A stretch of DNA of 52,186 nt from Gammaproteobacteria bacterium (GTDB taxonomy: Bacteria; Pseudomonadota; Gammaproteobacteria; SG8-11). How positions within the stretch are numbered: the first letter of the stretch is position 1; each line of letters begins with the position of its first letter. Made by a program: the position numbers and the translations under genes. The stretch lies in assembly GCA_013151345.1 (NCBI GenBank), contig JAADIM010000119.1:1-52186 (forward strand), in the 5' to 3' direction. Of the stretch, positions 1 through 52,186 are shown one piece after another. The notes beneath the pieces are model-generated. The model was not told where the DNA came from, searched no databases, and saw only the letters and a list, made by a program, of their open reading frames with translations.

Positions 1-30
1 TTTTGTTAATCGCTTTGTTTTTTAGTTACA

Positions 31-92
31 AAGTAACTGAAAATAATTTCTAATGCCTATTGACTCGAGAACGGCTCATATGTGTTATGTTC
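31..92 (-). repeat. attC-like site E (downstream of the 225-aa ORF); left boundary uncertain
   Basis: gttatgttc (84-92) overlaps the ORF stop codon and is the exact reverse complement of gaacataac (783-791) at the start of the same cassette. Candidate R' boxes are ttctaat (48-54) or aagtaac (31-37). Arm pairing is weak. Confidence 0.4.
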
Positions 93-762
93 CTGACGCC
101 CATGCCGCAGGGTACCGAATCTCCGACCGCGAACCAGACTCCACTTGCATGAGCGTTTCCACAAGGTCGTCGATGTAGAGAATCGCCTGAATCATCTCAA
201 CCAGCGCAAAGAGCACAACCGGGAGTCCGTCCTGATCATCCCCAAGGAACCCGAGAGCCGACTCAACCAACCTCTTCTTGTCCGCGTTCCGGTGGTATTC
301 GTACGAGTTCAACCAATCCATTACCGTATCAACGCTTAGCATATTGCGGTTAGAAAAGTTCAAGCCCACTTGGCGCTGTAAGGCCTTGAGCGTGAACTTC
401 TCGTTGAGCATGTCGAGGTGTTTGCGGAACGCGTGGTGTTCGAGTCTTCTCTTGAGGAGCTTCTTGATCTTGTGGAAGTAGCACTCTTCGTCTTTCAGAA
501 CGAAGGGGCGGATCCTTAGTAGCAGCGCACCGACTTCTTCAGTGTCGACGGGCTTCGCGTTTGATCTAAGAGGGCTGCCCACTTCCCACCTCATGGCTAT
601 CTGCCCACCGCGCTCATTCTGCACGAAATTGGTTGAACGCAGACGTTCCACCTCCCCGTGAAAACGTCGAAGCCGTTCCCACTCGTCATCGGGAACCTCA
701 TAGAAAATGGCCTCGCCGTGAGATCCGTCGTCGGTCAGGAGTTCGAAAGCTAGCAGGGCCAT
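85..762 (-). CDS. Hypothetical protein (cassette-borne, GC-rich orphan)
   Basis: 225-aa ORF bounded by attC-like sites. I recognise no family motif. A spot count of one 60-nt line gives about 55% G+C, against about 35% in the next cassette. Confidence 0.7.
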   Translation of the reverse strand: MALLAFELLTDDGSHGEAIFYEVPDDEWERLRRFHGEVERLRSTNFVQNERGGQIAMRWEVGSPLRSNAKPVDTEEVGALLLRIRPFVLKDEECYFHKIKKLLKRRLEHHAFRKHLDMLNEKFTLKALQRQVGLNFSNRNMLSVDTVMDWLNSYEYHRNADKKRLVESALGFLGDDQDGLPVVLFALVEMIQAILYIDDLVETLMQVESGSRSEIRYPAAWASGT

Positions 763-782
763 AGTGTGTCAGCTCCATGTGT

Positions 783-890
783 GAACATAACGCCTGAATT
801 GAGTTGCGTATTTTTTTTCGCCTCTTTTTGTGCGACCTTGCACAAAAAGAGGCGAAAAAAAATATGTCAACTCGAATTAATTGTTAGGCG
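783..890 (-). repeat. attC-like site A (downstream of the kinase/TPR cassette)
   Basis: Outer arms are acataacGCCtgaattgagttg (785-) and caactcGaattaattgttaggc (-889), with one unpaired G on the plus-strand 3' arm. The inner stem is near-perfect: ttttttttcgcctctttttgtgc / gcacaaaaagaggcgaaaaaaaa. On the minus strand the boxes read GCCTAAC ... GTTATGT. Confidence 0.75.
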
Positions 891-1022
891 AAAAGTATAA
901 CAGTACTATAATTTACACATCACTATCTTACTTTATAATATTTATAGAACTAATATTCAAAAAAGCAAAACACAAGACCAACCCCACGCCTTTCATTGAA
1001 AATACTGGGTAACCTATTTTTA

Positions 1023-2531
1023 TCATTTTTTACTTATTTTAAATGTTTCTTTTAAATTGCCAACCAAATAATCTATACTGGGATCTTGGTGATCTTTAGC
1101 TACAAGCAAAAGATCTTTGATATTCTCTTCAGGATTAAACACATTAAGTTTCGCTTCTTCCAATAAATAATAATACGTAACCAAAAATAGCTTAAATCTA
1201 CTATTAACCTCTTTAGCTAACTCAATTGAGCGTTTATATCTCTCCCGACCACTAGTAATATTACCAATTCGGTAATCTAATAGCCCCTTAGTTGCCAGTA
1301 TCATTTGTTTATCAGCAGGATTAAGATTAATTTCAATAATTGAATCTAATTTTTCTTGTGCGCTAGAATAGTTCCCCAATTGTATTTCAGCAAATATTAA
1401 GTTGTTCAATAGGATTTTATTCTCTTGATTACATCTTAAACCATAGGAAGCGAAATTTTTTGATAATTTAAAGTCATTCATACAAATTGCAGCTACATAC
1501 GAGCCAAGAACTGCAGGACGACTAGAAAACGGTTGGTCATTTTGCCATTTTTCAGTACTGTTAACAGTACCTATCCAATCCTTCTTCTGATAACAAAGCA
1601 AAGCATTAGCTTCAAATGTATTTTGAAGATCTAATTTATTCAGAGGAAGTAATATTTTTTTATCTTTCCTATGCGCCCATTCTACTTGTGCCACACTATT
1701 TTCTGTAGGGTCGACCAAAGATTGATCAAATAATTTTTTAGCCTTTTTATGCTTACCAAAAGATAATTCAGTTGTTGCTACAGCTGAAGCAAGCTCGCTT
1801 ATGTGCCAAAAAGAGAATTTTTTATCTTCAATTATTTTAATTCCTATCTTAATATTCTTAGATGTCTTGCTATTTGCTTGCGCAGTCGCAATCTCCGCTG
1901 ATATTAACCAAGGGTCATATTTTAATGAACTAGCTTTTCTAATTGTATCTAATGCTCTAGCAGTATCGTCGTGATGAATAAACATTCTAACGGCAGACCT
2001 CAAAACAAACCTATTATTAGGCGCAAGATAAAGCGCATTACTCATACTTCTCTCTGCCTTAATTTTTTCACCCAATATTGTGTAAAAATACGCTAAATCA
2101 GCCCAGCCAATAGGATCTCGTGGAGTTTCACTAAGCCTTCTCTTTTGTTTTGAAATAATCGAAGCGTAACGAAACAAATCTTGGTGAGAATAATAATTTA
2201 GTTTACTTTGTAATAATTTTTCGGGTTCAGTAATAGAAACAATTAAGTCACTTAATAATTTATTTTCTGGGGCGTTTATTTTTAGAAACTTTATAACTTC
2301 CAAATATTCATTAGATTGTTCAGTTAGACACGCTGTAGCCAGAAGATCCACTGCATGAGCAATATCCTTATTACTCTGCCAATCATGATTTTTTTTGAGT
2401 AAGATTTCTTCTCGATCAAGAAATTGAATATTATTATTCAATGAAGCAAGCTGGTTACTTGATGTAGCAACATGAAACGCGCGCCATCTAGGAATAACTT
2501 GGCGATCAAGCTCATTAACTATGATACTCAA
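1023..2531 (-). CDS. TPR-like all-helical repeat protein, partner of the upstream kinase
   Basis: 502-aa ORF with a TTG start 22 nt after the kinase stop. It shows repeated helix-hairpin (TPR/Sel1-like) segments, e.g. WADLAYFYTILGEKIKAERSMSNALYLAPNN and LIFAEIQLGNYSSAQEKLDSIIEINLNPAD. No catalytic motif is visible. Confidence 0.7.
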   Translation of the reverse strand: MSIIVNELDRQVIPRWRAFHVATSSNQLASLNNNIQFLDREEILLKKNHDWQSNKDIAHAVDLLATACLTEQSNEYLEVIKFLKINAPENKLLSDLIVSITEPEKLLQSKLNYYSHQDLFRYASIISKQKRRLSETPRDPIGWADLAYFYTILGEKIKAERSMSNALYLAPNNRFVLRSAVRMFIHHDDTARALDTIRKASSLKYDPWLISAEIATAQANSKTSKNIKIGIKIIEDKKFSFWHISELASAVATTELSFGKHKKAKKLFDQSLVDPTENSVAQVEWAHRKDKKILLPLNKLDLQNTFEANALLCYQKKDWIGTVNSTEKWQNDQPFSSRPAVLGSYVAAICMNDFKLSKNFASYGLRCNQENKILLNNLIFAEIQLGNYSSAQEKLDSIIEINLNPADKQMILATKGLLDYRIGNITSGRERYKRSIELAKEVNSRFKLFLVTYYYLLEEAKLNVFNPEENIKDLLLVAKDHQDPSIDYLVGNLKETFKISKK

Positions 2532-2553
2532 TTATTTTAAGCCCCTGTATAAT

Positions 2554-3621
2554 CTACTTAGCAATCTTAATTTTATATTCTGCCTTTTTTGCTAATCGAT
2601 CAAATATATTACTATAACGCTCCACAGAATACCTTTGACCCTCACCTATTGATCGGTCTTTTGGATGCCCACGGAAACTAACGTCTGGTTCGCATAATTG
2701 CGATATAGCAGTAAGAAGATCTACACTATACTCCTCATAGTTCAGTTCAAAATAGTCTTTAAGGTCAATAATTAAATTAGAATATGCTTCTTTTAAATAA
2801 GGCAAAACATCTTCATATGTTCCACCCCACACAGATGGGTGGTATTGCTTATCCAGTTTTGTAACCAACAAAGAATTAATAGGCTGCTGTACAAATATGA
2901 AACAGATCAATCCACCCAGCATATATAAGTCTGAGCTTAATCTGCGTTTCTCCCAGTCAGGTGTCTCATAGTGGTAAAGTTTTTCTATTGGTGCATATCC
3001 AGGATCACCGGGGAAAATCTTTTCATCGTGAGGCCCTATATATCCTTTTAACGAGGATCGTCCAAAATCACATATTTTGGACGTGCGATTGTCGATAACA
3101 ACAATGTTAGATGGTTTGATATCCTGGTGTGCTATTTTTATGTAGTGCAGCTGCTTCAATCCTACAGCCACATTATGTAGTAGACAGAACTTCCAAGCAT
3201 CATCAACAACATCCCAGTTTTTTATATAGCGCCTGATATCGCCCTCACCCAGTTCAAATATTACATATTGAACATTGCTCAATAAATCTTTAGGGTCTAA
3301 TTGAATGTTATTCCACTCGATAAGACGTATCACCTTACTTAGCTTCTTTTCCTTACAAAGTTCAACTAGCTTTCTTTCAAATAAATGCTCATTTACAATT
3401 GGCTGAAGTGCCGACGCAGGGTCAGAATTTTCTAATGCTTTTGAATAATCCATAGCCTTCAGAAAGGCTTTTTCACCACTTATTTTTTCAACGACGTAGG
3501 AACATGAAAAATTAGATCCAGTTTGTTGTCCGGTCATACTTATCAATTGCGAAACTTTCCAACCATTATCTAAATTAAGACCGGTAAGCATCTCAGCAGG
3601 TTTAACAGTAGAATTGTTCAT
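2554..3621 (-). CDS. Hanks-type (eukaryotic-like) Ser/Thr protein kinase, soluble, no sensor domain
   Basis: 355-aa ORF with AFLKAM (VAIK lysine), catalytic loop HQDIKPSN, CDFG, and PGYAPIE (APE). No clear GxGxxG loop and no TM segment. Confidence 0.85.
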   Translation of the reverse strand: MNNSTVKPAEMLTGLNLDNGWKVSQLISMTGQQTGSNFSCSYVVEKISGEKAFLKAMDYSKALENSDPASALQPIVNEHLFERKLVELCKEKKLSKVIRLIEWNNIQLDPKDLLSNVQYVIFELGEGDIRRYIKNWDVVDDAWKFCLLHNVAVGLKQLHYIKIAHQDIKPSNIVVIDNRTSKICDFGRSSLKGYIGPHDEKIFPGDPGYAPIEKLYHYETPDWEKRRLSSDLYMLGGLICFIFVQQPINSLLVTKLDKQYHPSVWGGTYEDVLPYLKEAYSNLIIDLKDYFELNYEEYSVDLLTAISQLCEPDVSFRGHPKDRSIGEGQRYSVERYSNIFDRLAKKAEYKIKIAK

Positions 3622-3638
3622 AGACTTTTATTAGATTA

Positions 3639-3697
3639 CCCTAAAATAAATTTGTCAACTCGAACGCCTGGTTATAATTGACTCGCTATTTAGAATT
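3639..3697 (-). repeat. attC-like site B (downstream of the HigBA cassette), short and degenerate
   Basis: tttagaatt (3689-3697) is the reverse complement of 8 of the 9 bases aattctaac (4743-4751) that start this cassette. It has a GTCAA/TTGAC L-box-like stem and ccctaaaa (3639-3646) as a degenerate R'. It shares a 16-mer (15/16 identical), aat(a/t)tgtcaactcgaa, with site A. Confidence 0.45.
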
Positions 3698-4002
3698 GAT
3701 TACCAACAGGCAAACTCCCCTAGATTTTTTATTGCGTCACCGCAACGCATTGAACTGTTTTTTTTCGTTTACTACCAACTAAATACCCGCACGCGCTGAG
3801 TCTTTGATGGCTAATGAGTATTTCGTATCTATCAGTATAGTTCAAGATTTCAACTTTGAGATAGCTAGCTGAACAGAGATAACTTTTGAACAGAGACACA
3901 AAGAACAAAACAAAAAACTAGAAAATATAGCTGCATTCCAATTCATTTTTTTAAAATACAAATTACTAATTCTCAATAATCTCATAAAATTATAACGATG
4001 AG

Positions 4003-4356
4003 TTAAGCGGCGCGCGTCTTTTTGCGCGTCCGGCGAGCATCGCGAGCGAACTTTAACGTTTTGTTAGAATTGCTGCCTAATGCCCTCAATACTGCTTTTG
4101 GCTCTTTAGCAACAACGTTGAGCAAAACTAATGCTGGACCATGAGGCGTGCGATCACCGCGCTCCCAATGTCGCAAGGTACTTACGCTAATGCCAAATGC
4201 AGATGCAAATTCACTTTGAGACATTCCAACATTAGAGCGAACATTTTTAACATCGATAGGAGTAAACTCATGTACGATTGCTTTTAACTTTTTACCCTTA
4301 GCATGCTCTATCGCTTCACCAAGACCTTTTTTGATACTCTCATATGCATTACTCAT
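4003..4356 (-). CDS. HTH (XRE-family) antitoxin, HigA-like
   Basis: 117-aa ORF overlapping the toxin stop by 4 nt. The HTH segment is MSQSEFASAFGISVSTLRHWERGDRTP. It lies downstream of the toxin, which is the HigBA gene order. Confidence 0.8.
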   Translation of the reverse strand: MSNAYESIKKGLGEAIEHAKGKKLKAIVHEFTPIDVKNVRSNVGMSQSEFASAFGISVSTLRHWERGDRTPHGPALVLLNVVAKEPKAVLRALGSNSNKTLKFARDARRTRKKTRAA

Positions 4357-4694
4357 TTATTTCCACCTCCATAGCTCTTTACTAGTATTGCTGTCAGCTT
4401 TGCTAATTCCTTACCCTCTGCTTTTGTAATATTCGCTTTCTCGCCTTTCCCAAATACGGTGAGCAAAAATAAAGGTATCGTTTCATTATGATGATAATAA
4501 ATAACTCGTACACCTCCACTTTTACCCTTGCCTTGAGCTGACCATCGTAACTTCCTGATACCTCCTGTTCCTTGCATAATATCGCCAGCGGCTGGATGAG
4601 TCGCTAAGTAATTGATAATACTTTCTTTCTCATCCGTTGAGAGTAGTTTAGAAGATTTTCTTTGAAATTCTGGGAGTTCAACTACAGTTTGCAT
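4353..4694 (-). CDS. RelE/ParE-superfamily toxin, HigB-like
   Basis: 113-aa ORF. GGIRKLRW...GKSGGVRVIYYH...LFLLTVFGKGEKANI is typical of HigB/Gp49-like toxins. It precedes its antitoxin. Confidence 0.8.
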   Translation of the reverse strand: MQTVVELPEFQRKSSKLLSTDEKESIINYLATHPAAGDIMQGTGGIRKLRWSAQGKGKSGGVRVIYYHHNETIPLFLLTVFGKGEKANITKAEGKELAKLTAILVKSYGGGNK

Positions 4695-4703
4695 GAACTA
4701 TAG

Positions 4704-4722
4704 TGTAATCCAATGGATTACA
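4704..4722. promoter_or_regulatory. Perfect 9-1-9 palindrome, candidate HigA operator in the TA promoter region
   Basis: TGTAATCCA-A-TGGATTACA lies 10 nt upstream of the higB-like ATG. On the minus strand it is flanked by TTGATC and TACACT/TATAGT hexamers. Confidence 0.55.
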
Positions 4723-4742
4723 GTGATCAAGATGAAATTTAA

Positions 4743-4842
4743 AATTCTAACGCCTTGCTCAGCGGCAATTCAAAGCGGCACGTTTTTGCGAATGCAAAAC
4801 AAGTGCCGCTTTGAATTGTCCGCTGGAGCTATTTGTTAGCAT
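4743..4842 (-). repeat. attC-like site C (downstream of the DUF4209-like cassette)
   Basis: Left arm ttctaac-gccttgc-tcagcggcaattcaaagcggcac pairs with right arm gtgccgctttgaattgTccgctgGagc-tatttgttagca. Two unpaired bases (T, G) lie on the plus-strand 3' arm. gttagcat (4835-4842) is the reverse complement of atgctaac (6731-6738). Confidence 0.8.
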
Positions 4843-6715
4843 TTTTAGGTTCATGCTCATCCGCTGGTTTATTATCAACTTGCCCTGAATGTTTTGTATT
4901 CAAAAACGTGTTGAATACGATACGTAGGCCAAGCCACCATGCGTAAATAGAATAGGTTGATTGAGTTTCTTCGTAACCTAAAAGACCATGAGCCAGTTCA
5001 TTTCTTAAATTAGGGCCAAAAGAATTACAAAAAAGCGCTTTTATCTCAAAGGACAAATCTTCACCAAATATATCCTTGATTTCTGGTAGTTCTGCTAATG
5101 TGCTAAGCCCATTCTCATTTTCAATTCCATTTATGTCTAAATTTGTTGTTTTGACTCCATGCTGCTTCAAATGAAATCGAACTAAATTTTCAAGTTGTGG
5201 AATTAATATATGGAGCGCTGTTACAAAATCATTGTCATAACCAGCGAACAATGCCTTCGCTATCAATTGCTCACACTCTTGAGGTACGATTGGCGATTGC
5301 CTTGTTATCGAGTAAAAATCACCTTCTCGAAGCCGATGCTCTTGTCGCATTACCTCAAGCGCTGGCCAAATATTGCCCTGAACTACAATACCTAATTCCA
5401 TTGTGTAGTGTTTAACCATTTCTGGCCAAACAGTAGCTTCATCATCACCATTTCCTCCCAAATCTGCACCAGGACGCTTTGCTATTATCCTACCATCACG
5501 TGACATGTGAGTAGCAGAAAACATGACTTGCAGAGGATGTTCTCTCAACATTTTTTCAGAAAACTCTCTTACCTTTTTTACTCTTGCTCCTTGGTATACA
5601 TTGGCTAATGCAGCTAATGCATCAATAGCACTTTTTCCCCTAACTGAATTTCTAGAATTTTCAATAAATTCACTAATATCAATCCCTGGGGAAGTTATTT
5701 TTCCCATTTCTTCTAGTGACATTTCACCAGCAGAACTTAACTTTGTGCGAAGACTTGAAATTCGGCCATCAACATCATAATTACTTCTTTGAGATTTTGG
5801 GATGTTCCTGTACTTTTGGATAGCATTTTCATAAAATCCTGCAGCAACCATATTGCTAGGTGAATTTGAAGATTGTCTTGCTACGGCCTCCTTCTCCCAT
5901 CCTTCTGCTACTTTTACAGTTACCTCTGCACTTTTATCTTCGTTTCCTAATTTTCTATATACTTCCGCTGCTGCATCGAAATAATCTCTTGCTCTATGTA
6001 AATCGCCTGAGTCATCAAAATCAATTGCTAGTTGTTCTAGCTTCTGAGCTACACTGTCTTGTTTTTGGCGGCCTAGATTATGTTTTGAAAGTAGGTCAGA
6101 AACCCATAGAACTAAATATCCATCTTCATTAGTTAAATTTTCAACTACATCTAGCAATTCTTTTTCTATCTCTTGCAGCCGTTCTCCAGCACCAGCTTTA
6201 AGCATAAAACACAGCTGAATTGATCTGTCCCAACATTCTCGGCCATCTCTAACCCATAAATTAGTGCTAATTGGTAATCGGCGATAATTATCTATTGCTA
6301 ATAGTGCATGCTTTGGATCTTTTGGTTTCAGGAGCAACCATGATATATCAGCAATGCGAGCACAAAGACGAGGGTCGCTAATTTCCTCCGCTATCTGAGC
6401 AAAAAGAGAAATCTCATTTTCCTGAAAGTCTTCTGGCAATGCGGATCTCTTTCCATCCATTACCATATATGGTTTAAAAGGTTCATTGAGGCTTGAAGGT
6501 CTAAGCATCATTGAACAAGCATCTGCGAGAATCCATAGAATCTTTCCTTCTGCTAATTTTTCATTTTCGATAGCTTGCCTAGCAAAAGAAGAAAGAGATT
6601 GCCATATAGAGGAATAGTCTTCTCGATTCGCATCAGCTATTGCTGCTAGCCAATCGCTATTTCGAAAATCATCTATAGAGATGTCTATGCCTTCTGGATA
6701 TCTCTCCATTATCAA
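4829..6715 (-). CDS. Large protein with a C-terminal RNxxxHG motif (DUF4209-like, HEPN-type Rx4H)
   Basis: 628-aa ORF. The track start is TTG at 6715; ATG at 6709 lies 10 nt after AAGGAG. The C-terminal sequence FGPNLRNELAHGLL is encoded at 4985-5005. The N-terminal two-thirds is helical with no motif I recognise. Confidence 0.75.
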   Translation of the reverse strand: MIMERYPEGIDISIDDFRNSDWLAAIADANREDYSSIWQSLSSFARQAIENEKLAEGKILWILADACSMMLRPSSLNEPFKPYMVMDGKRSALPEDFQENEISLFAQIAEEISDPRLCARIADISWLLLKPKDPKHALLAIDNYRRLPISTNLWVRDGRECWDRSIQLCFMLKAGAGERLQEIEKELLDVVENLTNEDGYLVLWVSDLLSKHNLGRQKQDSVAQKLEQLAIDFDDSGDLHRARDYFDAAAEVYRKLGNEDKSAEVTVKVAEGWEKEAVARQSSNSPSNMVAAGFYENAIQKYRNIPKSQRSNYDVDGRISSLRTKLSSAGEMSLEEMGKITSPGIDISEFIENSRNSVRGKSAIDALAALANVYQGARVKKVREFSEKMLREHPLQVMFSATHMSRDGRIIAKRPGADLGGNGDDEATVWPEMVKHYTMELGIVVQGNIWPALEVMRQEHRLREGDFYSITRQSPIVPQECEQLIAKALFAGYDNDFVTALHILIPQLENLVRFHLKQHGVKTTNLDINGIENENGLSTLAELPEIKDIFGEDLSFEIKALFCNSFGPNLRNELAHGLLGYEETQSTYSIYAWWLGLRIVFNTFLNTKHSGQVDNKPADEHEPKNANK

Positions 6716-6730
6716 AAGACTCCTTTTTTT

Positions 6731-6807
6731 ATGCTAACATCCCGCATAACTAGCGTGTGCATTTTATGCGTCAAATTTGAAGCGGTTGTTATAGGTTATT
6801 GTTATTT
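6731..6807 (-). repeat. attC-like site D (upstream boundary of the DUF4209-like cassette), degenerate
   Basis: atgctaac (6731-6738) is complementary to the inverse core of site C. It has an internal 7-bp stem cgcataa/ttatgcg and three tandem GTTAT boxes at 6788-6807, the last overlapping the esterase stop codon. The spacer is strongly asymmetric. Confidence 0.45.
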
Positions 6808-7509
6808 CAGACTCGTTATTTTTTGCTCGATGGCCTGGGTGATTTTTGATTTCATATCGGTGAATATACCATGGTGGCCTCCATCAAATTCAGAAAACAT
6901 CACATTAACACCCTTTACCTGCAAAATATTTACTGCATTCTTGCCTCCGCTGATCGAAATTACGCTGTCATTTTTGCCATGAAAGGCAATAACTTTAGCG
7001 CCTGGTCTAAATGTTGCATCACCAAGATGCTCATTAGATAGCTGCCCAGATACTGGAAAAATATAAGAATAACTATTGCCATATTTTGCGGCCTGATAAT
7101 AGGCCATCATACCCCCACCAGAGAAACCCAGTAGAATCGGTTTCCGTACAGTCGGGTATTTTTGCGCAAGTAACTCGATTGCCTCATTTACCGCTTTTCC
7201 ATATAGAGCAAAATCAGACGCGCTCCATGGCCAGGCACTGCCACTGCCATGGGAAATAGGGCCTTTAAGTAAAATAATGCGTGCGGGAACGTTTAGCTGA
7301 TCCAAGGCAGAATTATAGAAATTCTTAGCCGTATCGCCATTACCATGGAGCGCAACTAGCATAGGAAGATAATCCGTTCGACGACTATTCCCAGAATATT
7401 CTACAATATAACTAAAGCTGACATCGTTAGTGGGTACACTAATAGTCGGATCTTTAAACCACCATTGTGCGAGCCCCAATACAAAAATAATTAGAATAAT
7501 TTTTTTCAC
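6802..7509 (-). CDS. Secreted alpha/beta-hydrolase (carboxylesterase/phospholipase family)
   Basis: 235-aa ORF with an N-terminal signal-like segment, the GFSGGG nucleophile elbow (GxSxG), and a conserved His near the C-terminus (GGHHG). Confidence 0.75.
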   Translation of the reverse strand: MKKIILIIFVLGLAQWWFKDPTISVPTNDVSFSYIVEYSGNSRRTDYLPMLVALHGNGDTAKNFYNSALDQLNVPARIILLKGPISHGSGSAWPWSASDFALYGKAVNEAIELLAQKYPTVRKPILLGFSGGGMMAYYQAAKYGNSYSYIFPVSGQLSNEHLGDATFRPGAKVIAFHGKNDSVISISGGKNAVNILQVKGVNVMFSEFDGGHHGIFTDMKSKITQAIEQKITSLK

Positions 7510-7534
7510 TTTTACCTACTATTGTTTTCTAATA

Positions 7535-7918
7535 CTACTTAGGCCCTGCCTCGTCGCCCTTATTTAGTCTATCTGATATTTTTTTACAGCTCATTAAAGT
7601 CTCACTTAATTGCTGTGGTGTCATGAGATTCAGTTTATTTCTAAACTCTCCAAGCTCGTTGATGTAAGCAGGGTGATTTTCTATATCCTGAATAATAGAA
7701 TTATGTTTTTCCCTCCAGCGGGCATAGACCTCCATAGTATTTAAATAATATTCTGGTATATGCAAATCACATGCTTTTTTTATAATTAGTATATGATTTA
7801 TTTTATTCATCTCTTCGTCACTATATGTCCCGTTATCTTTAGTTTCTCCAAATATGACTTGAGGTAATATAAATAATAAAATACATATAATTAAATATTG
7901 TAATAACTTCATTTGCAA
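7535..7918 (-). CDS. Hypothetical secreted protein
   Basis: 127-aa ORF with a hydrophobic N-terminal signal-like segment. No family recognised. Confidence 0.55.
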   Translation of the reverse strand: MQMKLLQYLIICILLFILPQVIFGETKDNGTYSDEEMNKINHILIIKKACDLHIPEYYLNTMEVYARWREKHNSIIQDIENHPAYINELGEFRNKLNLMTPQQLSETLMSCKKISDRLNKGDEAGPK

Positions 7919-8062
7919 GTTCCTTGTATTTTATCAAGCGCCTAAGCTTCAGTTTTCGCGACATTATATGTCTCATGCTCTGCATCATCGACAGGCAAAA
8001 GTGGCATGTATTTTTGCCTCGAAATAACCGCGCTGCTTTTGACTGTTCGCTGGATACATTGG

Positions 8063-9004
8063 TTAAGTCTTTTTCGCTGTTATTGCTGTTTTCTCTTGGC
8101 TATGGTTTTTCTGTAGAATAACGGTTGCAATTGATGAAATTAAAATACCTGGGGCTACTGCCATAGGAATTGATACGCCATCGATCAACAGCAATAGCAC
8201 TGCTACTAATGCTGGAGTCAAGTAAATATATGCATTTACACGACTAGGGCCAAGCACGACAGTAGTTTTTTGGTAGATATAAACAGTCGCAAGCGTTGCA
8301 CCTATAACTAAGTAAGCCATGTAATATACTAACTCGCCTTGTAACAAATCCCATTGAAGCGGCTGGCCTGAAAAAAGTAGTGCCAGTGCCATCCAAAGTG
8401 AACCACCTACAAGAGTGCAAAAAACTAGCACAACCATTTCATCATTTCGATATAACAATTTCATGGTGATAGAGTAACAACACATCGAAAATGTGCCAAC
8501 CATGAATATCAAGTCGCCTTTATTCAAGGAAAACGACAAGAGCAGATTAAACTGACCATTGAAAATCACCCAAGAAGTTCCCGCTGCTCCCAGTAAATAA
8601 ACAGCAATCTGTTTGATAGCCATACCTTCGCCGAAGATAAGCATGCATAGAAGAGCTGTGATCAATGGCACTAGTGTATATAAAGCGCCTGTATTTAACG
8701 CTGTCGTTGTATTCAGCGACTCAAAAAAACAAATGAAAAATACAGAAAAAAACAGACTTATTATCATGGCTCTTGGTAGAGTCGTTAATACTTCTCTTCT
8801 CCACCGTGGATTTGAAAATATAATAGGCGATAATATTAATCCAGCACCTATGAAACGAAGTAATGTTAGAGAAATTGGATTAATAATACCGGCAAGTTTT
8901 TCTGAAGCCAAAAATGACCCTGCCACAAGAATTGTTGCGAGTATAACTAATAGATGAGATTTCACATTTTGAACTTTCAACATCACTCCCTTTATGACAT
9001 GCAA
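8063..9004 (-). CDS. EamA/DMT-family transporter
   Basis: 313-aa ORF with about 10 TM segments arranged as two EamA-like halves. Confidence 0.75.
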   Translation of the reverse strand: MHVIKGVMLKVQNVKSHLLVILATILVAGSFLASEKLAGIINPISLTLLRFIGAGLILSPIIFSNPRWRREVLTTLPRAMIISLFFSVFFICFFESLNTTTALNTGALYTLVPLITALLCMLIFGEGMAIKQIAVYLLGAAGTSWVIFNGQFNLLLSFSLNKGDLIFMVGTFSMCCYSITMKLLYRNDEMVVLVFCTLVGGSLWMALALLFSGQPLQWDLLQGELVYYMAYLVIGATLATVYIYQKTTVVLGPSRVNAYIYLTPALVAVLLLLIDGVSIPMAVAPGILISSIATVILQKNHSQEKTAITAKKT

Positions 9005-9093
9005 TAAAACTTCTTTTTTCAGGAGCCCCTATTAGAGGTAACGAACGACTTAATGATTATTAGGCATTTTTCCGTTTAAATTCATTTTTCCAA

Positions 9094-9381
9094 TTAAAGC
9101 GGCCAAAGATCTATTCCTAACATCAAAAAGCGTATGGATAAGAGAATACAGAATAGTGTAACTGCCGTGTAGATAAGTTTATTACCAACAGACAGAATAT
9201 GCTTAATGCCAATATACGCACCTATTGCAGTTACGAAAAAAGCGAACTCGCTAATAGCGAGTAAGGATAATAATGGAATAGTTGTATGACCGTTACTGTG
9301 TATTTCACTGCCTTTAATTACAACCAGCATAAGAAACAAGCCTAAACCCAATGCGATATAAGGGAAATTATATTTTTTCAT
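9094..9381 (-). CDS. Small integral membrane protein
   Basis: 95-aa ORF with three hydrophobic segments. No family recognised. Confidence 0.5.
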   Translation of the reverse strand: MKKYNFPYIALGLGLFLMLVVIKGSEIHSNGHTTIPLLSLLAISEFAFFVTAIGAYIGIKHILSVGNKLIYTAVTLFCILLSIRFLMLGIDLWPL

Positions 9382-9528
9382 TTTTTTGATTCGCCTGACG
9401 CGGTAATAGGCTGATATTTCAAGTGTGGTAAAAACGAAACGATCACGCTTGAAAATACCTGCGTTTATTGCCCTTTTTATGTTTCAGTGCCGACACCGCC
9501 AGAACATCTACTTATCGTGATAACCCAA

Positions 9529-10434
9529 CTATTTACTGACTCTTCGCAATAATTCAATTGAAGCATCGACTTCGACTTTTCTGATAGCAACACTTTCAAT
9601 ATTGCATCCAATAGGAATGCCTTTTTCATCTGCAAAACTCTTTAATTCCAGCCAGCTTTGTTCGGAAAAATTAACGGATTTTTGAAGAATATCATTTGAG
9701 TGGATTAATTCATTCTCCAACCATTTAGGAATGCTAATGCCCAACCATTTCATAAATTGAAGCGTTTTAAGAGAACCGCAAGGGGTTAAGGTAAACAGTA
9801 TTGGCACCAGCGGAATATTGTGCTGTTGTCCATAGTAATAATAGTCAGACAAAAAATTCTTTGACGCATTTACATCATAGACACCTTGCGAAACAAAGAA
9901 AGTGCAGCCTTGAGCGATTTTATTAAATACTCTAATATGTTCATCGCCTTTACTCTGATGGCGTTCTGAAATCGTGACCCCCCCTAAAAGAAGCTCATTA
10001 TTTGTTTCCGCTTTTAGCTTGTAAGCATCATTCATTGATAAACTAACTTCTTGAGACTTAGAAGACGCGCCAACAAAAACAGTCAGATTATTCTTGGGCG
10101 AGGCATTCATCAAAAATTGCGACATCTCTGATTTACTGTATTTTCCGACAGACCTGTAAATAATCTTTGGAATAGACAAAGAGCGCAGATATTCTTCACT
10201 ATAGAAGAATGGGTCTAATGTCTCCATGAAAGGGAATGGACGCTCTTCAGATGTTCGAGACTTTTCGTCTTGAATATCATAAAGAATCAAACCATCAATA
10301 TTGAGAGATCGGAGTCTTTGTATCTGTCGAGAAGAAATTTCTTCTACTTTCTCCAAACTCGTCCCTTTTTTAGGGGGAGTAATTCCATAGAGAATAATTC
10401 CACTTTCTCTGTTTTTTATTTTATCAACAAGCAT
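9529..10434 (-). CDS. Methylenetetrahydrofolate-reductase-family (MetF-like) protein
   Basis: 301-aa ORF. The N-terminal GIILYGITPPK motif and overall TIM-barrel-like pattern resemble divergent MetF family members. Assignment is by eye only. Confidence 0.5.
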   Translation of the reverse strand: MLVDKIKNRESGIILYGITPPKKGTSLEKVEEISSRQIQRLRSLNIDGLILYDIQDEKSRTSEERPFPFMETLDPFFYSEEYLRSLSIPKIIYRSVGKYSKSEMSQFLMNASPKNNLTVFVGASSKSQEVSLSMNDAYKLKAETNNELLLGGVTISERHQSKGDEHIRVFNKIAQGCTFFVSQGVYDVNASKNFLSDYYYYGQQHNIPLVPILFTLTPCGSLKTLQFMKWLGISIPKWLENELIHSNDILQKSVNFSEQSWLELKSFADEKGIPIGCNIESVAIRKVEVDASIELLRRVSK

Positions 10435-10975
10435 TGTATCTCTCTATTTTGTTCGTTTACATTTTTAGAATTTAACGATCGTAGTTCCACTTCTTAGTTT
10501 GTCTTAGTTTCGTGTTTCCTCGATGTCTCAGACAATGACGGTCTCGAAGAAACTGTGCTTCAGCACGCATCTTTGCACGTCCAACGAACTGAGTGTACTT
10601 AAATGCCAGGCAAGGTGAAAACACGCATGTCAAAGTATAATGCTAACCGAATATGCAGAATTACGCGAGGACGAGTTTTATGGACAAGGAAGGCTTGAAT
10701 TACAAGAGGCAAACGCTTATTTATAAGTTATATTGTAGCAATTACGCTATGGAAACTACCATCCCGTAAATACCTGACGTGAAGCATCAATCCTAGAGAA
10801 ATGACCGAAAACAACCCCGCGTATGGTCTCTCGCCTAGACGGGTGGCTATATTGTGTCGCAACCCCACGAAGCTCGGTAACAGATGTTAGTATCAATATG
10901 AGTTACTCCAAGCAGCGAACAAACCTGAAATATTGAAAATCCATGGAACATATTTTTCGTTCTTATTAAACTATA

Positions 10976-11659
10976 TCATTCCGGCGTTTTGCTTTGTTTC
11001 CCCGCGAGGGCGGGAAATAAGACAAATCCCATTATATCCATCGTTACATGCGCTATGATATTTAAAACAAGATTATCTGTATAGAGATAAACCGCCGTGA
11101 ATCCACTACCTAACAGTGCCGCCAAGATAGTCTGTCCCCAACGACCGTTCGGGTAGTGAGCCGCGGCAAAGATAACAATGGTCGTCACTGCCGCAACAGA
11201 GGTACTGCCAGACAACTCAGCAATTCGGTTTAGGCCAATACCACGAAACATAATCTCTTCCGTGATGCCTGAAATAATAGCAATGAAGCAGCGAAACCAA
11301 ACTGGAAGTACAAGCAACTTTTCGAGTGCTGGCTCATAACTAGGAATCCTGAGGCGGCGAATGAGCGCACCGATAGCACCAAAGATAAAGACACCCGCTA
11401 TACCAATGCCTATTCCAAACACCCAAACCTGCATACCAGGAACCATTCCACCCATGGATGCAAACTCACGGTTCTCGCCATAGACGACAAGGAGTAGCAC
11501 CAGAATCACCAAAGTGCAAATATAAGCATACAAGGGGAGCAAGGTTTTTATCGTTGGCTGTGAAAGCGCGAAACTACGCCTCGCCCAAAGAGCGCCCAAC
11601 GGGAATGCAACTAGGGCTATCGCTAAATTGATGTAGGTAGCCAGTATCTGCATTTCCAT
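10976..11659 (-). CDS. CPBP-family intramembrane metalloprotease (CAAX protease / Abi family)
   Basis: 227-aa multi-TM ORF with the EEIMFRG motif and downstream His motifs (AAHYPN, AHVTMD). Confidence 0.85.
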   Translation of the reverse strand: MEMQILATYINLAIALVAFPLGALWARRSFALSQPTIKTLLPLYAYICTLVILVLLLVVYGENREFASMGGMVPGMQVWVFGIGIGIAGVFIFGAIGALIRRLRIPSYEPALEKLLVLPVWFRCFIAIISGITEEIMFRGIGLNRIAELSGSTSVAAVTTIVIFAAAHYPNGRWGQTILAALLGSGFTAVYLYTDNLVLNIIAHVTMDIMGFVLFPALAGKQSKTPE

Positions 11660-11958
11660 TGCCTACTCACCACCTTCGCAACATACAGTTGGATATACTA
11701 CCTAACAAAAATTAGAGTAGAGAGCAGCAAAACGCTATATAAACAGTGTATTCACCGCTCCCCTCCATCAAACCGAACAAACAGCTTTCCCGCAAACGGC
11801 TTCCGAAGTTCTTCTTCCTCAAGCATGCACACCTTTCCACATTGGAGGTCGTACGTCACCCCTAAAAGCGTTTGCGACACTCCCTAGGAACGTCCAGTGG
11901 TGAATAAAGCATGTTGTGCCTAACTAAGTGCCATTCAGGCCTAACCCTGAGGTATAAT

Positions 11959-12591
11959 TTATTTGGCAATATTAAGTATATTATTCACCAACAAGGTGAT
12001 ATCCGCATCACTGGCTCTCGGTGAATAAGGAGGCATTGGCACTTCCCCCCAAACACCTTTGCCGCCACTTTTTACTTTTGCGATTAACCTGGCTTCGGCA
12101 TCAGGATCACTTAAATATTTCTTACTGACATCTCGCCACGCGGGACCAACTATTTTGTTGTCCACACTATGGCATGCCAAACAGCCGCTTTTCTTGGCCA
12201 CTGCCAAATAATCTGAACTAGCAGCGATTGCTGCCACGGTCGCTGTTGTTGTATCTGTCGTTGTATCTGTTTCAACTACATCTTTGCTTATTTCCTCTAC
12301 ACTATTGATTGTAGCTTCTGTTGTTTCTTTAATATCCTTAACAACATCTGTCGCACCTATGTCTTTACTAATCTCCGCAAGCCTTATGTCTTTGCTTACA
12401 TCCGCCATGGTATTGTCACTGATTGCGTCACTGATTGCCTCCGAACTACTCATTTCTTTTTTAGCGTTTGCGCCAGAAGAGTTGTCAGACATTGAATCCT
12501 TATTCGACGCATCGTCACAAGACAACAGTGCCGACAATGTAAAAACCAGTGAAAAAGCTGTCCCAAGCATATATTTTTTATCTTTAATCAT
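11959..12591 (-). CDS. Monoheme c-type cytochrome lipoprotein with an acidic repetitive linker
   Basis: 210-aa ORF with lipobox LSALLSC, a linker carrying SKDI/VKDI repeats and a T/D-rich run, and a C-terminal CLACHS heme site with GGKGVWG..PMPP (cytochrome c551/c5-like). Confidence 0.8.
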   Translation of the reverse strand: MIKDKKYMLGTAFSLVFTLSALLSCDDASNKDSMSDNSSGANAKKEMSSSEAISDAISDNTMADVSKDIRLAEISKDIGATDVVKDIKETTEATINSVEEISKDVVETDTTTDTTTATVAAIAASSDYLAVAKKSGCLACHSVDNKIVGPAWRDVSKKYLSDPDAEARLIAKVKSGGKGVWGEVPMPPYSPRASDADITLLVNNILNIAK

Positions 12592-13111
12592 AATCTAACT
12601 TCCTGCGTAATTTTTTTATGTAAACCAACTCTAGAAAAACATTCCTAATGAACAATTAAAATAATACGGCTAGAGCACCAAATTAGGGTCATTGTACAAC
12701 AACTGATCTACACCTAAAACTATAATATAACTGCATTGGCAGCCCTAGTTTGCACTATCTATTGCGCTTAAATTATGCTGGATAACTTCCAAAATGGAAG
12801 ATGAGCAAAATTAAGATATTATTAAGCTTAGAAGAGTCTACAATCACGTTAACTTTTCATGGAACTCTATTACTACACAAATTGGATAATATGCTGCGGT
12901 TAGTCCTTTATGTAAAATCTTGGCAAGCGAGCCATCTACGATTTCCCTGTTAACTCTACTAACGGCACAGCTTATCGTCTTGAGCTGTTTAATTCGAGTC
13001 TGACCCCAATGCCAATCTAATGTTGCTTTCAAATTAAAATAATTTCAACTGGTTCGTTTAAACTTCTGATTTATATACATTTAACAGTATAATACAAGTA
13101 CCCCCGATTGA

Positions 13112-13140
13112 TTGACGTGATATATATTTACAACTAAAAT
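13112..13140 (+). promoter_or_regulatory. Candidate sigma70 promoter for parDE
   Basis: TTGACG (13112-13117), a 17-nt spacer, then TAAAAT (13135-13140), about 43 nt upstream of the parD ATG. Confidence 0.5.
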
Positions 13141-13182
13141 ACCTATATATGGTATTTAGTGGTATAAATGAGGTGCGTTCAT

Positions 13183-13422
13183 ATGGCTAAAAATACAAGT
13201 ATTACACTTGGAGATCACTTCGATGAGTTTATTTCCGACCGAATTAAAAATGGACGATATGGTTCTGCCAGTGAGGTTGTTCGAGCTGGATTGCGCCTTC
13301 TTGAAACCACAGAAACTAAGCTTGAGATGCTCCGTGCCATGCTTGCCGAAGGTGAAAATAGTGGATTTGCAGATTACTCTTACGATAATTTGATTAAAGA
13401 ACTTGATAATGAGTCCCATTAA
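13183..13422 (+). CDS. parD: ParD-type (RHH) antitoxin
   Basis: MAKNTSITLGDHFDEFI...GRYGSASEVVRAGLRLLE. ATG at 13183 lies 7 nt after AGGTG (the ORF track starts earlier, at 13168). It overlaps parE by 1 nt (TAATG). Confidence 0.85.
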   Translation: MAKNTSITLGDHFDEFISDRIKNGRYGSASEVVRAGLRLLETTETKLEMLRAMLAEGENSGFADYSYDNLIKELDNESH

Positions 13423-13739
13423 TGCCCGCCTATAAGGTCACAAACAAAGCTAAAGCAGACCTTATCGCAATTGGACGGTATACAACAAAAAAATGGGGAG
13501 TAGCACAAAGGAACGACTACCTTAAACAATTAGATAATTGTTTTTCACAAATCTCCGAAAATCCAAAGCTCGGTGTTACTAGTGATCTTATCAAAAAAGA
13601 CTATCGTAAATTTCCGCAAGGCAGCCACCTCATTTTCTACAAACAAAACCTAAACGGAATCATTGAGATAATCAGAGTATTACATAAGACCATGGACATC
13701 GAATCTAATATTGATAAAACAGTCACGGTAGGAACGTAA
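13422..13739 (+). CDS. parE: ParE-type toxin (RelE/ParE superfamily)
   Basis: 105-aa ORF. The sequence DLIAIGRYTTKKWGVAQRNDYL...YRKFPQGSHLIFYK...IEIIRVLH is typical of ParE. Confidence 0.85.
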   Translation: MPAYKVTNKAKADLIAIGRYTTKKWGVAQRNDYLKQLDNCFSQISENPKLGVTSDLIKKDYRKFPQGSHLIFYKQNLNGIIEIIRVLHKTMDIESNIDKTVTVGT

Positions 13740-13740
13740 G

Positions 13741-14215
13741 TCGCCCAACGCCCCCCGCACAGATCCCCGCATGAAGTTTTCCCTCACGGGGCTCCTCGGT
13801 CACACTCGCTTTCGCAGTCAGCAAAGACTTCATCGGCTCACCACCACACCTTGTTTAATGCTGGCTTCACTCGACATTTTGGTATCGGCAAAGCCAAGAA
13901 GGTTAACGTGCACTTCAGTCGCTCCCAGGTATAACTACGTCGTCCACTTCGTCGATTTAACCACCTATAAAGTAGTTTCACCACATATCGTTTGACGGCA
14001 TAAAGTCCAGCCAGATTGCCAATCACTCCAAAGTAGTTGTAATGCCCTCGCAACTTATCCACCAAGCTGGCCAGCAATAATGAGATCTTCATATGCCGGT
14101 TCTCCTTGATGTATTCCTTTAAGTTGTTCTTCGCTGTTTGCAGTCTTTCTCTTCCTGTTCGTCGGAACAATCTCGGCTTTTCTTTCTTGTCCAATTCCCA
14201 ATGGAATTCAAAACT
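13741..14215 (-). mobile_element. 5'-truncated group II intron remnant (maturase C-terminus plus domain V/VI region)
   Basis: It carries a maturase-like ORF tail. About 44 nt downstream, on the minus strand, GAGCCCCGTGAGGGAAAACTTCATGCGGGGATC (plus 13762-13794) folds like domain V: an 8-bp lower stem with one mismatch, a 2-nt bulge, and an upper stem capped by a GAAA-type loop. No RT domains and no domains I-III are present. Confidence 0.7.
13838..14212 (-). pseudogene. Group II intron-encoded protein fragment (thumb/X and C-terminal part only)
   Basis: FEFHW...KLRGHYNYFGVIGN...RWLNRRSGRRSYTWERL...LPIPK matches the conserved C-terminal maturase region of bacterial intron-encoded proteins. The upstream RT motifs are absent. 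Confidence 0.75.
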
Positions 14216-14239
14216 CAAAAAATAGAAATAGGGGAGGTA

Positions 14240-14325
14240 GGGACACCGATGACTTAAGGACTTAACGACACTGAGAAGCAATTATTCTACAACTTTGTTT
14301 AAGTCCTTAAGTCCTCGGCGTCCCC
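14240..14325. repeat. Long inverted repeat (27-bp arms, 25/27 paired, 30-nt loop)
   Basis: gggacaccgatgacttaaggacttaac (14240-14266) pairs with gtttaagtccttaagtcctcggcgtccc (14297-14324). It sits exactly where the intron remnant loses homology. Confidence 0.8.
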
Positions 14326-14485
14326 TGCTCCTTACTCTTCAGGCACTTCAGCTCGATGTATTCACGTTGGAAATGAAATTTAAGTAGTGAATGAAATTAT
14401 CTGGTAATACCAGATTTTGAACCCCGAAACTTGAGTTATTAACTCTCTCTCAATACTAAGTTGTTGGAGTACTAGGTTCCACTTT

Positions 14486-15133
14486 CTACCCTACCGCCGT
14501 TTTCTGTCTGCTCCAAAGCAACACGAGGGTCCCAATGGCAATCCCACACCAGATCAGGGTCCAGAATATTTCGGGTAACCAGGTGACATTGGAGAGGGTA
14601 GCGCCATCGCCGTAATGGCGACCATCGATAAGGTTTAAGGGTGCCCTGGCAGCGCTGACCATAACATAAACGCCCGCAAACTCCATGAAACGCGAGAAGA
14701 TATTACCGGTGACATAACGAAAAGAGACATATAAGGCCGCGGTGATAATCAACATGATCACTATGGTGATGATGTCACGGGCATATAGGATGCCCGAGAT
14801 AACGATCATGCATAATATAGCTATTCCAAGCCAACGGCTGGCGGTGCCACTTGCTCTGGCACCGAGATAAATAATAGCACCCCAACCCACCGCACCCACA
14901 TAACCGGCAAAGGTCACCAGAGGTTGCCAGCCGCCCCTGGTATAACACAGGCCGGAGCCATTAAAGTGCAGTGCGATACGCTCAATAGATCCACCGCTGA
15001 GTACCGCTGCCAGGCCGTGAGTAATTTCGTGAAAGTACGTCTCTAACCAAGAAAAAGGCCAATGCACAATAGGGATCATCGACAACACAAACGCACCAAT
15101 GACGTAGAGGACAAATAAATGCTGGGGTTTCAT
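14486..15133 (-). CDS. Peptidase M50B-like membrane metalloprotease
   Basis: 215-aa multi-TM ORF with FHEITHG (HExxH) in the first TM region. Confidence 0.75.
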   Translation of the reverse strand: MKPQHLFVLYVIGAFVLSMIPIVHWPFSWLETYFHEITHGLAAVLSGGSIERIALHFNGSGLCYTRGGWQPLVTFAGYVGAVGWGAIIYLGARASGTASRWLGIAILCMIVISGILYARDIITIVIMLIITAALYVSFRYVTGNIFSRFMEFAGVYVMVSAARAPLNLIDGRHYGDGATLSNVTWLPEIFWTLIWCGIAIGTLVLLWSRQKTAVG

Positions 15134-15149
15134 TTATTTAACCTAAACT

Positions 15150-15212
15150 CATCATAGGCTTAACCGAGCACATAATAGGCTTAACCGAACACATAATAGG
15201 TTTAACCTAACA
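15150..15212. repeat. Tandem repeat, ~21-bp unit, 3-4 copies, filling an intergenic spacer
   Basis: cataggcttaaccgagca / cataataggcttaaccgaaca / cataataggtttaacctaaca. It starts next to the stop codon of the DUF350 gene. Confidence 0.9.
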
Positions 15213-15214
15213 CA

Positions 15215-16108
15215 TCATCCAAACAATCCCGCGATCAAGAAACCCACTGCGATATAAACAGCCGCTTCAATTGCACCGATGGCGACGTTGCCTTGATTAT
15301 CGACTTCCTCGGCAACGTTAATGCCTGGCAAAACTGCCTTACGGATAACAATAGCCAACACTGTTAAGATTAAGAACATCAATACGGCGACGACGGACCA
15401 AGCAGCCAGGCTGGCGATCAATTGTGTGTCTCCGTAGACCACAACACCGGATGCACCGGTCACGGCCAAAGCAATACCAACTCGATAGCCAGCAAAACGC
15501 AGGGCTAACGCGGTATTACCTTCCTCAATTTGTTTTTGTAACCCTGTATTGCCATGATGCCGGGCATAGACATGGCGACGGTAGGCCGTGGCCGCGACCA
15601 TGATGGCTTGCGATACCAAGAAACCCACCAGCACAAACAATAAGCCGATAAAAGAATTGCTATCTACCCATACCATTACCGCACGTAGAATAATGGCAGT
15701 GGCGATCATATTGCCTGCATCCACCAGTGCCGCAGCGATATTGCCTCGCATGATTTCCTTATGAATGCTGATATCCGGCAAAGAAATATGATCAAACACT
15801 TTGCGTGTAACAGCCATCAGCACCAAGCCGACACCACCGTAGGCCAACATGATAAAAGCTTCGCTCGCGGGGTTATTCGCAGCTTCACCGGATACCGCAC
15901 CCATGAGCATGACAGCGACCGCGATGGCTGCACCTGCGATGGAAATGCCAAATGCGTGGTTATCCCGCTCGGCTAGTTCAGCCTGGGCGGAAACATTACC
16001 GACAACACCCGCCAATTTACGCATACTCGCCAGAATGACCGCAATGATAAGAAAATCCACGGCATAATAAGCCGCCAAGCTGGGGTCAATTCCGATTAAT
16101 TCATTCAT
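15215..16108 (-). CDS. DUF350-repeat membrane protein (YjfL-like)
   Basis: 297-aa ORF made of several repeated two-TM modules rich in A/G/V. It sits in a yjf-like neighbourhood. Confidence 0.6.
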   Translation of the reverse strand: MNELIGIDPSLAAYYAVDFLIIAVILASMRKLAGVVGNVSAQAELAERDNHAFGISIAGAAIAVAVMLMGAVSGEAANNPASEAFIMLAYGGVGLVLMAVTRKVFDHISLPDISIHKEIMRGNIAAALVDAGNMIATAIILRAVMVWVDSNSFIGLLFVLVGFLVSQAIMVAATAYRRHVYARHHGNTGLQKQIEEGNTALALRFAGYRVGIALAVTGASGVVVYGDTQLIASLAAWSVVAVLMFLILTVLAIVIRKAVLPGINVAEEVDNQGNVAIGAIEAAVYIAVGFLIAGLFG

Positions 16109-16161
16109 GTGTATTTCTCCTGTGTAGCTAAATTTGTGTCTAAATACATACCTAACAATTA

Positions 16162-17205
16162 TTATTTGCCGGATCTAAAGCTGCGACTGCCGCTGCTGGT
16201 GCCACGTGAACTCGGTTTAAAAAAGGAAAACGCCGAACTGCGTTTTGTTTTATTAGCGCCACTACCCTTCGGCGGTGCATTGGCGGCCTGCTGTTTGGTC
16301 TTGGCGCCGTACTGCTTGTTGTTTGCCTGGCGCTGATAGGCGTAGGTGCTCATGCGCCGCTTGCCGGCGGCGCTGCGAAAATCTTTTTTCGGCTTGGCCG
16401 GCGTGATACCTTTTTTCCCTAGTTTAGCCTCGGTATTCTTCCAGTTATTTCGTGCCTTTTGTGAACCATAAGCACTGCGGCCGTAATCATTATAGTAACT
16501 ATGGCGTGGTTGACGATACCAGGCATCCGCGTAAATAGGGCCGCGAGAAAAACCATAGCCGCCACCGAGGCCTACCAGGTTGCTAATCAAAGCGTACTGT
16601 CCGTACCACTCCCAGAATGATTTGCCGGACGAATTCTGCCTGAAATTGCCATAATTGGGATTACCCACCAGGTAGCTTCCCGGTACAACGCCCGTGCTAT
16701 CCTTTAGATTTTGCGCGGTCTCACCTTTGGGCACATTGACACGCGCTAATTCCCCTTGGGACAAGTCTGCCAGTGTATTGACCAAATCCAGCAACCCATC
16801 GTTAAATACCGCAGGGTCGGAACCCACTGTGATATTATTCAGTTCTTCGATCGCAAGCCGGAAATCTTCTTCCCGTTCCGGTATCTGATTAACGGACTTG
16901 AGACGGTTCGCAAAATTTTGATACATACCACCTGAGGACGTCGCATCTTTTTTTAATAATTGTGCGACGGAATTTAATTCTGGCCTGGTCTGTATGAGCG
17001 TATCTGCGTACGTCTTCACCAATACCGCGTTGGATAATTGATTACGATCCAATTGCTGCTTTAGCTGCGACACCACTTTTACTGCGTCGGCATGATACCC
17101 CTGCACCTGCTCGGCATAACGGTTACCACACCCTTGCAGTAACAATAGAGACAGTAACAGCAGAGGCACTAACAACCAGGTTTTTTGTTGTAGAAATTTT
17201 CTCAT
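16162..17205 (-). CDS. Lipoprotein with a Gly/Tyr-rich core and a basic Ser/Lys/Arg-rich tail
   Basis: 347-aa ORF with lipobox LLLLQGC and the low-complexity C-terminus ...KTKRSSAFSFFKPSSRGTSSGSRSFRSGK. Confidence 0.65.
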   Translation of the reverse strand: MRKFLQQKTWLLVPLLLLSLLLLQGCGNRYAEQVQGYHADAVKVVSQLKQQLDRNQLSNAVLVKTYADTLIQTRPELNSVAQLLKKDATSSGGMYQNFANRLKSVNQIPEREEDFRLAIEELNNITVGSDPAVFNDGLLDLVNTLADLSQGELARVNVPKGETAQNLKDSTGVVPGSYLVGNPNYGNFRQNSSGKSFWEWYGQYALISNLVGLGGGYGFSRGPIYADAWYRQPRHSYYNDYGRSAYGSQKARNNWKNTEAKLGKKGITPAKPKKDFRSAAGKRRMSTYAYQRQANNKQYGAKTKQQAANAPPKGSGANKTKRSSAFSFFKPSSRGTSSGSRSFRSGK

Positions 17206-17263
17206 TAAAAGTATATCTCCTTGATTAATTAAGGATTGTCTGTTATCTCTTGGGAACCCCTGA

Positions 17264-18367
17264 TTACACCTTCTGCAGCAACGCAGCTTGCACCGCCGAG
17301 GGATCAGGAATACTTTCCTCGCGCACCATCAGAAACAAGGCAACGGCATCCACTTGTTCGTTCGCGGGCGGATTGCACTGTAACTGACTGTCATTTTTTG
17401 ACATATAACCAATGGCAATACCTAAGTCATTTTGGGCTAAGGTACACAGGATCGCTGACCAGGACATTCCTTGTATATTTACATCGTAGCGCTGGTATTC
17501 ATCACCCTCATTGGAAAACATATTTTCGATGATTTGCTCTGAGCCAGGTGCCACCAAGGCACGCACGATCATTTCCGGGTAGGCGCGTATAGGACGGATC
17601 ATAATATTTGCCCCGGCGCTTAACAATCTGGCGCGATTATCATCGTCTACGCACTCGGCCAGGATCATGCCTTGTTTTCCCAATTCGTTGAGCCGGTGCA
17701 GGATATCAAAGGTGCGACCATCGGATGCCTTATCGCCCTCCTCTTTAGCGAGTACGATAATAACCTCCGCCTCTTGTACATTCACTGCCTGCATGCAGTC
17801 TATATCATCGGCGCGGCCATGGTAATGGGCAACTCTTTTTAAATCGGCAATAGAACTGGGCAACCCATCGGGAAACTGACTCGTTAATAATTCAATATCT
17901 ATATTTTCGTATTGTCGGCTGGCTCGAAATTGCTTGATCAACCGTTGTAAATACTGCTCACCAAAGCTGGCAGGTGTATTCATAATAATGATATGACCCG
18001 ACATATTCCACCTCCATCGACCTTTTAATTTTCTCTGGCGGATATTGCTTCGATAATCAAAGTAATCCCCCGCCGCCTTCGCAACGACAAAAACACTGCC
18101 TACGAACAATATTAAGATAGTACTAAGACGCCCCTCTAACGACACAGCGGATAAATCGCCGTAACCGACCGTGGTAACGGTCGTCAGTGTCAGCCAAAAC
18201 GCATCCCCAAAGGAAAATTTCTCAAACGCCATCATCGCCCAAATATGGGCGGACAGCATGATGCAAAGATACACGCCGGTAAGTTTCAAGGATTTACTCA
18301 AGTCCGTTTGCAACAGCTCTCGATTTCTAAGTCTGCGTAATCCCCGATTAACGAGATTATAGATCAT
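17264..18367 (-). CDS. Potassium channel protein (two-TM pore plus RCK-like cytoplasmic domain)
   Basis: 367-aa ORF with the selectivity filter TTVTTVGYGD. The C-terminal domain is TrkA/RCK-like but shows no clear GxGxxG. Confidence 0.8.
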   Translation of the reverse strand: MIYNLVNRGLRRLRNRELLQTDLSKSLKLTGVYLCIMLSAHIWAMMAFEKFSFGDAFWLTLTTVTTVGYGDLSAVSLEGRLSTILILFVGSVFVVAKAAGDYFDYRSNIRQRKLKGRWRWNMSGHIIIMNTPASFGEQYLQRLIKQFRASRQYENIDIELLTSQFPDGLPSSIADLKRVAHYHGRADDIDCMQAVNVQEAEVIIVLAKEEGDKASDGRTFDILHRLNELGKQGMILAECVDDDNRARLLSAGANIMIRPIRAYPEMIVRALVAPGSEQIIENMFSNEGDEYQRYDVNIQGMSWSAILCTLAQNDLGIAIGYMSKNDSQLQCNPPANEQVDAVALFLMVREESIPDPSAVQAALLQKV

Positions 18368-18379
18368 ATGACATGCTTG

Positions 18380-18721
18380 TTATTCACCTGTCTCCTGGCG
18401 GCACTCACTACGATAAAACGCCTCCAGTTCTTCACGTATCTTCTCCCGTATAGCTTCCTTGTCAGAAACCGGCACGCTATAGCGTCTAGCTAAATCCAGG
18501 TAATCAGATTCTTTCAGGGAGAGGGTGAGCCGCGGCCGCTTGGGTTTGCGGTACGGTAAATCCACAATCTTGCGGATTTGATCTGATGGTGACAATCCGT
18601 TGTTCGCCGCGACAGAGCGGATGAAATCGGGAATATCACCACCCAGGTCAAATGCTATTTGTATCGCCCTCAAATTTTTTGCGGACGCTGTCCAATATGG
18701 GCTTTTAGTTTTTTTTTGCAT
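18380..18721 (-). CDS. Hypothetical protein
   Basis: ATG at 18721 (MQKKTKSPYW...) avoids overlap with the upstream gene; the track ORF extends to 18787. No family recognised. Confidence 0.5.
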   Translation of the reverse strand: MQKKTKSPYWTASAKNLRAIQIAFDLGGDIPDFIRSVAANNGLSPSDQIRKIVDLPYRKPKRPRLTLSLKESDYLDLARRYSVPVSDKEAIREKIREELEAFYRSECRQETGE

Positions 18722-18724
18722 ATG

Positions 18725-18763
18725 TATCTCTGGATCTTGATCTCTGGACACTGATCTCTGGAT
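18725..18763. repeat. Tandem repeat, 14-bp period, 3 copies (atctctgga core)
   Basis: atctctgga occurs at 18726, 18740 and 18754, immediately after the stop codon of the upstream (minus-strand) gene. Confidence 0.85.
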
Positions 18764-18765
18764 GA

Positions 18766-19422
18766 TTAGTTGTCGCTGGCCGGCCACATTTCTTCCAGTT
18801 TGCTTAAGGGTAAGTAGGCCAGCAGCACGGCTTCGGAACGGCCACCATCAAAAACTGTAATGCGCAACGCATGCAAGCGGTCCGGACTCACCATGAGATA
18901 ATAATCAAATGACTCACACTCATCCTTGCCATCGGGAAGACTGCGCCCCCGGTAATCCCCGGCGTGGAAATAAGCTTCATCCCCGCTACCCGCTTCCTGG
19001 CAATACTGCTGCGCGGTCCAACCGGCAAATTCGTCCGGCTCTACCAGCCTTTCGAGGGTATGCTGCGCACCGTCGGATTCAATGATGTCCACGAATTGTT
19101 CCCAGGGAAAGATTTGCTCAATCTGTTCTGGCAGCACGACCCTGCCCAATTCCAGCAACGTGTTGCCACCCTCTTCCCGCAGCGACAGAGAAAAAGTACC
19201 TTTCGCGCCATCCAGAGTTAACAGGGTGGCGGGTGCCTTGTCCGCTGAAAAATGATAGGTATTCACGCCCGTGACCTTAAAATCACCCGCACTGATGCCA
19301 GTTTGCGCAGCGAAGCCAAATTTAATCAGATCATTGATTTGCAGGTCCTTGGGATGATCCAGGGAACGGGGGCCAGCGGCTTTCTTATCGCCGCCCCCAA
19401 AAATATTTTTGAAATTCACCAT
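18766..19422 (-). CDS. YjfK-like protein (DUF2491/DUF4178-type)
   Basis: ATG at 19422 (MVNFKNIFGGG) lies 8 nt after GAGGG. Its position after the PspA-like gene mirrors E. coli yjfJ-yjfK. The family call is tentative. Confidence 0.55.
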   Translation of the reverse strand: MVNFKNIFGGGDKKAAGPRSLDHPKDLQINDLIKFGFAAQTGISAGDFKVTGVNTYHFSADKAPATLLTLDGAKGTFSLSLREEGGNTLLELGRVVLPEQIEQIFPWEQFVDIIESDGAQHTLERLVEPDEFAGWTAQQYCQEAGSGDEAYFHAGDYRGRSLPDGKDECESFDYYLMVSPDRLHALRITVFDGGRSEAVLLAYLPLSKLEEMWPASDN

Positions 19423-19452
19423 GGGGCTTTCCCTCTTTGTAATTACTTTTTT

Positions 19453-19512
19453 TAGCAACCCGGTTTGTGGCAACCCTGTTTTTGGCAACCCTATTTTTGG
19501 CAACCCTATGCC
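19453..19512. repeat. Tandem repeat, 15-bp unit, 4 copies (tggcaaccct core)
   Basis: tagcaacccggtttg / tggcaaccctgtttt / tggcaaccctatttt / tggcaaccctatgcc. The last copy overlaps the stop codon of the PspA-like gene. Confidence 0.9.
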
Positions 19513-20204
19513 GCGCCAGCCTGCCTGGCTTTGAGTTTTTCCAGGATGGAATTGCCACTGGCGCCACTGCCGGTGATGCCTGCCGCCGCCATCTTGGCTT
19601 TTAGATCGCCGTCGCCGCCTTCGTTTTCCAATGCCAGGGCTGCGTTCATCTTGTCTGACTTTTCCTGCTGGCGGGCCTTAATACGCTGCATGGAGTCCAT
19701 CGCCGACGACATGGCCGATGTACTACCGGAATGAGTCGCCGCAATAGCATCCTGGGCTTTTTGCACACTTTGCGTCGACTTGATCAAGGCAACCTCGCGT
19801 TTAGTGCTTTGCAAACGTTTCTCGGTTTGCTTAATGATTTGTTTGAGATTGTTTACACTCTGGATCTGGCCTTCAAGCAGGGTTTTCAGAGGCTCTAACT
19901 CATTGCTGAATTCAGCGATTTTTTCAGCTATTTCGACTGCCAAACCTTCATCGCCTTTATCCAGTGCTTTCACCGCATAGCCTTCATGCTCATCGATCGC
20001 TGCAGTTTTTTCCTTAACTTGTCGCTCAGTGGCCATCTTCTGCGCCATGACGGTGGTCAAGCCTTCCTTGGATTTTTTCAGCTCATTTTCAGCGTCGTGG
20101 ATCTCTTGATCCATAATTCGCAGCGCCTGGGAATCGACGATCGCTTCGCCGGCCTCAGTCGCAGCGCCACGCACGGCGGTAAATAATTTTTTAAAAATTG
20201 ACAT
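19506..20204 (-). CDS. PspA/IM30-family protein (YjfJ-like)
   Basis: 232-aa coiled-coil ORF. The N-terminus MSIFKKLFTAVRGAATEAGEAIVDSQALRIMDQEI is typical of the family. Confidence 0.85.
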   Translation of the reverse strand: MSIFKKLFTAVRGAATEAGEAIVDSQALRIMDQEIHDAENELKKSKEGLTTVMAQKMATERQVKEKTAAIDEHEGYAVKALDKGDEGLAVEIAEKIAEFSNELEPLKTLLEGQIQSVNNLKQIIKQTEKRLQSTKREVALIKSTQSVQKAQDAIAATHSGSTSAMSSAMDSMQRIKARQQEKSDKMNAALALENEGGDGDLKAKMAAAGITGSGASGNSILEKLKARQAGAA

Positions 20205-20270
20205 AGTGTTCTCCTAAAAAAATGATTGCAAACTTGTTGCTAATGTTCATAGCAATGTTAGTACAACGTT

Positions 20271-20332
20271 TATTGCAACTTTCTATTGCAACCTCTAGTT
20301 ATCGCAACTTTCTATTGCAACCTCATTGCAAA
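20271..20332. repeat. Tandem repeat, ~29-bp unit, 2 copies, rich in TTGCAA half-sites
   Basis: tattgcaactttctattgcaacctc occurs twice, with further attgcaa copies, in the spacer upstream of the PspA-like gene. Confidence 0.85.
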
Positions 20333-20745
20333 TAATCAGACAAAGACTCCAACGCCTCCAGCGTGTTATCACTCAGCACATCCACTTCATGGATGACATC
20401 TTTCAAATCCGACTGGCAGGCAAGCGCCCCGAATATCACATACTGATCACCTAATTTCGAAAAGGCAGACAACGGCATGGGAATGTTCAAGGTCAGCAGC
20501 GCATCCAATAAATCTTCCCGCGCCCCTGACTTAATTTCCGACTCTTTCCATAAATAGCTGACTACCAGAATCTGGCTGTCATCAATCGTGATGTAAATCG
20601 GGAATTCCTCTCTGTCACTGACCGTCACCTGTAGCGTGGGTACTTCACCATCGATGACTTCCGCGCTAAATGACAGACCTTCCTCCGTTTCCAAACCGTT
20701 CAATGCCGATGCAAGATCAGGTAAGGTCATGCTGTTTGTACTCAT
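20323..20745 (-). CDS. YjfI-like protein (DUF2170-type)
   Basis: 140-aa acidic ORF directly upstream of the PspA-like gene, as in the E. coli yjfI-yjfJ arrangement. The call rests on context. Confidence 0.5.
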   Translation of the reverse strand: MSTNSMTLPDLASALNGLETEEGLSFSAEVIDGEVPTLQVTVSDREEFPIYITIDDSQILVVSYLWKESEIKSGAREDLLDALLTLNIPMPLSAFSKLGDQYVIFGALACQSDLKDVIHEVDVLSDNTLEALESLSDYLQ

Positions 20746-20845
20746 ATTCTCTCCTTTAAATTAACGGCAACGTCATAATATGTCGAACGACTTAATATGT
20801 CAAGACATAATATGGCGTCAATAACAAATGAATAAAATGGAAAAA

Positions 20846-22615
20846 CTATTTATTACGATAGACCGATATATCCCCACTGGGTTCAGGTATCGCTTCATTA
20901 CTTTCAAAATCGTCTTCCTTCTGATAGATCCCCTGTTGTATCTCCCAGTTTTTGCGGTAGTACTGGTAAGCAACCCCGCTGCCAACACGATTAACCCGTA
21001 TCTTGTCCCTGTCCTTAAAAAAATGCTGACTGAACTCAAAGGCAGCCATTAGTTTGCCCTTGGTCATCCAGCCATCATCCAGCGGTAATGCCTGCAGCGC
21101 TGCCAGGCGTTGCCGCGGGGAACGTCCCAGTTTTGTTGCGATGGTCCAACCCCATTCGCCAAAACTCGGCACGTTGTGATGATATTGTTCAACGTGCTCA
21201 AAACCCGCGTGCTGCATGGTAACACCGACGCTTAAAAAGGCATCCTTAGCGTGGTAGGGCGACGTAGACTGGATCGCCATCGCCCCATCGCCGGCCAGAA
21301 GTTGTTTTAATTTTGCATAAAAACGTGCGGAATACAGTTTATTCAGATCCGGATGGTTGGGATCAGGTAAATCGATGATGATCGTGTCAAATATTTGTTC
21401 CGCTTGCAACAACTCGTCCACTTTATTATAGGCATCTCCAAAAAGAAGTGTGACGCGCGGATCAGAAAAACTTTTTTGATTCAGTTCCAGAAGGCGTGTA
21501 TTAACTTCATCCCCTTCTAATGCCTTCGACTGCGAAAAAAAATCCACGATCGCCTTATCTAAATCGATAAGTGTCACCTGCTTTGGCTGCCAGCGCAGTA
21601 CATCACGCAAGGCCAAACCATCTCCGCCACCGATAATCAAGATTGAATCCTGCCGCGCTGAAGCGGCAAGAGCAGGGTAGGTCAGCATGGAGTGGTAAAT
21701 ATGCTCGTCGTTACTGGAAAACTGTGTACGCCCATTGAGATAAAGGGTAAGCACAGACGGCTTAGCCGGGTCCATGGTCCGCTCGGTAATCACTATCCGT
21801 TGATAATGAGTGTTAATGTGGTAAGCGACTTTGTCCTTATATAATGTGTCCTCCATGATCGCATCCCACTGCGCACCATACATCCCCACGGTGACTATAA
21901 TACTGGCCACCAGGATATGACCCAACAGCAGTAGTTCATTCCACTTAATACGCTGGCGATAAAGAAAATAAAATATCAGTCCCACCCCAATATTGGCAGA
22001 CGCCGTCAACGCGGCAGCCAGTGATGGCTCCATTGCCAGCATAAAAATAACCCACAAGGCCGCGCCGACACCCGCACCGATATAATCTATGCCATAGATA
22101 TCGCCGAGATTATGCTCAAGATGTTCCCCGTAAATACTTTGCCGCACCCTGGCGATCAGTGGAATTTCGATGCCGATCATCACGCCTAAAATAAAACCAA
22201 AGATATAAGGCACGACCGCCGCAAATTCCATTAAGGATTGTATGACGCCCCCTTGTGGCGTTAAATCCGGCGGTAGCCCGAAGGTAAAGGCGATGAGCTG
22301 CGGTAGAGTATGGGTAAAGGCAAAGATAGCGGCGATGGCAAGAATAGCGGAGGATCCGAGCAACGCGATACCCAGTTCAAGCCAGGCAAATCCGGTGTAT
22401 GCACATTTAATATAGCGCGCAGCAAAAGCACCCAGGCCCATCGAGACAATCATGATCCCAATCATGGTATAGATCACTGTCTCAATCGCACCCAACACCC
22501 TGCCTGCATAATGCGATAACAAATACTGGTAAACTAACCCGCAACCGGCGAGCACCGCCAAAATGAAGAAAATAGTAATATCTTGCAGGCGTAATGATTT
22601 TTTTATTGTATTCAC
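20846..22615 (-). CDS. Membrane-anchored spermidine-synthase-like aminopropyltransferase
   Basis: 589-aa ORF with an N-terminal multi-TM domain. The C-terminal SpeE-like domain carries ILIIGGGDGLALRDVL and IIIDLPDP. Confidence 0.8.
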   Translation of the reverse strand: MNTIKKSLRLQDITIFFILAVLAGCGLVYQYLLSHYAGRVLGAIETVIYTMIGIMIVSMGLGAFAARYIKCAYTGFAWLELGIALLGSSAILAIAAIFAFTHTLPQLIAFTFGLPPDLTPQGGVIQSLMEFAAVVPYIFGFILGVMIGIEIPLIARVRQSIYGEHLEHNLGDIYGIDYIGAGVGAALWVIFMLAMEPSLAAALTASANIGVGLIFYFLYRQRIKWNELLLLGHILVASIIVTVGMYGAQWDAIMEDTLYKDKVAYHINTHYQRIVITERTMDPAKPSVLTLYLNGRTQFSSNDEHIYHSMLTYPALAASARQDSILIIGGGDGLALRDVLRWQPKQVTLIDLDKAIVDFFSQSKALEGDEVNTRLLELNQKSFSDPRVTLLFGDAYNKVDELLQAEQIFDTIIIDLPDPNHPDLNKLYSARFYAKLKQLLAGDGAMAIQSTSPYHAKDAFLSVGVTMQHAGFEHVEQYHHNVPSFGEWGWTIATKLGRSPRQRLAALQALPLDDGWMTKGKLMAAFEFSQHFFKDRDKIRVNRVGSGVAYQYYRKNWEIQQGIYQKEDDFESNEAIPEPSGDISVYRNK

Positions 22616-22633
22616 GTCGACAGTCGGTCAGTC

Positions 22634-24430
22634 CTAATTAGTCACTACATCCACATTTCGCTGTAACCAGCACTCTAATAATGCTAAATGCCACAATTTG
22701 CTGCCCTGTAGAGGGGTCATATGATCTTCTGGTGAATTTAATAATTTAGCCACATAGGCAGGGTGATACAAACCACGCTGCTGGCATGCAGATGATTGCA
22801 GGATTGTTTTCATGAAATCATAAAATTCGCCTCTAACATATTTTAATGCTGGCATAGGAAAATACCCTTTAGGCCTATCGATGACTTCGTCAGGGATCAG
22901 GCCACGCGCAATAGATTTGAGTGGAAACTTTCCACCTGATTTTAGCTTTAACTCCGGTGGCATTTGTGCGGCCAGTTCTACCACCTCCTGATCGAGGAAA
23001 GGAACACGTGCTTCCAGGCCCCAGGCCATCGTCATATTGTCTACGCGTTTAACCGGGTCATCGACGATCAGTGTGGTCACGTCCATATGTAATACTTTAT
23101 CCAAAAAGGTTTCGCCTTTTGATTCCACTAATAACTTTTCTATTAACGTCGAAGTATAATCATCTCCACGATATTCTTCGGAAACCATTTCCAGAAATTC
23201 ATCATGATGACGATCAAAATAATGCGAACTAAAGCGATGCAAGTCTGATCCGCGTTCCTGTTGCATTTGTGGATACCAAAAGTAACCACCAAATACCTCA
23301 TCAGCGCCCTGGCCACTCTGTACAACTTTAACTTCTTTTGAGACCTGTTCGGCCAACATATAAAATGCGACAGCATCCTGCCCAAACATCGGTTCAGACA
23401 TGTGATCAATTGCTTCGGGTAAGCGGGCCAATACTTCAGCGTTCGGAATATGGACTTTTGTGTGCTCCGTATCAAATCGCTCTACGACCTTGTCAGAGTA
23501 AACAAATTCACTACCCGATTCTTCCGGTGTATCTTCAAAACCGATTGAGAATGTAAGAATTTTCTCCGTACCGGCTTCACTTAACAAACCGACTAATAAA
23601 CTCGAATCCAGTCCGCCGGATAATAATATACCAACGGGTACATCAGCGATGACTTTGCGCCGCTCAACCGAACGACGTAATGCGGTATGAATCAACTCTA
23701 CCCATTCCTCTTCAGAACGCGCTTTTTGAGAACGGTCGTGAGGTCTGGTGGCGTTTAGTGTCCAGTATTTTTTCACAACTATCTTGCCATGCTGATCTAT
23801 CTTCATGTAGCTACCTGGCTCAAGTTTTTTCACACCATTGAGAATTGTTCTTGGTGCGGGTACGACTGCGTGCAACGTAAATTGATGATGCATCGCAACA
23901 GCATCAATAGTTGTGTCAACATCACCTGTGGTAATGAGTGCCTGCAAGGTGGACGCAAATTGAAAACGACTATCCGTATTACTGTAATAAAGCGGCTTGA
24001 TACCCATTCGATCACGCGCAATAAAAAGTTCTTTTTTATTTGAGTCCCAAATAGCAAATGCAAACATACCACTTAGTCGCTTGACGCAATCATCTCCCCA
24101 GGCATGATAGGCTTTAACGATCGCTTCCGTATCGCCATCTGAGTTAAATTGGTAGCCCATCAATTTAAGCTCTTCACGTAATTCGCGATAGTTGTAAATC
24201 GTTCCATTGAATACCACAACGAGACCTGACGCAGCGTCCACGAGCGGCTGATTTGCCTTGGAAGATAAATCAATAATCGCCAGTCGTCGATGCCCCAGGA
24301 TAACCGGCCCATCCTTGTACATTCCGCCCGAATCAGGACCACGATGGACTAACTTATCCATCATCCGCTGGATCGCGTTTTCCTCAGGTGCGGTGTTATT
24401 GAAACTTAAAATACCGCTTATGCCACACAT
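22634..24430 (-). CDS. asnB: Asparagine synthase (glutamine-hydrolysing) family amidotransferase
   Basis: 598-aa ORF with the MCGI N-terminal nucleophile Cys2 and the PP-loop LLSGGLDSS. Confidence 0.85.
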   Translation of the reverse strand: MCGISGILSFNNTAPEENAIQRMMDKLVHRGPDSGGMYKDGPVILGHRRLAIIDLSSKANQPLVDAASGLVVVFNGTIYNYRELREELKLMGYQFNSDGDTEAIVKAYHAWGDDCVKRLSGMFAFAIWDSNKKELFIARDRMGIKPLYYSNTDSRFQFASTLQALITTGDVDTTIDAVAMHHQFTLHAVVPAPRTILNGVKKLEPGSYMKIDQHGKIVVKKYWTLNATRPHDRSQKARSEEEWVELIHTALRRSVERRKVIADVPVGILLSGGLDSSLLVGLLSEAGTEKILTFSIGFEDTPEESGSEFVYSDKVVERFDTEHTKVHIPNAEVLARLPEAIDHMSEPMFGQDAVAFYMLAEQVSKEVKVVQSGQGADEVFGGYFWYPQMQQERGSDLHRFSSHYFDRHHDEFLEMVSEEYRGDDYTSTLIEKLLVESKGETFLDKVLHMDVTTLIVDDPVKRVDNMTMAWGLEARVPFLDQEVVELAAQMPPELKLKSGGKFPLKSIARGLIPDEVIDRPKGYFPMPALKYVRGEFYDFMKTILQSSACQQRGLYHPAYVAKLLNSPEDHMTPLQGSKLWHLALLECWLQRNVDVVTN

Positions 24431-24548
24431 AGATGTCTCATCGACTATTGTCTTTAACTAATTTATTTACGTTTAACACTATTGATTCATGTCCCTTAAC
24501 TACATATAAAAAATTACGATAAAAAAACTACGACAAAAATATTATAAC

Positions 24549-26099
24549 TCAACGATTGTATCTTCCCCAGCCACCTCCCCCCGGGGTTTTAATTATCAGG
24601 CGATCGCCTTTCTTAAGTACCAATGAAATTTTTCCTGGTAGGGCTTTGCCATTTAATACGTTTTCCCCTTTTAATCCAGCTTCGCCACCGTTAACTCCCC
24701 ATGGCGCATGTTTTCTTCTTTCGGTGATAAGCGAAACATGTGCAGCCTGTGAAAAGGTAAACTCTCTGATGATGCCATCTCCTCCTGAATGATAACCCTT
24801 ACCGCCCGAACCTCTATTGATTTCGTAACGGGAAACACTGACGGGATAAGCCATTTCTAATACCTCAATAGGCGTGTTTAACGTATTTGTCATATGTGAC
24901 TGAACAGCACTTAAACCAGGTGCGCATTGGCTAGCCCCCATGCCTCCGCCTATAGTTTCATAATAATCCCAAACACTGTTTTTTAAACGCGCGCCCATCG
25001 CCAGATTATTCATCGTACCCTGGCTGGCAGCAGGCATTAACTCTGGTACCGCTTGGGACAAGGCCCCGATGACAACATCAACTATGCGCATACTGGTCTC
25101 TACATTGCCGGCAGCCACTGCTGCAGGACGCTGTGCATTGAGCAAACACCCCTTTGGGGCAGACAGAGAAATGGCGCGAAAACTACCGGCGCAAGCGGGG
25201 GTGTGAACTGGCATTAAACATCGAAAAACATAAAACACAGCCGCAGCGGCTACCGATAATGGACAGTTAATATTACCTTTTACTTGGGCGGCTGTGCCGT
25301 TAAAATCCACATTTATTTTTTGACGGCACACCTTGATTGAAACAACAATTTTTATATCATTATTCCCCATACCATCATCATCCAGCATATCAGAAAACTC
25401 ATAATCACCGTCGGGGATTATTTGTAACGCAGCTTGTGCCAAACGATGCGCATAATTATTTAATTCATCTAACGCAGATTGATACTGAATCACTGTTATC
25501 GATTGGATTAATTCAGCTAAACGGGCCACACCCACACCGTTGGCACTGGTCTGTGCAGCAAAATCACCTTTACCCTCCACTGTATTTTGTTTTATCTGTG
25601 TCAGTTGAGAAAAAACGGCTTCATCTAATTCACCTGCTTTTATGAGCAGTGTTGGGGGAATGACGAGACCTTCCTGTTCCAGTGAGGACGATATCGGCAT
25701 GGAACCTGGAGATTGCGCACCGATATCAGCATGGTGCGCACGATTGGCAACAAAACTGACGAGAATACCACCAGTAAAGACAGGTGAAATGAGCGTCACA
25801 TCCGGCAAATGTGTCCCGCCTAAATACGGGTCATTGACAACAAGCATATCGCCATCTTGCCAATTGACGCAGTTAACTATCCCCTGCATTGCGTACGCCA
25901 TGCTGCCCAAATGAACAGGTATGTGCGCAGCTTGCGCGCACAACTCGCCTTGTGCGTTAAAAATAGCACATGAAAAATCCAGCCTATCCTTAATATTCGG
26001 CGAAAATGCCGTGCGGCGCAGTGTTGCCCCCATTTCCTCGCAAATAGCATCCATTTGACTGGAAAAAAGACTTAATTCAATGGGATCCATAACTAACAT
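24549..26099 (-). CDS. Hydantoinase B/oxoprolinase-family protein (no HyuA partner nearby)
   Basis: MDPIELSLFSSQMDAICEEMGATLRRTAFSPNIKDRLDFSCAIF is the conserved HyuB N-terminus. The likely start is ATG 26099 or 26090; the track ORF begins at 26138. Confidence 0.8.
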   Translation of the reverse strand: MLVMDPIELSLFSSQMDAICEEMGATLRRTAFSPNIKDRLDFSCAIFNAQGELCAQAAHIPVHLGSMAYAMQGIVNCVNWQDGDMLVVNDPYLGGTHLPDVTLISPVFTGGILVSFVANRAHHADIGAQSPGSMPISSSLEQEGLVIPPTLLIKAGELDEAVFSQLTQIKQNTVEGKGDFAAQTSANGVGVARLAELIQSITVIQYQSALDELNNYAHRLAQAALQIIPDGDYEFSDMLDDDGMGNNDIKIVVSIKVCRQKINVDFNGTAAQVKGNINCPLSVAAAAVFYVFRCLMPVHTPACAGSFRAISLSAPKGCLLNAQRPAAVAAGNVETSMRIVDVVIGALSQAVPELMPAASQGTMNNLAMGARLKNSVWDYYETIGGGMGASQCAPGLSAVQSHMTNTLNTPIEVLEMAYPVSVSRYEINRGSGGKGYHSGGDGIIREFTFSQAAHVSLITERRKHAPWGVNGGEAGLKGENVLNGKALPGKISLVLKKGDRLIIKTPGGGGWGRYNR

Positions 26100-26381
26100 A
26101 TTGACTTCATTAAGTAACAAAAAGTGTATATATTGCAATGCTTCAGCATATGCTTATAATGACCCACCAGTTAACTTGGTTATATAAATATCATCTATGA
26201 GGACAATAAAATGAACCCACTGACTTCCATAACCGGAACGATTATTTCAGGTTTTGTACTAGCTGTCGTGCTTGCGTTTGTCGCAAAAGCGATCATTGGC
26301 GGTTAAATCGTTAAACATACATTTATATACATATTTTTTACGCAATAGTAGACACATAAAAATTAGTTAGAGGATACAGTT

Positions 26382-26894
26382 ATGGAATTTTCGTTTCTCG
26401 CATTTGACCGCTGGGTGCATTTTTTATCCGGTATAACCTGGATTGGCTTACTTTATTATTTCAACTTTGTGCAGGTTCCCGCAATGGGTGCCGCTGTCGC
26501 TGATAAAGAGGGCCCGGGCCCAGCCGCAATTAGCAAATATGTCGCACCGCGCGCTTTATTGTGGTTCCGTTGGTCCGCCCTGGTGACCGTCTTGTCTGGC
26601 GCAGCTTATCTTGGCGGTAATATGGGTAAAGCACTTTCACTGGGTCTTATGGAAGGTAGCACTGCATACCATACCTATATTGGTATGGGAGCATGGTTAG
26701 GCATAATTATGCTGTTTAATGTCTGGGTATTGATCTGGCCAAATCAAAAGAAAATTCTGGGTATGGTTGAGTCAACACCTGAAGCGATAGCGAAAGCCAA
26801 GACGGTAGCACTGATGGCGTCGCGTACCAATACGCTCTTATCTATACCAATGTTGATGTTTATGGGCGCAGCTTCGCACGGGCTACCTATTTAG
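26382..26894 (+). CDS. Integral membrane protein (PuuD N-terminal-domain-like)
   Basis: 170-aa ORF with 4 TM segments. The motif HFLSGITWIGLLYYFNFVQ resembles the membrane domain annotated in urate-hydroxylase-like proteins. The call is tentative. Confidence 0.5.
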   Translation: MEFSFLAFDRWVHFLSGITWIGLLYYFNFVQVPAMGAAVADKEGPGPAAISKYVAPRALLWFRWSALVTVLSGAAYLGGNMGKALSLGLMEGSTAYHTYIGMGAWLGIIMLFNVWVLIWPNQKKILGMVESTPEAIAKAKTVALMASRTNTLLSIPMLMFMGAASHGLPI

Positions 26895-26919
26895 CTATCT
26901 ATTTAGCTATCTATATTAG
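26883..26919. repeat. Tandem repeat, 12-bp unit, 3 copies, beginning inside the gene end
   Basis: ctacctatttag / ctatctatttag / ctatctatattag. The first copy holds the last codons and the TAG stop of the 26382-26894 ORF. Confidence 0.9.
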
Positions 26920-27079
26920 TTAGACAAATCCATTCCGGTTTGATACCGCTGTTTTTTAAGCTCGCTTATATGTAACCAAAAGCATGTAACTGCATATAAC
27001 TAAAAGCGGCGGCGAAAAATCGTACATTAATATTTGCCACTCAGTTAATTACACTATAATATAAGCTCTTTACGCAAAC

Positions 27080-27112
27080 GGCGGTCTCGCAGGAGACTGC
27101 CTTTTTGCTTTT
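27080..27112 (+). terminator. Rho-independent terminator
   Basis: The stem ggcggtctc-gcag-gagactgcc is followed by tttttgctttt. Confidence 0.7.
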
Positions 27113-27222
27113 GGGTATTGTGCTATTTTGCAGATCTTGTTTTATTGAACTTACTTTATATAACTTTTTATATAAAACTTACTTTACAGTACTTCATAAT
27201 TAGAAAACGCTAAGAGAAAAAA

Positions 27223-28404
27223 ATGCCCATCAATTCACTCATGCCCACCTATGGCCGATTACCCGTCACTTTTGAACGTGGCGAAGGAAGTTGGCTATGG
27301 GATACAGACGGCCAGAAATACCTAGACGCTTTTAGTGGTGTTGCCGTGTGTAATCTGGGGCACTCGCACCCCAATGTATCTAACGCACTATGCGAACAAG
27401 CAAAAAAACTTGTGCATACATCAAACTGGTATGGCATTGCGCACCAAAAACAACTGGCTGAGGAATTAACCCGTCTGTCCGGTATGGACAATGTTTTTTT
27501 CTGCAACTCGGGTGCCGAAGCTAACGAAACAGCAATAAAAATTGCACGTTTGTACGGCCACAAGAAAAAAATCAGTAATCCTGTCATTGTAGTAACGGAA
27601 CGAAGCTTTCATGGTCGAACCTTGGCGACACTGAGTGCGACAGGAAGTAGAAAAGTTCAGGCAGGATTCGAACCATTAGTCACCGGCTTTATACGAGTGC
27701 CGTTCAATGATTTAGATGCACTGAATAAACTAGCAGAGAACAGTCCAGACATTGTCGCAATTCTGGTTGAACCTGTTCAGGGTGAAGGCGGCGTTAATAT
27801 TCCTGATGAAGATTATCTACCCGGCATTCGGAAACTTTGTGATGAGCACCAATGGTTGATGATGCTGGACGAAGTACAAACAGGCATGTGTCGTACCGGC
27901 AAATGGTTTGCATTTCAACATTCAAATTCCAAACCTGATGTAATGCCTCTTGCTAAAGCATTGGCTAACGGCGTGCCAATTGGTGCCTGCCTCGCACATG
28001 GTGCGGCAGCTGACGTCTTACAGCAGGGCAATCATGGTTCCACTTTTGGAGGCAATCCATTGGCGACTAGTGCCGCCATTGCGACGATTAAAACCATGGA
28101 AGAAAATGATTTAGCAAACCAGGCATTAAAACTCGGTCGAAGCATGTTAAGCACTTTGCAAAACGCATTAGCCAAAGAACCTCATGTAAAAGACATCCGC
28201 GGATTGGGCCTAATGATAGGCATAGAACTAGACTGCCCCTGCTTTGAATTAGTCACAAAAGCACTTGAGCAGAAGTTATTAATAAACGTGACGGCGGAAC
28301 GCGTCATCCGTCTATTACCCCCCCTAACCATGAGTGAATCTGAGTCCAGATTAATAACGGACCAGGTCATTTCATTGGTTAGGCATTTTGTCTCTAGAAT
28401 ATAG
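27223..28404 (+). CDS. argD: Acetylornithine aminotransferase (class III PLP aminotransferase)
   Basis: 393-aa ORF with [19 protein letters not shown] and [10 protein letters not shown]. It is followed by argF. Confidence 0.85.
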
Positions 28405-28421
28405 TCTGTATCCAGGAATAT

Positions 28422-29336
28422 TTGATGGCAACACGTCACTTTCTTACACTCACTGATTTTAGCCAAAAAGAGCTTCACAAACTCATCATACGTGCTATTG
28501 AGCTAAAAAAAATGCGCCAACAAGGTGAAAAATATGAACCTTTAAAAAACAAAACGCTCGGCATGGTATTTGAAAAATCTTCCACTAGAACACGCGTATC
28601 GTTTGAAGCTGCAATGACACACTTTGGCGGTCATGCCATTTTTCTCTCTCCACGAGATACGCAATTAGGCCGCGGAGAACCCATAGAAGATACCGCACGT
28701 GTGCTTTCACGTATGGTGGACATAATCATGATCCGCACCTATGAACATGAAAAATTGGAGCGTTTCGCGCAACACTCAATAGTACCGGTCATAAATGCAT
28801 TGACAGACAAATTCCATCCGTGTCAATTACTTGCCGATGTGCAAACATATGTTGAAAAGAGAGGCAATATAAAGGGCAAAAAAGTCGCCTGGGTCAGTGA
28901 TGGCAACAACATGTGCCACTCATATATAAACGCTGCCAAGCTATTTGAATTTGATTTAAAAATTGCCTGTCCAGAAGGTCATTTTCCGGACAGAGACATA
29001 TTGGCATCGGTAAAAGAGAATTGTGAAATTGTTGGCTCACCAGAATTAGCCGTCGAAAATGCAGACCTGGTGGTGACAGATGTTTGGGCGAGTATGGGAC
29101 AGGAACAAGAACAGGCCGCGCGTTTAAAAACATTTAGTGGCTACCAGATCACACCCGAACTCATGGCACTCGCCAAGCCCGATGCACTGTTTATGCATTG
29201 TTTACCGGCGCATCGTGGTGAAGAAGTTTCTGCGACAGTCATTGATGGGCCGCAAAGTGCAGTGTGGGATGAAGCTGAAAACCGTTTGCATGCGCAAAAA
29301 GCACTACTTGAGTTTTTGCTAACCAATGTTTGCTGA
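28422..29336 (+). CDS. argF: Ornithine carbamoyltransferase
   Basis: 304-aa ORF with the motifs [24 protein letters not shown] and [10 protein letters not shown]. Confidence 0.9.
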
Positions 29337-29364
29337 CCGATGTTTGTTAACTAATGTCTGCCCA
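29323..29364. repeat. Tandem repeat, 14-bp unit, 3 copies, beginning inside the argF end
   Basis: ccaatgtttgctga / ccgatgtttgttaa / ctaatgtctgccca. The first copy holds the last four codons and the TGA stop of argF. Confidence 0.9.
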
Positions 29365-29425
29365 CCTAAAAACACCCTAACTATGTCATAATAAAGAAAA
29401 TATTGGCCATGACCATATAGTATCC

Positions 29426-30472
29426 ATGACAACACTATTAGATATCACAAAAATAGAGTGCCGTTATCGCGATGTCACCGTTGTGCAAAATCTCACTATG
29501 CATATCAACAAGGGGAACCTTGTAAGCCTGCTGGGGCCCAGCGGTTGCGGTAAAACCACCGCGTTGCGGGCTATTGCCGGATTGGAACAAATATATCACG
29601 GCGAAATTAAACTTCGTGGCGAAATGGTTTCCAAACCGGGGTTTACATTGCCACCCGAAAAACGCCAACTCGCAATGGTGTTTCAGGATTACGCGCTGTT
29701 TCCACATATGGATGTCAATTCAAATGTTTCATTTGGTATTCGCAATGCAACAAAAAAAGAACAGGAAAAAATTGCAGAGGAAACGCTAAATATCGTGGGC
29801 TTGGAAAATTTGGGACGACGTTACCCCCACGAACTATCAGGTGGTCAACAGCAACGAGTGGCTCTGGCACGCGCACTCACCACTAAACCGGATTTAATCT
29901 TATTGGACGAACCCTTTTCAAACCTGGACATCGACTTACGAGAACGTCTCAGCATTGACGTAAGAGATATCCTTAAAGAACAAGGCATATCAGGTATTTT
30001 AGTCACTCACGATCAAAATGAAGCCTTTGCAATATGTGATCATATTGGCGTAATGAATTGTGGCCAAATAGAACAATGGGATACACCTTTTAATCTTTAT
30101 CACGATCCTGTCAATCGTTTCGTTGCGAATTTCATTGGTCAAGGCGCGTTTCTTAGTGGCACTCTGGTTTCACCAGATACGGTGGAAACCGAAATCGGCA
30201 CAATTAAGGGAGATCGTGCTTATTCTCTTCCCAAAGACTCACATGTCGATTTACTCGTTAGGCCCGACGATATAGTGCCTGACCCACACAGCCCACTAAG
30301 AGCAGAAGTAGTACAAAAAGCATTTAAAGGTGCTGAGATACTTTACACACTCAAATTAACCTCTGGGAATAAAATATATTCATTAGCACCCAGCCATCAA
30401 AACTTTCAAATAGGCGAATTCATTGGTATTAAGCCAATGCTTGAACATCTGGTGACATTTCAACGAGAGTGA
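29426..30472 (+). CDS. ABC transporter ATP-binding protein (PotA/FbpC/CysA type with a TOBE-like C-terminus); no permease or binding protein adjacent
   Basis: 348-aa ORF with Walker A GPSGCGKTT, signature LSGGQQQRVALARAL and Walker B LLDEPFSNLD. Confidence 0.85.
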   Translation: MTTLLDITKIECRYRDVTVVQNLTMHINKGNLVSLLGPSGCGKTTALRAIAGLEQIYHGEIKLRGEMVSKPGFTLPPEKRQLAMVFQDYALFPHMDVNSNVSFGIRNATKKEQEKIAEETLNIVGLENLGRRYPHELSGGQQQRVALARALTTKPDLILLDEPFSNLDIDLRERLSIDVRDILKEQGISGILVTHDQNEAFAICDHIGVMNCGQIEQWDTPFNLYHDPVNRFVANFIGQGAFLSGTLVSPDTVETEIGTIKGDRAYSLPKDSHVDLLVRPDDIVPDPHSPLRAEVVQKAFKGAEILYTLKLTSGNKIYSLAPSHQNFQIGEFIGIKPMLEHLVTFQRE

Positions 30473-30514
30473 AAAACGATTATGAAAATTTTTATACAAC
30501 TATTTTTGTAGTAT

Positions 30515-30547
30515 AAAGAAGGGGTGCATTTGCACCCCTTCTTTTTG
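30515..30547. terminator. Bidirectional rho-independent terminator
   Basis: The 13-bp perfect stem aagaaggggtgca-tt-tgcaccccttctt is followed by ttt on the plus strand and preceded by an A run. It lies between convergent genes. Confidence 0.85.
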
Positions 30548-30607
30548 TGTCCCTAACTATAGGCACAATAAAATATATCCAAAAAGAGATTGAAATATAT
30601 TTACTGC

Positions 30608-31231
30608 CTACAAGCCGGACACATATTCTGCAACAGCTTCTATTTCTTGCGTTGAAAGCAGTTTTGCAATATTTGACATCATACCTGCGGGATCGTTGCT
30701 GCGTTTGCCTGTTTTCATATTAGTAAGCTGTGCAATAGTATAGGCTTTATGCTGACCACTAATAACAGGAAACAACGGGTTATTCGCAGATCTACCCTTA
30801 CCAGTATCACCATGGCAATTCTTGCAACCGTACACACCCGTCTTAGGGTTCCCTTTCATATATATTTTTTTACCTGCTGCCGCTTTACTACCGCTAGATC
30901 CTTTTCCCTTCACAGGCTTCTGGGCGGCAAAATAAGCAGCAATATCCTTCAAGTCCTGTTTTGATGTGACGGTCGCGGCCATTGGGCTCATTGTTTCATT
31001 TTCACGCTTGGCTTGCTGAAAGTCGGTCACCTGTTTCTCAATATAACCAGCAAACTGCCCGGCCAAATTAGGGAATGTGGGATCAGCACTCACTCCCTTT
31101 TCCCCATGGCAGCCTTGGCAAAGCGCAGACTTCTCTTTCCCGGCTTTGGCGTCTCCGCCAGCAGCAAGTGCAAACGTGCTGCCTGCGCTAATCGCAAAAC
31201 CAACCAAAACTGCCATCAAACTGATTTTCAT
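30608..31231 (-). CDS. Diheme cytochrome c4
   Basis: Two heme sites, CQGCHG and CKNCHG. The signal peptide starts at MKISLMAVLV (ATG 31231); the track ORF extends to 31279. Confidence 0.85.
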   Translation of the reverse strand: MKISLMAVLVGFAISAGSTFALAAGGDAKAGKEKSALCQGCHGEKGVSADPTFPNLAGQFAGYIEKQVTDFQQAKRENETMSPMAATVTSKQDLKDIAAYFAAQKPVKGKGSSGSKAAAGKKIYMKGNPKTGVYGCKNCHGDTGKGRSANNPLFPVISGQHKAYTIAQLTNMKTGKRSNDPAGMMSNIAKLLSTQEIEAVAEYVSGL

Positions 31232-31696
31232 ATAGTTATTCAATCCCCTAACCCCCTTTTTTTGGTTGACTCTCTTCAATTATTCTCACCTATATACCCT
31301 ATTCATCTGCAATCTATGCGGATAATGCACCCCGTCAAGCAGAAAGATCAAACTCGAATGTATACCAGGCTATCAACACAAGGTCAATCCTAATGGCTAG
31401 AAACATTATTTATCCGAAACCTATATTTTTTCAATTTTTTTACTAAAATCAATATTATATAAACATTTAATTCAAACTACTTGAGTTTTCTTCTGCATGG
31501 CCGATTGTAGTAAAGCTGCTCCGAATTTGCTTAAATAGCGGTTTTAAATTTATGCGAACTGGCTATAAAACAGGAACATAGGTAGGCTATGGCACAGAGC
31601 AATAGAGAGTATACAAAAAATATCCTGAAATAATCACACCTATACGACATAAATAACTCAATATCAGCCCTATTACATCATATTACAAGGTATACC

Positions 31697-32374
31697 GTGC
31701 ATAGATTAATCTTACTGTTTACGCTCTCCCTCTCCGTTGCGCTGCCCAGTCAAGCAGCGACCACCAAATATGTCATCGATCACATATTAATCACCATGCG
31801 CAGTGGCATGGGTTCAGAGTTTCAGATATTACGTACATTACCCAGTGGGACAGCGTTGGAGATCCTACAAACTAATGACGATACGGGATACTCGTTGGCT
31901 CGTTCCGTAAAAAGTGGTGTTGAAGGCTGGGTGCTAACGCAGTACTTGAGTGATACACCGATTCACCGGGATCGACTCGTGGTAGCAGAAAAAAAAATAG
32001 CGGCGTTAGAAAAAGAGAATAATCGACTTAAGAAAAGCGCAGGAAAGCTAGGTAAACAATCGACAACTAAGGAGAAAGAATCGAAAGACCTGCTATCTAA
32101 AAATGAAAAATTGAGCAAAGAATTGGCGATATTAAAAAATGTTTCGATAGACCCGTTAAAATTTGCAGAAGAGAATAAAAAGTTAAAAACTGAATCAATG
32201 AGTATTGATAAAGAAATTAATATGCTGCGCCAGGAAAATCAGGCTCTTAAAGACCGTTCTGAAAAAGAGTGGCTATTAACCGGTGCAGGCATTTTATTTG
32301 CCGGGATAGTATTCGGTTTTATATTTCCAAAAATCAGATCTACCAGAAAATCAGGTTATGATTCTTCTTTATAG
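31697..32374 (+). CDS. SH3-domain protein with coiled coil and a C-terminal TM anchor (YgiM-like)
   Basis: 225-aa ORF with a signal peptide, an SH3-like segment (GYSLARSVKSGVEGWVLTQYL), a Lys/Glu-rich coiled coil and a terminal TM helix. Confidence 0.7.
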   Translation: MHRLILLFTLSLSVALPSQAATTKYVIDHILITMRSGMGSEFQILRTLPSGTALEILQTNDDTGYSLARSVKSGVEGWVLTQYLSDTPIHRDRLVVAEKKIAALEKENNRLKKSAGKLGKQSTTKEKESKDLLSKNEKLSKELAILKNVSIDPLKFAEENKKLKTESMSIDKEINMLRQENQALKDRSEKEWLLTGAGILFAGIVFGFIFPKIRSTRKSGYDSSL

Positions 32375-32446
32375 AACTTAGTGCTGAGTTCTAAGCACTC
32401 TATCTATCTTCTAACATGATAAATAGTGCCCAATATCCCGCAAGAA

Positions 32447-33169
32447 TCAAGTTCTAATCCCAACGCCTTTGTTTAATAAATAGAGGCAAAAACTGAATAA
32501 CGCTACCGTGAACAGAATCACAATAGTAAAAGCCAACGTTACATCGATATCTGAAACGCCTAACAAGCCAAACCTGAATGCATTTACCATATATAATATC
32601 GGATTCGCTAATGAAATTGATTGCCATATTTCAGGTAACATACTAACTGTATAAAATACGCCGCCCAAATAGGTCAATGGCGTCAGAATGAATGAAGGAA
32701 TAACGGCTACATCATCGAAGCTCCTGGCATAAATTGCATTAACAAAGCCAGCGAGTGAAAACAGAATGGACGTCAATATCAGTACTAATAAGGTTACAGT
32801 AATACTATGGACTTGTAGATCTACAAATACAAACGAGACAATTGTTACAACGCTGCCTACCACCAAACCCCGTAACACCCCACCTGCCACAAACCCGATT
32901 AATATAATATAGTTGGGCGTCGGTGATATTAATAACTCTTCTATGTGTCTCTGGAATTTTGCACTAAAAAAAGAAGAGACAACATTTGCATACGAATTAG
33001 TAATAACAGACATAAGTATCAAACCGGGCACGATGTATTCAATATATTCAAACCCGTCTATTTTAGAAATCTGTGAGCCAATCAGTTTGCCGAAAATTAC
33101 AAAATAAAGCGTCATCGTTATAGCTGGTGGCAAAATAGTCTGTAACCAGATACGAGAAAACCTGAGCAC
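32447..33169 (-). CDS. ABC-2-type transporter permease (YadH-like); the true start is probably upstream of 33169
   Basis: RFSRIWLQTILPPAITMTLYFVIFG is the conserved ABC-2 N-terminal region. The in-frame upstream codons (..ALKTIVVKEV) also look conserved. Confidence 0.8.
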   Translation of the reverse strand: MLRFSRIWLQTILPPAITMTLYFVIFGKLIGSQISKIDGFEYIEYIVPGLILMSVITNSYANVVSSFFSAKFQRHIEELLISPTPNYIILIGFVAGGVLRGLVVGSVVTIVSFVFVDLQVHSITVTLLVLILTSILFSLAGFVNAIYARSFDDVAVIPSFILTPLTYLGGVFYTVSMLPEIWQSISLANPILYMVNAFRFGLLGVSDIDVTLAFTIVILFTVALFSFCLYLLNKGVGIRT

Positions 33170-33301
33170 TTCCTTGACAACGATCGTTTTCAGGGCTATT
33201 AAATTTTTCAGCGCAACGTTGCTAATGATGGTGGTTCCTTAATATTTTAATTTAAGAGAACGTTGATTTAAGAAGATGGGCAAACATGGATTATCCATAT
33301 C

Positions 33302-34213
33302 TTACGTTTTGTTAACCAGGGCAACATACAATTCTTCAAGGCGATTCGACTTATTTCTCATACTCAATATATTTATCTTGTGACGCGTCAACATCTCGAA
33401 CAACAAATTCAAACTTTGTCCTTTAATGACTTCGGCTTCTATTGTATTTTCATCGACACAACGCAGCGCGTAATCTTCAGAAGATGGCAAACGCTCCAAA
33501 TTACCATCGACATACAATACGAAGGTTTCTTTATTTAATTTCGCTAACAATGCCTTCATTGATGTATTTTCTATGATCTCACCGTCATTAATTATTGCAA
33601 TGTTGTTACACAACATTTCTGCCTCTTCGAGATAATGCGTAGTTAATATAATAGTGACGCCATCAGCATTGATGTCTCTAAGAAATTGCCACATCGTGCG
33701 GCGCAATTCTATATCCACGCCTGCTGTTGGTTCATCTAATATTAATAAATCCGGCTGGTGAACCAGTGCTCTGGCGATCATTAAGCGGCGTTTCATACCA
33801 CCAGACAGCTCTTTGGGAATTTGCCGCCGTTTGTCCCACAATTCAAGTTTTTTTAAATAATATTCTGCCCGCTGCCTGGCTACATTACCACTAATACCAT
33901 AAAAGCCAGCTTGGTTAATCAGGATCTCTTCTATGGGTTCAAAAACATTAAAATTATATTCTTGTGGCACTAAACCAATATGTGATTTAGCCGTCTGAAT
34001 ATCGACATCAATGTTATTGTTAAAAACTTCTACCGTACCACTTGTTTTGTTTACCAACGAACATATTATGCCGATGGTGGTCGACTTACCCGCACCGTTT
34101 GGACCTAACAACGCAAAAAAATCACCTTTGTTGACCTCAAGGCTAATACCTTTTAAAGCAACATGTCCGCCATGATATGTTTTATGTAAATTGTCTATAA
34201 AAAGTGCGTTCAT
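33302..34213 (-). CDS. ABC transporter ATP-binding protein (YadG-like)
   Basis: 303-aa ORF with GPNGAGKST, LSGGMKRRLMIARAL and LILDEPTAGVD. Confidence 0.85.
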   Translation of the reverse strand: MNALFIDNLHKTYHGGHVALKGISLEVNKGDFFALLGPNGAGKSTTIGIICSLVNKTSGTVEVFNNNIDVDIQTAKSHIGLVPQEYNFNVFEPIEEILINQAGFYGISGNVARQRAEYYLKKLELWDKRRQIPKELSGGMKRRLMIARALVHQPDLLILDEPTAGVDIELRRTMWQFLRDINADGVTIILTTHYLEEAEMLCNNIAIINDGEIIENTSMKALLAKLNKETFVLYVDGNLERLPSSEDYALRCVDENTIEAEVIKGQSLNLLFEMLTRHKINILSMRNKSNRLEELYVALVNKT

Positions 34214-34794
34214 TGTTTTTGTTTAAAGTTCTCCACTACTTCATCGGCGGTTTCGTTACTCAACTTTTCTCCGCCCTTTCCTTGCACACCTGAAAATAGT
34301 ACGTGTACTGCATCTGCGTAAACTTCAACATCAATTTCGTTAAATTCTCCAGCCTCTGATTGTGCAATCACTTTCTTCGCAGCAACATTTTGTGGATCAA
34401 ACGTACTCATCAATGGTTTAAACCGCCAAATCAATCCATATTCTGATTCAATATTTTTAATAATTACAAAAAAATCATGCCTTACCCTATTCTCAAGTCT
34501 ATTGAACGATAACATCCAGGTCACAACACCGGCCACACTCGCGGGTAGCATTAATACCCAACTTATTTTAATAAATATCTCAAATGAAACATTATTAAAT
34601 GTCCACCCATAATAGCCTCCTGCAAACCCAATGGCGTAAACAACGAACGCCGTGACCAAACCATAAATTTTGGCAATGTCTTTTTTAGGCTTTATTCGTT
34701 TAGCATAATCCAACTGCGTCAAATCATATGCATTTTCAAGATATTCCAGCATATCCTTTTTTATTCGACGTCTACTTTTTTCCTTTTTTGCCAT
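34210..34794 (-). CDS. Hypothetical membrane protein
   Basis: 194-aa ORF with two TM segments. Its 4-nt overlap with the downstream ABC ATPase start suggests translational coupling. Confidence 0.55.
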   Translation of the reverse strand: MAKKEKSRRRIKKDMLEYLENAYDLTQLDYAKRIKPKKDIAKIYGLVTAFVVYAIGFAGGYYGWTFNNVSFEIFIKISWVLMLPASVAGVVTWMLSFNRLENRVRHDFFVIIKNIESEYGLIWRFKPLMSTFDPQNVAAKKVIAQSEAGEFNEIDVEVYADAVHVLFSGVQGKGGEKLSNETADEVVENFKQKQ

Positions 34795-34964
34795 ACCTAA
34801 CCTACCATCGTTGTATATTTATTTTGCGTAGTTTCCGATTAAAACACGATCTTTCCCATTAAATATGGATAGCATGGTACCGATTAATTATCTGCAGGGA
34901 AATGAAGTTGAGAATACGGGTTAAGACCTCTGGTCCAAAGGACTGTCCATGTCTAAATATGATG

Positions 34965-35040
34965 ACTGGATACAATAACTGGATACAATGAACTGGATAG
35001 AGCCCCATGGATATATCTCTTGGAACACTCTTGGAACACT
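34965..35040. repeat. Two sets of tandem repeats directly 3' of tRNA-Lys
   Basis: ctggatacaat(a/g)a occurs twice plus a partial copy (34965-35000). tcttggaacac occurs twice (35018-35040), abutting the tRNA 3' end. Confidence 0.85.
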
Positions 35041-35041
35041 A

Positions 35042-35117
35042 TGGTGGGCCGTGCAGGAGTCGAACCTGCGACCATCGGATTAAAAGTCCGGTGCTCTACC
35101 AACTGAGCTAACGGCCC
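35042..35117 (-). tRNA. tRNA-Lys (anticodon UUU)
   Basis: The minus strand reads GGGCCGTTAGCTCAGTTGGTAGAGCACCGGACTTTTAATCCGATGGTCGCAGGTTCGACTCCTGCACGGCCCACCA. It folds as a cloverleaf with anticodon loop CTTTTAA and an encoded CCA. Confidence 0.95.
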
Positions 35118-35317
35118 ATAGCCTTTGCTAAGCTTAAGCTTCGCGTAGCTTGCGCAAGGGAGTGAAATGATACCGGATTAAAAAAGAATGACAAGCCAAA
35201 CTTTTGGCCATTTTTCATCAAGACAGGGGAAACTTCACGGATTAACCATCACAAATGAAGTGCCACGCAATGGGGCACCACGAACGAGGCAATAAGGCGC
35301 GGTTCGAGATGCATATA

Positions 35318-36628
35318 CTAAACTGCGTCGAGTTTACGCATTCCGTTAGGTAAAAGCCGCATATCTGCCATCGAGGATAAAAACGCCTTTATAAAGGTGG
35401 CGTCATCCTCATAAACCATTTTGTAGTATTGTATTTTCATGGTCAAAGCGCTTCCAAAAACGATGGCTGCAAAAGCGATAAATGAACCCAACGCGAGGGT
35501 AGATATGCCTGTTACTGCCTGACCAATAGTACAACCCAACGCGAGAATTCCACCGATCCCCATGAGAATACCGCCTACGAAATGATTGACAAAATCTCGG
35601 CCCGATGCAAACCATTCAATGCGGAACCCTTTTGAAATAATCGCCCATAGAAATGACCCAATAATCACACCAAATACCGCAACTACACCAAAAGTAAGAT
35701 ATAAATTCTCAAACCCATTCACTCCATAACGCAGAACCTGGCCTATTGGATTAATAAAAGTAAACGATTGCACACCTACATCACGTGGCCGGTCGTCGTC
35801 TTCATACATACTCCAAACATCATCACTCGTATAGTCAGTCCAGCTAAACATTTCATCTTCTTGATTTACACTCACCAATGAGGCGGTAACGAACCAGGCA
35901 CCGACCACAGCCAGCCCAACAACTGATCCCCCCAATACATTATCAAAACTACCTCGAAAATCGATAGATTTAAGAGTTATAACTAGTAAAATCAATGCAA
36001 TCAGGCTTCCTGCAATTAAGCGTATCGAGGCTGAATCCGCGTCCATGAGCCCACCCAGCACGCTACCGATATCTTGTTGGGTGGTTAATGAGACATTAAG
36101 CGGGTTAGTCCAGGAATAAAAAACTTCCGAATAAATTGTTTTATCCGTGCCAGGAAACGGATTTAGCATGAAATAAGCACAAACGGCTATTACTAAAAAC
36201 ACCATGATCGATTTTATGTTTCCACCGCCAATACGAATCAGCGTTTTATTACCACAACCACTTCCCAGCGTCATACCAATGCCAAACATCACGCCGCCAA
36301 TTATATATTCTAACCAGGCGAAATTTGATCCTCTATAAGGAGGGCGCGTTACATCAACACTGGCAACACCCGTCGTCTCTAATACCATAACGCCTATAAT
36401 CGCAATGAGCATAGCGAAAAGCCAGGCACGCATACGTCCAGTGTCACCAATGTTAACCAAGTCAGAAACCGCACCCATTGTACAAAAATTTGTTTTATTG
36501 ACTACCGCACCCATAATTATCGCAATGATAAAAGTCAGTCCCAGGACAAGCAGGTGAGCCTCTGAAAAACTATCATATGTCATAGTAAAACCTCGTTCAA
36601 TTGGGTGGGTATAATATCGCTCAAACAT
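35318..36628 (-). CDS. YeeE/YedE-family sulfur-compound (thiosulfate-type) transporter
   Basis: 436-aa multi-TM ORF with two conserved Cys motifs, GSGCGNKT and ALGCTIGQ. The start may be the internal MTYDSF. Confidence 0.75.
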   Translation of the reverse strand: MFERYYTHPIERGFTMTYDSFSEAHLLVLGLTFIIAIIMGAVVNKTNFCTMGAVSDLVNIGDTGRMRAWLFAMLIAIIGVMVLETTGVASVDVTRPPYRGSNFAWLEYIIGGVMFGIGMTLGSGCGNKTLIRIGGGNIKSIMVFLVIAVCAYFMLNPFPGTDKTIYSEVFYSWTNPLNVSLTTQQDIGSVLGGLMDADSASIRLIAGSLIALILLVITLKSIDFRGSFDNVLGGSVVGLAVVGAWFVTASLVSVNQEDEMFSWTDYTSDDVWSMYEDDDRPRDVGVQSFTFINPIGQVLRYGVNGFENLYLTFGVVAVFGVIIGSFLWAIISKGFRIEWFASGRDFVNHFVGGILMGIGGILALGCTIGQAVTGISTLALGSFIAFAAIVFGSALTMKIQYYKMVYEDDATFIKAFLSSMADMRLLPNGMRKLDAV

Positions 36629-36775
36629 GAATTGGACGATAATAGATATTTTTTATCCTTACATACCAATTAGTTAGACAAACATCTACTTGATGCCTAA
36701 GTATAGAAATTATATAACAATATACTAATATGCATATGCATTTTTCGTGCAAATATGAAAAAAAAGCAAAAAAAT

Positions 36776-36800
36776 ACCGGAGTAAACTCCGGTCTTTTTT
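36776..36800. terminator. Bidirectional rho-independent terminator after rplQ
   Basis: The stem accggag-taaa-ctccggt is flanked by an A run upstream and ctttttt downstream. Confidence 0.8.
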
Positions 36801-36868
36801 CGTTTCGTTTATAACTAAACTGTAATAAAAAAGATTATACTATTCCTTCCTGGCTTAAGCACAAAGGC

Positions 36869-37303
36869 TTAATTTGCCACAGCTTCTTTCTCTACTTTAC
36901 TATCCTTTTTATTACTCACATGACCACTCACATTGTGGTCAGCTACATTTCGATCGACTAACTCAACATAAGCCATCGGGGCATTATCACCTGTACGATA
37001 ACCACATTTAAGAATCCGCAAATAACCACCAGGTCGTTCTTTCAAACGCGGACCGAGATCTACAAACAACTTTGTAACAATTTCTCTATCACGCAGCCGG
37101 GAAAAGGCTAATCGTCGGTGTGCAACGCTATCTTCTTTTGCAATCGTAATAAGTGGCTCAGCAACGCGTCGCAGCTCTTTGGCTTTAGGTAGTGTTGTTT
37201 TAATAATTTCATGACGAAACAGCGAAGTCGCCATATTTTTAAACATCGCCTTACGATGACTTGAATTACGATTTAATTGTCGACCTGATTTCTTATGTCG
37301 CAT
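36869..37303 (-). CDS. rplQ: 50S ribosomal protein L17
   Basis: [24 protein letters not shown]... is the conserved L17 N-terminus. It is the last gene of the alpha operon and has a C-terminal extension. Confidence 0.97.
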
Positions 37304-37483
37304 TACACCTGTCCTATAACAAATTCTAACAAATCACTTAACTCTACCATAGCCTTTAAAAACAGCTTTTAAAAACAACCGCTAAAAAAACTTTACACAA
37401 TAAGTTTCGAAAAAATCAGAGCTTCCCTAACAAGACGTCTCTAATTGCTTTCTAATAACTGCCTTAACATCTTCTCAAATTAA

Positions 37484-38482
37484 TTAAGCAGAAATCCGAT
37501 CAAGTTCCTTCAAGCTCGGAGGCGGCCATTTTTCCAGTCGCATACCTAATGCCAGGCCTCTGGAAGCGAGCACATCCTTAATTTCAGTCAATGACTTCTT
37601 CCCCAGATTAGGTGTTTTAAGTAGTTCCACTTCTGTTTTCTGGATCAAATCACCAATATAATAGATCTGCTCTGCCTTGAGACAATTTGCAGAGCGAACC
37701 GTTAACTCCAGATCGTCAACCGGACGTAACAAAACTGGATCAATTTCCTCTTCTTCTACTACCGGCTCTTCCTCTCGACTCTGAAGATCAACAAATGTAG
37801 ATAGCTGATCTTGAAGTATAGTCGCGGCGCCTCTAATAGCCTGTTCCGGGTCAATCGTGCCATTAGTTTCCAATTCAATAACCAATTTATCCATATCCGT
37901 TCGTTGTTCTACACGCGCAGCTTCCACAACATACGCAACACGTCGAATAGGACTATATGAAGCATCCATTTGCAAATGACCAACGGTACGGTCAGCCCCG
38001 CTCTCTGCTAATCTTACTGTTGAAGGCTGGTAACCACGGCCACGAACTACTTTTAATGTCATATTTAATTCACCAGCGTCAGTCAAATTCGCCACAACAT
38101 GACCCGGGTTTACTATTTCAACATCGTGATCTAGTGTTATGTCACCTGCGGTAACAATACCTGGACCCTTTTTATTTAGTGATAACGTCACTTCATCACG
38201 CCCGTGCATACGAATTGCAAGATCCTTAAGGTTTAAGATGATGTTGATTACATCCTCTTGAACTCCTTCAATCGCGCTATATTCATGAAGCACATTATCT
38301 ATTTCAACTTCCGTCACCGCGCAACCACTCATAGACGACAATAATATGCGTCGAAGTGCATTTCCTAATGTATGCCCAAAACCACGCTCTAATGGCTCTA
38401 ACGTCACCTTGGCGTGATTGTCACCTAATACTTGGACATTAACTAAACGAGGTTTTAATAAATCTGATACAAAGGCCTGCAT
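37484..38482 (-). CDS. rpoA: DNA-directed RNA polymerase subunit alpha
   Basis: 332-aa ORF with LKPRLV...[23 protein letters not shown]. Operon position fits. Confidence 0.97.
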
Positions 38483-38688
38483 GCGATATCTCCGGTAAAC
38501 GAGATGATTTCAACTAAATTAATTAATTTGATTAAAAGTTTTATACTTTCTGACAGAAAATATAAAAAAAGTTTTTATAAATAATCTGTAAAACTCATAA
38601 ATAACTAACTGTAAACTTACTAGCTGTTAACTTATCTAGTTAACTTAGTCTAGTAAAAAAAGCAAAAGCAACAGACGCGGTTGCCTAT

Positions 38689-39315
38689 TTATTTAGAATA
38701 AAGTTCCACAATTAGATGCTCATTAATTTCTGGCGGCAACTCGCTGCGTTCAGGTCGGGCTTTATACGTACCAGACATACTCTTCGCATCTACATCAATC
38801 CAATCAACAAGTCCCCTTTGTTGTGCAGCTTCAATGGCAGCTTTAACTCTTAGCTGAGCTCGGCTTTGCTCATTGATTGCGACAACACTTTCTGGAGAGA
38901 GCTGAAAAGATGGAATAGTGACAATTTTGTTGTTAACGGTAACCGCTTTATGTCTGATAAGCTGGCGAGCTTCGTTACGAGAAACACCGAATCCCATTCG
39001 ATAAACGACGTTATCCAATCTTGATTCAAGTAATTGCAATAAGTTTTCACCTGTTGCACCTTTACGACTATCTGCTTTTACATAATAGAGTCTAAATTGA
39101 CCTTCTAAAATACCGTAAGTTCTACGCAATTTTTGTTTCTCGCGTAATTGTGATGCATATTCAGATGCGCGGCTCCGCCTTTGACCATGTTGCCCAGGTG
39201 GAAACGCACGTTTTTCAAACGGACATTTACTTGTGTAGCACTTTTCACCCTTGAGAAAAAGCTTACTTCCTTCTCGGCGACATAAACGACATTTTGGTCC
39301 AATGTATCTAGCCAA
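38689..39315 (-). CDS. rpsD: 30S ribosomal protein S4
   Basis: [16 protein letters not shown]...; 208 aa. Confidence 0.97.
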
Positions 39316-39346
39316 CTCTCTATTCTCCAGAAACCATTTTTTAAAA

Positions 39347-39386
39347 CTTAAGTTTGAAGCTTAAGTTTGAAACTTAAGTATTCGAA
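39347..39386. repeat. Tandem repeat, 13-bp unit, 3 copies, in the rpsK-rpsD spacer
   Basis: cttaagtttgaag / cttaagtttgaaa / cttaagtattcgaa. Confidence 0.85.
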
Positions 39387-39426
39387 CAAAGTATAATTTA
39401 AAACAAATATCTCTCATAAATTGAAA

Positions 39427-39816
39427 TCAAACACGGCGTCTTTTAGGTGGACGACATCCGTTGTGAGGAATTGGAGTCACATCAGCAATATTAGTGACTT
39501 TAAAACCCTGAGAATTTAATGCCCGAACTGCAGATTCACGCCCTGGACCTGGTCCTTTAACAAAAACTTCAAGATTTTTCATTCCCATTTCTTTAACAGC
39601 ATTACCCACTTTTTCAGATGCGACCTGTGCTGCAAACGGTGTGCTCTTTCTCGAACCGCGAAAACCACATCCACCTGCAGTTGCCCAAGCCAAGGTGTTT
39701 CCCTGTCGGTCTGAAATGGTTACGATGGTGTTATTAAATGACGCATGTATATGTGCCACACCGTCAACAACATTCTTTTTTTCTTTTTTACGAACACGAG
39801 TTTGTGTTTTTGCCAT
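39427..39816 (-). CDS. rpsK: 30S ribosomal protein S11
   Basis: 129-aa ORF with [22 protein letters not shown]. Confidence 0.97.
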
Positions 39817-39878
39817 AATTTACTCTATTTAATCTATTTTCTTAGCTAAAATAAGTACTTGTTAAGCACTTGGTTTGG

Positions 39879-40235
39879 TTACTTTCGAACCATACGACGT
39901 GGGCCCTTACGAGTTCGGGCATTGGTTTTAGTACGCTGCCCTCGAACTGGCAACCCCCGGCGATGCCGGATTCCACGGTAACAACCTAAATCCATCATAC
40001 GTTTTATATTTAGCGCTACTTCACGTCTAAGGTCACCTTCAACTTGAAACTTAGCAACAGTATTTCGCAACGCTTCAATTTCGGATTCACTCAAATCCTT
40101 AATCTTGGTGCTTGGGTTAATACTTGCACCTGAACAAATTTTACGAGCACGACTTACACCCACCCCATAAATCGCCGTTAACGCTATAACAGCATGTTTC
40201 TGAACAGGTATATTTATGCCAGCTATACGGGCCAT
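39879..40235 (-). CDS. rpsM: 30S ribosomal protein S13
   Basis: [10 protein letters not shown]...; 118 aa. Confidence 0.97.
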
Positions 40236-40260
40236 TTAAGCCTTACTCCTTAATTTTTGC

Positions 40261-40338
40261 AAAAAGTCGTCACAAAAAAGTCTTTACAAAAAGCTCTCAC
40301 AAAAAGCTTTAAAAAAGTCTTCACAAAAAAATCTTCAA
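40261..40338. repeat. Tandem repeat, 12-14-bp unit, ~6 copies (caaaaag(t/c)(c/t)tt.a) upstream of rpsM
   Basis: caaaaagtcgtca / caaaaaagtcttta / caaaaagctctca / caaaaagcttta / aaaaagtcttca / caaaaaaatcttca. Confidence 0.85.
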
Positions 40339-40531
40339 ATCTGCATCAACAAAAATGTCTAAAATCTTGAACCCGACATTCCTTAATAATTCCGTTACGC
40401 ACACGCGATGACCGTAACCGCGGAATGTTAATGGTTTAACTAAACAAAATCAAGTAATTATCTAAGCTATTATCTTACCAAAGCGTCGAATTAAGCGTCC
40501 TCTATCGAACTCTATCGAAATAACAAAAAAC

Positions 40532-40645
40532 TTAACCTTGTCTTTGCTTATGCCTGGCTTCAGGGCAAATAACCCTTAAAACACCATTTCGGCGTACCAT
40601 CTTGCACTTACGACATAGCTTTTTAACAGATGCACGAACTTTCAT
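40532..40645 (-). CDS. rpmJ: 50S ribosomal protein L36
   Basis: This ORF is not in the track because it is under 60 aa. The minus strand encodes [37 protein letters not shown], located between secY and rpsM. Confidence 0.93.
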
Positions 40646-40676
40646 ACTATAACCTCAATTTATATGTGTATCATGA

Positions 40677-42002
40677 TTACTTCAATTTTGCTTTTTTCAT
40701 CAGTCCATCATACTGATGCGACATCAAATGCGCCTGAATCTGTGCCATGAAATCCATCACTACAACAACAATAATAAGTAACGATGTTCCACCGAAATAA
40801 AATGGCACGTTCCAATAAATAATCAAAAACTCTGGTAACAAACACACCGCAGTAATATAAGCAGCACCCCAAAGTGTTAATTTGGACATGACCGTATCAA
40901 TATACTTTGCTGTTTGATCGCCCGGTCGAATCCCTGGAATGAACGCACCAGAACGTTTCAAATTATCTGCAGTATCTTGTGGCTTAAACACTAACGCAGT
41001 ATAAAAGAAACAGAAAAATATAATTGCAGCTGCATATAACATCACATACAGCGGTTGGCCAGGGGCCAGAGTCGACGCGATATCCTTCATCCAACCCATG
41101 CCTTCGGTGCTACCAACCCAACCTCCGAGCGTTGCTGGAAATAAAATAATACTCGAAGCAAAAATGGGCGGTATCACACCTGCCATGTTCACTTTTAGAG
41201 GCAAGTGACTTGTTTGCCCAGCATACATCTTGCGTCCTTGTTGCCGTTTAGCGTAATTAACCGTTATACGCCGTTGTCCTCGCTCCATAAAAACGACAAA
41301 AGCAGTCACTGCCATAGCCAATGCAAACAAAAACAACACCATTATCGCATTGAGTTCACCAATACGCGCTAACTCTAAAGTACCACCAATAGCAGAAGGA
41401 AGGCCCGCTACAATCCCGGCAAAGATGATGATGGATATACCATTACCGATTCCTCTTTCCGTTACTTGCTCACCAAGCCACATCAAGAACACAGTTCCGG
41501 TCACTAACGTAACAACAACCGTAAATACAAACAATGGCCCTGGATTAATCACTACCTGGGCACCGCCAACCTGCTGCCCTTGTAAGGCTATCGCCACTCC
41601 GATGGCTTGAAAAGTCGCGAGTCCGACTGTGCCATAACGGGTATATTGGGTTATTTTCCGACGACCCGCTTCACCTTCTTTTTTAAGCTGTTCAAGTGAC
41701 GGAACCACGACTGCCAATAGCTGCATAATAATTGATGCGGATATGTATGGCATGATGCCAAGCGCAAACACCGATAATCGCTGCATTGCACCACCGGAGA
41801 ACATGTTAAACATGTCCAGTATGGTGCCCTTTTGCTGTTCGAATAACGCAGTGAATGTTTCTATGTTAATGCCAGGCACAGGGATAAATGTACCAATTCT
41901 ATATACGATAAGCGCGACCAGTACGAATAAAAGCCGATGTTTCAATTCACTAAGTTTGCCGCCGCCTAACGCGCCAGCTATTGCTGATCTACTGGCAGCC
42001 AC
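40677..42002 (-). CDS. secY: Preprotein translocase subunit SecY
   Basis: 441-aa 10-TM ORF at the conserved position at the end of the spc operon. Confidence 0.97.
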
Positions 42003-42005
42003 TGT

Positions 42006-42440
42006 TTAATCCTCGATCTTTCCGCCAGCAGCCAAAATTGCAGCACTAGCTCCTTTTGTCACTGCTATACCACGCAATTGAACTGGTTTTTCTATCTGCC
42101 CAGACGCGATCACTTTTACCCGTTTGATATGGTGTCCGACAATTTTCGCTGTTTTTAACGCTAACAAATCAATAACGTCGCTTTCAACCTTGGCTAATTC
42201 ATGTAATCGAACTTCAGCGTATTCACGTTTTGTGCGTGAGCTAAACCCAATTTTTGGCAAACGGCGTTGTAACGGCATTTGACCACCTTCAAAGCCAATT
42301 TTGGGCAACCCGCCTGAACGCGATTTTTGTCCCTTATGACCGCGGCCGCAGGTTTTACCCAAGCCAGAACCAATACCACGACCGACTCGTTTTGCAGTGA
42401 ACTTTGAACCTTCTGCAGGCTTAATCGTATTCAAATGCAT
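42006..42440 (-). CDS. rplO: 50S ribosomal protein L15
   Basis: [12 protein letters not shown]... aligns with the canonical L15 start (ATG 42440). The track ORF starts 5 codons earlier. Confidence 0.95.
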
Positions 42441-42441
42441 C

Positions 42442-42642
42442 TTAAACGTCCTCAACCTTGACCATATATGAAACTTTATTTGCCATTCCGCGCGTACAAG
42501 CGGTATCTTCTACTATGGCACTTTGGCGAATTTTTCTTAACCCAAGTCCGTGTACACAGGCCTTATGCGCAGCTAACTTTCCGTAAACACTTTTAAGCTG
42601 AGTAACTTTCATTTGCTTTTTAGACGTTTCATTCTTTGTCAT
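42442..42642 (-). CDS. rpmD: 50S ribosomal protein L30 (start ambiguous: 42642 or 42612)
   Basis: ...[49 protein letters not shown]. Confidence 0.93.
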
Positions 42643-42660
42643 AATAGTTTGCCGTAACTG

Positions 42661-42725
42661 TTGTCTTAACTTATTTGTCTTATTTGTCCTAACTTATTGC
42701 TTGCCTTCGTTGTCTTAACTTAAGT
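42661..42725. repeat. Degenerate tandem repeats (ttgtcttaactta core) in the rpsE-rpmD spacer
   Basis: ttgtcttaacttat / ttgtcttat / ttgtcctaacttat / ... / ttgtcttaacttaag. Confidence 0.8.
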
Positions 42726-42745
42726 AGCAGTCTGAGTGTACTCAG

Positions 42746-43258
42746 TTATTCCAGGATGTCTTTTACAGATTTACCACGTTTAGCCGCGATATCTTCAGGC
42801 GAAGCCATATTTTTCAAGCCACCCATCGTCGCCCTTACTACGTTTACCGGATTACTTGTGCCAATACACTTTGCAAGTACATCATGGACACCAACTGCCT
42901 CAAATATTGCACGCATAGGTCCTCCAGCAATAATACCCGTACCTTCAGATGCCGGTTTCATAAATACCTTCGCAGCCCCGTAATTCGCTATCATTGAATA
43001 TTGTAACGTACCGCCATTTAAGCTGACATTAAACATATTCTTGCGCGCATTTTCCATCGCTTTTTGCACAGCTAATGGCACTTCGCGAGCTTTTCCTCGA
43101 CCGAAGCCGACCTTCCCCTTGCCATCACCTATAACAGTCAACGCGGAAAACCCGAACTGGCGTCCACCCTTTACTACTTTAGCAACACGCCGAATATTGA
43201 TTAACTTTTCAATCAAATCATCGCTTTTTCCAGAATCTCTTGAATTGCCGACTGCCAT
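42746..43258 (-). CDS. rpsE: 30S ribosomal protein S5
   Basis: 170-aa ORF with [34 protein letters not shown]. Confidence 0.97.
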
Positions 43259-43369
43259 TTTATTACCCTTTAAAATAGTTAACTGTTAAAACCCTATCGC
43301 TTTAATCCATTGCCCTAATAATAGCCTATTTGTTATTCTAATAAACTAGAGCTATTGAGACCAAATAAA

Positions 43370-43723
43370 CTAGAATTCCAAGCCACTTTCACGTGCAGCA
43401 TCCGCCAACGCCTTAATTCTTCCATGATACCTAAAGCCCGACCTGTCAAATGCGACCTTGTTAATACCTGCGTTTTTTGCGCGCTCGGCTAATGCTTTTC
43501 CGACTACGCTAGCCGCACTAATATTTCCGCTATACTTAATATCACCTTTAACCTGGCTATCCAAGGTACAGGCGCTGGCTAATACATTACTACCAGTTGA
43601 ATCAATAATTTGCGCGTAAATATGTTTTGGTGTTCGAAAAACAGTAAGCCGATTTACGCCAAGGTCTCTTATTTTTGCCCTTGTTCGCTTTGAACGTTTG
43701 ATACGTGATGTTTTTTTTTCCAT
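43370..43723 (-). CDS. rplR: 50S ribosomal protein L18
   Basis: 117-aa ORF with [17 protein letters not shown]...[21 protein letters not shown]. Confidence 0.97.
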
Positions 43724-43794
43724 ACTCTGTTACCCGTTACCCAATAATTAATCAGACTTAATAAGCTGAACCTAAAAATTAGTGTGTTTAGTAC

Positions 43795-44328
43795 TTATTT
43801 TTTCTTGGCTTCTTTTCTGACAATAATTTCATCAGAATAACGCACGCCTTTACCTTTATAGGGTTCAGGTGGACGATAGGCCCTAATATTTGCTGCGACT
43901 TGTCCAACTTTTTGCTTATCAATACCTTTAACCAAAACCTCTGTTTGACTGGGCGTTTCAATAGATACACCCTCAGGCACTGTGAAATCTACCGGATGCG
44001 AAAAACCCAAAGTTAAATTCAAGACATTTCCTTTTGTTTGCGCACGATAACCAACACCCACAAGTTCCAGCTTTTTTTCAAAACCCTGGCTGACGCCGGT
44101 CACCATATTATTAACAATCGCTCTGGTTGTTCCAGAAAGCGCATTTGCCAGAATGCTGCTATTTAGCGCTTTCACTTTTAAGGTTTTGTCTTCCTGTTCA
44201 ACACTGATATCTGAATTAATATCAAACTGTAACGAACCCTTGGCGCCCTTGACCGTTATAGATTGCCCGTTCAAGTTAACCTCAACGCCAGACGGCAGTG
44301 TAATCGGTGCATTTCCAATTCTAGACAT
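43795..44328 (-). CDS. rplF: 50S ribosomal protein L6
   Basis: [17 protein letters not shown]...; 177 aa. Confidence 0.97.
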
Positions 44329-44340
44329 ATCTAAATTCCA

Positions 44341-44733
44341 TCACTGTACGTAACAAATAACTTCACCACCGTGACCTACTTTTCTTGCAGCACGTTCGGT
44401 CATAATTCCTGCTGAAGTAGATACCACTGCGATACCAAGCCCGCCAATTACCTTAGGTAATTCATTTTTGTTTCTATATATTCGCAAGCCAGGTCGGCTA
44501 ACCCGAGATATCTTTGATATAACTGCTTTACCGTTATAATACTTAAGCTTGATTGTTAATATGGGTTTGACTTCCTTAGTGGCTGAAAAATCGCTAATAT
44601 AACCCTCATCTTTAAGTACCGTCGCAATGGCCATCTTCACTTTAGACGAAGGCATTGTAACTTCCACCATATTGGCAGTTAGGCCATTCCTGACACGTGT
44701 CAGCATATCCGCTATTGGATCACTCATACTCAT
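44341..44733 (-). CDS. rpsH: 30S ribosomal protein S8
   Basis: [17 protein letters not shown] matches the canonical S8 start (ATG 44733). The track ORF has a spurious 15-codon extension. Confidence 0.96.
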
Positions 44734-44746
44734 ACATTTATATCCT

Positions 44747-45052
44747 CTACCAACTCGCCTTAACCAGACCAGGCACATCGCCCCGCATGGCGGCTTCCCG
44801 CAGTTTATTGCGGCTTAGTCCAAATTTACGATAATAGCCATGTGGGCGTCCGGTAATTCGACATCGATTCCGTAAACGACTTGGACTTGCGTTGCGCGGC
44901 AACGCCTGAAATATCGCCTGAGCTGCTTCACGCTCTTCATCACTGAGATTCATATTGCTAATCTTCGCTTTTAAGTCAGCACGTTTAGCAGCATATTTTT
45001 TTACCGTACGAATGCGTTTTGCTTCACGATTAATAATTGCAAGCCTGGCCAT
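44747..45052 (-). CDS. rpsN: 30S ribosomal protein S14
   Basis: 101-aa ORF ending ...[23 protein letters not shown]. Confidence 0.97.
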
Positions 45053-45057
45053 GAATT

Positions 45058-45609
45058 CTATATACCCTTTAACGATCTCAGTGGAAAATTAAACGCGGCA
45101 AGTAAATCGCGCGCTTCACTATCAGTTTTTGCTGTAGTCACAATGGTGATATCCATGCCACGCAATTTATCAATCTTGTCATAGTCTACTTCAGGAAATA
45201 CTATTTGTTCCTGTACACCCATGCTGTAGTTGCCACGCCCATCAAACGACTTCGCGTTCAATCCTCGAAAATCCCTGATACGGGGAATCGCTATACTAAT
45301 TAACCGATCAAAAAACTCATACATGCGGTCTCTGCGTAATGTTACTTTACAACCGATAGGCCAACCTTCACGTACCTTAAATCCTGCAATCGATTTGCGA
45401 GCAAGGGTGACAACAGGTTTCTGCCCGGCGATCTTTGCCATGTCACCCACAGCACTGTCCAGGACTTTTTTATCGGTCAACGCGTCACCTACACCCATAT
45501 TGAGTGTGATTTTTGTCAGTCGCGGTACTTCCATCAGGCTTTTATAGCCATTTTTTTCGACTAACTGACCAATAATTTCTTTTCTATAAATCTCTCTAAG
45601 TCTTACCAT
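45058..45609 (-). CDS. rplE: 50S ribosomal protein L5
   Basis: [12 protein letters not shown]...[14 protein letters not shown] aligns with the canonical L5 start at ATG 45609. The track ORF starts at 45621. Confidence 0.96.
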
Positions 45610-45643
45610 CGCTTTAACCAACTTGTCCTAATTTACACATATC

Positions 45644-45698
45644 TAATAAAGAGTTAATAAAGAGTTAATAAAGAGTTAATAAAGAGCTAATATTAAGC
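45644..45698. repeat. Tandem repeat, 11-bp unit, 4-5 copies (taataaagagt) in the rplX-rplE spacer
   Basis: taataaagagt occurs three times, followed by taataaagagc and taatattaagc. Confidence 0.92.
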
Positions 45699-45733
45699 CC
45701 AGCTAAAAATCTAGCCTGACTCTTAATTAATAG

Positions 45734-46051
45734 TTAAACATCTACTACTTCATTGTTTGATTTAAAATAACGGACTTTCTTGCCATCTTCCAATATTCTA
45801 AAACCGACGCGATCACCCTTTTTTGTTACAGGATTAAATATTGCAACATTCGATATTGCTATAGGCAAATCTTTATCAATAATCCCACCCGTTACACCCG
45901 CATTCGGGTTTGGCTTGGTGTGTCGCTTGACTGTATTTATACCTTCAACGATAGCGCGATGATTCTCAAGAACACGCAATACACTGCCGCGTTTACCCTT
46001 ATCTTTACCGCACATAACGATAACATCATCACCTTTTTTTATCTTTTCCAT
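45734..46051 (-). CDS. rplX: 50S ribosomal protein L24
   Basis: [22 protein letters not shown]...; 105 aa. Confidence 0.97.
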
Positions 46052-46150
46052 CTTTCTTACCTAAAAAATAGCACTTAAAAAGTTTACCTAAAATAGTGGG
46101 CCAAAACTGGCCTATACAGAACCCCAAAAACTAAGCCTTAAAAGCGGCGC

Positions 46151-46519
46151 TTATAAAACTTCTGGTGCAAGAGAAATAATTCTCATAAATTTTTCTGATC
46201 TCAATTCGCGTGTCACCGGTCCGAATATCCGCGTACCGATAGGCTGCAATTGATTATTTAATAAAACTGCTGCGTTGCCATCAAACCGAATCAATGAACC
46301 ATCTGCTCGACGTACCCCTTTACGAGTGCGTACGACGACAGCGTTATAGACCTCACCCTTCTTTACTTTACCGCGAGGGATTGCTTCCTTAACACTAACC
46401 TTAATAATATCACCAATATTGGCGTATCGTCGGTGTGAACCACCTAGCACCTTGATACACATCAAGTTTCGAGCGCCACTATTATCTGCCGCCGTTAAAT
46501 TAGATTGCATTTGAATCAT
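46151..46519 (-). CDS. rplN: 50S ribosomal protein L14
   Basis: [28 protein letters not shown]...; 122 aa. Confidence 0.97.
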
Positions 46520-46786
46520 TTAGCTAACCTTCTCTATTATTTTAACTAAGCGCCAAGTTTTACTTTTTGAAATCGGGCGAGTCTCTACTACAGAAACTAA
46601 ATCGCCTTCCTGACATTCATTATTTTCATCGTGCGCGTGTAACTTTGAAGATCTTTTCACATATTTCCCGTACAGAGGGTGACGAACCTTTCGTTCAATC
46701 AATACAGTAACGGTCTTGTCCATCTTATTGCTCACCACACGACCTTGAATAGTCCGTTGTGCACTTGATTGAGCTTGCTCTGTCAT
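46520..46786 (-). CDS. rpsQ: 30S ribosomal protein S17
   Basis: 88-aa ORF with [18 protein letters not shown]. Confidence 0.97.
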
Positions 46787-47005
46787 TTACGCACTACCTT
46801 TGTCTTTGCCTGAAATTGGCGTTGATATCTCATTTATGATTGTTTTGACTCGTGCAATATTTCGACCAACCGTTTTGAATTGGCTAGGTTTGGATAATTG
46901 CCCAGTACCTTTTTGCATACGCAAATTAAACTGTTCGCGCAACAAACCAGCAAGTTCATCGTTTAATTCGGTTAAATTCTTTTTTCTTAATTCGTTATTT
47001 TTCAT
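46787..47005 (-). CDS. rpmC: 50S ribosomal protein L29
   Basis: 72-aa ORF with [25 protein letters not shown]. It has a short C-terminal extension. Confidence 0.95.
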
Positions 47006-47047
47006 AAAATCAAAGCCATAAAATTAAAGCCATAAAATCATAGCTAT
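47006..47047. repeat. The rplP-rpmC spacer consists entirely of a 14-bp unit in 3 copies
   Basis: aaaatcaaagccat / aaaattaaagccat / aaaatcatagctat. The last copy touches the rplP stop codon. Confidence 0.9.
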
Positions 47048-47460
47048 TACATTAATGTTCGCGTTATAAATGTAGTTTTAAGTGGTAATTTAGCAGCCGC
47101 TAAACGAAAAGCTTCACGAGCTATTTTCTCAGAGACGCCTTCCATTTCATACAACATGCGTCCGGGCTGAATCTGTGCTACCCAGTATTCAACATTACCT
47201 TTACCTTTACCCTGCCTAACTTCAAGCGGCTTTTTGGAAATAGGCTTGTCCGGAAAAATGCGAATCCAGATTTTACCGCCGCGCTTAATATAACGCGTCA
47301 TTGCCCGTCGAGCAGCCTCTATTTGACGCGCTGTTATACGCCCCCTTGCATCTGCCTTCAATCCATATTCGCCAAAACTGACTTTATTACCTACAGTAGC
47401 CAGCCCACGATTACGGCCTTTCATTTGCTTGCGAAACTTGGTTCTTTTCGGTTGTAACAT
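47047..47460 (-). CDS. rplP: 50S ribosomal protein L16
   Basis: [19 protein letters not shown]...; 137 aa. Confidence 0.97.
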
Positions 47461-47547
47461 GAGTAAAACCCTACACTACGTTTATTCTATAAAATTCAGA
47501 AAAAGCTAACACATCAATCACATCTATATACTTATTTTGTAACAGGT

Positions 47548-48231
47548 TTAGCCAGCTACTTGCTGTCCACCACCACCAGCAGGGGCGACAATTTCTTCTT
47601 CCGTCGGAAAAACTTCACCTTTAAAAATCCAGACTTTAACACCAATAATGCCGTAAGTTGTCAATGCTTCGGCCACACCATAATCGATATCTGCACGCAA
47701 AGTATGGAGAGGCACGCGCCCTTCTCTATACCATTCGCTACGCGCAATTTCGGCACCATTTAAGCGGCCACCAATATTAATTTTCACGCCTTTTGCACCC
47801 GAGCGCATTGAATTTGTTACCGCTCTTTTCATCGCCCGGCGAAACATAATTCTTTTTTCAAGTTGCTGTGCTACGCCCTGTGCAACCAGAGTTGCGTCTA
47901 ATTCAGGTTTGCGTATTTCTTCGATATTAACATGAACAGGAATCCCCATCATGCCTGAAATTGTCTTACGTAAACTCTCAATATCTTCGCCCTTTTTACC
48001 TATAACAATTCCAGGGCGCGCGGTATGAATAGTAATACGCGCATTTTTTGCCGGCCGTTCTATTTGTATACGGCTAACAGACGCTTGTTTGAGTTTAGTT
48101 TGTATAAAATCACGAACTTTTAAATCTGTATTTAAAAAATCAGCGTAATCCTTAGTGCTTGCGTACCATGTAGAGGTCCAGTCCTTTACTATACCAAGCC
48201 GGATACCTATAGGATGTACTTTTTGACCCAT
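47548..48231 (-). CDS. rpsC: 30S ribosomal protein S3
   Basis: [18 protein letters not shown]...; 227 aa. Confidence 0.97.
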
Positions 48232-48272
48232 TTATAATTCCCCAGTCTCTTCTCAATCTCTAATAAAAAAGC

Positions 48273-48602
48273 CTAATCAGCCACTGCGACAGTAACATGG
48301 CTAGTTCGCTTTAAAATACGTGTGCCCCGGCCTTTTGCTCGTGCGCGCATTCGCGCGTGAACCGGCCCTTCATCAATACACACACTTGAAACTTTCAATT
48401 CATCAATATCCGCACCTTCGTTATGTTCCGCATTTGCAATTGCAGACTCTAGTACTTTTTTAACTATTGCAGAAGCACGTCTTGAGCTAAAAGTCAGAAC
48501 ATTAAGTGCTTGCTCAACAGGCATTCCCTGAATCTGTTTTGCAACAAGCCGCCCTTTTAATGGCGATAGCCTAACAAATTTTAATATTGCTTTTACTTGC
48601 AT
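48273..48602 (-). CDS. rplV: 50S ribosomal protein L22
   Basis: 109-aa ORF with [24 protein letters not shown]. Confidence 0.97.
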
Positions 48603-48625
48603 GATAAAAAAACCCTTAAACCTAA

Positions 48626-48655
48626 AAATGTCGAAACTTTAAATGTCGAAACTTT
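48626..48655. repeat. Tandem repeat, 15-bp unit, 2 copies, in the 171-nt rpsS-rplV spacer
   Basis: aaatgtcgaaacttt occurs twice. The nearby hairpin aagactt-gagaa-aagtctt lies at about 48683-48701. Confidence 0.85.
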
Positions 48656-48773
48656 GATTTATTTAAAAAATGTTTTAAATAAGACTTGAGAAAAGTCTTA
48701 ACAAAAATCTTTACTATTACCTTTGCTAATAACTTGGCTCTAGTAGCTTTTCTATAAAAGATTAGTCTTGTGG

Positions 48774-49046
48774 TTACTTAGCTTTACGATCGCCACTGTG
48801 CCCTTTAAATGTACGCGTTGGCGCAAATTCACCTAACTTATATCCGATCATATTTTCAGATATCAAAATGGGTACATGTTGACGCCCGTTATGAACTGCG
48901 ATAGTTAGCCCAATCATGTCCGGAATAACCATAGAACGGCGAGACCAGGTTTTAATTGGTTTTCGATCATGCGTCTTTGCTGCCGTCGTAACCTTCTTTG
49001 CTAGATGAAGATCTACAAATGGGCCTTTTTTAATTGAGCGTGGCAC
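48774..49046 (-). CDS. rpsS: 30S ribosomal protein S19
   Basis: [15 protein letters not shown]...; 90 aa. Confidence 0.97.
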
Positions 49047-49144
49047 GTATTATTCCTCTTAATTCTAATACTTATCTTAAAATGCATATGGTGGCGTAAC
49101 CTAACTGTCTATAAGCTATAAGTCACTCTACATATACCTAATAC

Positions 49145-49978
49145 CTAACGTTTGCCGGATTTGCGACGCCTGACAATCATTTCGTCAGTACGCTTGTTGC
49201 TTCTCGTCTTATAACCTTTTGTTGGTGTGCCCCATGGAGATACTGGATGACGACCACCAGATGTTCTGCCTTCGCCACCACCATGTGGGTGATCAACCGG
49301 ATTCATCGCAACACCGCGTACAGTCGGACGCACTCCACGCCATCGAGACGCACCCGCTTTACCTAATGAGCGTAGATTATGTTCTGAGTTACTCACTTCA
49401 CCAATCGTCGCTTTACAATCCAAATGCACTTTGCGCATCTCGCTAGACCGTAAGCGCAAAGTGGCATACTCACCTTCTCTCGCCAACAACTGCGCAGAAG
49501 TACCTGCGCTACGCGCAATTTGTGCGCCTTTTTTTGGTTTCAATTCGATACAATGTATAACTGAACCGACAGGTATGCTTCTTAATTGCAAGCAATTGCC
49601 CGGTTTAATCGGCGCATTCGGTCCGGCAATAATTTCCGCCCCTACTTCTACCCCTTTTGGTGCAATGATATAACGCCGCTCCCCATCCTTATAAAGAACA
49701 AGGGCAATATGTGCACTTCGATTAGGGTCATACTCGATATGTTCAACGCGTGCAGCTATGCCATCTTTGTCGCGTTTAAAATCAATAATGCGGTAACGTT
49801 TTTTGTGACCACCACCAATATGCCTTGTCGTTATACGGCCAGCATTATTACGTCCTCCTGACCTTGTATTCTTGTCGAGCAGCGGCTGATAGGGACTTCC
49901 CTTGTGAAGCGCCTTAGATACTACGCTCACAACAAAGCGTCTACCAGGAGATGTTGGTTTTGTTTTTACTATAGCCAT
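49145..49978 (-). CDS. rplB: 50S ribosomal protein L2
   Basis: [15 protein letters not shown]...; 277 aa. Confidence 0.97.
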
Positions 49979-49983
49979 AAACT

Positions 49984-50292
49984 CTACCCTGCACCCATAA
50001 AATCAATATCAAAACCTTCCTGAAGGGTGACATAAGCTTTTTTCCAATCGCGCCTACGACCTTGAACTGCTCCAGTGCGCTTCGCTTTTCCATTCACATT
50101 TACTGCTTGAACGGATTTAACTTTCACTTCAAACATAAGCTCTACTGCTTGCTTTACATCTCGTTTAGTCGCCCGAGGGTCAATTTTAAACACAAACTGC
50201 CTGTTTTTATCCGCAGCCATCGTACTCTTTTCAGTAACGTGTGGTGATAACAGCACAGTCATTAATTTCATTTGTTGTTGATTCATACTCAC
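49984..50292 (-). CDS. rplW: 50S ribosomal protein L23
   Basis: 102-aa ORF with [10 protein letters not shown]...[12 protein letters not shown]. It overlaps the rplD stop by 4 nt. Confidence 0.96.
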
Positions 50293-50912
50293 ACCAGCGT
50301 ACCTTCTACTTGCTTAAGCGCATCGGCCGTAATCAAAACTTTCTCATATTTCAGTAAACATACCGGATCAACATCATTAGCATCACGCACTTCGACTTTT
50401 ATTAAATTACGTGCCGATAAATACAAATTATCGGACGCTTCTTTAGCAATTATTAATACTTTAGTGTTCAACCCGAACGCTGCTAACTTTGACACCAAAT
50501 CCTTAGTCTTGGGTGCCGCAAGTTCGAAATCCGCCACAACAATAAGCCGTTCCTGACGAAACAATTCCGACAAAATACTTTGCATTGCGCCACGATAAAC
50601 TTTCTTGTTAACCTTCTGCGAGTAGTTAGCCGGTTTGGAAGCAAACGTTTTACCACCACCTCGCCATATAGGACTACGAGAAGTACCAGCGCGCGCCCTG
50701 CCTGTTCCTTTTTGACGCCAAGGTTTTATTCCACCACCACGAACATCCGATCTGCTTTTATGCGCTCGACTTCCTGCCCGTCCACCAGCAAGAAAAGCCG
50801 TTACCACTTGATGAATCATGGGCTCATTAAATTCTCGACCAAAAACGACATCCGAAAGCTCTACGCTATTTTTCGATGCACTGCCAGAATCTGTTGTTAA
50901 AGTAACTTTCAT
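50289..50912 (-). CDS. rplD: 50S ribosomal protein L4
   Basis: 207-aa ORF with [29 protein letters not shown]. Confidence 0.97.
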
Positions 50913-50959
50913 TTGTCTTTCACTTGTCTTGTATAATATTGCCTAATCTGGATCGAAAT

Positions 50960-51604
50960 CTACTTCCGAGCCTTCACAGATGGATTCACAATCACGTCAC
51001 TGCCCTTTGCACCTGGAATCGAACCCTTAATCAGTAACAATTGGCGCTCAGCATCTACTCTAACAATTTCTAAATTCTGAATTGTGCGTTTCACATTACC
51101 CATATGGCCTGCCATTTTTTTACCTTTAAAAACACGGCCTGGGGTCTGATTTTGTCCAATCGAACCCGGTGCTCGATGAGAGAGTGAGTTTCCGTGTGTT
51201 GCATCTTGCATTGCAAAGTTGTGGCGTTTGATAACACCAGCAAAACCTTTACCTATCGTCACACCAGACACATCCACTTTTTGGCCTTCGCTAAAGATAT
51301 CTACCTTTATCTCACTACCAGCCTCTAAACCTTCACCTTCTTTATCATTCAGACGAAATTCCCACAATCCACGACCTGGCTTTACATTTGATTTAGCATA
51401 GTGGCCTGTCATCGGTTTATTTACACGTGAAGGTCGTCTGGAACCTGTTGTTACCTGTAATGCCAGATAACCGTCCGTTTCCAAGGTTCGTAGTTGTGTG
51501 ACCACATTTGGATCAACTGCAACAACAGATACCGGCAAAGACTCGCCTTCTTCGGTAAAGATCCGCGTCATCCCGCATTTTCGCCCAATTACACCAATTG
51601 TCAT
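50960..51604 (-). CDS. rplC: 50S ribosomal protein L3
   Basis: [20 protein letters not shown]...; 214 aa. Confidence 0.97.
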
Positions 51605-51612
51605 GCCATTTC

Positions 51613-51704
51613 TCTAATAAAAAGTTCTAATAAAAAGTTCTAATAAAAAGTTCTAAATAAAAAGTTCTAATAAATTGTCTAATTAATAATTTCTAAATAA
51701 AATG
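51613..51704. repeat. Tandem repeat, 13-bp unit, at least 5 copies (tctaataaaaagt), filling the rpsJ-rplC spacer
   Basis: tctaataaaaagt occurs three times, followed by tctaaataaaaagt, tctaataaattgt and further decayed copies. The repeat ends 5 nt from the rpsJ stop codon. Confidence 0.92.
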
Positions 51705-51708
51705 CCTG

Positions 51709-52023
51709 TTAACTCAATTTAATTTGCACATCCACGCCTGCAGCCAAATCAAGCTTCATGAGCGCATCAACTGTTTTATCAGTCGGGTCTACAATATCCA
51801 TCAGGCGTTTATGCGTACGTATTTCATATTGGTCTCGCGCATCTTTATTTACATGCGGTGAAATCAATATTGTAAAACGTTCCTTTTTTGTGGGCAGAGG
51901 AATTGGCCCCAGCACGTGCGCACCCGTTCGCTTTGCAGTATCAACAATTTCTTTTGCAGATTGATCAATCAATTTATGATCGAATGCTTTTAAACGTATG
52001 CGTATTCTTTGGCTTGAGCTCAT
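51709..52023 (-). CDS. rpsJ: 30S ribosomal protein S10
   Basis: [23 protein letters not shown]...[16 protein letters not shown]; 104 aa. Confidence 0.97.
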
Positions 52024-52050
52024 TTGTTTACTTTACTCTACTCTACTTAA

Positions 52051-52091
52051 TTCTGTTGTTTAAACTCTGTTGTTTAACTCTTTTGTTTTAA
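52051..52091. repeat. Tandem repeat, 13-14-bp unit, 3 copies, in the tuf-rpsJ spacer
   Basis: ttctgttgtttaaa / ctctgttgtttaa / ctcttttgttttaa. Confidence 0.85.
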
Positions 52092-52099
52092 CTTGGTAA

Positions 52100-52186
52100 T
52101 CACTCAACGATTTTAGAAACGACGCCTGCACCCACCGTACGTCCACCTTCGCGTATCGCAAAACGCAAACCTTCTTCCATCGCGAT
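52100..52186 (-). CDS. tuf: Elongation factor Tu, 3' end (truncated by the window edge)
   Basis: The minus strand encodes IAMEEGLRFAIREGGRTVGAGVVSKIVE*, the conserved EF-Tu C-terminus. Confidence 0.95.
   Translation of the reverse strand: MAMEEGLRFAIREGGRTVGAGVVSKIVE

Follow-up and report, generated by a model that had tools for sequence, protein, structure and literature searches.

The window analysed here, 52 kb long, is an entire contig from an uncultured gammaproteobacterium, and its left end falls within a series of compact gene units whose ORFs all lie on the minus strand. Read in that direction, the series starts at a junction at about 6738. The first cassette (1,987 bp, 4751-6737) carries an ORF (4829-6715) for a DUF7380 and DUF4209 protein of the HEPN superfamily (Pfam matches 5.5e-48 and 6e-20), which corresponds to the PADLOC candidate defence system PDC-S39 (5e-248) and has an RNELAH motif at residues 571-576; it is terminated by the site attC D. 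The second (755 bp, 3996-4750), terminated by attC C', encodes a toxin-antitoxin pair with a RelE-like toxin (4353-4694; Pfam RelE, 1.4e-7) and a NadS/MqsA-like HTH antitoxin (4003-4356; Pfam HTH_3, 9e-9; NCBIfam NadS, 2.8e-16). The third (356 bp, 3640-3995) ends in a truncated attC and holds no convincing ORF, just a 59 aa frame with a TTG start (3729-3908) in which an in-frame 34-codon ATG frame for a hydrophobic peptide is nested. The fourth unit (2.85 kb, 791-3639) combines a Ser/Thr protein kinase (2554-3621; Pfam Pkinase, 4e-13) with a TPR protein (1023-2531), the A and B components of the PADLOC candidate system PDC-M71 (4e-113 and 1.4e-128), and is terminated by attC B. The fifth (1-790) contains ORF1 (85-762, 225 aa), which found no family match in Pfam, PADLOC, NCBIfam or PDB, and its attC is interrupted by the contig end. 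Base composition changes sharply from cassette to cassette, as the preliminary description had noted, with G+C steps at the boundaries (0.51 in the ORF1 cassette, 0.34 in the kinase/TPR unit and 0.33 in the 356 bp cassette, followed by 0.41 and 0.39). Going by family matches, the payload would amount to a small kit of anti-phage and addiction functions: a HEPN protein of the RNase type, the kinase with its TPR partner, and the toxin-antitoxin pair.

The attC sites

Recombination sites were searched for with a covariance model, R2, trained solely on 19 attC sites from class 1 integrons on four plasmids; R2 is a proxy, distinct from the attC model of IntegronFinder. An earlier bootstrap version of the model with an 8 nt loop gave zero matches in the window. 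Over the whole 52 kb, R2 returned three matches, all within the left region that had been flagged beforehand: D (4745-4841, E = 2e-10), B (785-889, E = 3.4e-7) and C' (3990-4069, E = 0.11). All three are on the minus strand, in agreement with the earlier proposal that this strand is both the attC top strand and the coding strand of every cassette ORF. The palindromes are confined to the locus: every other score in the remaining 45 kb of the window had E >= 3.9, and in a further 147 kb of related metagenome loci, used as a negative control, none fell below E = 0.5. An independent energy-based scan placed B and D far ahead of all other AAC...GTT pairs in the window, and this heuristic ranked C' third among the intergenic candidates. 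Five attC palindromes had been proposed for the region. Those at 783-890 and 4743-4842 stand as B and D, while the sites at 31/48-92, 3639-3697 and 6731-6807 showed neither a fold signal nor an R2 match even at E <= 10, and C' was absent from that list.

Site D, which belongs to the PDC-S39 cassette, is 97 nt long (R2 46.5 bits) and reads TGCTAAC-AAATA-GCT...AGC-AAGGC-GTTAGAA on its top strand, with the R'' box TGCTAAC at plus 4835-4841 and the R' box GTTAGAA at plus 4745-4751. Its bottom strand, here the plus strand, has the 3' arm GAATTG-T-CCGCTG-G-AGC TATTT GTTAGCA and folds as single-stranded DNA at -38.6 kcal/mol (z = -9.0; 0 of 200 shuffles as good). Site B closes the kinase/TPR unit, is 105 nt long (34.8 bits) and reads GCCTAAC-AATTA-ATT...AAT-TCAGGC-GTTATGT, with R'' GCCTAAC at plus 883-889 and R' GTTATGT at plus 785-791. 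It has a perfect central stem of 25 bp and a bottom-strand 3' arm TATG-T-CAACTC-G-AAT TAATT GTTAGGC. The fold of B (z = -12.3; 0 of 200 shuffles as good) reaches -42.2 kcal/mol on the plus strand versus -37.2 kcal/mol on the minus strand, and the plus-strand fold is 5 kcal/mol better because a G-T wobble there is an A-C mismatch on the other strand.

On the plus strand, B and D both have the classical attC geometry: xxxxAAC, a spacer of 5-6 nt, an L box of 3 bp and the stem come first, then a T bulge set off by 6 bp from a G bulge, which 3 bp and a 5 nt spacer separate from the closing GTTRRRY. The extra unpaired bases (T-CAACTC-G-AAT in B, T-CCGCTG-G-AGC in D) sit on the plus-strand 3' arm in both sites, as had been claimed, and both the folds and the sequences confirm it. 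A pair of extrahelical T and G bases about 6 bp apart on the R''/L'' arm marks the bottom strand that is recombined. Site D resembles attC-estX and attC-cmlA1, sharing with them the block pattern GCT-x-CAGCGG-A ... CCGCTG-AGC-AAGGC-GTTAG, and B resembles aadA-type sites such as attC-aadA1 in its 5' spacer AATT.. and its 3' spacer TCAGGC. Unlike class 1 attC sites, those found here have long, AT-rich central stems (97-105 nt sites) and R boxes that depart from RYYYAAC/GTTRRRY at one or two positions, and the host is an uncultured gammaproteobacterium rather than a clinical plasmid.

Site C' (80 nt, 14.8 bits), assigned to the toxin-antitoxin cassette, reads TTCTAAC-AAAAC-GTT...AAC-TCATC-GTTATAA, with R'' TTCTAAC at plus 4063-4069 and R' GTTATAA at plus 3990-3996. 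The stop codon of the HTH ORF lies inside it. In a hand alignment to aadA1-type attC sites, its bottom-strand 3' arm holds about 18 nt more than the canonical geometry, and it is atypical in having a T at the position of the G bulge. By score alone C' is marginal. B, D and C' have paired L''/L' boxes, spacers and AAC/GTT, with one or two non-consensus bases outside AAC/GTT. Intact B and D, and probably C', could still be recombined in trans by an integrase, whether its gene lies elsewhere or is brought in on a mobile integron.

Cassette boundaries and decayed sites

The start of a cassette matches its own R'' box perfectly over 8-9 nt at four of four consecutive boundaries. Plus positions 783-791 are complementary to 84-92 (9/9), 3988-3996 on the R' side of C' to 3671-3679 (9/9), 4743-4751 to 4063-4071 on the R'' side of C' (9/9), and 6731-6738 to 4835-4842 at the R'' box of D (8/8, or 9 with an extension). 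Among 329 plus-strand 9-mers ending in TAAC, eight have an exact reverse complement 300-3500 nt leftward and three of these eight are array boundaries, which leaves a background rate of about 1.5% in the window. The first and last of these pairs had been reported before and are real, and an 8/9 pairing of 4743-4751 with 3689-3697 is superseded by the 9/9 match inside the overlooked C'. At the start of the kinase/TPR unit the match to its own R'' is limited to TTAGG (5/7). Such complementarity would follow from the way in which the units arrived. Each would once have been a circular cassette that an IntI-type tyrosine recombinase integrated by crossing over at G|TT on the folded bottom strand, here the plus strand, so that the first 6-8 bases of a cassette form the complement of the R'' box in that cassette's attC. 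The statement that ORF ends abut the TAAC box does not hold for the TPR gene, where 133 nt separate the stop codon (1023) from the box (889).

The truncated attC at 3640-3677 (minus strand) consists of an R''-L'' half that is homologous to the 5' half of B. On the top strand it reads TTATAAC CAGGC GTT-C-GAGTTG-A-CAAATTTATTTT; the 12-mer TTCGAGTTGACA occurs exactly at both 3653-3664 and 865-876, and 20 of 22 nt are identical to B. The 9/9 pair 3988-3996/3671-3679 places its R'' box at 3671-3677 and not at 3689-3697, and the originally proposed interval 3639-3697 folds like shuffled sequence (z = +0.1). The L'-R' half is absent and the kinase start codon follows 18 nt on, at 3621. B and the truncated site belong to the same attC family, and D and C' are unrelated in sequence. 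The truncated site would have fixed the kinase/TPR unit to its upstream neighbor. This unit has lost its own upstream boundary, none being recognisable. Homologous PDC-M71 pairs at the three loci examined lie in restriction-modification/Abi islands and have no flanking attC sites. At those loci the pair is not a cassette, and some process other than recombination by an integrase may have brought the kinase/TPR unit into the array.

Both ends of the array are less regular. At the upstream junction (6731-6807, minus strand), the top strand shows an R' box G|TTAGCAT (plus 6731-6738) preceded by the spacer GGGAT (5 nt) and a hairpin of 6-7 bp; a canonical R''-L'' half is missing and the fold is not significant (z = -1.1). 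Either an attC has decayed here to its 3' half, or this is the point at which cassettes were inserted into the genome (an attG-type junction). At the contig end, the start of the ORF1 cassette attC (1-92, minus strand) has an R'' box ACATAAC (plus 84-90) that overlaps the ORF1 stop codon. The interval 31-92 has a fold z of -0.9 and gave no R2 match, truncated-match mode included; the contig stops 84 nt further on and cuts short a site whose counterparts B and D are 97-105 nt long.

An array with no adjoining integrase and its possible origins

Positions 1-6738 very probably represent the terminal part of an integron gene-cassette array to which integrase, attI and Pc promoter do not adjoin, the class termed CALIN by Cury et al. 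(2016) in the IntegronFinder paper (PMC4889954). A CALIN comprises two or more attC sites that lie on one strand within 4 kb of each other, with neither intI nor an intI pseudogene nearby, and here three same-strand model matches are separated by gaps of 3.1 kb and 0.68 kb. As in other CALINs, cassettes are few, antibiotic resistance genes are absent and the ORFs are co-oriented with the attC top strand. Nothing essential sets this array apart. Its particular features are that it is partly decayed, with one attC reduced to its R''-L'' half and another carrying about 18 extra nt, and that its distal end lies off the contig. The preliminary description had proposed a CALIN-like array, and this interpretation survived both the attC-model test and the dispersal test that had been set beforehand.

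The earlier statement that the 52 kb contain no tyrosine recombinase ORF was upheld. No Phage_integrase domain was found with Pfam/NCBIfam in the listed ORFs of at least 194 aa outside the ribosomal-protein block at 36.8-52 kb, nor in several shorter ones, and tblastn of IntI1 over the whole window reached no better than E = 0.97, with no intI or pseudogene remnant. Sites of the attI type are too poorly conserved for searching; attC polarity puts any attI/intI rightward of the array. At that place, as had also been noted, stand ordinary genes: the first crossover lies 64 nt from the end of an alpha/beta hydrolase gene, beyond which come 45 kb of unrelated genes with ribosomal protein operons last. 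A complete integron, with intI, attI and Pc upstream of the first cassette, is thus not present in the window. Because the contig ends inside the array, the absence of an integrase holds for the contig and not for the genome.

How the array came to lie here can be explained in more than one way. It is possible, though we hold it tentatively, that an integrase placed one or several cassettes straight into a genomic G|WT site (attC x attG), in which case the array would not stem from the loss of an integrase and 6731-6738 would be a genomic site and not a decayed attC. Experiments have demonstrated this mechanism and its 5'-GWT-3' target, and it has been put forward as an origin of small CALINs (10.1101/2022.09.11.507474). 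A proper G|TT crossover is joined to the cassette-derived TTAGCAT at a junction that has no R''-L'' half and no significant fold, the hydrolase stop codon is just 64 nt away and an intI remnant is absent. A boundary at a plain genomic G|TT without upstream attC or attI structure, and with no integrase, is also what characterises the SALIN/attG genome-inserted cassettes in the preprint of Loot et al. (2023), although several cassettes rather than one are found here. Against such an insertion, the sequence TTATGC GGGAT G upstream of the crossover resembles an L' box, a 5 nt spacer and a short hairpin, as in the 3' half of an attC. No conserved neighbors of the hydrolase gene occur in 22 related loci, so that these offer no empty site for comparison.

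It is rather unlikely that the array is part of a complete, perhaps large and sedentary, chromosomal integron whose integrase resides in the same genome but has been parted from these cassettes by a rearrangement or, at the left contig end, by the break in the assembly. Further cassettes very probably follow, because the whole contig ends inside the ORF1 cassette attC, and B and the truncated 3640-3677 site are of one attC family, as is usual in chromosomal arrays. In about half of CALINs the replicon also encodes IntI, and rearrangement is among the origins proposed for them (PMC4889954). However, the attI/intI side to the right of 6738 is 45 kb of contiguous non-integron genes, no intI pseudogene was found, and D and C' differ from the B family, making the attC sites heterogeneous. 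As for size, a sedentary chromosomal integron has more than about 10-20 cassettes, whose attC sites are very alike; here the contig end cuts the count off at five units.

That the palindromes are ordinary intergenic hairpins, REP-like or terminators, with boundary complementarities due to chance in AT-rich DNA, is hardly credible and effectively refuted: three of the five proposed sites do fold like shuffled sequence, and scans of the region for terminators and promoters did no better than chance, but B and D match the class 1 attC model (E = 3e-7 and 2e-10) and are canonical in the geometry of their boxes, spacers and bulges, comparable sites are missing from the other 45 kb and from 147 kb of related DNA, a T run follows neither B nor D, the terminator scan has no matches at the attC sites, complementarity is perfect over 8-9 nt at four of four boundaries against a background of about 1.5%, and the PDC-S39 gene is attC-flanked in other genomes too.

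Candidate defence cassettes in and outside integrons

Same-strand attC matches flank homologues of the PDC-S39 protein (identities 64% and 81%) on both sides, scoring 37.3 and 17.5 bits in Kangiella profundi CP025120 and 25.9 and 34.1 bits in metagenome contigs, and the Kangiella copy follows the same R'/R'' logic (GTTAGGCA versus TGCCTAAC). ORF1 has one 57%-identical homologue, in a Desulfobulbaceae MAG, with a weak attC match (12.6 bits, E = 0.64) directly upstream. Integron cassettes are known to store defence systems (10.1101/2024.07.02.601719; 10.1101/2024.07.02.601686), as BRiCs in mobile integrons (Kieffer et al., preprint) and in sedentary chromosomal integrons that act as biobanks (Darracq et al., preprint). 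As in those integrons, compact candidate defence modules of one or two genes occur here as cassettes beside a toxin-antitoxin cassette, and homologues of the same systems are also found outside integrons, in defence islands. Unlike in those integrons, the array is without integrase or Pc promoter, and PDC-S39 and PDC-M71 are PADLOC candidates only, named in the main text of neither preprint.

A more far-reaching reading, which we consider improbable, is that the locus is a free-standing chromosomal defence island built by integron recombination at a non-integron site in a genome without an integrase of its own, where intact attC sites would keep PDC-S39 and the toxin-antitoxin pair exchangeable in trans and the truncated attC would reflect a 'domestication' of PDC-M71. 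If true, it would offer a snapshot of two-way traffic between defence islands and integron cassette pools.

Regardless of its origin, the array is a further well-supported example of an element already described, a CALIN with defence cassettes. It leaves the general understanding of integrons unchanged and adds to the known facts that integrase-less attC clusters are common cassette reservoirs (for their frequency see PMC4889954) and that cassettes are often anti-phage. The PDC-M71 kinase/TPR pair, lying beside a half-deleted attC, illustrates how cassettes can become fixed. PDC-S39 (HEPN/DUF4209) recurs, as a cassette with attC sites on its flanks, in at least three unrelated contexts, which makes it a stronger candidate for a mobile defence system.

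attC sites of the array

Among the five attC-like palindromes that the preliminary description placed between 31 and 6807, those at 783-890 (site B) and 4743-4842 (site D) are solid. Of the others, one is a half-site, one a junction and one is interrupted by the end of the contig, and a genuine site at 3990-4069 had been missed. Folded as single-stranded DNA, sites B and D reach -42.2 kcal/mol (z = -12.3) and -38.6 kcal/mol (z = -9.0), respectively, with 0 of 200 shuffles as good in either case, and the folds of 31-92 (z = -0.9), 3639-3697 (z = +0.1) and 6731-6807 (z = -1.1) are at the level of shuffled sequence. Among these five, only B and D were returned as long hairpins by an inverted-repeat finder. 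When the whole window was scanned heuristically on both strands and AAC...GTT pairs with R-box pairing were ranked by fold energy per nucleotide, 785-889 and 4745-4841 came out far above all else, and the intergenic candidate 3990-4069 (hereafter C') also came up.

At gathering thresholds, Rfam returned no attC family in the window, its only matches being a tRNA, a group II intron domain and an alpha-operon leader. Because Rfam holds no attC family, a proxy model was built from 15 attC sites delimited by eye in four class 1 integron arrays (plasmids R46, pND11_107, pACM1 and pFA267). A first MAFFT alignment of full-length class 1 attCs misplaced the 3′ arms and was discarded. A bootstrap model (R1, alignment A2) made from trimmed "mini-attCs" served only to align real sites for the final model; it recovered 19/19 attC copies in 91 kb of plasmid DNA, matching nothing else, and was blank on the window because its 8 nt loop cannot take up stems of ~60 nt. 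The final model (R2, alignment A3), rebuilt from the real full-length sites that R1 had recovered, with window sequence excluded, was applied to the entire window with filters disabled and matched the minus strand at 4745-4841 (46.5 bits, E = 2e-10), 785-889 (34.8 bits, E = 3.4e-7) and 3990-4069 (14.8 bits, E = 0.11). The next best match in the window had E = 3.9, and 31-92, 3639-3697 and 6731-6807 were not matched; 147 kb of related bacterial loci from metagenomes, used as a negative control, gave nothing below E = 0.5. The preliminary description had left room for two objections, that no attC-model match would be found on the minus strand and that the palindromes belong to a dispersed family; the three minus-strand matches dispose of the first, and the lack of further matches at these E-values in the window and in the related DNA speaks against the second. 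A weak palindromic fit to the R boxes at 28322-28384 (GCCTAAC...GTTAGGG, both strands, E about 4-6), lying across the end of an aminotransferase gene (27223-28404), was judged to be a chance match.

Sites B and D share a detailed anatomy. On the plus strand, B (785-889) reads ACATAAC GCCTGA ATT GAGTTG ...25 bp stem... TATG-T-CAACTC-G-AAT TAATT GTTAGGC and D (4745-4841) reads TTCTAAC GCCTT GCT CAGCGG ...stem... GAATTG-T-CCGCTG-G-AGC TATTT GTTAGCA, so that each has two 7 nt R boxes with AAC/GTT triplets, unpaired spacers of 5-6 nt and a 3 bp L box, and the 3′ arms are alike in having a bulged G, six base pairs and a bulged T. Sites of the attC-aadA1/aadA7 type are built in this way, with their bulged T and G on the R''/L'' arm of the bottom strand, the one that is recombined. 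The extrahelical bases were correctly placed on the plus-strand 3′ arm from the start, with T and G bulges there in both sites, and their position makes the plus strand the bottom strand and the minus strand the top strand. Every cassette ORF lies on the minus strand, that is, on the attC top strand. The plus strand of B folds 5 kcal/mol better than the minus strand, as expected, since a G-T wobble that pairs in one strand corresponds to an A-C mismatch in its complement. C' carries ~18 extra nucleotides (GCGAGCATCGCGAGCGAA) in its bottom-strand 3′ arm, splitting an aadA1-like T-CCGCTT-T-AAC arm, and the ORF of an HTH antitoxin runs through most of the site, with its stop codon in the L' box. 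Across the window, the plus strand shows negative GC skew throughout and the minus strand carries nearly all of the genes; the plus strand, with the attC bottom strands, is therefore the leading-strand template. Stable chromosomal integron arrays are reported to lie typically in this orientation.

Cassette boundaries and incomplete sites

Four cassette starts are perfect reverse complements of the R'' box of the cassette's own attC: GAACATAAC (783-791) with GTTATGTTC (84-92), AATTATAAC (3988-3996) with GTTATAATT (3671-3679) and AATTCTAAC (4743-4751) with GTTAGAATT (4063-4071), each 9/9, and ATGCTAAC (6731-6738) with GTTAGCAT (4835-4842), 8/8. Complementarity of this kind had been proposed earlier, and the pairs 783-791/84-92 and 6731-6738/4835-4842 stand as proposed, but the 8/9 pairing of 4743-4751 with 3689-3697 gives way to the 9/9 pairing with 4063-4071, which means that the toxin-antitoxin cassette ends in C'. 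Of 329 plus-strand 9-mers ending in TAAC, only eight have an exact reverse complement 300-3500 nt to the left, and three of the eight are these boundaries. Such complementarity is the signature expected of units that had once been circular and were opened at G|TT.

The three remaining palindromes are explained differently. The top strand at 3640-3677 reads TTATAAC CAGGC GTT-C-GAGTTG-A-CAAATTTATTTT; it shares an exact 12-mer and 20/22 nt with the 5′ half of site B, and diverges 18 nt before the kinase start codon. It is an attC cut down to its R''-L'' half, a reading preferred to that of 3639-3697 as a full attC, which was rejected; with this truncation the upstream boundary of the kinase/TPR unit has been lost. 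At 6731-6807 the R' box is good and is accompanied by a spacer of 5 nt and a hairpin of 6-7 bp, but the R''-L'' half is absent. The feature is therefore either what is left, as a 3′ half, of a decayed attC, or a junction formed by insertion into the genome at an attG-type site (5′-GWT-3′), as described by Loot et al. (10.1101/2022.09.11.507474). At 31-92 there is only an R'' box, overlapping the stop codon of ORF1, and the contig ends 84 nt beyond the box, compared with lengths of 97-105 nt for B and D. The array sits at the very end of the window, itself the complete contig of 52,186 bp. Such a position is typical of assemblies broken within repeated or strain-variable cassette arrays, and what is said of the array's size and of the absence of an integrase holds for this contig.

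Cassette content and homologues in other genomes

The cassette at 4751-6737 encodes a DUF7380 + DUF4209 protein that matches the PADLOC candidate defence system PDC-S39 over its full length (5e-248). Anantharaman et al. (PMC3710099) placed DUF4209 in the HEPN RNase superfamily; the window's protein carries an RNELAH motif at residues 571-576. The cassette at 3996-4750 encodes a RelE-like toxin and a NadS/MqsA-like HTH antitoxin, and the unit at 791-3639 a Ser/Thr kinase and a TPR protein matching PDC-M71 A and B (4e-113 and 1e-128). ORF1 (85-762), in the cassette at 1-790, had no match in any library used; PDB sequence searches with the PDC-S39 protein and ORF1 returned nothing. G+C by unit is 0.51, 0.34, 0.33, 0.41 and 0.39, with a backbone of about 0.43, and a promoter and terminator scan of 1-7600 gave results at chance level. 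No convincing gene was seen in the AT-rich cassette of 356 bp at 3640-3995; a 34-codon ATG frame nested in-frame within a 59 aa TTG ORF (3729-3908) would give a hydrophobic peptide (MNWNAAIFSSFLFCSLCLCSKVISVQLAISKLKS), which may act as a small peptide of the membrane or as a toxin, or be of no significance.

The defence candidates differ in their surroundings elsewhere. Hundreds of PDC-S39 homologues (60-88% identity) occur in many phyla, and dozens of them lie on contigs of 1.9-2.1 kb (~2.0 kb), close to the 1,987 bp of the cassette, which suggests that assemblies routinely break at the flanking attCs or that circular cassettes were sequenced. In Kangiella profundi (CP025120; locus L011, 9911-11944) a homologue stands between htpG and adk, bracketed by same-strand attC matches of 37.3 and 17.5 bits and with its own R'/R'' complementarity of 8/8. 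No recombinase gene was found within 10 kb of it, and the locus is another small integrase-less attC cluster with the same candidate defence gene. A metagenome contig (L008/L009) has a homologue bracketed by attC matches of 25.9 and 34.1 bits, and in one further assembly a homologue lies beside AAA_13 and GmrSD genes without attCs. PDC-M71 homologues (45-48% identical) were found in restriction-modification/Abi islands, with flanking attCs absent. Since PDC-S39 is attC-flanked elsewhere and the PDC-M71 homologues are not, at least the PDC-S39 unit (cassette 1) is a true integron cassette that recurs, and the kinase and TPR genes are normally a pair that belongs to islands. The only ORF1 homologue in the genome collection (57% identical) is in a Desulfobulbaceae MAG, with a weak attC upstream.

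Further features were seen in the comparison loci. At 371-6687 of L008/L009, the attC-flanked PDC-S39 cassette and two small ORFs are closely preceded, in the same orientation, by two tyrosine recombinase genes and a DUF6262 gene. The first of these recombinases was not accepted as an integron integrase, being only 26% identical to IntI1 over the catalytic C-terminus and lying beside the second recombinase gene and the DUF6262 gene; the locus may be a mobile element of another kind, one carrying cassettes or having captured them. A weak attC match (16.9 bits, E = 0.02; 11178-11240 of L013, 4826-4888 of L014) comes immediately after a gene of the NT5C family and lies two genes downstream of a PDC-M71 homologue, itself beside a type I restriction-modification/Abi locus; it may mark a lone cassette inside a defence island.

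Integrase, flank and standing of the array

The window had been described as having no integrase anywhere, and the searches agree: no tyrosine recombinase was found with Pfam and NCBIfam among the listed ORFs of at least 194 aa outside the ribosomal-protein block (36.8-52 kb) and several shorter ones, and a six-frame tblastn of the whole window with IntI1 gave a best E of only 0.97. Given the attC polarity, attI and intI would be expected to the right of 6738, where the end of an alpha/beta hydrolase gene lies 64 nt from the crossover, with 45 kb of genes for transport, metabolism and ribosomal proteins beyond it. Could the hydrolase gene (6802-7509) be a cassette itself? At 22 related metagenome loci, 21 of which were aligned to the window's neighbouring genes by tblastn, there was neither a neighbour shared with the window (0/21) nor an attC match (0/22), leaving this reading unsupported and yielding no empty site with which to compare the junction. 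About 60-120 nt downstream of the hydrolase homologue in L016/L017, GTTATGC and GCATAAC (7/7 complementary) lie 22 nt apart after a short hairpin; their likeness to cassette boundaries is superficial, with no attC-model match at E <= 5.

Elsewhere in the window, a 5′-truncated group II intron remnant (13722-14281, minus strand) consists of an ORF of 147 aa with a maturase (GIIM) domain only and, after it, an Rfam domain V/VI (13722-13796, 44 bits); its 3′ terminus and the end of a ParD/ParE toxin-antitoxin pair in convergent orientation (13184-13739, plus strand) overlap. No attC match in the window adjoins it, so that its identification as an attC-targeting (IIC-attC) intron is unsupported.

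A CALIN is defined operationally by two or more attC sites within 4 kb without an intI nearby (PMC4889954). The locus falls within this definition, and the original reading of it as a CALIN-like cassette array is supported by the attC-model matches, the boundaries and the absent integrase. CALINs are as common as complete integrons and about 95% of them are without a recognisable intI pseudogene (PMC4889954); proposed origins are integrase loss, rearrangement and insertion at secondary (attG) sites (PMC4889954; 10.1101/2022.09.11.507474). The best named relatives of the RpoA protein are annotated "MAG: Gammaproteobacteria bacterium" (75-77% identity), with metagenome sequences up to 95%, which points to an uncultured gammaproteobacterium as host. 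Two preprints (10.1101/2024.07.02.601719; 10.1101/2024.07.02.601686) have described defence systems carried by integron cassettes, and the main text of neither names PDC-S39, DUF4209 or any kinase system. The array is a further example of an already known type of element, and its defence genes are candidates.

Follow-up and report, generated by a model that had tools for sequence, protein, structure and literature searches.

A divergent PDC-M71 kinase–TPR gene pair in an attC-associated cassette region

Phage defences that rely on kinases are few, and little is understood of how they detect an infection. Two adjacent genes in the stretch of DNA analyzed here (the window, a whole contig of 52,186 bp) encode a standalone Hanks-type Ser/Thr kinase and a TPR-like protein, and they raise the question of whether the two proteins work together in phage defence and whether such a system is new. 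The initial annotation of this DNA had proposed an undescribed defence or abortive-infection module and knew of no named system that combines a kinase with a TPR protein. Here, we ask what the pair is, how consistently its genes travel together, what surrounds them and how they might act.

A catalogued two-gene pair

The open reading frame list agreed exactly with the annotated coordinates, lengths, intergenic gap and TTG start of the two genes, which are arranged as follows:

2554..3621, − strand: PDC-M71A kinase gene, an ORF for a 355-aa Hanks-type Ser/Thr kinase of the non-RD type (HQD)
2532..2553, − strand: kinase/TPR spacer of 22 nt, with an AGGGG Shine-Dalgarno-like motif 10 nt 5' of the TTG
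1023..2531, − strand: PDC-M71B TPR gene, an ORF of 502 aa with a TTG start

The pair had been estimated to contain about one-third G+C, and we measured 34.4% for positions 1023-3621 compared to 41.9% for the 52-kb window. When the 381-nt spacer 5' of the kinase was scanned for promoters, no σ70-like promoter was found on the coding strand, and the matches around this spacer fell below those in shuffled sequence. When the kinase was looked up by its exact sequence in the contig index, no match was returned.

We found that both proteins match the PADLOC models of PDC-M71 at full length. The kinase matches PDLC04780 (PDC-M71A; E 4.1e-113, residues 1-351 on profile positions 1-349 of 352), while the TPR protein matches PDLC04781 (PDC-M71B; E 1.4e-128, residues 1-497 on positions 1-509 of 515) and, in addition, a second profile, PDLC04782 (E 3.9e-62). 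The gene order of PDC-M71, with A followed by an adjacent B on the same strand, is also that of the present locus, where both genes lie on the − strand. On the other hand, this copy is divergent, as the kinase shares 49% identity and the TPR protein 61% identity with their best full-length relatives. These profile matches establish the locus as a divergent member of the two-gene PDC-M71 family, and the claim of novelty does not hold, as the pair is already catalogued as PDC-M71A plus PDC-M71B.

PDC-M71, an entry of PADLOC-DB v2.0, corresponds to cassette CAS_00219 (FAM_02024>>FAM_01393) of Payne et al. and is one of 145 'phage defence candidates' that their own authors describe as 'untested' (Payne et al. 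2024, bioRxiv 10.1101/2024.01.29.577857). It was selected for its embedding within BREX, DISARM or type I RM loci, and candidates derived from embedding show less association with further systems of defence than do those derived from enrichment (10.1101/2024.01.29.577857). Membership of the kinase in a known named system, which the initial annotation had counted against its own hypothesis, is therefore found here, but in a system that is a computational candidate only. The name 'PDC-M71' was absent from the main text of the papers that we searched, and our literature search, which included the DefensePredictor, chromosomal-integron defence and bacterial Ser/Thr kinase atlas papers, found no validated defence system composed of a kinase and a TPR protein. 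The pair is a sound lead, but it is not the discovery of a new system.

Linkage, distribution and neighbourhoods of the pair

Across 80 species-representative genomes from many phyla, the TPR gene lies directly downstream of the kinase gene and on the same strand in 78. One of the two exceptions is at a contig end, and the other retains only the first ~25 TPR codons as a truncated remnant. The same order, kinase then TPR, was found in all 14 IMG/VR viral contigs that carry the pair and on plasmid pA19BH1, and three plasmids were found to carry the pair. The distance from the kinase stop to the TPR start is −4 nt at 24 of 53 other loci and never exceeds 25 nt, and we take the operon to be translationally coupled. 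In the nearest relative (locus L097), the spacing is 22 nt as in the window, and the TPR protein keeps both the TTG start and the N-terminus MS.IV.ELDRQVIPRWR. Moreover, the pairwise identities of the kinase and the TPR protein are correlated (r = 0.77; 0 of 999 permutations in a Mantel test), and the TPR family is large, with 1,858 clusters at 50% identity (E ≤ 1e-30). The near-invariable co-occurrence of the homologues supports the proposal that the two genes form a functional pair, and comparative analysis establishes them as obligately linked, co-inherited and horizontally mobile. PDC-M71 is a compact and very widespread candidate two-gene system that is found in many phyla, in phages and on plasmids.

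We next considered what lies beside the pair by surveying a random subset of 95 of 126 flanking ORFs of at least 230 aa, drawn from the two nearest positions per side at 62 loci. The flanking genes include components of type III and type I RM systems, mad3, OLD/AriA/GajA-type ATPases, AbiEii, CBASS cyclases, capP, PtuA and five tyrosine recombinases, together with housekeeping genes, ribonucleotide reductase and a tRNA synthetase among them. This survey is qualitative and had no matched control. There was no conserved third gene, the largest cluster of flanking genes being present at 5 of 78 loci. At L097, an integrase flanks the pair on one side and a Shedu gene on the other. Neighbourhoods of this kind, which are variable, rich in defence genes and linked to mobile elements, fit the earlier idea of a defence or abortive-infection module and, taken with the linkage data, support a mobile module of two genes that stands by itself.

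The distribution also bears on two other readings. The pair could be a cellular signalling module unrelated to phage, in which a soluble Hanks kinase works with a TPR scaffold in the manner of PknG, where the TPR is fused. TPR domains do recur beside kinase domains in five families of bacterial Ser/Thr kinases, including PknG (bacterial Ser/Thr kinase atlas), and housekeeping genes are found among the neighbours of the pair. However, the pair is patchily distributed over a wide range of phyla without conserved flanks, occurs on viral contigs and plasmids, has a lower G+C content than its surroundings and a cassette-type context in the window, and is found embedded in RM, BREX or DISARM operons, while PknB and the other curated kinase families give only weak, partial matches with the kinase. 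We consider a signalling role of this kind quite improbable.

Since the pair is present on the 14 viral contigs and the three plasmids, it could instead be a weapon of mobile elements, with a prophage or plasmid kinase that disarms host defences or excludes competitors by broad phosphorylation. A phage (T7) kinase is reported to disarm defences by phosphorylation. Yet many of the neighbours at the 80 genome-collection loci are host-type defence genes, and the IMG/VR contigs are probably prophages, where defence genes that benefit the host are common, and we regard such a weapon as very improbable indeed.

attC sites around the pair

The initial annotation had described the two genes as an attC-bounded cassette of their own. 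Our scan of the window returned the following sites:

788-886, − strand: canonical attC 3' of the TPR gene; R'' GCCTAAC, R' GTTATGT, unpaired spacers and extrahelical bases in the left arm
3643-3676, − strand: half-attC; R''-core, spacer and L'' arm as in the 788-886 attC, with the right arm absent
3993-4066, − strand: weak attC-like site; R'' TCTAAC, R' GTTATAA, 5-nt spacers and a GTTAA(A)G/CTTAAC L box
4748-4838, − strand: canonical attC 3' of the DUF4209/PDC-S39 gene; R'' GCTAAC, R' GTTAGAA and two extrahelical bases in the left arm

Folded as single strands, the attC at 788-886 reaches −36 kcal/mol (z −10.3) and that at 4748-4838 reaches −35.7 kcal/mol (z −9.1); no strong attC lies closer upstream of the pair than the latter, and HigBA stands between the two. 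The weak site, which may be the 5' limit of the kinase-TPR cassette, overlaps the 3' end of higA and folds no better than shuffled sequence (z −0.26). The half-attC is identical to positions 855-876 at 20 of 22 bases and lies in a non-folding region (z −0.57). Since only the weak site and the half-attC lie between higA and the kinase, the strong attCs bracket HigBA plus the pair. The description of an attC-bounded cassette is therefore borne out at the 3' side by a canonical attC, but the 5' side offers only the weak site and the half-attC.

No further convincing attC was found by the attC scan of the 52 kb, and no intI was found there either, with no tyrosine recombinase among the ~33 larger ORFs scanned with Pfam. 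ORFs outside this Pfam scan (for example, 28422-29336 and 33302-34213) sit among ABC-transporter and ribosomal/rpoA-type clusters, and the annotated larger ORFs elsewhere on the contig are ordinary metabolic, transport and housekeeping genes. The attC array continues past the contig end at position 1, and as far as the contig shows, the attC cluster looks like a CALIN. As annotated, the neighbours of the pair are a HigBA module, for which Pfam identifies a RelE/HigB-like toxin and its HTH antitoxin, and a HEPN-like protein, which carries DUF7380 and DUF4209 with an RNELAH motif and is itself a second PADLOC candidate, PDC-S39. The window adds a case in which candidate defence genes (PDC-M71, PDC-S39 and HigBA) are gathered at attC sites outside a classical integron.

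Integron cassettes and CALIN elements with defence systems likewise have canonical attCs flanking defence-type genes, interspersed TA pairs and a single gene orientation (Darracq et al. 2024, bioRxiv 10.1101/2024.07.02.601686), and that study mentions no kinase, TPR or PDC system. In contrast to such elements, the present region has only two strong attCs, lacks an intI within 52 kb and has a weak site plus a half-attC at the 5' boundary of the pair.

This context makes it necessary to weigh whether the pair is a TA-like addiction module, in which a kinase toxin would arrest growth and the TPR protein would be its antitoxin, so that the pair would mainly stabilize the cassette array or mobile element rather than sense phage. 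Such a module would be in keeping with the tight gene order, the frequent 4-nt overlap and the co-inheritance of the two genes, with their presence on plasmids, prophage-like contigs and integrase-linked islands, and with the position of the pair next to HigBA in the attC region; kinase toxins, such as the HipA-type DS-6, are also known. On the other hand, the TPR partner (500 aa) is far larger than typical antitoxins, is encoded downstream of the kinase and lacks a DNA-binding domain, and the kinase has no similarity to HipA. We judge addiction as the main role unlikely, and because many TA modules serve phage defence, it overlaps with the explanation by phage defence.

Predicted roles of the two proteins and comparison with known systems

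The full set of elements expected of an active Hanks-type kinase (β3 Lys, αC Glu, catalytic-loop Asp/Lys/Asn, DFG and APE) is present in the kinase, with the motifs AFLK55AM, H165-Q-D-I-K-P-S-N172, D185-F-G187 and A210-P-I-E213. This confirms the catalytic elements that had been read from the sequence (Lys, HQDIKPSN, DFG and APIE), and we found K55, E82, HQD165-167, K169, N172, DFG185-187, APxE210-213 and R317 to be invariant across 25 kinase homologues. The kinase had also been said to have no recognisable Gly-rich loop; a degenerate version of the canonical loop (GxGxxG) does exist at residues 34-39, where this copy has TGSNFS and the family consensus is T-G-G-x-F-S. In the AlphaFold2 model, which has a generic protein-kinase fold with a pLDDT of 90, the loop residues 34-36 fall below 50. 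Since the loop is degenerate, ATP binding by this copy may be reduced. The only Pfam domain in the kinase is Pkinase (E 4e-13), which is followed by ~95 aa of a conserved and family-specific C-terminal helical extension. PDB profile and fold searches with the kinase gave generic kinase matches only and no specific relative. Together, the invariant catalytic residues and the confident model predict that the kinase is catalytically competent.

The partner was annotated as an all-helical TPR-like protein without a catalytic motif, and both the model and the searches agree. AlphaFold2 predicts an all-helical TPR solenoid of 28 helices (pLDDT 87), and PDB profile and fold searches gave generic TPR matches only, with no hidden catalytic domain. 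IFIT proteins appear among its weak TPR matches. The family alignment revealed an invariant N-terminal R-x-V-I-P-R-W-R peptide, together with several invariant polar motifs.

We infer that the likeliest model is that of a TPR-regulated abortive-infection kinase. According to this model, the TPR protein would bind the kinase stoichiometrically and keep it silent, with contacts through the invariant RxVIPRWR peptide, the C-terminal helical extension of the kinase or both. Binding of a phage-derived protein or peptide by the TPR groove would lift this block, and the freed kinase would phosphorylate host and/or phage proteins, such that the infection is stopped. Such a mechanism would resemble those of Stk2 and PD-T4-6, with sensing shifted to a separate repeat protein, as in STAND systems with TPR sensors (Avs). 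That the pair is a translationally coupled PDC-M71 operon that acts against phage by abortive infection through a TPR-regulated kinase seems to us somewhat probable, while the pseudosubstrate and sensor roles of the TPR protein are speculation drawn from patterns of conservation.

A bolder version holds that PDC-M71 acts against phage by a new type of mechanism, in which a non-RD kinase is silenced by a TPR receptor via RxVIPRWR as a pseudosubstrate or docking peptide, and a phage protein in the TPR groove leads to release and to abortive infection by phosphorylation. We put this forward tentatively and think it rather doubtful; if true, PDC-M71 would be a split receptor-kinase that recalls the non-RD pattern-recognition kinases of plant and animal innate immunity. 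Since the candidate sensor and the candidate effector are on separate polypeptides, PDC-M71 should be easy to dissect, and the near-absolute gene linkage together with the invariant catalytic and partner motifs makes it more than an entry in a catalogue, namely a candidate well worth experiments.

Among known defences, Stk2, which is an abortive-infection Ser/Thr kinase of Staphylococcus, and PD-T4-6, which is a single-gene kinase defence of E. coli, are also cytoplasmic Hanks-type kinases that are proposed or shown to be defence effectors. However, the matches of the kinase to PADLOC Stk2 (E 6.7e-8, residues 116-250 only) and to the best PADLOC PD-T4-6 model (E 1.5e-11, residues 116-188 only) span only ~70-135 residues around the catalytic loop and therefore point to a different family. 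Unlike these single-gene systems, the kinase here depends on an obligate TPR partner gene beside it and carries a C-terminal extension that is distinct, and we rejected membership in either of them on the basis of the partial matches and of the TPR partner at essentially every locus.

The kinase also gave partial matches over its catalytic core to PADLOC mad6 (E 1.9e-14) and MkoA (E 8.5e-12), but mad6 of MADS and MkoA of Mokosh are large multidomain proteins in multi-gene systems, unlike the standalone kinase here. MADS mad6 was rejected with an NCBIfam MAD6 score of 26.5 bits against a cut-off of 460, and Mokosh, PknB, lanthionine synthetase and Kdo/WaaP kinases were rejected since their matches cover only part of the sequence and score far under the curated cut-offs. 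A HipA-type TA assignment was likewise rejected, with no HipA match in Pfam or NCBIfam and a TPR partner without an HTH.

Whereas the catalogued PDC-M71 entries were found inside an RM, BREX or DISARM operon, the present pair lies in an attC-associated cassette region. Finally, the pair has no sequence kinship with BcTir/Tpr, the TPR sensors of Avs/STAND or IFIT beyond generic TPR repeats, and its effector is a kinase instead of a TIR, NADase or nuclease, with no STAND NTPase. What it shares with all three is the pairing of an effector with a repeat solenoid, which is the likely site of ligand or partner recognition.

Identity and architecture of the two proteins

Searches of PADLOC-DB v2 returned PDC-M71, a two-gene phage defence candidate, with both proteins matching end to end, the kinase to PDC-M71A (E 4e-113) and the TPR protein to PDC-M71B (E 1e-128). 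These sequence matches show that the pair belongs to PDC-M71, so the initial annotation's view that no kinase+TPR two-gene system had been named does not hold, with the qualification that PDC-M71 has candidate status only. In the supplement of Payne et al., who call their PDC candidates untested (bioRxiv 10.1101/2024.01.29.577857), the family is cassette CAS_00219 (FAM_02024>>FAM_01393), with the entry "Assign as candidate PDC-M71". Our literature search found no mention of PDC-M71 in the main text of the papers searched and no kinase+TPR defence system with experimental validation that goes by a different name.

Both open reading frames lie exactly where they had been placed, separated by 22 nt and with a TTG start for the second:

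2554..3621, minus strand: kinase, 355 aa, ATG start
1023..2531, minus strand: TPR protein, 502 aa, TTG start

The TTG start is credible: 10 nt before it there is an AGGGG motif, and the nearest relative of the pair (L097, ~70% nucleotide identity) shares both the TTG and the 22-nt spacing and keeps the TPR-protein N-terminus, MS.IV.ELDRQVIPRWR.

The only Pfam match of the kinase is Pkinase (residues 40-247). When the protein was aligned with 25 homologues, 36-47% identical to it, we found that K55 (AFLK), E82, H165-Q-D167, K169, N172, D185-x-G187, A210 and E213 of APxE, and R317 were invariant. The catalytic elements first read from the sequence are thus all present, and the kinase is probably active. 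The one caveat is the Gly-rich loop, which had been described as missing; the family keeps a degenerate version, TGGxFS (TGSNFS in the window copy). Since the catalytic loop is HQD and not HRD, this is a non-RD kinase, and such kinases usually need no activation-loop phosphorylation. A C-terminal helical extension of ~95 residues is conserved across the family, with the motifs LPYL, QLCxPDPxxRGHP and YSLERY. The AlphaFold2 model (pLDDT 90) matched only generic protein-kinase structures in the PDB; TM-scores reached at most ~0.74 with normalisation to the shorter PDB target, and were ~0.5-0.6 with the query as reference.

The TPR protein was modelled by AlphaFold2 as a solenoid of 28 helices (pLDDT 87). 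The hits from sequence and fold searches were generic TPR proteins throughout, among them Tom70, OGT, APC/C subunits and IFITs, and no catalytic fold was revealed. Judged from the alignment, conservation in this family far exceeds what a simple scaffold needs: the N-terminal peptide R10-x-V-I-P14-R-W-R17 is invariant or nearly so, as are NRFVLRSAxR, DPWLLAAEIA, PTENSxAQ, DQPFSSRP, LLNNLAF and ATxGLLxFRxGNxxxGRxLY. An exhaustive search placed 1,858 clusters at 50% identity in the family (E<=1e-30), and nearly all of the best 150 have a length of ~500 aa, which indicates that there is no kinase fusion among them.

Linkage and mobility of the pair

A scan of one genome per species yielded relatives of the kinase at 410 loci or more. 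The best 80 of these, our linkage sample, span Acidobacteriota, Planctomycetota, Pseudomonadota, Bacteroidota, Actinomycetota, Chloroflexota, Gemmatimonadota, Clostridia, Spirochaetia and others. Co-occurrence of homologues, which the initial annotation had proposed as a check, was confirmed: at 78 of the 80 loci the kinase gene is followed immediately, on the same strand, by a TPR homologue, and all 14 IMG/VR viral contigs with the kinase also have the TPR gene. At one of the two exceptions the sequence stops 262 nt past the kinase, and at the other the TPR gene is reduced to its first ~25 codons. The Arthrobacter plasmid pA19BH1 likewise carries both genes, with a 4-nt overlap. Among the 53 loci with a placeable TPR start, the genes overlap by 4 nt in 24 and by 1 nt in 5, and no gap is longer than 25 nt, which implies translational coupling. 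Pairwise identities of the two proteins are correlated (r = 0.77 over 75 loci; Mantel test, 0 of 999 permutations reach this value), so the genes diverge and move together. No conserved third gene was found beside the pair, the largest cluster of flanking genes covering 5 of 78 loci. Since L097 has neither flank homology to the window nor attC sites, the module also moves independently of integron machinery. Together, these findings show that the pair is an obligate, co-inherited and horizontally mobile two-gene unit. A housekeeping signalling module would be another way to read a conserved kinase and its partner, and the distribution and mobility of the pair oppose it.

The L097 island (JGI 3300038408, contig Ga0436464_0002356, 2715-8932) contains, in order, a tyrosine recombinase, the kinase, the TPR gene, Shedu (SduA_C) and DUF3644. 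We also sampled neighbours at 62 loci, taking a random 95 of the 126 ORFs that were 230 aa or longer and lay in the two nearest flanking positions on each side. These included restriction genes (type III RM methyltransferase, ResIII and EcoR124-type restriction subunits), mad3 (n=5), OLD/AriA/GajA/HEC-01-type ATPases (n=3-4), AbiEii (n=3), capP (n=3), CBASS cyclases (n=2), PtuA (n=2) and 5 tyrosine recombinases, together with ordinary metabolic genes. By our own count, which has no matched control, defence-type genes make up at least one fifth of the sample. We infer, with moderate confidence, that the pair functions in defence; a competing explanation is that it serves mobile elements in counter-defence or exclusion.

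The cassette setting in the window

The window is an entire 52-kb contig, and its cassette character is confined to the first ~7 kb, where the following sites were found:

788-886: canonical attC after the TPR gene, z −10.3
3643-3676, minus strand: half-attC, 22 nt ahead of the start codon of the kinase, identical at 20 of 22 positions to the left arm of the attC 3′ of the TPR gene (855-886, minus strand)
3993-4066: weak attC-like site that overlaps the 3′ end of higA, folding no better than shuffled sequence
4748-4838: canonical attC after the PDC-S39 (DUF7380+DUF4209) gene, z −9.1

The two canonical sites have all attC hallmarks, namely R''/R' boxes, unpaired spacers, extrahelical left-arm bases and very stable single-strand folds. 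The pair had been described as an attC-bounded cassette on its own; this stands on the 3′ side (788-886), while on the 5′ side, between higA and the kinase, there are only the weak site and the half-site. Since the half-site copies an attC left arm, this arm occurs as a direct repeat on both sides of the pair, and the half-site may have arisen by truncation of an attC or may be a scar left by non-canonical insertion. If the weak site functions, the mobilisable unit would be the pair alone; if it does not, the unit would consist of HigBA and the pair. On the contig no intI was found, making this a CALIN-like cluster as far as the contig shows, and the cluster runs off the contig end at position 1. 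The AT-richness noted earlier (about one-third G+C) was borne out, with 34.4% G+C in 1023-3621 compared to 41.9% in the window.

The described neighbours, a HigBA module and a HEPN-like protein, were also recovered. The toxin-antitoxin module (4003-4694, minus strand) encodes a RelE/HigB-like toxin (113 aa, PF06296), first in order as in HigBA, with a 4-nt overlap with an HTH_3/MqsA-like antitoxin (117 aa); a σ70-like promoter match (4773-4744) lies inside the attC upstream. The adjoining cassette holds a second defence candidate, the PDC-S39 gene (4829-6715, minus strand), whose 628-aa product matches PDC-S39 over its full length (E 5e-248) and has Pfam DUF7380 and DUF4209 and, near its C-terminus, an R-N-E-L-A-H (Rx4H, HEPN-like) motif. 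Downstream of attC 788-886, the following cassette contains a 225-aa ORF (85-762, minus strand) whose G+C (54%) is far higher than that of its surroundings and which matched nothing in Pfam, PADLOC or NCBIfam.

Elsewhere on the contig the larger annotated ORFs are ordinary metabolic, transport and housekeeping genes, such as SecY, asparagine synthase and hydantoinase B; gene order round SecY looks like a ribosomal-protein/rpoA cluster. Genes for 84 and 105 aa on the opposite strand, with a 1-base overlap, resemble a ParD/ParE-type toxin-antitoxin pair and adjoin a fragment of 147 aa that matches the group II intron maturase domain GIIM at E 2.6e-6 (13168-13739, plus strand; 13838-14281, minus strand). 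Toxin-antitoxin pairs and group II intron maturases often occur in or near chromosomal cassette arrays; no attC was found near these. The window also contains 27 short tandem-repeat arrays (periods 10-26 nt, 2-7 copies, the repeat unit specific to each array; for example 51613-51702, 45644-45692, 40260-40337, 15138-15215 and 3858-3896). Intergenic spacers make up 15% of the sequence, and 22 of the arrays lie in or overlap them, usually directly upstream of gene starts, even among the small ribosomal-cluster-like genes round SecY.

Proposed mechanism and comparison with known systems

For the action of the pair in defence we propose one scheme as the likeliest, with low confidence. The TPR protein would keep the kinase silent in a stoichiometric complex, and its groove would recognise a phage-derived protein or peptide; the freed kinase would then phosphorylate broadly and cause abortive infection, by analogy with Stk2 and PD-T4-6. 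Since the invariant RxVIPRWR peptide lacks a phospho-acceptor residue, it is a candidate pseudosubstrate or docking element, and the conserved C-terminal extension of the kinase is a candidate docking surface. The pair could alternatively be a toxin-antitoxin or addiction module, an explanation that overlaps heavily with abortive infection.

The initial annotation was largely correct in observation and reasonable in interpretation, and wrong on novelty. The pair is worth testing and well specified for it, and would not surprise a specialist. Membership in Stk2, PD-T4-6, mad6 or MkoA was rejected, as matches of the window kinase to these are limited to the catalytic core. Altogether, the pair adds a new and divergent member, in an attC-associated setting, to a catalogued family of candidate defence systems.
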